Shown here in pieces: positions 1 through 36,735 of a stretch of DNA of 36,735 nt. The stretch's first letter is position 1; each line of letters starts with the position of its first letter. The stretch comes from Chiloscyllium plagiosum (lineage: Eukaryota): positions 9,902 through 46,636 of the forward strand of contig NW_025214577.1 in assembly GCF_004010195.1 (NCBI RefSeq), written 5' to 3'. Both the position numbers and the translations under genes were made by a program. The notes under the pieces were generated by a model. It did no database searches and was not told the DNA's origin. It worked only from the letters and a program-made list of their open reading frames with translations.

Positions 1-1190
1 GCACTTACTTGATTCCATCCCATCAAATCCCTTAATGCTCTGGCAGTTCCAATCTGTGTTATAAAAAATGAAACCGCTATCTGGTTCAGATGAAGTCCAT
101 TCTGCTTGTAGAGGTCCCACGTACCCTAGAAAGAGCCCCAATTATCCAAAAAGCCAAAACCATTCGTCCCACACCATCCCTGTAGCCACATGTTCAATTC
201 CTCTTTCTCCTTGGTCCCCGCCTTACTAGCACGTGGTACGGGCAACAAACCAGAGACAACTCTGTTCATCCTAGCTCTAAGCTTCCATCCTCGCTCCCTG
301 AATTTCTGCCTTAAATCCCCATCTCTCTTCCTACCTATGTCATTGGTGCCGATGTGGACCACAACTTGGGGCTGTTCCCCCTTCCCTTTAAGGATCCCAA
401 AAATACGATCAGAGACATCAAGAACCCCGGTACCTGGGAGGCAACACACCAACTGTGAGTCTTTCTCGTCCCAACAGAACCTCCTATCTGTCCCCCTAAC
501 TATGGAGTCCTCAATGACAACTGCTCTGCTCCTCTTCTCCTTCCCTTCTGAGCAGCAGGGACAGACTCTGTGCCAGAGCCCCGTGCCCCACTGCTTTCCC
601 CTGGTAAGCCCCCCCCAACAGTATCCAAAATGGTCTACTTATTGTTGAGGTGGATTGCCACAGGTGATCCATGCACTGCCTGCCGGTTCCCTTTCCATCC
701 CCTGACTGTAACCCATTTACCATTTTCTAGTACCTGAGGAGTGACTACCTCCCTGTAACTTCTCTCAATAACTCCATCTGCCTCCCGAATGATCCGAAGT
801 TCATGCAGCTCCAGCTCTGATTACCGAACGCGGTTTTCGAGGAGCTGGAGTTGGGTGCACTTCCTGCAGATGTCATGAGCAGGGATGCGAGTGGTGACTC
901 TTTCCTCCCACATTCTGCAGGAGGAACATTCAACTGCCCTCACCTCTATTCCCATGATTCTAAATTCCCAAAGAGACTGTTGAAAAATAAGGAATAAAAA
1001 ATAAACGCACTACCTTACCAGCTGGCGCACAGAAGTATTTTTTTTGGTCAGAGGAGGAGATGGGTGGGAGACACTACCCGTGTAGTGTTTCGAGTAACGC
1101 AACCACACCAATATATGACTTCCCAGAAGTCGTTTGCTCTTCCCTCACACCTCTCAGAAAATGGAGGCCCGAGTCCGCAGATAAGTCCCT
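1..1190 (-). mobile_element. CR1-type LINE 'A', 5' portion: 5' UTR, degraded ORF1, then an internal deletion joining it to an endonuclease fragment (1-60) that runs off the window
   Basis: Minus-strand translation from ATG 955 gives MGIEVRAVECSSCRMWE (zinc finger). Further on are MVCCLPG..VVVHIGTNDIG..VVSGLLPVPRA and WDLYKQNGLHLNQ, homologous to ORF1 at 2439-3398. Bases 1-60 encode an EN-like DWNCQSIKGFDG. The 5' UTR motif at 1050-1091 matches 2199-2245. The 5' boundary is approximate. Confidence 0.9.
80..955 (-). pseudogene. Disrupted CR1 ORF1 (zinc finger + SGNH esterase)
   Basis: Homologous pieces lie in several frames (including track ORF 126..452), with stops and frameshifts. Homology is lost after the GLHLNQ motif. 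Confidence 0.85.
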
Positions 1191-2438
1191 TTTAATTCTT
1201 TCTATAGGTCTAGGCATGTCAAGGAACGGGCAAATATTGGTCTTTGGATCATATTAGGAAAATATGTCTGTGTTAGAGCACAATGACGAGTGGAATGGAA
1301 ACAAAAGTGTATTATTTCAATGAATTCAGTTCAATGAATTATTTCCTTATTATTGAGCCTTCGAGTAAATTTCATCAGCGATTGATCTGTCCACCTGAAG
1401 AACCGGTTTATACCCTCCTGTACCCTCACACGTTCCTCCTCACTGTGAACCACCATATCATCTTTGTATCATCCACAACATTATTTACCATTCCCTCCAA
1501 ACTCCATCCCTCCCATTCTCAGCATCATCGTTTATGAAGTTCACAACTAAGCCTTGAATTTATCCTGTTTTTCAGATGTTGTTCACAGGGAAAGCATCGA
1601 GAATTCCATTCTCTTTTTTTCCCTATTTTGGTGAATTTACAGCGTGATGCAGTTGAGTTTGTTTTTACGAGGGAGCCACAAATTTTATTTTGGATATGGA
1701 GCTGAAGTCTACTTTTATACGATGTTCCTCTGTATGTTTTATTAATTAAGCTTGTACGTAATTCGTATTGGATTAGGTTTAGATGGCTTTCACTGCAACA
1801 TTTGAGTTCCACGTGGGCCTGGATAATGTTCTTTGTGTCGTTCCCTGCAATAGTCAGAGCTGAAGGAAGTTTCCATCTCTACGATAGAGATAGATTCATA
1901 ATTTTGTTTGAAATAGTTGGAGTGATGAGGATAAAGATTCAACTAAATTCTATATCTTAACTCACAGCAGAAGATTTTGAGTGGGAGCAGCGTCGAAGTA
2001 AAAGCGAACCCGGGAGACTACAGCAAAGGTAAGACAGTTTGTTTTAAAATTGCTTACCTGTAGCGGGCAGCGGTGTGTTTTTTTTTTACTCTCTCTCCGC
2101 AGAAAGAGCGGGAGCAGCAGAGGAAGTGACGGCAAGCAGAGGGGCAGCCGGGAAGGAAAAGTGAGTATATAAGTCAGGAGGAGGAGATGGCCAAACCCGA
2201 GATTCTACACCTGTAGTATCTCCCACCCACCCTCCTCCTCTAACCTTCTTAACTACTCTGCTTTTTCTTTTAAGGTAAGGATTTTTATTTCTTTACCAGG
2301 GACTAGTTAAAAATTTACTTCGTTTTTTTGTGTGTATACATCAAGTCCTTATTTAGGGTAAAAAAAACCTATAACAGAGAGGTATCAGAAGCTATTATAA
2401 CTCATACTTGTACAAAGTAATTAACTAACTAAGCAGAG

Positions 2439-3398
2439 ATGGCTGGGCAGGTGATGTGCTGTTGCTGTATGATGTGGGAGCTGGCTGATCCCATTGTGAA
2501 CGGCAGTGACCACATCTGCAGCAAGTGTTGGTTGCTGGAAGAACTCCGGATCAGAGTTGATGATCTGCAATCTGAGCATCAAACACTGCGGCACATCTGG
2601 GAGGGGGAGAGTTACCTGGACGCTTTGTTTCAGGAGGCAGTCACACCTGGGAGAGTAAGTAATTCACATTCAGCTAGTGATCAGGCTCAAAAGAGTGTGA
2701 GTGTAAGTGAGGCAGGTAGGGGGAACCGGAGTTCAGGAGTGGAGGAGCCTCAGCCCTTGACCTTGTCCAACAGGTACGAGATTCTTGCTCCCTGTTCGGA
2801 TGAGGAAAAGGGCTCTGGACAGGATGAGCCAACTGACCAAGGCACCATGGTGCAGAAGGCCATTCAAGAGGGGGGAGCTAATAGACAAATAGTGGTTATA
2901 GGGGATTCTATAATTAGGGGGACAGATAGTATCCTTTGCAAGCCGGATCGGGAGTCTTGCATGGTGTGTTGCCTGCCCGGTACCAGGGTGCGAGACATCT
3001 CCGACCGGCTTGAAAGGATATTGGAGCGGGAGGGGGAGGATCCAGTTGTTGTGGTCCACGTTGGTACCAACAACATAGGCAAGACTAGGGTGGAGGACCT
3101 GCTTGGGCATTATGAAGCACTAGGCAGGAAATTGAAGCACAGGTCCTCAAGTGTCAAAATCTCCGGATTACTGCCCGAGCCACGTGCCAATTGGCATAGG
3201 GACAAGAAGATTAGGCAAGTAAACACGTGGCTAAGGGATTGGTGTGGGAAAGAGAGATTCCACTTCATGGGGCATTGGAATCAGTTTTGGAACAGGGGGG
3301 ATCTGTACCGTTGGGACGGTCTCCACCTGAACCGATCAGGTACCAATGTTCTAGCGAAGAGGATAAATAGGGTGGTCAGTAGGACTTTAAACTTCTGA
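2439..3398 (+). CDS. CR1 ORF1p, 319 aa: Cys zinc finger, leucine-zipper-like coiled coil, SGNH/GDSL esterase domain
   Basis: Uninterrupted ORF with CxxC...CSKC, the heptad LEELRIRVDDLQSE, and SGNH blocks GDSII, LPG, GTNN and DGLH. Confidence 0.93.
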   Translation: MAGQVMCCCCMMWELADPIVNGSDHICSKCWLLEELRIRVDDLQSEHQTLRHIWEGESYLDALFQEAVTPGRVSNSHSASDQAQKSVSVSEAGRGNRSSGVEEPQPLTLSNRYEILAPCSDEEKGSGQDEPTDQGTMVQKAIQEGGANRQIVVIGDSIIRGTDSILCKPDRESCMVCCLPGTRVRDISDRLERILEREGEDPVVVVHVGTNNIGKTRVEDLLGHYEALGRKLKHRSSSVKISGLLPEPRANWHRDKKIRQVNTWLRDWCGKERFHFMGHWNQFWNRGDLYRWDGLHLNRSGTNVLAKRINRVVSRTLNF

Positions 3399-4316
3399 GT
3401 TGGGGGGAAGGGAAAGTGAAAGCGACAGGGAGTATGGAGGTAAATGGCAAGATAAGCAGCAGGATAGCATGTTTCCAGGCGGATTTAAAATTGAGGCAGA
3501 CTGAGAATACTGTAAAAAGCAAGGATAACTTAGGACATATGACTTCCAACATCTCTAATGATAACGAAGTTAGCATTAAGGCACTTTACCTGAACGCTCG
3601 TAGCATTCATAACAAAGCCGATGAACTAATGGCACAGATAATAGTGAATGATTATGATGTAGTAGGCATCACAGAGACTTGGTTACAGGGGGGTCAGGAC
3701 TGGCAGTTAAACCTCCATGGTTTTTCAACTTATCGAAAAGACAGAGAGGTGGGCAGAGGGGGTGGGGTTGCCTTGTTAGTTAAGAACAAAATTAAATCTA
3801 TGATATTGAATGACATAGCGTCGGATGATGTGGAGTCTGTGTGGGTGGAATTGAGGAACCACAAAGGCAAAAAAAACATAATTGGAGTTGTGTACAGACC
3901 TCCTACCAGTGGTCAGGACCAGGGACGCAACATGTACCGGGAAATAGAGAAGGCATGTCAGAAAGGCAAGGTTACATTGATCATGGGAGACTTCAATATG
4001 CAGGTGGACTGGGTAAATAATGTTGCTAGTGGACCTAAAGAAAGGGAATTCATGGAATGCTTACAGGATGGATTTTTGGAACAGCTTGTCATGGAGCCCA
4101 CAAGAGAGCAGGCTATTCTGGACCGAGTGCTTTGCAATGAACCAGACTCTATAAAAGATCTTAAAATAAGGGAACCCTTAGGAAGTAGCGACCATAATAT
4201 GATAGAGTTCAATCTGGAGTATGAAAGGGAGAACGCAAAATCGGATGTAATGGTGTTACAGTTGAATAAAGGTAATTATGAGGGCATGAGAGAGGAACTG
4301 ACGAAAATAGACTGGA

Positions 4317-4488
4317 TGACCCTGCACATCTTTGGACTGTGGGAGGAAACCGGAGCACCCGGGGGAAACCCACGCAGACACGGGGAGAACGTGCAAACTC
4401 CACACAGTCAGTCGCCTGAGGCGGGAATTGAACCCGGGTCTCTGGCGCTGTGAGGCAACAGTGCTAACCACTGTGCCACTGTGCCACC
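4317..4488 (-). mobile_element. tRNA-derived V-SINE (HE1-like), lacking its 3' tail, flanked by a 45-bp direct duplication
   Basis: Minus strand shows A box TGGCACAGTGG, B box GGTTCAATTCC and V-domain TGTGTGGAGTTTGCACGTTCTCCCCGTG..GCTCCGGTTTCCTCCCACAGTCCAAAG. Flanks 4272-4316 and 4489-4533 match at 43/45. Confidence 0.92.
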
Positions 4489-4874
4489 GTAATTATGAGG
4501 GCATGAGAGAGCAACTGACTAAAATAGACTGGAAGCAGAGGCTAACCGGGAAGACAGTAGAGCAAAAATGGCAGGAGTTTGTAGGTATAATTGAGGACAC
4601 TCTACAGAGGTTCATTCCCAAGAAAAGAAAGATTAACCGGGGACGGATTAGACAACCTTGGCTGACAAAGGAAGTCAGGAAATGTATTAAAGAAAAAGAG
4701 AGATCCTATAAAGTGGCTAAGAACAGTGGGAAGTCAGAAGATTGGGAAGGATACAAAAGCAAACAGAGGATAACAAAGAGTGTAATAAGAAATGAGAGGA
4801 TCAAATATAAAGGTAGGCTAGCCAGTAATATTAGAAATAATGGTAAAAGTTTATTTCAGTACATAAGAAACAAA

Positions 4875-5160
4875 CGACAGGAAAAAGTAGACATTGGGCC
4901 ACTTCAAACTGATGCAGGAAGCCTAGTGTTGGGAGATAAGGAAATAGCAGGAGAACTTAACAAGTACTTTGCGTCAGTATTCACAGTGGAAGACATGAGT
5001 AATATCCCAAAAATTAACGACAGGCAAAAGTAGACATTGGGCCACTTCAAACTTATGCAGGAAGCCTAGTGATGGGAGATAAGGAAATAGCAGGAGAACT
5101 TAACAAGTACTTTGCGTAAGTTTTCACAGTGGAAGACATGAGCAATATCCCAAAAATTAA
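4875..5160 (+). repeat. 143-bp tandem duplication inside CR1 ORF2 (frameshifting)
   Basis: 4875-5017 and 5018-5160 both read CGACAGG(A/C)AAAAGTAGACATTGGGCC...CCCAAAAATTAA, with about 6 substitutions. Confidence 0.95.
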
Positions 5161-6390
5161 AGGGGTCACGGGACTGAGTTGAGTATGGTTGCCATTACGA
5201 AAGAGATAGTGCTAGAAAAGTTAAAAAGTCTTAAAATTGATAAATCTCCTGGCCCCGATGGGATACACCCTAGAGTTCTGAGAGAGGTGGCTGAGGAAAT
5301 AGCAGAGGCATTGGTTGAGATCTTTCAAGAGTCACTGGAGTCAGGAAAGGTCCCGGATGATTGGAAGATGGCTGTTGTAACCCCCTTCAAGAAAGGATCA
5401 AGGCAAAAGATGGAAAATTATAGGCCAATCAGCTTAACCTCGGTTGTTGGTAAAATTTTAGAATCCATCATTAACGATGAGGTTTCTAAATTCTTGGAAG
5501 AGCAGAGTCTGAGTAGAACACGTCAACATGGATTTAGTAAAGGGAGGTCATGCCTGACAAACCTGTTGGAATATTTTGAAGAGGTAGCAAGTAGGTTAGA
5601 CCAGGGAAACCCAGTGGATGTGGTCTATCTAGACTTTCAAAAGGCCTTTGATAAGGTGCCACACGGGAGGCTGCTGAGCAAGGTGAGGGCCAATGGTGTT
5701 CGAGGTGAGCTGCTGGTATGGATTGAAGATTGGCTGTCTAACAGAAGGCAGAGAGTTGGGATAAAAGGTTATTTTTCAGAATGGCAGCCGGTGACGAGCG
5801 GTGTCCCGCAAGGTTCGGTGCTGGGGCCACAGCTGTTCGCATTATATATTAATGATTTGGATGAGGGAACCGGGTGCATTCTAGCGAAGTTTGCCGATGA
5901 TACGAAGTTAGGTGGACAGGCAGGCAGTACTGAGGAAGTGGGGAGGCTACAGAAGGATCTAGACAGGTTGGGAGAGTGGTCCAGAAAATGGCTGATGGAA
6001 TTTAACGTGAGCAAGTGCGAGGTCTTGCACTTTGGCAAAAAGAATAAAAGCATAGACTACTTTCTAAATGGTGACAAAATTAATAAAGCCAAAGCACAAA
6101 GGGATCTGGGAGTGCTAGTCGAGGATTCTCTAAAGGTAAACATGCAGGTTGAGTCCATGATTAAGAAAGCGAATGCAATGTTGTCTCTTATCTCAAGAGG
6201 GTTGGAATACAAAAGCAGAGATGTACTACTAAGACTTTATAAAACTCTGGTTAGGCCCCATTTGGAGTACTGTGTCCAGTTTTGGTCCCCACACCTCAGG
6301 AAAGATGTGGAAGCTTTGGAGAGGGTGCAGAGAAGATTTACCAGGATGTTGCCTGGAATGGAGAATAGGTCGTACGAGGATAGGTTGAGC

Positions 6391-7088
6391 TTGCTTTCTC
6401 CTCTGTTAAATCTCCAGCCTTGATTTCCTGTCTATGCAACATCCCCAGCCATGTTACCGCTCTCTGTAACATCTCCACCCATGTTTTCTTATTTCTCTAA
6501 CATTTCAAGCTTTGCTTTCCTATCTCTGTAACATCTCAGCCTTGCTCTCCTTTCTCTGTAACATGAGGACTCGATGGGCCGAATGGCCTTACTTCCACTC
6601 CTATGTCTTATGGTCTAGGAAAGCAAAGCTGGAAATGCTGTTGTGTTAGGAATGCAATGCTGGCGATGTTGCAGACTGAGGAAAGGAAGACTGGATACGT
6701 TACAGAGAAATTAAAGCAAGGCTGGAGATGTTACACGGAAAGGAGAGCAAGGCTGGAAATGTTACAGAGAAAGGAAAGCAAGGCTCCTGATTTTACAGAG
6801 AGAGGGCAGAAAGGCTGGTGATGTTGCACAGATAAGAAAGTAAGGCTGGAGATGTTAGACCAAAAGGTATAGACATAGGAGTGGAAGTAAGGCCATTCGG
6901 CCCATCGACTCCTCATGTTACAGAGAAAGGAGAGCAAGGCTGAGATGTTACAGAGATAGGAAAGCAAAGCTTGAAATGTTAGAGAAATAAGAAAACATGG
7001 GTGGAGATGTTACAGAGAGCGGTAACATGGCTGGGGATGTTGCATAGACAGGAAATCAAGGCTGGAGATTTAACAGAGGAGAAAGCAA
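6391..7088. repeat. Inverted repeat with 218-bp arms (6391-6608 and 6871-7088) and a 262-bp spacer. Each arm is satellite plus a CR1 3' tail.
   Basis: The arms are reverse complements with about one mismatch (GAGGACTCG versus rc of CGACTCCTC). Confidence 0.92.
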
Positions 7089-8998
7089 AGCTTAAGATGT
7101 TACAGAGATAGTAATGCAAGGCTGGAGCTATTACAGAGACTGGAAACCGAAACTACAGATGTTACAGAGATAGGAAAACTTCGCTGGAGATCTGAGAGAA
7201 ATAAGAAAACGCGGGTGGAGATGTTACGGAGATATTAATTCAAGTCTGTAAATTTTACAGAGACTGGAAAGCAAGGCTGGAAATACTTAAGTGATAGGAA
7301 CATACTGCGGGATATATGAGAGACAGAAATAATCGGCTGGATATGTCACAGACATAGGAAAGCAAGGGTGAAGAGGCTCTAGGGATAGGAAAGCACATCG
7401 ACAGATGTCACCGAGATAGGAAAGCATGGTTCGATATTATACATAAATCGGAAAGCAAGGTTGAAGATATTGCAGAAAAAGGATAGCAAAAGTCTGAGAT
7501 GTTGCAGGGATAAGAAAGCAAGTCTGGAAATTTGACAGGAATAGGAAAGAAAGGCTGGAAATGTTATAATGACAGGAACACAATGTCAGAGATGTTACAG
7601 AGACAGTGAAACAAGGATCTAGAGATAAGAATGCAAGGTTGAAGATATCACAGAGGTAGGAAAGAAAGGCTGGAGATGTTGCAGAGATAGGAAAGCAAGG
7701 TTGGAGAGGTTACAGAGAGAGGAAAGCAAGGTTGGAGAGGTTACAGAGAGAGAAAAGCAAGGCTGGAGACGTTACAGAAACAGGAAAGCAAGGCTGGAGA
7801 TGTTAAAACAGAGATAAAAGCAAGGCTGCAGATATTACAGTGATAGGAAAGCTAGGCTGGAGATGTTACAGAGATTGGAAAGCAAGGCTGGCCATGTTGC
7901 AGAGACAGGAAAGCAGGGCTGGACAGGCACTAGAGATAGGAATACAAGGCAGAAGATAACAGAGATTGGAATGCATGGCTGGAGATGATAGAGATAGGAA
8001 ACCAAGTCTTGAGAGGTTACAAAGAGAGGAAAGCAAGGCTGAGATGTTGCAATGTTAAGAGTGCAAGGCTGGAAATTTTACAGAGGTAGGAAAGCTAGGC
8101 TGGAAATTTTATAGTGAGAGGAATGCAATTCTGGCCATGTTACACATATAGGGATGCAAGGCTGGAGATGTTACAGAGATAGAAAAGCAAGGCTGCTGAT
8201 GTTACAGAGAAAGGAATGCAAGGCTGGAGATGTTGCATAGGTATGAAAACAAGGCTGCAGATCTCACAGAGAGAGGAAAGCAAGGCTGGAGATGTTACAG
8301 AACGCAAGACTGGAAATTTTACAGAGATAGAAAAGCAAAGCTGGAAATGTTATAGTGTTAGGAATGTAATATTGCAGATGTTACAGAGACAGGAAAGCAA
8401 GGCATCACCTTTGACAGGAACGCAATGCTGACGATGTTGCAGACTGAGGAAAGGAATGCTGGATATATTACAGAGTAAAGAAAGCAAGACTGGAGATGCT
8501 AAAGAGAGGAAAGCAAGGTTGGAGATGTTACAGGGAAAGCAGACCAAGGCTGGAGATGTTATAGACATAGGAAAGCAAGGCTGGAGATGTTGCAGATATA
8601 AAAAAAACAAATCTGTAGATGTTGCAGAGAAAGCGAAGCAAGGCTGGCGATGTTACAGAGATACGAAAGCAAGGCTGTAAATTTTACAGAGATTGTAAAG
8701 CAAGGCTGGGAATGTTATGGTGATAGGAACGCACTGCTGGAGATGTCAGAGACAGAAATACTAGGCTGGACATGTTACAGGGATAGGAAAGCGAGGCTGG
8801 ACAGGCTCTTGAGATAGGAAAGCACATCTATGGATGTCACCGTGAGTGTAAAGCATGGTTCGATATGATACATGGATTGGAAAGCAAGGCTGGAGATGTT
8901 ACAGAGAGAGGACAGGAAGGCTGTTGATGTTTCAGAGATAAGAAAGCAACATTGGAGATGTTACAGAGAGAGGTAAGCAAAACTGGAGATGTCACAGA
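6617..8998 (+). repeat. ~31-bp satellite array, left block. Consensus GGAGATGTTACAGAGATAGGAAAGCAAGGCT.
   Basis: Dozens of diverged head-to-tail 30-32-bp units with a strongly purine-rich top strand. Confidence 0.97.
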
Positions 8999-9670
8999 TA
9001 TGAGAAACGAAGCTCACTGACTTCAATAATGTCAGTCCGAGACAAGATCTGAAGCAATCAGTATGTGTATTATCCGCTTGCAAGCGTGGTGCCTGAAATA
9101 GACGTCCAGAATTTAGCAAGTACGTATATTATGTAGGATTCACTACTTCAAACCCGGTGTCCATTACTATTATTTATCTCTTGCCTTATTTGGCCATGTG
9201 CTTAACAAAGTACAAGTTTTACTTGGCCATTTCACCACATCCTGGTGTGGTCTATTGTGAGGTATATCTTCCTTCACTACTATCTATTTCCCCCACTTGT
9301 GACATTTCCTTCCTTTACCCAACCATATTGATCCTTATGACCTTTTAATTGGGGTTTGTTTTTTGTTTTTTGCAGAAGTGGGAAACAGATGTTTATAACT
9401 CCTGCTTATACAAGCATATCTGGCTTAAACTACATACTCACAGCACCTTATCCCGTTGTCTGTAATATCTACCATTGTTTGCAGGCACGTTTCANNNNNN
9501 NNNNNNNNNNNNNNNNNNNNNNNNNNNNNNNNNNNNNNNNNNNNNNNNNNNNNNNNNNNNNNNNNNNNNNNNNNNNNNNNNNNNNNNNNNNNNNNNNNNN
9601 NNNNNNNNNNNNNNNNNNNNNNNNNNNNNNNNNNNNNNNNNNNNNNNNNNNNNNNNNNNNNNNNNNNNNN
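8999..9670 (-). repeat. ERV 3' LTR (its U3 start lies in the gap 9495-9671)
   Basis: 8999-9494 aligns with 16218-16702 at about 90% identity by hand count. The missing 172 bp approximately equals the gap size. Confidence 0.92.
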
Positions 9671-9671
9671 N

Positions 9672-11440
9672 GATTCCCTTTTAGGGGCATCTGTTTCATT
9701 AAGGCTGTCTCAATCAGTCTGTTGGTGGGTCCTCGTATACAGGGTATGATACAACAGTCATTGGTTACCAATATCCCGGAAGTAAGGGAAGTAAGAACGG
9801 AAACCACCACCCCCTTCCATTTTCCATACCATGATTCAAGCCATCCCGTGAGAGAAATGTGTACTCCTGAATTCTCAGCACGTTCCTCTGCTAACATAGT
9901 TAATCCACTTAAGGCCTGAGTAATTGAACCATCAGGCGCAGTGGTATTAGGAATAAAGGTTCAACAGCTTCCTCCTAACATTACAAACGCACACACACCC
10001 TTTTCCTGCTAAAATCATTTCAAGGACCATTCTGTTTTCCTATACCATCCTACTTGTCGCATCAAGCTGTTCTGATATTCCTTTTCCGCATATTTTGTAT
10101 AATATATACATCGCTGTTGATGATAGAAAATGTAATTTATCAAATCTACATTTTAATTAATTGTTACCCACCAAAAGAGAGCTGACTCAAAACCTGTTGC
10201 AATCTGGTTACGAGCCTTGAACTCGTTCGGTACCTCCCAAGAGACTCCTACAGAATCGAGATAAATCTTGAAATCAAAAGAAGTGTCTAACAGTGATCTC
10301 GTACTCCTTCCCTTTTTCTCTAGTATCTTTTCCTTCGCAACTGCCAGGGCAAATGGATTTGCCAATTGTACAATTGCACATATCCCTCTCCAATCCGTAG
10401 ATAGGGTAGGTCTCAATATTTTGCTTCCGTAGTACCACCATAGATCCGCTCGGGGCAAATTTAGTGTTGAGTAGTTCCCTCTCTTGTCCGTTTCGGTGAC
10501 ATTCTTAACCTCTGTACATACTTTCAGCTCCCACAAATCTCTCGACCGATTTGTACGTCGTCCATGCACACACGATGTGTGATTTCCGACTGTAGCTGAA
10601 ATCTTAGGGGGCCTTTGAATCTTTCTTCACCAAGGAAGGGAACATTAGAGATAGGGAGCTACAATTCCTATCATTCCATGCAGTCTTATCCTGATACAGG
10701 GCTATCATACATTCCATGCCCTTCCTGTCTCGCTTCCACCCGAGCGGAAAGAGAACCACCTTGGCCACTGGCCTACATGCATAACAATTGCTCTTGTTCA
10801 GACTTTTTACAGTATACTTTACCCATTCAACCCAGGCATTTGCATCCCCGTATCCATTTTCTACTTCAATGGTCTGTTTCAAGTCCTTTACCTCTATAAT
10901 TCTTACTACTTTAGGATCATCGGGAGGGGTGAAAGGTTGTACCTTATTATCCAGTAGTTCTGCTCGTTTTCCCTGTCATTCGCTAATTCGAAAACAACAG
11001 CCCGAGAAATCATTCCCGTTTGTTTTCATTCTATCCCAAATGTTTCATTTAATTGTACCTGATAGGTGCCGCACTAACACTTTCGCCCCCTCCAACCACC
11101 CACCCCCCAGAATTTCTTCATGCCATGTGGTTTTCTTCATCGTTAGGTATGTTGGGTTACACTTTTTATCGGGACAATCGCGAGCTGGTCGGAAGGGGGC
11201 CCCGTGTACTGTGACGAGACCATTATACCAAGTACCATCCCCAAGGCTATCCCCATAGGAATTAAGATGTATCTCTGAGCTGCGGTCATGTCTCTGATTA
11301 TCTCCATCCCTACAATTTACTAAGCTGCATGCATCAGTGTCTATTACTTGTGGATTATCAGACTCAGGAACCGTTAATAACGAATATGATATTTGACAAC
11401 ATTCCAAAACTAAGAGGGCTAACATCATACCTCTAAGCAT
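9672..11440 (-). pseudogene. env: ERV env (signal peptide, SU with CxxC, TM with ISD-like region, CX6CC remnant and membrane anchor), with stops and frameshifts
   Basis: Signal-like MLRGMMLALLVLECC. SU GYGDANAWVEWVKYTVKSLNKSNCYAC. RSTR cleavage-like site. TM EFKARNQIATGFESALFWWVTIN, QLDATSRMV*ENRMVLEMILA and GGSC*TFIPN. Tail CCIIPCIRG. Confidence 0.92.
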
Positions 11441-11539
11441 TCCCAGTATTCTAAAAATGGTGCTGAAGCACGAAAAGACTTAATACACAATCCTACAGAA
11501 ATAATCCCGCGCAGGCGTCGCCACTGTATAATCAGTTAC

Positions 11540-14353
11540 TCAAACTCTCTTTAGCCTGAGTTTCAGCGTTATTGCGTTGTTTCGTCTGTCCAGACTTCTT
11601 CCTCGACTGGATATTTCACTGGCCCTTTGATCCTTGTGTAGTGATTCCAGCCTTTCTCCGCTGTCCTTATTGCCGTTTCGGTCGTCAAAAGAGCCTGATA
11701 CAGCCCTTTCCAGTCCGGCTGCAATTTAGTCTCTGTCCATGATTTTACAAAGACCAAATCTCCCGGCCGGATGGGATGAACGGCAAATTCAAGGGGCGGA
11801 GTCTGTGCCAATAAACCCAGTTTCCTGAGGAAAGACAAAGAGACGGACAAGCCCAGTATATACTTTAAGAACAAGTCTTTAATTTCGGGAATTGGCAATT
11901 ATCCATTCATTCCCAGAATAAGGTAAGTCAAATAAGATTTCATATGGGGGATTGTCCCAAATCTTTCCTTTGGGCTGTTCGTACTCGCAAGAGGGCTATA
12001 GGTAAACAATTGGTTGGAGGGAGTCTGGTTTCTATTATCAATTTAGAGAGCTGGCGTTTGAGTGTTTGGTTCATTCTCAAAACCCTTCCTGATGATGGCG
12101 GGTGCCCTGGAGCATGGAACGCCAAGGAAATTCCCAACCCTTTCATTATCCTCGTAACACTTTAGAGGTAAAATGAGTTCCTTGGTCGGAATCTATACGG
12201 TTCACTCGNNNNNNNNNNNNNNNNNNNNNNNNNNNNNNNNNNNNNNNNNNNNNNNNNNNNNNNNNNNNNNNNNNNNNNNNNNNNNNNNNNNNNNNNNNNN
12301 NNNNNNNNNNNNNNNNNNNNNNNNNNNNNNNNNNNNNNNNNNNNNNNNNNNNNNNNNNNNNNNNNNNNNNNNNNNNNNNNNNNNNNNNNNNNNNNNNNNN
12401 NNNNNNNNNNNNNNNNNNNNNNNNNNNNNNNNNNNNNNNNNNNNNNNNNNNNNNNNNNNNNNNNNNNNNNNNNNNNNNNNNNNNNNNNNNNNNNNNNNNN
12501 NNNNNNNNNNNNNNNNNNNNNNNNNNNNNNNNNNNNNNNNNNNNNNNNNNNNNNNNNNNNNNNNNNNNNNNNNNNNNNNNNNNNNNNNNNNNNNNNNNNN
12601 NNNNNNNNNNNNNNNNNNNNNNNNNNNNNNNNNNNNNNNNNNNNNNNNNNNNNNNNNNNNNNNNNNNNNNNNNNNNNNNNNNNNNNNNNNNNNNNNNNNN
12701 NNNNNNNNNNNNNNNNNNNNNNNNNNNNNNNNNNNNNNNNNNNNNNNNATAATGTCAAGGCAGTTGTGCTCTGGATTCTGAGGAGAGTCTTCTTCCCCTT
12801 TCCAAAGAAAGGCAGCTGGATTTAAACAATTATCCGTGACCAACACTAGATCATCCTTTTCTCTTAATGTTGCCTCATATTTCAGAACCTGCCAGTCTGT
12901 CAACCATCGTCCACCTTTTTGGTTTAGGATCATTCTCACTTGGTGTGGGGTGCTTATTATTAGGGCTCCCCCAAATGTAAGCTCCCTGCTTTCCTCCACC
13001 AACAGTGCAGTTGCAGCCACGGCCTGCACACATTCAGGCCTCCCCCGGGATACTGGATCCAATAGCTTTGAAAGATATGCTACTGGCTGTTTCATTCCTC
13101 CCCACCTCTGGGTTAATGCTCCCAAATATGCTCCCTTATCTACGGTAGCAAAGAGGTGCAAAGGTTTATCTAGAGAAGGTAAGGCTAACACGGGGGCATG
13201 GATCAGATCTCTTTTGCATTCCTCAATAGTTCTTTTTCCTCATCTTTCCATATCAGACACTTTGATTCCTCCTCTAATAGTTTGAGATATAGTTTATTCG
13301 TCTTTTGAGCATAAGAATCAATCCACAATCTGCAATATCCCGTTAAACCCAAAAAAATTTCGTAATTCCCGTTTAGTCCTGGGCAACGGCATCCCCACTA
13401 TTCCCTCTATCCGTTGCAGGCTAATCTTTCGCTTTCTCTCACTAACTAAATGTCCCAAGTATTTCACGCCTCGCTCCACATATTGTAGTTTGTTTTTAGA
13501 TACTCGCAGTCCCTCCTGACCCAGGAGACTCAATAATTTGTTAGTGGCTTCTAGTACTTTTTCTCTTCTTCTTCCTGTTACTAAGAGATCGTCTACATAC
13601 TGCAACAGGGTAGTCCCTATGGGGCTGCTTAATTCCTCCAAAATTTATTCTAACATCTGTCCAAATAAATTAGGGGATTGCGCAAACCCCTAGGGGAGCA
13701 CGATCCACCGGTATTGCTGTTTCCGTCCTGTCTTGGGATCTTCCCATTCAAATGCAAACACATTCCTACTTTCCCTCGACAAGGGGCAAGCCCAAAAGGC
13801 ATACTTTAAATCTATCACACTAAACCATGAGGGATCTTACTTAATAACGTATAGGGATTTGGCACCACTGGGTGCCTGATCTGTTCTATTTGATTCAATG
13901 TTCTCAAATCCTGCACCAAACGATAAGCTCCATCGGATTTTCGCACTGGTAGAATTCGGATATTATAAAGAGACATACATGGCTCCAACAGTCCATCTCT
14001 AGCCCCTCAATTACTGGCTGCAGTCCTCGTTTACCTTCTATGGAAATGGGATACTGTAGCTCATAGACAATGTCCCCTTTCCTTTTCAAAGTTATTTCAA
14101 GGGGAGGGATCTGTATTCTTCCACGATTCACTTCTCGAGCCCTTACAAAATTGCCATTTGTGTTACCAGTTCTTTTTCCTGAATTCAAATCTCCAGTCCT
14201 AAGAGGGCAATTAAAACTCTGCCTAGTTAGTTACTTCCTATATCAGGGATATACAACAGTTCCTCTGTGTCTCAAATCCTTAGGACCGTCTATCATCATA
14301 GGTTCAAATATAGAAGAGTAAATCCTTCCCCTTTTACCCCGGAAACAGTAATT
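11540..14353 (-). pseudogene. pol: ERV pol (end of protease region, RT, connection/tether, integrase). RNase H and the IN N-terminus fall in a gap.
   Basis: LLQYVDDLL (YVDD at 13588-13599), VKYLGH, PVAYLSKLLDPVSRG, IN core IDSDQGTHF..SSGRVLRMNQTLK, and GPY/F-like WKGLYQALLTTETA. Multiple frameshifts. Confidence 0.95.
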
Positions 14354-14682
14354 NNNNNNNNNNNNNNNNNNNNNNNNNNNNNNNNNNNNNNNNNNNNNNN
14401 NNNNNNNNNNNNNNNNNNNNNNNNNNNNNNNNNNNNNNNNNNNNNNNNNNNNNNNNNNNNNNNNNNNNNNNNNNNNNNNNNNNNNNNNNNNNNNNNNNNN
14501 NNNNNNNNNNNNNNNNNNNNNNNNNNNNNNNNNNNNNNNNNNNNNNNNNNNNNNNNNNNNNNNNNNNNNNNNNNNNNNNNNNNNNNNNNNNNNNNNNNNN
14601 NNNNNNNNNNNNNNNNNNNNNNNNNNNNNNNNNNNNNNNNNNNNNNNNNNNNNNNNNNNNNNNNNNNNNNNNNNNNNNNNNN

Positions 14683-15902
14683 TTTGTCACAAAATATACT
14701 TTCAAAAGACCCTGTGCCACTGGGTCCTCAGGGTTCATTCCAGAGTATTTCCGCATTGAGTCTCTTTATCTTTGCAAGAAAGCTGAGGGAGTCTCAGCTT
14801 TCTCCTATCTAACTTCAAAGGCTTTAGTCAAATTCTGCGACTTGGAACTGCGTCTCTTATTCCTTTTTGAAACAGGTCTTGTAATTCTCTAATTTCTTCT
14901 CTATGCTCCGGGTTTTGATTTTCCCACTGGGGCTCTCTGAGGGAAACTTCTTCTCTCTCTGTCCAGCATCCCCATCCCCAATGGGATGTTCCCTGTTCCA
15001 TATTTCAATGGCTGCTCCTCGTATAAGCCCCCTTTCTTCCCCAGTAAATAATCTTTTCAAAATAGACTTTAACTCAGTCCACGTACACAGACTGGGCCCT
15101 AAGAAATGATCAATTTTTCCAGACTACCCTACCGGATCCTCACCCAGGACCTTCATCTCCTTCTGAAATGTTTTGATCTCCCCACTGGTGAGGGGGGCAC
15201 TTACAAACCCAATCTCTGTCCCCTATTGGTACCTCCCAAAGGCGATAAGTCTTAACGTTCTTCCCTTTTTTGTTTTTGTTTCCACCCTTAGACTTTGGTT
15301 TAAATACTCTGGAGGCCTCCTCTACATCTACTTTATCTTCCTTTTATTTTGTTAAGGACTGAGGGTGGGAAACAACAACATCGCCGTCCACCGCCCCTTC
15401 ATCCTTCTCTTGTGGGTCATCCATTCCCTGTCCCAGTCTGTCTGTCTGTCTCTCCTCCTCTCCGATTTTCACCTAATCTGATTTTATGGTATGGCGCGGG
15501 TTGGGGGTAGCAGCCAAGAGGATCCGAGGGACAGGGTGGGGCAGAGGGGGAATCTCTTGTCTTTACCATCATCATTCTCAAACTGTCGTTCCAACAGGAC
15601 TCATAGTCCGCCTCTGCTTGACTAAAAGGTTGTTTCTCATTCATATACAAATCTAAATACTGACATACCCATCCTCGTCCGAACCATACTTTGACCAGAA
15701 GACAGCCGGACGAAGGATTGGTTCTTTGGTCCATACTAAACAACAATATTTAATCATTTTCTTTGTATGTTTTTCCCTTGTACTAGTGTAACTTGTCCAT
15801 TCCCGCAATATCCTTTCCAATGGACTTTCAGGAGGAATATTACCAGCGACTTTTTCCTCCTTTACTCCGTAACAGTTCGACTTTCTCTGCCTACCCCCCC
15901 AT
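14683..15902 (-). pseudogene. gag: ERV gag (matrix + capsid). NC and the gag-pro junction are in a gap.
   Basis: ATG at 15902 with Gly2, followed by an extra G that shifts the frame. MA IPPESPLERILREW..KKMIKYCCLVWTKEPILRPAVFWSKYGSDED. CA LFTGEERGLIRGAAIEIW and MRKYSGMNPEDPVAQGLLKVYFVT. Confidence 0.92.
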
Positions 15903-15981
15903 TTCTCGGGGCCCTCGCCAGTCCCACAGCGATTAAATACCCCTTTTCCCAGCCACCAAGGCAATACTTAAAAGTCAGTTT

Positions 15982-15990
15982 TCTTACCTT
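15982..15990 (-). promoter_or_regulatory. Probable major splice donor in the ERV leader (AAG|GTAAGA, GT at 15987-15986)
   Basis: Consensus donor between the PBS and the gag ATG. Candidate env acceptors TTATTTCTGTAG (~11493) and TCTTTTCGTGCTTCAG (~11463) lie just upstream of env ATG 11440. Confidence 0.55.
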
Positions 15991-16198
15991 GGTCTGTGCA
16001 CAGAGTTGCCTGGCCCCTTTTTGCCGTAATTTCTAATGACCTTCTTGCACTGTCTGATTCAGATGTCTCTCTTGTGGGATTCGTACCATTCGGCCAAAGC
16101 AGCGCACCAAACCGGGACACGAGACCGCTCGCCAAATGGGAAAGGGACACGTCTTCCCAGTGTCCAGGGCCAGCCACTCCCCCTGGTGATGGAAGAAT

Positions 16199-16215
16199 AT
16201 CCCGGACGGTCTACA
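16199..16215 (-). promoter_or_regulatory. Degenerate tRNA-Pro-like primer binding site
   Basis: TGTAGACCGTCCGGGAT begins 2 nt after the 5' LTR. It shares TG and CGTCCGGGAT with the tRNA-Pro PBS TGGGGGCTCGTCCGGGAT. Confidence 0.7.
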
Positions 16216-16217
16216 TT

Positions 16218-16874
16218 TGTGAGAAACGAAGCTCACTCACTTCAATAATGTCAGTCCGACACAAGATCTCAAGGAATCAGTATGTTTATTATCCGCTTGC
16301 AAGCGTGGTGCCTGAAATAGACACCCAGAGTTTAGCAAGTACGTATCCTATATCGGATTCACTACTCCAAACCTGGTGCCCATTGCTTATCTCTTGCCTT
16401 AGCCGGCCTTGTGCATAAGAAATTACAAGTTTTACTTGGCCATTTCACCACATCCTGCTGTGGTCCATTGTGAGGTATATCCTCCTTCACTACTATCTAT
16501 TTCCACCACTTGTGACATTTCCTCCCTTTCATCAACCATACTGATCCTTATGGCCTTTTAATTGTTTTTGTTTGATTTTGCAGAAGTGCGAGACAGATGC
16601 TTATAACTACTGCTTATACAAACATATCTGGCTTAATCTGCATCCTCACAGCACCTCATCTATTTGTCTGTAACATCTACCATTGTCTGCAGGCACGTTT
16701 CATTCGTGTATGCACATTTTAGCTATTGCAAAAACAATTATATATTTCCTTCACATAGTTTCATTCTTGTTGACTCAGCTCTTAATTGAAACAATTATAC
16801 ACTGTTGTGAGTTAATTTACCTTGCATAAGTAATTATGATTGCAGAAGTAACACTATTTTACCTATATCTTACA
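16218..16874 (-). repeat. ERV 5' LTR, 657 bp
   Basis: Minus-strand termini are TGTAAGA...TCTCACA (imperfect inverted repeat). AATAAA lies at 16290-16285 and is mutated to AATACA in the 3' LTR. Confidence 0.94.
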
Positions 16875-16878
16875 CGGA

Positions 16879-19800
16879 GAAAATAAAGCAAGGCTGGAGA
16901 TATTACAGCGAAAGGAAAGCAAAATTGGAGATGTTGCAAAGATAAGAAAGCAAGGCTGGAAATTTTACAAAAATAGGATAGAAAGGCGGGAAATGTTTTA
17001 ATGAGAGGAACGCAAAGCCGGAGATGTTATAGAGATAGTAAAGCAACGCTGGCCTTGTTACAGAGTCAGAAAAGTAAGGCTGGACAGGCTCCAGAGATGG
17101 GAATGCAAGGCTGAAGATATCACAGAGGTAGGAAAGCAAGGCTGGAAATGTTGAAGAGATAGGAAAGCAAGGCTGGAGTTTTCACAGATAGAGGAAAGTA
17201 AGATTGGAGATGTTACAGAAACAGGAAAACAAGGCTGGAACTGTTAAAAGAGAGATAAAAGCAAGGCTGCAGATGTTACAGAGACAGGAAAGCAAGGCTG
17301 GAGTGGTTACAGAGACTGGAATGCAAGGCTGGAGATGTTGCAGAGACAGGAAAGCAATCCTGGACATGTTACAGACAAGGAAAGCAAGGCTGGGCAGGCT
17401 CTCGAGATAGGAAAACACGGCTGGAGATGTCACAGAGACTGGAAAGGAAGACTAGCGATGTTATAGGAATAAGAAAACAAGGCTGGAGATTTTATAGCGT
17501 GAGGAAGGCACGACTGGGAATGTTATAGAGACAGGAAAGCAATTCAAGAGATGTTACAGAAAAATGAAAACAAGGCTGGAGATGTTGCAGAGATAGGAAA
17601 GAAAGGCATGAAATTTTACACAGAGAGGAAAGCAGGGCTGGAAATGTTAGAGATACGAAGGTAAGGCTGTGGATGTTATAGAGACATGAAAGCAAGGCTT
17701 GAGATGTTACAGAGTAAGGAAAGCAAGGCTGGAGATGATACAGAGATAGGAATACAAGGCTGGAGGTGTTAGAAATAGTAGAAAGCAAGTCTGTAAATTT
17801 TACAGAGACAGGAAAGCGAGCGTGGATATGTTACAGAAAGTGGAAAGCAAAGCTCGATATGTTAAAAGAGACAGAACTGCAAGGCTGGGAATATTACAGG
17901 CATAGGAAAGCAACGCTGGATATGTTACAGGGATAGAAAAGCACATCTAGAGATGCTACAGAGATAAGAAAGCAAGGTTGGCAATTTCACAGAGATAGGA
18001 AAGCAAGGCTGGAAATGTTATGGTGATAGAAATTCAATGCTGGAGATGTTAAGGCGATAGGGATGCACGGCTGGAGATGTTACAGAGAAATGAAAGCAAG
18101 ACTGTAGATGTTACAGAGATAGGAAAGCAAGGCTGGAGTGGTTACAAAGAGTGGAATGCAAGGCTGGAGATGTTGCAGAGACAGGAGAGCAATGCTGGGC
18201 AGGCTCGAGGGAAACGAAAACACCGCTGAAGATGTCATAGAGATAGGAAAGCAGTGTTAGAGATGTTACAGAGATTGGAAAGCAAGGCTGGAGAAGTTAC
18301 AGAGATTTGAAAGGAGGCTGTAAATGTTAAAGAAATAAAAAAATAACGGCTGGAGATGTTACAGAGACAGGAAAGCAATTCAAGACATGTTACAGAAATA
18401 AGAAAACAAGGCTGGAGATGTTACAGAGATAGGAAAGAAAGGCTTGAAATTTTACAGGGAGAAGAACTCAGGGCTGGAGATGTTACAGAGACTGGAAATC
18501 AAAGCCGAAGTTGTTGCAGAGATATGTAGGCAAGGATGTGGATGATGCAGAGACATGAAAGCAAGGCTGGAGATGTTACAGAGATAAGAAAGCAAAGCTT
18601 GCAACCTTTCAGAGATAGGAAAACAAGACTGGAAATGTTATAGTGATAGGAATGCAAGCCTATTGAGGTTACCGAGATAGGGATGCACGGCTGGAGATGT
18701 TACAGAGATAGGAATGCAAGGCTGGAAATGTTGCAGAGATAGGAAAGCAAGGCTGGAGATGTTATAGAGATAGGAAAGCAAGGCTGGAGTGGTTACAGAG
18801 AGTGGAATGCAAGGCTGGAGATGTTGCAGCGACAGAAATCCATGCTGGACATGCTACAGAGAAAGGAAAGCAAGGCTGGACAGACTCTTGAGATAGGAAA
18901 GCCGGGATGGAGATTTAACTGAGAGGGGAAAGCAAGGCTGGAGATGTTACAAAGACAGGAATGCAAGGCTGGAGATGTGACAACGAGTGGAAAGCAAAGC
19001 TGGAGATGTTATAGGGAGACGATAGCAAAGCAGAAGTGGGCACAGAGATTGAAAAGCAAGGCTGTAGATGTTACAGACTTAGGAAAGAAAGGCTGGGGAA
19101 GTCACAGAGTTGGGGAAGAAAGGCTGGACATGTTACAGAGATAGGAAAATAAGGCTGGACAGGCTGTAGAGACAGGAAGACAAGGCTGGAGGTGGCACAG
19201 AAAAAGGAAATCAAGTCTGGACATGCTGCAGTGGAAGGAAAGCAAGGCTGGACAGGAACTTGAGATAGGAAAACACGGCTGGAGACGTAACAGAGAGGGG
19301 AAGCAAGTCTGGAGATGTTACAGAGACAGGAATGCAAGGCTGGCGTTGTGACAGTNNNNNNNNNNNNNNNNNNNNNNNNNNNNNNNNNNNNNNNNNNNNN
19401 NNNNNNNNNNNNNNNNNNNNNNNNNNNNNNNNNNNNNNNNNNNNNNNNNNNNNNNNNNNNNNNNNNNNNNNNNNNNNNNNNNNNNNNNNNNNNNNNNNNN
19501 NNNNNNNNNNNNNNNNNNNNNNNNNNNNNNNNNNNNNNNNNNNNNNNNNNNNNNNNNNNNNNNNNNNNNNNNNNNNNNNNNNNNNNNNNNNNNNNNNNNN
19601 NNNNNNNNNNNNNNNNNNNNNNNNNNNNNNNNNNNNNNNNNNNNNNNNNNNNNNNNNNNNNNNNNNNNNNNNNNNNNNNNNNNNNNNNNNNNNNNNNNNN
19701 NNNNNNNNNNNNNNNNNNNNNNNNNNNNNNNNNNNNNNNNNNNNNNNNNNNNNNNNNNNNNNNNNNNNNNNNNNNNNNNNNNNNNNNNNNNNNNNNNNNN

Positions 19801-21052
19801 NNNNNNNNNNNNNNNNNNNNNNNNNNNNNNNNNTAGAGACAGGAAGACAAGGCTGGAGGTGGCACAGAAAAAGGAAATCAAGTCTGGACATGCTGCAGTG
19901 GAAGGAAAGCAAGGCTGGACAGGAACTTGAGATAGGAAAACACGGCTGGAGACGTAACAGAGAGGGGAAGCAAGTCTGGAGATGTTACAGAGACAGGAAT
20001 TCAAGGCTGGCGTTGTGACAGTGAGAGGAAAACAAAGCTGGAGATGATGCAGGGAAACGAAAGCAATGCTGGAGTGGGTACAGAGAATGGATAGCAAGGC
20101 TGTAGACGTTACAGACATAGGAAAACCAGGCTGCTAATGTTACAGAGATCGTAAAGCAAGGCTGGAGATGTTAGTGAAATAAGAAAACAAGTCTGGAGAT
20201 GTTACAGGGGGAGGAAAGCTAGGCTGGAGATGTTACAGAAAAGGAAAGGAAGACTGGAGATGTTAAAAGAGAAAGAAAAGCAAGACTGCAGATATTACAG
20301 GGATAGGAAAGAAAGGCTGGAGATGTTACAGAGAGAGGAAAGCAAGGCTGAGATGTTAGAGAAACAGGAAAGGAAGACTGGAGATGTTAAACGAGAAAGA
20401 AAAGCAAGGCTGCAGATATTAAAGGAATAGGAAAGCAAGTTTGGCGATTTTACCGAGACTGGAAAGCAAGGCTGGAGATGTTATAGAGATAGGAAAGCAA
20501 GGCTGAAGATGTTACAAAGATGGGAATGCAAGGCTGGAGATGGCATAGTGACAGGAGCGCACGGCTCGAGATGTTAGAGGTAGAGAAACAAGGCTGGTCA
20601 TGTTACAGAGATAGGAAAGCAAGGTCAGACAAGCTTGTGGGACAGGAAAGTACGTCTAGAGATGTCACAGAGATAGGACAGCAAGGTTGCAGATGATACA
20701 TAGATCGGAAAGCAAGTCTGGAGATGTTACAGAGAGAGGACAGGAATGCCGGTGATGTTTCAGAGAAAATAAATTAGTTTTGGAGATGTTACAGAGAGAG
20801 AGATGGCAAGGCTGGAGATGATACCGTGAACAGAACGCAAGGCTGGAGATGTTACAGAAAAAGGAAAGCGAATTTGGAGATGTTGCAAAGATAAGAAATC
20901 AAGGCTGGAAATTTTACTGAAACTGGAAAGAAAGGCTGGAAATATTGCAGTGATAGGAATGCAATGCTGGATATGTTACAGAGATAGGGAAGCAAGGCTG
21001 GCCATGTTACAGAGACAAGAAGCCTAGGCTGGAAAGGCTCTAGAGCTAGGAA
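16879..21052 (+). repeat. ~31-bp satellite array, right block (contains gap 19356-19833)
   Basis: Same unit and orientation as 6617-8998. The array resumes mid-unit after the ERV TSD. Confidence 0.97.
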
Positions 21053-21692
21053 NNNNNNNNNNNNNNNNNNNNNNNNNNNNNNNNNNNNNNNNNNNNNNNN
21101 NNNNNNNNNNNNNNNNNNNNNNNNNNNNNNNNNNNNNNNNNNNNNNNNNNNNNNNNNNNNNNNNNNNNNNNNNNNNNNNNNNNNNNNNNNNNNNNNNNNN
21201 NNNNNNNNNNNNNNNNNNNNNNNNNNNNNNNNNNNNNNNNNNNNNNNNNNNNNNNNNNNNNNNNNNNNNNNNNNNNNNNNNNNNNNNNNNNNNNNNNNNN
21301 NNNNNNNNNNNNNNNNNNNNNNNNNNNNNNNNNNNNNNNNNNNNNNNNNNNNNNNNNNNNNNNNNNNNNNNNNNNNNNNNNNNNNNNNNNNNNNNNNNNN
21401 NNNNNNNNNNNNNNNNNNNNNNNNNNNNNNNNNNNNNNNNNNNNNNNNNNNNNNNNNNNNNNNNNNNNNNNNNNNNNNNNNNNNNNNNNNNNNNNNNNNN
21501 NNNNNNNNNNNNNNNNNNNNNNNNNNNNNNNNNNNNNNNNNNNNNNNNNNNNNNNNNNNNNNNNNNNNNNNNNNNNNNNNNNNNNNNNNNNNNNNNNNNN
21601 NNNNNNNNNNNNNNNNNNNNNNNNNNNNNNNNNNNNNNNNNNNNNNNNNNNNNNNNNNNNNNNNNNNNNNNNNNNNNNNNNNNNNNNNNNNN

Positions 21693-21974
21693 CTATCTGC
21701 CACTTTTCCGACCAAATCTCCTGTCTATGTATATCGTCCTGTATTCTCTGACAGTCCCTTATGCTTTCTGCCACTCCACCAAACTTTGTGACATTTGCAA
21801 TCTTGGTGATCACACCAACAGTGCCCTTTGTAGATCATTTATGTATATTACAAACAACAGTGGCCCCAATACTGATCCTTGTGGAACACCACTGGTCACC
21901 TTTCCCCATTTCGAGAAACTCCGTTCAGCTACCACTCTCGGTCTCCTGTCGCTCAACCAGTTCTTTATCCATAT
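21693..21974 (-). mobile_element. 5'-truncated CR1 RT fragment inserted in the satellite (3' part in gap)
   Basis: Translates to WIKNWLSDRRPRVV..VTSGVPQGSVLGPLLFVIYINDL..TKFGGVA. Confidence 0.88.
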
Positions 21975-22377
21975 ACTCCAGAGAAAGGGAAGCAAGGTCG
22001 GAATTGTGACAGAGATAGACAAACAAGTCTTGCGATGTTTCAGAGATGAGAAATCAAGGCTTAAAATTTTACAGAGATAGTAAAACAAGGCTGGGGATGT
22101 TATAGTGATAGGAATGCAATGCTGGAGATGTTACAGAGATAGGGAAGCAAGTCCGCAGATATTAAAGAGATTGGAAGCAAGGCTGGAGTGGTTACAGAGA
22201 GAGGAAAGCAAGTCTGGAGATTTTACAGAAACAGGAAAGCAAGGCTGGAGATGTTAAAAAGGAGAGGAAAGCAAGGCTTCAGATATTACAATGGTAGGAA
22301 AGCAAGGCTGCTGATGTTATAGAGATCCGTAAACAAGGCTGGATATGTTCGAGATAGGAAAGCAAGGCTGGAGATAG
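21975..22377 (+). repeat. ~31-bp satellite, terminal block
   Basis: Same consensus unit as the larger blocks. Confidence 0.93.
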
Positions 22378-22960
22378 TGTCATAAACTCATAGAGATGTA
22401 CAGCATGGAAACAGACCCTTCTGTCCATCCCGTCCATGCCGACCAGATAACCCAACCCAATCTAGTCCCACCTGCCAGCACACGGCCCATATCCCTCCAA
22501 AACCTTCCTGTTCATATACCCATCCAAATGCCTCTTAAATGTTGCAATACTTCTTGCAGCCTTCACCACATCATATGGCAGCTCATTCCATACACCTACC
22601 ACCCTTTGCGTGAAAACGTTGCCCCTTAGGTCCCTTTTATATCTTTCCCCTCTCACACTAAACCTTTGCCTCTAGTTCTGGACTCCCCGAACCCAGGGAA
22701 AATATTTTGTCTATTTATCCTATCCAAGCACCTCATAAATTTTTAAATCTCGATAAGGTCACCACTCAGCCTCACGTTCCTAGAAAAACATCTCCAGCCT
22801 GTTCAGCCTCTCCCTGTAGCTCAGATCCTCCAACCCTGGCAACATCCTTGTTAAACGTTTCTGAACCCTTTCAAGTATCACAAAATCTTTCCGATAGGAA
22901 GAAGACCAGAATTGCATGCAATATTCCAACAGTGGCCTAACCAATGTCATGGCCGCAACA
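22378..22960 (-). mobile_element. CR1 3' fragment with 3' UTR and tail
   Basis: Translates to LVRPLLEYCMQFWS..LERVQKRLTRMLPGL..FTQRVVGVWNELP. Tail rc GGGTCTGTTTCCATGCTGTACATCTCTATGA. Confidence 0.9.
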
Positions 22961-22980
22961 TGTCCTCCCAACTCCTGTAG

Positions 22981-23110
22981 GAGAAATTGAGGACTGCAGA
23001 TGCTGGAGATCAGAGCTGAACATGTGTTGCTGGAAATGCGCAGCAGGTAAGGCAGCATCCAAGGAGCAGGAGAATCGACGTTTCGGGCACGAGCCCGAAG
23101 AAGGCCTCAT
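22981..23110. mobile_element. Short Penelope-like-element terminal fragment with a broken minimal-hammerhead-like motif
   Basis: Resembles a common shark repeat (..GGACTGCAGATGCTGGAGATCAGAG..GGAGAATCGACGTTTCGGGC). The minus strand has GGGC-TCGT-GCCC GAAAC GTCGA. Family assignment is from recall. Confidence 0.55.
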
Positions 23111-23189
23111 TGTTCATTGTCATATCCTTTATATTATACTCTGCACGTTCCCAACTTACTGTCAGGCGAATACTGTTTGCTTTCAGACT

Positions 23190-23585
23190 AACTGCACAAA
23201 GGGTTTTGGGAGTCCTTGTGTATCAATGCGAAAAAGGTAGCTTACAGGTTCAGTAGGTAATAGAGAAGATAAAGCAAATGCTGAAATTCAGTACAAAGGG
23301 AATGGTGTCTAAAAGTAGGAAGGTCTTGCAAAAATGTGCAAAATACGAGTCAAAGCGCGCCGAGAATATTCTGAAGAGTGCGAGTGTCCTAAAGAAAGAT
23401 ATTCTTGTATTGGATGGAGCCCAGAGAAGGTTCACTCGGCTGATCTTGGAGATGGAGCGATTTTCTAATGAAAAGAGTCGGATTAAGTTGAGTTTGAACC
23501 CATTAGTATTTCGAAGAATGGGCGAAAACTTTTATGCAATATGCAAGATTCAAAGGGGCTTCGCCAGGGTAGATTCCGGGAAGTG
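23190..23585 (+). mobile_element. Old CR1 RT C-terminal fragment
   Basis: Translates to LKKDILVLDGAQRRFTRLILEMERFS..KIQRGFARVD. Confidence 0.75.
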
Positions 23586-23589
23586 AGAA

Positions 23590-24046
23590 ACTACAACAGT
23601 ACAGCTCAGCAATAGGCCCTCAGCCCAACATGGCTGTGCTGAGTCTGATGCTATTCGAAACTAATCTCATCTGTCTGCACATGGTCCGTATCTCTTTACT
23701 CTGTTCCTGTTCATGTGTCTGTCTGAATGCCACTTCAAAACTTTGCAAACATTTCAGCTTTGACCACGTCCTGAGCAGCTTCCACCCTCTATGGAAAAAA
23801 AAACTTGGCTCATCCATCTCATTTATTTTTTTTCACTCGCAAACTTAAATCAAGGCGGCCTAGTATTTGACATTGCCACATTGGAAAAAAGGTTACGACT
23901 ATCCACACTATCCACGCCAATCCTAATGCTATATACCTGCACTAGTTTGCCCCTCGGCCTCCAACATTCTCGCAAATCAATCGACTTGTGTCCAACCTCC
24001 TTATATTAATCACATTCTCATCAAGGCAACATTCTGGTAAACCACT
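23590..24046 (-). mobile_element. Old CR1 3' fragment
   Basis: Minus strand gives FTRMLP, a degenerate RT C-terminus and a CR1-like 3' UTR (..GTTGGGCTGAGGGCCTATTGCTGAGCTGTAC). Confidence 0.7.
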
Positions 24047-24923
24047 NNNNNNNNNNNNNNNNNNNNNNNNNNNNNNNNNNNNNNNNNNNNNNNNNNNNNN
24101 NNNNNNNNNNNNNNNNNNNNNNNNNNNNNNNNNNNNNNNNNNNNNNNNNNNNNNNNNNNNNNNNNNNNNNNNNNNNNNNNNNNNNNNNNNNNNNNNNNNN
24201 NNNNNNNNNNNNNNNNNNNNNNNNNNNNNNNNNNNNNNNNNNNNNNNNNNNNNNNNNNNNNNNNNNNNNNNNNNNNNNNNNNNNNNNNNNNNNNNNNNNN
24301 NNNNNNNNNNNNNNNNNNNNNNNNNNNNNNNNNNNNNNNNNNNNNNNNNNNNNNNNNNNNNNNNNNNNNNNNNNNNNNNNNNNNNNNNNNNNNNNNNNNN
24401 NNNNNNNNNNNNNNNNNNNNNNNNNNNNNNNNNNNNNNNNNNNNNNNNNNNNNNNNNNNNNNNNNNNNNNNNNNNNNNNNNNNNNNNNNNNNNNNNNNNN
24501 NNNNNNNNNNNNNNNNNNNNNNNNNNNNNNNNNNNNNNNNNNNNNNNNNNNNNNNNNNNNNNNNNNNNNNNNNNNNNNNNNNNNNNNNNNNNNNNNNNNN
24601 NNNNNNNNNNNNNNNNNNNNNNNNNNNNNNNNNNNNNNNNNNNNNNNNNNNNNNNNNNNNNNNNNNNNNNNNNNNNNNNNNNNNNNNNNNNNNNNNNNNN
24701 NNNNNNNNNNNNNNNNNNNNNNNNNNNNNNNNNNNNNNNNNNNNNNNNNNNNNNNNNNNNNNNNNNNNNNNNNNNNNNNNNNNNNNNNNNNNNNNNNNNN
24801 NNNNNNNNNNNNNNNNNNNNNNNNNNNNNNNNNNNNNNNNNNNNNNNNNNNNNNNNNNNNNNNNNNNNNNNNNNNNNNNNNNNNNNNNNNNNNNNNNNNN
24901 NNNNNNNNNNNNNNNNNNNNNNN

Positions 24924-25215
24924 GAGGACATAAAATCCCAGCAAGGGCTCACTTATTCAAGACAGAGGTGAGGAGGAATTTCTTCCCTCAAACAATACTG
25001 AATCTGTGGGAATTTCTTACTGCAGAAGGCTGGTGAGGCTGGGTCATTAAGTATATTTCGAATAACGATGGTCAGAGTTTAATTCATCAGGGAAACAAAG
25101 GCTACCTGGAAAAGACAGGAAAGTAGATTTGGGGATTACCTGATCAGCAATGATCGCATTGAATAGTGAAATATAATTGATGGGCCAAACGGTCAAATTC
25201 CACTCCCACATCTGA
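24924..25215 (+). mobile_element. Old CR1 3' end
   Basis: Contains GAGGAGGAATTTCTTCCCTCA..GTGG and a 3' UTR GATCAGCAATGATCGCATTGAAT..GATGGGCCAAACGG..CCACTCC. Confidence 0.7.
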
Positions 25216-25479
25216 GTGATCTAAATCATGTTTCACCTCGAACAATTGCACAATATTCTGCTTCTCTTAAAACAAAGCTCCTTTTCAATGAGATTATTAG
25301 GCATTTGTCAATACACAAAATTTGATATAGAATGGTCCATTCTCTTAATGGCTCATTGACATGCTATTACATAAAACCACCTCGTATACAGTCCAGGATT
25401 CCATTACAGCACTGATACTCATTAGTTATTCAGTGAGGATATAATGGACTCAAAACAGTTAAACCAATAGGAAGGCATA

Positions 25480-26460
25480 TAGGAATTTTTAAACAGATAG
25501 AGAGGATTGTTGGGATTTGAAGAGGTTACACAGTTGGGAGTGATGTAGGGACTGGAGGAGATTACATTCATAGAGATTATTTTAGAGACTGAACAATGTT
25601 AAGCAATAAGGGATCTGCAATGGCAATGCAAGATTCAGCACATTGGATGATGTGGGCCCGAATGTGGTTACATAGATAGCAATAGCTGTAGTGTCTGGAG
25701 GAGATTGTAATGACTGGAGGAATTTACTCGAATAAAGAAAGTACTAGCGGTAGGCAGAATTAACAAACATGGAAAGGATTGGAGGGGCTGCAAGACGCTA
25801 TAGAAATGATAAATGTTGTATCAACTTGATGGTGTACACAGGCAGGAATGTCGTGGCAATTGGATCAGCTCACCATGACAGGGAGGGACACAGAGACACG
25901 AGATGTTATAGAATTGGGGAGGTTTGAAATCATTGCAATCATCAGGAACAGCCAGAGAGTTGTATGGTCTGGTGGAGATTGCACAGCTGGGAGAGATATA
26001 GGGACTCGACGATGTTGCACATGCAAGTACGTTTGTTGGGACTGAAGTTGGGAACATAAATAGAGAGAACTGTGTGGGGTTACAGGGACATGGAGGGTGG
26101 TGATGTCTGTTGGAAGTTCCTATTAGAGGGATTTTTATTGGAACTGCAAACCATGCCAGAGATAGGGAGGTTTGAAGGGGTTGGAGCCGTTTACAGAGGC
26201 AGTGAGAAATATAGTAATTGGAAGATACAGAGATGGTGGGGGCTGTAGGAGATACTTGAAATTGGAAGGACTGTAGATGCTGGAAGGGTACGCAGCCAAG
26301 GAGGATTGCAAGAATGTGAGGAGTTTACAGAGGTAGGGAAATTGGAGCATTCACAATAATTAGTTGTTAGGAGTACTGTCCAGACTGGGGGAGGTTTCAG
26401 AATGGGAGAGGCACTGAGAAACAGGAAAAGGTTGCAGAAAATAGAGGAACATAAACATGT
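25480..26460 (+). repeat. Highly degenerate purine-rich tandem repeat (GGGACTGGAGGAG(G/A)TTACAGAGATAGGG-like)
   Basis: Recurring GGAGGAG..TTACA(G/C)AGA..GGG motifs. Similar patches occur at ~27725-27960, 29235-29470, 30480-31320 and after 36680. Confidence 0.55.
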
Positions 26461-26980
26461 CACTCCGATGCTGTGCGAATGAGGGTCATCAGGAAGATAT
26501 TTGTCCCCATTAAACTGTACAGATCCTCAGGGTGATGGGCCGGATGGATGCTGAAGGGATGTTTCCTTCCTGTTATGGGAGAGAGACAAACAAGAAGACT
26601 CCGTTTGACAGAGATAGAGAGAGGAAAAGTCATCTTGTTTTCAGTGGCTCAAACCAATTTCAGGTTTGTACCCACACAGTTCAAAGGAATACAATGAGAT
26701 AGCAAAGAGCAAGGTCGTTTTGGACTGTAGGAGATATGAGGCGAAGGCTAGTTTGGAAAGCCAAGGGGGAGTGAGAGGGAAGGGAGATGTTCAACAGCTG
26801 GAAGAGTTTACAGGGAATGGACACTGTAAGGACTGGAGAACATGACACGCTCACTCATGAGAGGGAGGTAACGATATGGCATAAGGTCAAATATAACAGG
26901 AGGATTCCAAGCTCTGACTTGTCATTTACTCAGTGAGCTGCTCTCACCCAGTCTGGTGCCAAGCCCCACGTGCAAACAGC

Positions 26981-27794
26981 ATGAGGTTGCCCAGCACCTG
27001 GTGCTCAGGGCCCCGTGCACTCGCCCCTTAACCACACGGTAGGTAATTACACAGCCATACATTCTCCAGAAACACTGTGCACTAGCCGACATAAACTGGT
27101 AAATTCACACTCTGCCAACCAAAGACCATCGGCACTCCGTGAATATTTCTCTGAGTGATAGTCTTCCTAGAACAGCAGAATCCACGAAATTTCTCTGCAT
27201 GTGTCAGAGTCAATGTTGAAAGTTTCTTTCTCTCAAAAAACGGAAACTCCACATTCCTGCATCTCACGAAACTGTCAATTAAAAATAATGAAAAATTAAA
27301 GAGCATTCCGACCGAAGGTTTTGATGAGGTGAGCTCTGGTAAGTCATGCAGATCTGGATGTCATATAGAAGTATCAGATCAGTATCAGGTACACAGATAG
27401 AATGGGCAAATAGATTCACATCTGAACTCACATATCCCAGCCTGAGAATCTGTAGCTGTGCTCACCCATTCCAGTAAAGATCTCCAGAATTTGGACAAGA
27501 TCGGCTGAGCGATCCGATCCAAAAAGATCTGTGTTCAAATTGTGGCATCCTTCACATTCCACAACCTATGCCCTGTGCCACCTTGCAGGTTCTAAGAATT
27601 CTGTTACCTTTAACCTTCTGAGAATCCACGTCCTTTCCAGCATTTGTATCATTCTCCCTTCCTACCTCCATAACATGGTCCGCATTCTGCAAATCTTCCT
27701 TCCTCTGCAATGTTCTCCAGAAGGGCACTGGAGAGTGTTGGGGATTACAGAGATAGGGAGGGATATCAGAATGGAAGGATTTTTCAGGTATTAG
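26981..27794 (+). pseudogene. Possible relic of a small three-exon gene (26981-27038, 27237-27338, 27589-); second copy at 28494-29304
   Basis: ATG in a good context, donors G|GTAGGT and G|GTAAGT, and acceptor CCTTGCAG, all in phase 1. However, exon 1 has an in-frame TAA, the exon 2 acceptor reads CAA, and no homology is recognised. Confidence 0.3.
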
Positions 27795-29479
27795 GAATAT
27801 TGAAGTGGCAAAAGAGACTTCAGTAATTTTGAGGGTTGCTGCTAATAAAGGAGGAAGGTAGGGTCCTGAGGAGTTTACACAGTTCATGAGTGTTTTAGGG
27901 ACTGGAGGAATTTACCAAATAGGAAGGGTTTAAGATTGAATGATTGTGCAGGAAACCTTTACAGTGTTAAAGTCAGGATTCTTGGCAGTGTGGAGGAACA
28001 AGGGGATCTCGGGGTTCACGTCCATCGATCACTCAAGTTTATAGGGTTGACTTTTTTCCTTAACAGGAGGATTGTGTTTACGAGCTGCGAGGTTATGCCA
28101 CAGCTCTATAGAGCACTGGTTAGACCACGTTTGGAATATTGTGTTCAGTTCTGTTTGCCAAATTGTGAGGAAAATGTGAACACTCTCGAGAGGGTGCAGA
28201 TGACTTTTGCCAGGATGCTGCCTGGACTGGATTTGGACTGTAGGAGATATGAGGCGAAGGCTAGGTTGGAAAGCCAAGGGGGAGTGAGAGGGAAGGGAGA
28301 TGTTCAACAGCTGGAAGGGTTCACAGGGAATGGACATTGTCAGGACTGGAGAACATGACACGCTCACTCATGAGAGGGAGGTAACGATATGGCATAAGGT
28401 CAAATATAACAGGAGGATTCCAAGCTCTGACTTGTCATTTACTCAGTGAGCTGCTCTCACCCAGTCTGGTGCCAAGCCCCACGTGCAAACAGCATGAGGT
28501 TGCCCAGCTCCTGGTGCTCAGGGCCCCGTGCACTCGCCCCTTAACCACACGGTAGGTAGTTACACAGCCATACATTCTCCAGAAACACTGTGCCCTAGCC
28601 GACATAAACTGGTAAATTCACACTCTGCCAACCAAAGACCATCGGCACTCCGTGAATATTTCTCTGAGTGATAGTCTTCCTAGAACAGCAGAATCCAAAT
28701 TCCTCTACATGTGTCAGAGTCAATGTTAAAAGTTTCTTTCTCTCAAAAAACGGAAACTCCACATTCCTGCATCTCACGAAACTGTCAATTAAAAATAATG
28801 AAAAATTAAAGAGCATTCCGACCGAAGGTTTTGATGAGGTGAGCTCTGGTAAGTCATGCAGATCTGGATGTCATATAGAAGTATCAGATCAGTATCAGGC
28901 ACACAGATAGATTGGGCAAATAGATTCACATCTGAACTCACATATCCCAGCCTGGGAATCTGTAGCTGTGCTCACCCATTCCAGTAAAGATCTCCAGAAT
29001 TTGGACAAGATCGGCTGAGCGATCCGATTCAAAAAGATCTGTGTTCAAATTGTGACATCCTTCACATTCCACAACCTATGCCCTGTCCCACCTTGCAGGT
29101 TCTAAGAATTCTGTTACCTTTAACCTTCTGAGAATCCACGTCCTTTCCAGCATTTGTATCATTCTCCCTTCCTACCTCCATAACATGGTCCGCATTCTGC
29201 AAATCTTCCTTCCTCTGCAATGTTCTCCAGAAGGGCACTGGAGAGTGTTGGGGATTACAGAGATAGGGAGGGATATCAGAATGGAAGGATTTTTCAGGTA
29301 TTAGGAATATTGAAGTGGCAAAAGAGACTTCAGTAATTTTGAGGGTTGCTGCTAATAAAGGAGGAAGGTAGGGACCTGAGGAGTTTACACAGTTCATGAG
29401 TGTTTTAGGGACTGGAGGAATTTACCAAATAGGAAGGGTTTATGACTGAAGGATTCTGCAGGAAACCTTTACAGTGTTA

Positions 29480-30475
29480 AAGTCAGGATTCTTGGCAGTG
29501 TGGAGAAACAAGGGGATTAGATTAGATTACTTACAGGGTGGAAACAGGCCCTTCGGCCCAACAAGTCCACACCGACCCGCCACCCACCCAGTCCCAGTCC
29601 CCTAATTTACCCCTTCACCTAATACTATGGGTAATTTAGCATGGCCAATTCACCTAACCTTCACATTTTTGGACTGTGGGAGGAAACCGGAGCACCCGGA
29701 GGAAACCCACGCAGACATGGGGAGAATGTGCAAACTCCACACAGTCAGTCACCTGAGGCGGGAATTGAACCCGGGTCTCTGGCGCTGTGAGGCAGCAGTG
29801 CTAACCACTGTGCCACCATGCTGCCCGAGACGGGATCTCGGGGTTCACGTCCATCGATCACTCAAGTTTATAGGGTTGACTTTTTTCCTTAACAGGAGGA
29901 TTGTGTTTACGAGCTGCGAGGTAATGCTACAGCTCTATAGAGCACTAGTTATACCACGTTTGGAATATTATGTTCCCTTCTGTTTGCCACATTGTGAGGA
30001 AAATGTGAACACTGCCGAGAGGGTGCAGATGTCTTTTGCCAGAATGCTGCCTGGACTGGAGGGCATGTCTCATTAAGGAACTGTTGATGAAGCCAGGCCT
30101 TTTCTTATTGGAGAAAAGAAGGAAGAGTAGTAATTTGATAGGGGTAATGAGAGGCATATGGAGAGTAGATAGCCAGAGACCTCTTCCCATGACAGAAATG
30201 GCTGTCGCAAGGGGACATAATTTTAAGGTAATTGAAAGTTTGGCTTAGATGACAGACGTAGCTGCTTTACACAGAGAGTGGTGGGTGTGTGGAATGCACT
30301 GACAGCGGTAGTAGAGTCAAATACATTGGGGGCATTTAATCAACTCTTCCTTCGGCACATGCATGACAATGAAATTAATGGTCTGTAGGTTAGTTTAATC
30401 TTACAGTAGGATTAAAGGTCAGCACAATATCAAGGGCTGGAGGGCCGGTTGTGTGCTATATTGTTCTATGTTTGA
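29480..30475 (+). mobile_element. CR1 3' fragment interrupted by a SINE; partial duplicate at 27970-28231
   Basis: Translates to DLGVHVHRSLK..LQLYRALVIPRLEYYV..ERVQMSFARMLPGLEG. The 3' UTR ends GGGCCGGTTGTGTGCTATATTGTTCTATGTT. Confidence 0.85.
29518..29826 (-). mobile_element. Full-length HE1-like V-SINE with CR1-derived tail and (TCTAA)n end
   Basis: A and B boxes, V-domain, and tail GTGTGGACTTGTTGGGCCGAAGGGCCTGTTTCC..TAATCTAATCTA. GGGAT is duplicated at 29513-29517 and 29832-29836. The paralogous site at ~28003-28007 is empty. Confidence 0.94.
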
Positions 30476-31339
30476 AATAGGGAGAATCACAATGACAGGA
30501 AGAGGTTTCGGAAAGCTGGAGAGAATTGGGTCTGAATGAAGAGACACAACTAGGAAGGCTTGCTCGGATTGTCGGAGGTAACGGAGGTAATGGGCTGATC
30601 TGGAGTAGACGACCCAGACTGGAAGAGTTGTGGGGACTGGATTTGGTTGCACAGGAATGGGCGACCACAGACCACAAAGCGACAGAAATGTGGTGAGCTG
30701 TAGGACGCACAGGTGTTCATGGAAATGGGTAGATTGGAACGGATGGATTAGTTTTCAGGGATAAGGGTTTTGGTCGGATAGAGCTGGTTTACACAGACAG
30801 GGACTGTTTAGGGAATGAAATAGATTAGAGAGATAATGTGATTTGTATAGACTAGAAGAAGAAACAACCTCAGGATGGTGAGGTTCTAGAACATGTTAAT
30901 ATCAATAAGGAGGGTAGTTTGGACTGAATATGTTTATTGACAAAGGATAGCTTACGTTCTGCAGGTTATTTAGATGTAGAGGGTGTGGCGTCGAACAGTT
31001 TTTTTTTCAGGAGATATGTACAGCAATTTTGGTTGGACACAGTTTCACAGATAAGGGAGATTAGTAACCTCCTCCAGTTTGGTCAAAGTGGGTAGGTTTG
31101 CAGGGGAGGGTGACGTTTACATAGATAGGTGTGTCAGAGCTGGAAAAGGTTATGGAGATGAGTAGATAGATGGAGAAACTGGAGAAGACTACGTTAACGG
31201 CGGGGTGCTAGTGACTGGAGGGTATTACACAGAGAGTGAGTATTTTCGGAACTGGATCAAGAGAGTCACAGGCATTTCAGTGAGGTCGACAGATCACGAG
31301 TGTTACAGAGACCAGAGTGGATTGTAGGGTCTCCACATA

Positions 31340-34300
31340 TTGAGACTTCTTTGAAATTACAATTGAACATATTGACGAGGACAATGCAGATGATAAGAAT
31401 TACTCCGAGTTCAGTAAGGCCTTTGACAATGCCCCACTTGGAAGGCTGGTCCAAAAGGGAAGAGCCAATGAGATCCAAGTCAAGTTGGTAAATTGGATCC
31501 AAATTTGGTGTTGGGATGTTTATGTATTGAAATTCTTTCAACAATTGCTGTTCGTCTGGGATCTCTTCAGGAACCATTGCTGTTTATTATATGTATTAAT
31601 AAATGTGGATGCTAACCACAAGGTGTCTTTAGCAGGTTTGCAGATGTCATGAAATGTGAGGGTGTTGTCCACAGTGAGGCGCATGGTGTCAGGCTACAGC
31701 CTGATTGTTGAGATTGGGACAGAACTTCAAAGGAGTAATTTAAATAGACAAGGCAGGCAAGAACACAGCAGAAAATGAGGAAAATTCATCAATTAAAATG
31801 CATTTACTTAGATGTAAAATGCCTGCAATTCAGGCAGATGAAGTCACCACATTGATGGGAACATGGGACTGGAATATCAAAGGAATTACAAAACTACAGC
31901 TGAGGTAGGGACAGCCAAGCAGCGCAATGTTCCGGAATACATCTACGACCGGAAGGAAAAGAAGAGAAGACAAGAGAGGTGGTGGAGTGGAGTTTTTGAT
32001 CAGTGAAAACATCACTGCAGCACTTCGAAGGGATATTCCTGTGGATCACCCAGTGTAGCTATATTAATGAAACGGAGAAATAAGCATGAGTCATCACTTT
32101 GGTATGACTGTACTACAGGCCCGCAACTGTCAGCGGGAAATTGTGCAGCAAATATGTCTGGAGATCTCAGATATGTGTAAGAATGATAGGATTGTAATGG
32201 TCGGGAATTGTAACTTTCCAAACCTCCACTGGCACTGCCAGAGTGTTCAGAGCTTGGATGGGTAGGATCTGTTCAGTGTATTCAAGTAACAAGGTAGGGA
32301 GAGGGTCTGAGATGTTAGTGGGGAAAAACTTTGGCAAAGTGACAACAATTCTATTCATTTGAAAATAGCTATGGAAAAGGATTGGTGTGGTCCACAAGTG
32401 AAAGATCAAAATTGGCCTTGCTTCACTCCAGAAGGTATTAGACAAGACATTCATGGTTGATTCGTGGAGACTATTAGCAGGTAAAGGACGTCTGGCAAGT
32501 GGGATGCTTTCAAAAGAGAGATGAAATGAGAGGTCAGGGCCAGCATATTCCTGGTAGTGCAAAGGACAATGCTGAAACATGTAGGAAACACTGAATGAAT
32601 AGTAATATCGAGGCTCCGGCCAAGAAAAAAGGGCAAATGTCATATATAGCCAGCTGGATTAAGTGAATCCCTTGAAGAACTTTACTGGTGTAGTAATACA
32701 CGGAAATCAGGAGGGCCCAAAGTGGACCTGAGAGAGCTTTGGCAGATAAGGCTAAGGAAAGTCCAAAGGGATCCTGCATGAATATTAACAACAGAAGATG
32801 AACTTTGCACCGAATGTGACCCCTTAAAGATCAATGGGGCCATCCATATGTGGAACAGCTGTTAATGGGTAAGATCCTAAAAGAAAATTTCACGTCAGAA
32901 CTTACCGTGGCGAAAGACTGGGGAACGTAGATATAAACAGTGATGTGTTCAAAGCAGTTTACAATGGAGGACAGGAGGTGCTGGATGTTTTAAAACGCAT
33001 AAAAAATAGACAAACACGTGGGAACTTATCAAGTCTGTTCAAGGACATTATGGGAAGCTAGGGAATCACATACTGTCACGGGTGGTGAGCTGGAAGCTTC
33101 GAAGGTGACTAATGTTGTGCCAGTATTTAAGAAAGACTGTGAGGGAAAGCAACGTACAGAAACACCAATTAGCTTGATGTCAGTGGTGTGAATGCTGTTG
33201 GAAGCGATTCTGAGGTACAGGAGTTGCTTGCGTTTGGAAAGGCAACGATTGATCAGGGAGACTCAGCACAACTTTGTGCATAAAAATAGTGTCTCTCTGA
33301 CTTGACTGCTTTTGTTGCGGTGATGGCCAAAAAGATTGATGAAGACAGAGCAATAAACGTTGCCTATATTGTTTACAGCAAGCCCTTTGACAAGGTGTTG
33401 TTGGGTACATTGGTTAGTATGGTTAGATCACATGGGATCAGGGAGGGCGAGCGAAGTGGGTACAAAATTGGCTTGAGAACAGGAGATAGAGGATGGTGAG
33501 AGCAGGTTGTGGAGGCCTGTGACCAGCGGTGTGCCGGAAGGAGCAGTGTTATGTCCACTGTTGGGCATCATTTAAACAAACGATTCATTGTTAATCATAT
33601 TGTGGATAACAAAATTAGTGTTATAGTGAGCAGTGAATGCAGTTATCGAGAGGGAGAAGCAATGAATGATGGAATTGAATTCAGTTGTTGGATTTTGTTA
33701 AGACTGGGCAGTTTTGTTGAACAGAGAGAGACCAAGGGGTGCAGTTATATTGTTCCTTGGTAGGATTTGTTCAGCGTATTCAAGTAACAAGGTAGGGAAA
33801 GGGTCTGAGGTGTTAGTGGGGAAAACTTTGGCAAAGTGACAACAATTCTATTCATTTGAAAATAGCTATGGAAAAGGATTGGTGTGGTCCACAAGTGAAA
33901 GATCAAAATTGGCCTTGCTTCATTCCAGAAGGTATTAGACAAGACATTCATGGTTGATTCGTGGAGACTATTAGCAGGTAAAGGACGTCTGGCAAGTGGG
34001 ATGCTTTCAAAAGAGAGATGAAATGAGAGGTCAGAGCCAGCATATTCCTGTTAGTGCAAAGGACAATGCTGAAACAAGTAGGAAACACTGAATGAATAGT
34101 GATATCGAGGCTCCGGCCAAGAAAAAAGGGCAAATGTCATGATTAAGTGAATCCCTTGAAGAACTTTACTGGTGTAGTAATACACGGAAATCAGGAGGGC
34201 CCAAAATGGACCTGAGAGAGCTTTGGCAGATAAGGCTAAGGAAAGTCCAAAGGGATTCTGCATGAATATTAACAACAGAAGATGAACTTGGCACCGAATG

Positions 34301-36275
34301 TGACCCCTTAAAGATCAATGGGGCCATCCATAATTGGAACAGCTGTTAATGGGTAAGATCCTAAAAGAAAATTTCACGTCAGAACTTACCGTGGCGAAAG
34401 ACTGGGGAACGTAGATATAAACAGTGATGTGTTCAAAGCAATTTACAATGGAGGACAGGAGGTGCTGGATGTTTTAAAACGCATAAAAAATAGACAAACA
34501 CGTGGGAACTTATCAAGTCTGTTCAAGGACATTATGGGAAGCTAGGGAATCACATACTGCCACGGGTGGTGAGCTGGAAGCCTCGAAGGTGACTAATGTT
34601 GTGCCAGTATTTAAGAAAGGCTGTGAGGGAAAGCAACGTACAGAAACACCAATTAGCTTGATGTCAGTGGTGTGAATGCTGTTGGAAGCGATTCTGAGGT
34701 ACAGGAGTTGCTTGCGTTTGGAAAGGCAACGATTGATCAGGGAGACTCAGCACAACTTTGTGCATAAAAATAGTGTCTCTCTGACTTGACTGCTTTTGTT
34801 GCGGTGATGGCCAAAAAGATTGATGAAGACAGAGCAATAAACGTTGCCTATATTGTTTACAGCAAGCCCTTTGACAAGGTGTTGAAGGGTACATTGGTTA
34901 GTATGGTTAGATCACATGGGATCAGGGAGGGCGAGCGAAGTGGGTACACAATTGGCTTGAGAACAGGAGATAGAGGATGGTGAGAGCAGGTTGTGGAGGC
35001 CTGTGACCAGCGGTGTGCCGGAAGGAGCAGTGTTATGTCCACTGTTGGGCATCATTTAAACAAACGATTCATTGTTAATCATATTGTGGATGACAGAATT
35101 AGTGTGAAAGTGAGCAGTGAATGCAGTTATCGAGAGGGATAAGCAATGAATGATGGAATTGAATTCAGTTGTTGGATTTTGTTAAGACTGGGCAGTTTTG
35201 TTGAACAGAGAGAGACCAAGGGGTGCAGTTATATTGTTCCTTGGAAGTGACATCACAAGTGTACAGGATGGTGAAAGAGGCATTTGGTACACCTGCCCTC
35301 ATGGGTCAGACATTTTTGTACATGAGTTGGCAAATCATGCGATAACTGTACAAGACATTGCTGGGTCTCAATTCGGAGTACTGTGGAGAATTCTTATCAT
35401 CCTGCTTTAGGAAGCATTTTTTTGAAACTGTAAATGAAGCAAAGATTGACAAAGATATTACTGATACAGGAGGGTTTGACTAACAAGGAGCAGCTGGAAA
35501 AACTGGAAAGTAAAACGGGGGGATGAGACAGCTTTGGCAGATAAGCTTAAGGAAAATCCAAAGAGATTCTACGGCATACATGTATAAACAAGTAGCTAGA
35601 GAGACAACAGGCCCCTCAACGATCAATGACGCCATCCATGTGTGCAACCACAGGAGATGTGCGAAAGCCTAAATGAATATTTTATGTCAGAACGTCCTGT
35701 GGACCAAGACTTGGAAACAAATGGAAAGAAACAGCGATGTCTTAAAAACGGTCCCCATTACGGAAGAGGTGGTGCTGCAGGTTTTACAACACAAAGGTAG
35801 AGAAAGTCCAAGGTATTGAACAAGTGCATCCCAGAACATTGTGGCAAAGTCGTGGCGGGGACCTGAACAGAGATATTTATATGGTTGTCCTTCATGTTTG
35901 CATTTGGCATCGATAGCCGAGGGTTGTCCTTATAAAGTTTTACAATACCATGAGGGGAATGCGTAAGGTGAACAACCAAAGACTTTACCCCAGTTTGGGA
36001 AGACCATAGCTGGTGAGAATGAATATGAGGTGAGCGAGGAGATTCGGAAAAGGGATTGGAGGAGATCATTTTCCACACAGAGAATGGTGCACGTACTGAA
36101 TGAGCTGCCAGGGGAAGTGGTAGAGAAAACAGGTATAAGACATTAGGGCAGATACATGGAGAGGAGAAGGTTTAAGGGATATGGGCCAGATGCAGCCAAA
36201 TGCGACTCGTTCAGTTGAGGAACAGTGGTTGGCACGGACAAGTTGGATGCCTTGTTTCTGTGCTGCATGACTCTG
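31340..36275 (+). mobile_element. Cluster of heavily decayed, internally deleted CR1 ORF2 fragments (RT piece, EN-RT stretch, final 3' end near 36270)
   Basis: Degenerate EN start near 31800, VTNVVPVFKK-like, KKIDEDRAINVAYIVYSKPFDKV, and a 3' UTR GGTTTAAGGGATATGGGCCAGATGC..GTTTCTGTGCTGCATGACTCT. Confidence 0.78.
32261..35244 (+). repeat. Tandem duplication, unit ~1.49 kb (32261-33760 and 33759-35244), of decayed CR1 sequence
   Basis: Near-identical copies. Copy 2 lacks 13 bp near 34140. There is GG microhomology at the junction. Confidence 0.96.
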
Positions 36276-36354
36276 TCGTTAGTTATTGGAGGAGTGTAGA
36301 CAGTGAAGAAAATTACAGCAATAGAGATGCTAGTCTAGTTTGTGGTACGTTTTG

Positions 36355-36660
36355 TGGCTCGGCACGGTGGCCTAACAATGCCAGGGCCCCGGGTTTGATA
36401 CCAGCCTCGGGTGACTGCCTCTGTAGAGTTTGCACTTTTTCCCTGGGTCTGTGTGGCATTGCTCCGGTTTCCTCCCAAGGCCAAAGATGGGCAGGTTCGA
36501 TGAATTGGCTGTGAATTGGTAAGTTGCCCAAGATATGTAAGTGAGGTGCATTAGTCAGGGGTAAATATAAGTTCGGCGGAATGTGTCTTGGTGGGTTAGT
36601 CTCCCGTCTGTTATGTGGAATTGTTGGGTTGAAGGGCCGGTTTTCACACTGTAAAGATTT
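36355..36660 (+). mobile_element. Old, diverged HE1-like V-SINE
   Basis: Head GGCACGGTGG..CCCGGGTTTGATACCAGCC, V-domain GCTCCGGTTTCCTCCCAAGGCCAAAGATG, and tail TTGTTGGGTTGAAGGGCCGGTTTTCACACTGTA. Confidence 0.85.
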
Positions 36661-36735
36661 TGTTTAAAAAGATGTGGAGGCCCTACAGGGAATAAAGGAG
36701 ATTACAGGGACAGGACCTGCTAGAGGAAATTAAAA

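Follow-up and report, generated by a model that had tools for sequence, protein, structure and literature searches.

A probable programmed -1 ribosomal frameshift signal at the ORF1/ORF2 junction of esterase-type CR1 LINEs

The locus

The window, i.e. the whole stretch of DNA analysed (36,735 nt), carries at about 2000-6400 a LINE with an ORF1 coding for an SGNH/GDSL esterase (Pfam PF13472), an APE endonuclease in the -1 frame (PF03372, E 7e-17) and a reverse transcriptase (Table 1). This is the layout of the esterase-type CR1 group (an SGNH esterase in ORF1, the APE endonuclease and the reverse transcriptase in ORF2), and we considered the element a probable CR1-group LINE, a label taken from the domain layout and from similarity. 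An esterase ORF1 is reported for the CR1 clade (PMC3905857, in part), and among the interspersed repeats of the chicken genome CR1 ranks first in abundance (PMC11835228, in part). The nearest named relative of the ORF1 is a catshark protein (74% identity), and the source genome (3.56 Gb) contains thousands of candidate CR1 copies.

The copy in the window is broken: its -1 frame is shut at 4453 by an insertion (about 4320-4490). The insertion is SINE-like, with a duplicated stretch of about 45 nt on its flanks, and a similar sequence occurs again at about 29630-29830; ORF2 also holds a tandem duplication at about 4875-5150. Two sister copies are better preserved: L218 has 777 codons open from the slippery heptamer onward and L219 a single stop within about 990 codons.

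Table 1 Coordinates of the CR1 element and of its ORF1/ORF2 junction in the window
Feature	Position	Strand	Remarks
ORF1 of esterase-type CR1 LINE	2439..3398	+	319 aa; N-terminal Cys motifs, SGNH esterase; C-term ...SRTLNF*
ORF1 ATG; ORF1 stop TGA	2439; 3396-3398	+	320 codons
TAG closing the -1 (ORF2) frame	3380..3382	+	one codon 5' of heptamer
Slippery heptamer T_TTA_AAC	3386..3392	+	X_XXY_YYZ phase
TTC and ORF1 stop TGA	3393..3398	+	
Conserved G tract GGGGGG AA GGG	3402..3412	+	candidate 3' stimulator; core +11..+15 and +18..+20 from heptamer end
In-frame ATG, -1 frame	3434..3436	+	fixed in window family, not across families
Open -1 frame	3383..4453	+	linker 189 nt (3386-3574), APE endonuclease from 3575
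Reverse transcriptase part of broken ORF2	5161..6423	+	PF00078

Some further features of the window were recorded. On the minus strand, at 82-1090, lies another esterase-ORF1 CR1 copy, diverged and truncated shortly before the end of its ORF1, whose genomic relatives terminate GGT TTA AAC TAA. The 5' regions of both CR1 families have in common a C-rich CTCCCACCCAYCTCCTCCTC-like motif (window 2176-2240 and, on the minus strand, about 1050-1075), which in the window family is able to pair with GAGGAGGAG about 45 nt upstream and may form a conserved 5' UTR stem. By eye, and against consensus sequences, the CR1 5' region has a splice-donor-like AGGTAAG twice (2026-2034 and 2272-2280) and, directly 5' of the ORF1 ATG, a branch-point/acceptor-like stretch (2420-2438), which together may delimit a 5' UTR intron. 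A broken endogenous-retrovirus-like element lies on the minus strand at about 9400-16400, with matches to reverse transcriptase, RNase H and an MLV-type integrase C-terminal domain; it has many stops and assembly gaps, and its gag-like and env-like fragments matched nothing in Pfam. Degenerate tandem repeats, purine-skewed and with units of about 30-35 nt, occupy about 6400-9000 and 17000-21000.

The junction in the window copy

The original prediction, made from this copy, described an ORF1 that ends ACT TTA AAC TTC TGA, and the sequence agrees with it in all the coordinates given. T_TTA_AAC is in exact X_XXY_YYZ phase with ORF1, the stop follows after one codon (only TTC lies between), the -1 frame opens after the TAG and runs into the endonuclease, the two ORFs overlap by 16 nt (3383-3398) and a G-rich tract begins 3' of the heptamer, with its first run from 3402. 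The ATG at 3434 is in the -1 frame and in a good context, with A at -3 and G at +4, as had been claimed, and the junction peptide had been correctly derived for a tandem slip, LN-LLSWGEG. An ORF2 start further 5' is impossible because the TAG at 3380-3382 closes the -1 frame. The ending TTTAAACTAG, given in the prediction for other vertebrate CR1 ORF1s, was present in metagenome-derived loci.

T_TTA_AAC is the sole in-phase canonical X_XXY_YYZ heptamer among the 320 codons of ORF1, and the background of such heptamers upstream of the site, over 17 families, is 9 in 1700 codon positions. The presence of a heptamer at the ORF1 end is more than chance. In most families the stop comes directly after the heptamer, the window family having one codon (TTC) between; an extra residue after LN occurs in the window family and in one chimaera protein. 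In two database proteins (P0034 and P0089) and two loci (L040 and L139) a one-base indel just before the heptamer makes ORF1 read directly into the ORF2 frame (..GFKL..). These fusion-like sequences are most likely decayed copies and we did not consider them as evidence on the mechanism.

RNA reads were available in four runs, of which one gave about 7-fold raw depth at the junction, another none and the remaining two contigs. Among the rows listed for the stretch from 2300 on, beside which stand 198 substitution rows and 166 loose ends, none shows an indel or a joint within 3380-3440; the reads come from diverged copies and are too shallow to bear on splicing.

Collection of junctions

We collected 217 loci, by searches of the element's own genome and from metagenomes (67 loci). 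The own-genome queries were the junction, the second CR1 family of the window and three divergent ORF1 ends, and the best 30 loci were taken for each. Two protein queries contained the terminal LN, which means a selection on residues, not on codons. With a profile that ends seven residues short of the ORF1 C-terminus we anchored 183 of the 217 loci; 12 loci were removed by inspection as non-vertebrate or non-LINE esterases and 7 were removed for N or contig ends. The final set consisted of 164 copies in 23 clusters, represented by shark families and by sturgeon-, bird- and turtle-like elements. The hosts of the metagenome loci are known only through protein matches, i.e. to sturgeon-cluster proteins (L061, 97-98%), to bird-named or neighbouring unnamed proteins (39-70%) and to turtle proteins (L095, 61%), and host labels are therefore by similarity.

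The heptamer was found in 30/30 copies of the window family; these copies were left out as evidence of constraint because they are 98% identical and were picked by similarity. Since counts per copy are inflated by kinship, we considered one copy per cluster as the fairer test, with each representative picked blind to the junction; the clusters are related, and these counts too are non-independent.

Conservation of the heptamer

The exact heptamer stood in the fixed register in 120 of the 164 copies and nearby in 133. Among the 123 copies with Leu-Asn in register, Leu was encoded by TTA in 123, Asn by AAC in 122 and the preceding base was T in 121. The same picture was obtained with cluster representatives, in which the terminal Leu was TTA in 17/17 (one of them, the truncated L031, was aligned by chance), against 45/256 for nearby Leu codons, and the terminal Asn was AAC in 15/15, against 65/130 for nearby Asn codons. 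The base before TTA was T in 19 of 23 clusters, the four exceptions being truncated or shifted copies, and the codon that carries this T varies (GCT, GGT, ACT, CAT, TGT, TCT). At other conserved Leu columns the commonest codon reaches 25-73%, and identical residues have the same codon in 45% of the cases between clusters. The internal L-N of the DGLHLN motif is near-fixed per copy too (CTG 132/138, AAC 132/138); its Leu is less fixed per cluster (CTG 16/22).

At the protein level, L317 and N318 were invariant in 36/36 aligned ORF1 proteins (32-86% identity) from sharks, rays, coelacanth, bony fish and lizards, and the residue preceding LN could be encoded by NNT in 64 of 65 proteins. The heptamer is thus conserved at its synonymous sites, and the synonymous variation that was to count against the original prediction occurred in none of the intact families. 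The 44 copies, out of 164, without the exact heptamer in register and the 28, out of 106, with an out-of-frame endonuclease were read as decay after insertion.

Among distinct ORF1 tails, 82 of 143 ended in LN. A sister clade of 24 proteins (SH-aLRT 96, in a quick tree) had as last or next-to-last dipeptide GN in 10, KN in 2, LN in 2, GF in 2 and FF in 3, that is 19/24, with five ending otherwise; judged on protein sequence, these dipeptides would match other classic shift sites. For two of the FF proteins a perfect heptamer is impossible, given the residue in front of the dipeptide (Gln, Glu). Two other clades, of 10 and 14 proteins, were without such ends. Searches of viral and prokaryote collections gave no DNA for the GN/KN/GF clade, and a viral scan with the vertebrate ORF1 alignment was empty.

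The -1 frame and the ORF2 start

We could place the start of the endonuclease in 106 of the 164 copies, and it was in the -1 frame in 78 and in the other two frames in 18 and 10. Linkers free of stops were found in 65 of the 106 placed copies, with a length of 87-267 nt. The majority linkers of five multi-copy families measured 189, 126, 141, 132 and 147 nt and those of single loci 87, 99, 141, 216 and 267 nt. A variable frame offset would have spoken against the prediction; the offset was a constant -1 in the five multi-copy families, a sixth (old, with unstable G runs) giving no majority linker. Nor were there stops between the heptamer and ATG 3434, the -1 frame of the window family being open to the endonuclease in 29/30 copies. 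On the 5' side of the heptamer, the -1 frame was closed within five codons in 11/17 families.

An ORF2 ATG that is not conserved across families, as the prediction expected, is what the linker survey gave. In the 65 open linkers no start codon was conserved at the ORF1 stop, whether overlapping it or close by, a result that tests an AUG-dependent start only: according to family or locus, the first in-frame ATG was at codon 3, 4, 16, 22, 31, 38 or 60, or missing. Precisely, 19 of the 65 open linkers had no ATG at all, and in one family it was missing in 8/9 open copies; an in-frame ATG near the stop occurs in several families. Entry at the heptamer predicts a linker that is free in sequence and length and yet open from the heptamer, and such a linker was observed. 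The family of L159-L187 combines an intact heptamer with a stop-start overlap, TAATG, in the ORF2 frame and, as far as its sequence tells, could use both routes, frameshift and stop-start.

The G tract and the search for a 3' stimulator

Counting from the heptamer, G was present at +11, +12 and +13 in 20/20 clusters, at +14 in 18, at +15 in 16 and at +18, +19 and +20 in 17, 18 and 14, respectively. The window family is a natural test because its stop is displaced by one codon with the spacing between tract and heptamer unchanged, the distance being the same as in the other families. In the ORF2 frame, +14 and +20 fall on the third base of Gly codons; they are mostly G, against 55/162 GGG among the Gly codons elsewhere, and therefore the constraint looks partly nucleotide-level, although a Gly-x-Gly peptide constraint may contribute to the conservation of the tract.

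A G4Hunter-type score ≥ 1.2 was reached in 12/17 families, and a four-run quadruplex cannot be drawn for all 17. In the 80 nt 3' of the heptamer no significant stable fold was found in the 17 families (z from -1.7 to +2.1), a long-range duplex scan of 20 longer loci gave no shared partner, and Rfam returned no stimulator structure, its single hit, to the 5' region with E 0.97, being due to chance. The original prediction had likewise seen no clear downstream pseudoknot. The G tract, at its short fixed spacing, is a candidate 3' stimulator on sequence grounds.

Proposed mechanism

From the motif, its phase and conservation, the open -1 linker, the lack of a conserved AUG and the fixed spacing of the G tract, all read directly from the sequences, we infer that the junction is probably a programmed -1 frameshift site, at which slippage, helped by a stimulator, would give an ORF1-ORF2 fusion. 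The Gag-Pol-like fusion put forward in the original prediction thus has good in silico support, and a -1 frameshift cassette of this kind is likely to be common to the esterase-type CR1 LINEs of jawed vertebrates. Translation would end for most ribosomes at the ORF1 stop next to the heptamer. In a minority of them tRNA-Leu and tRNA-Asn would move from UUA and AAC to UUU and AAA, one base back, and reading would go on through the linker, the endonuclease and the reverse transcriptase, producing a fusion of about 1,300 aa (318 aa followed by about 990 codons). Because no conserved hairpin or pseudoknot was seen, we would assign the putative pause to the adjacent stop codon and to the G tract at +11..+20, which might act as a protein-binding site or as a weak G-quadruplex.

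Alternative explanations

The same junction could be a place where ribosomes, held by TTTAAAC, the stop and the G tract, terminate and restart near the ORF1 stop with or without an AUG. In its favour, the stop adjoins the motif in nearly all families, an overlapping TAATG is found in one shark family (6/9 open copies), an in-frame ATG stands at codon 4 in three bird-type loci, the window family has ATG 3434 in its good context, and AUG-independent initiation is thought likely for mammalian LINE ORF2 (PMC5009743, in part). We hold such reinitiation to be unlikely all the same, as it leaves unexplained the in-phase X_XXY_YYZ form of the conserved letters, the constant -1 offset with a frame open from the heptamer, and a G tract spaced to the heptamer and not to the stop; moreover, the first ATG is scattered from codon 3 to codon 60 or is missing.

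The conserved letters might also serve the RNA or DNA outside translation, for example in the splicing of an ORF2 mRNA (acceptor or branch point), in packaging or ORF-protein binding, or through polymerase slippage. ACTAAT resembles the branch-point consensus, CAG/G comes soon after it in several shark families, and GTTTAAAC is a palindrome; but the polypyrimidine tract is missing, CAG is missing in the window family and in the bird-type loci, where present CAG lies <10 nt from the putative branch point, and none of these roles gives a reason for a fixed codon phase, so that we give them a very low probability. Least probable of all, and largely refuted, is a protein constraint by which ORF1p needs a C-terminal Leu-Asn with codons inherited by chance. 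It would account for the invariant L-N of the 36 proteins, and the Leu of DGLHL is likewise codon-biased (16/22). However, three synonymous positions are fixed jointly across lineages at a median protein identity of 32%, the window family and the one chimaera protein tolerate a residue past LN, and the sister clade replaces LN with GN, KN, GF or FF.

Discussion

How LINE ORF2 is translated is only partly settled, and the best-studied models yield a separate ORF2 protein. In SART1 this is reportedly achieved through translational coupling. Mammalian L1 has, like CR1, a bicistronic LINE RNA with ORF2 downstream of ORF1, and makes ORF2 as a separate protein by (re)initiation, whereas CR1 would make a fusion (PMC5009743, in part). 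A -1 frameshift is not unprecedented in non-LTR elements, since it is stated to be required for ORF2 in Dictyostelium TRE5-A and TRE3-A (PMC5911963, in part); these belong with CR1 to the APE-type non-LTR class and share with it an ORF2 made via -1 frameshift, as proposed here for CR1, and differ from it in an unrelated ORF1 and an amoebal host.

Among viruses, the coronavirus IBV uses U_UUA_AAC, identical to the CR1 heptamer, and as in IBV and in retroviral gag-pol the CR1 heptamer is in phase at the end of the upstream ORF and leads to a -1 ORF that carries the polymerase and lacks a conserved start codon (PMC5009743, in part). CR1 departs from them in being a non-LTR retrotransposon whose stop adjoins the heptamer and for which no 3' pseudoknot or stem-loop was detected. 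Frameshifting in pea enation mosaic virus requires a stop codon that lies 3 nt past the heptamer (PMC5009743, in part), and by analogy the stop of the window family, exactly one codon past the heptamer, might have a similar role, with a different heptamer and host. The PRRSV frameshift transactivated by nsp1beta/PCBP depends on CCCANCUCC 11 nt 3' of the shift site (PMC5009743, in part). CR1 has likewise a short linear motif at +11 instead of a structure, an analogy of position alone; the PRRSV motif is C-rich and that of CR1 is G-rich.

We found no proposal of a CR1 frameshift in the literature searched, a scope outside which lie the founding CR1 papers (Haas 1997, Kajikawa 1997, Kapitonov and Jurka 2003), and the term CR1 is absent from the first 300,000 of the 449,034 characters of the 2016 frameshift review. 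According to the part of this review considered, no natural case of G-quadruplex-stimulated frameshifting was known (PMC5009743), and a structure-free G-rich stimulator would be unusual. A broader reading, which we regard as possible but doubtful, is that esterase-type CR1s across jawed vertebrates, together with the heptamer-swapping sister clade, make a Gag-Pol-like fusion of esterase, endonuclease and reverse transcriptase driven not by a pseudoknot but by the linear G tract at +11, either bound by a host or element protein or folded as a natural G-quadruplex, with an ORF2 output that could be regulated in trans.

If the programmed -1 frameshift is true, a cassette of about 30 nt would have several consequences for CR1 biology. 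The CR1 reverse transcriptase would be born fused to the ORF1 esterase, and the frameshift would determine the ratio of ORF1 to ORF2 and, like Gag for Pol, keep the enzyme attached to the particle. ORF2 annotations that begin at the first ATG would then be wrong, and CR1 retrotransposition assays would have to retain the native junction.
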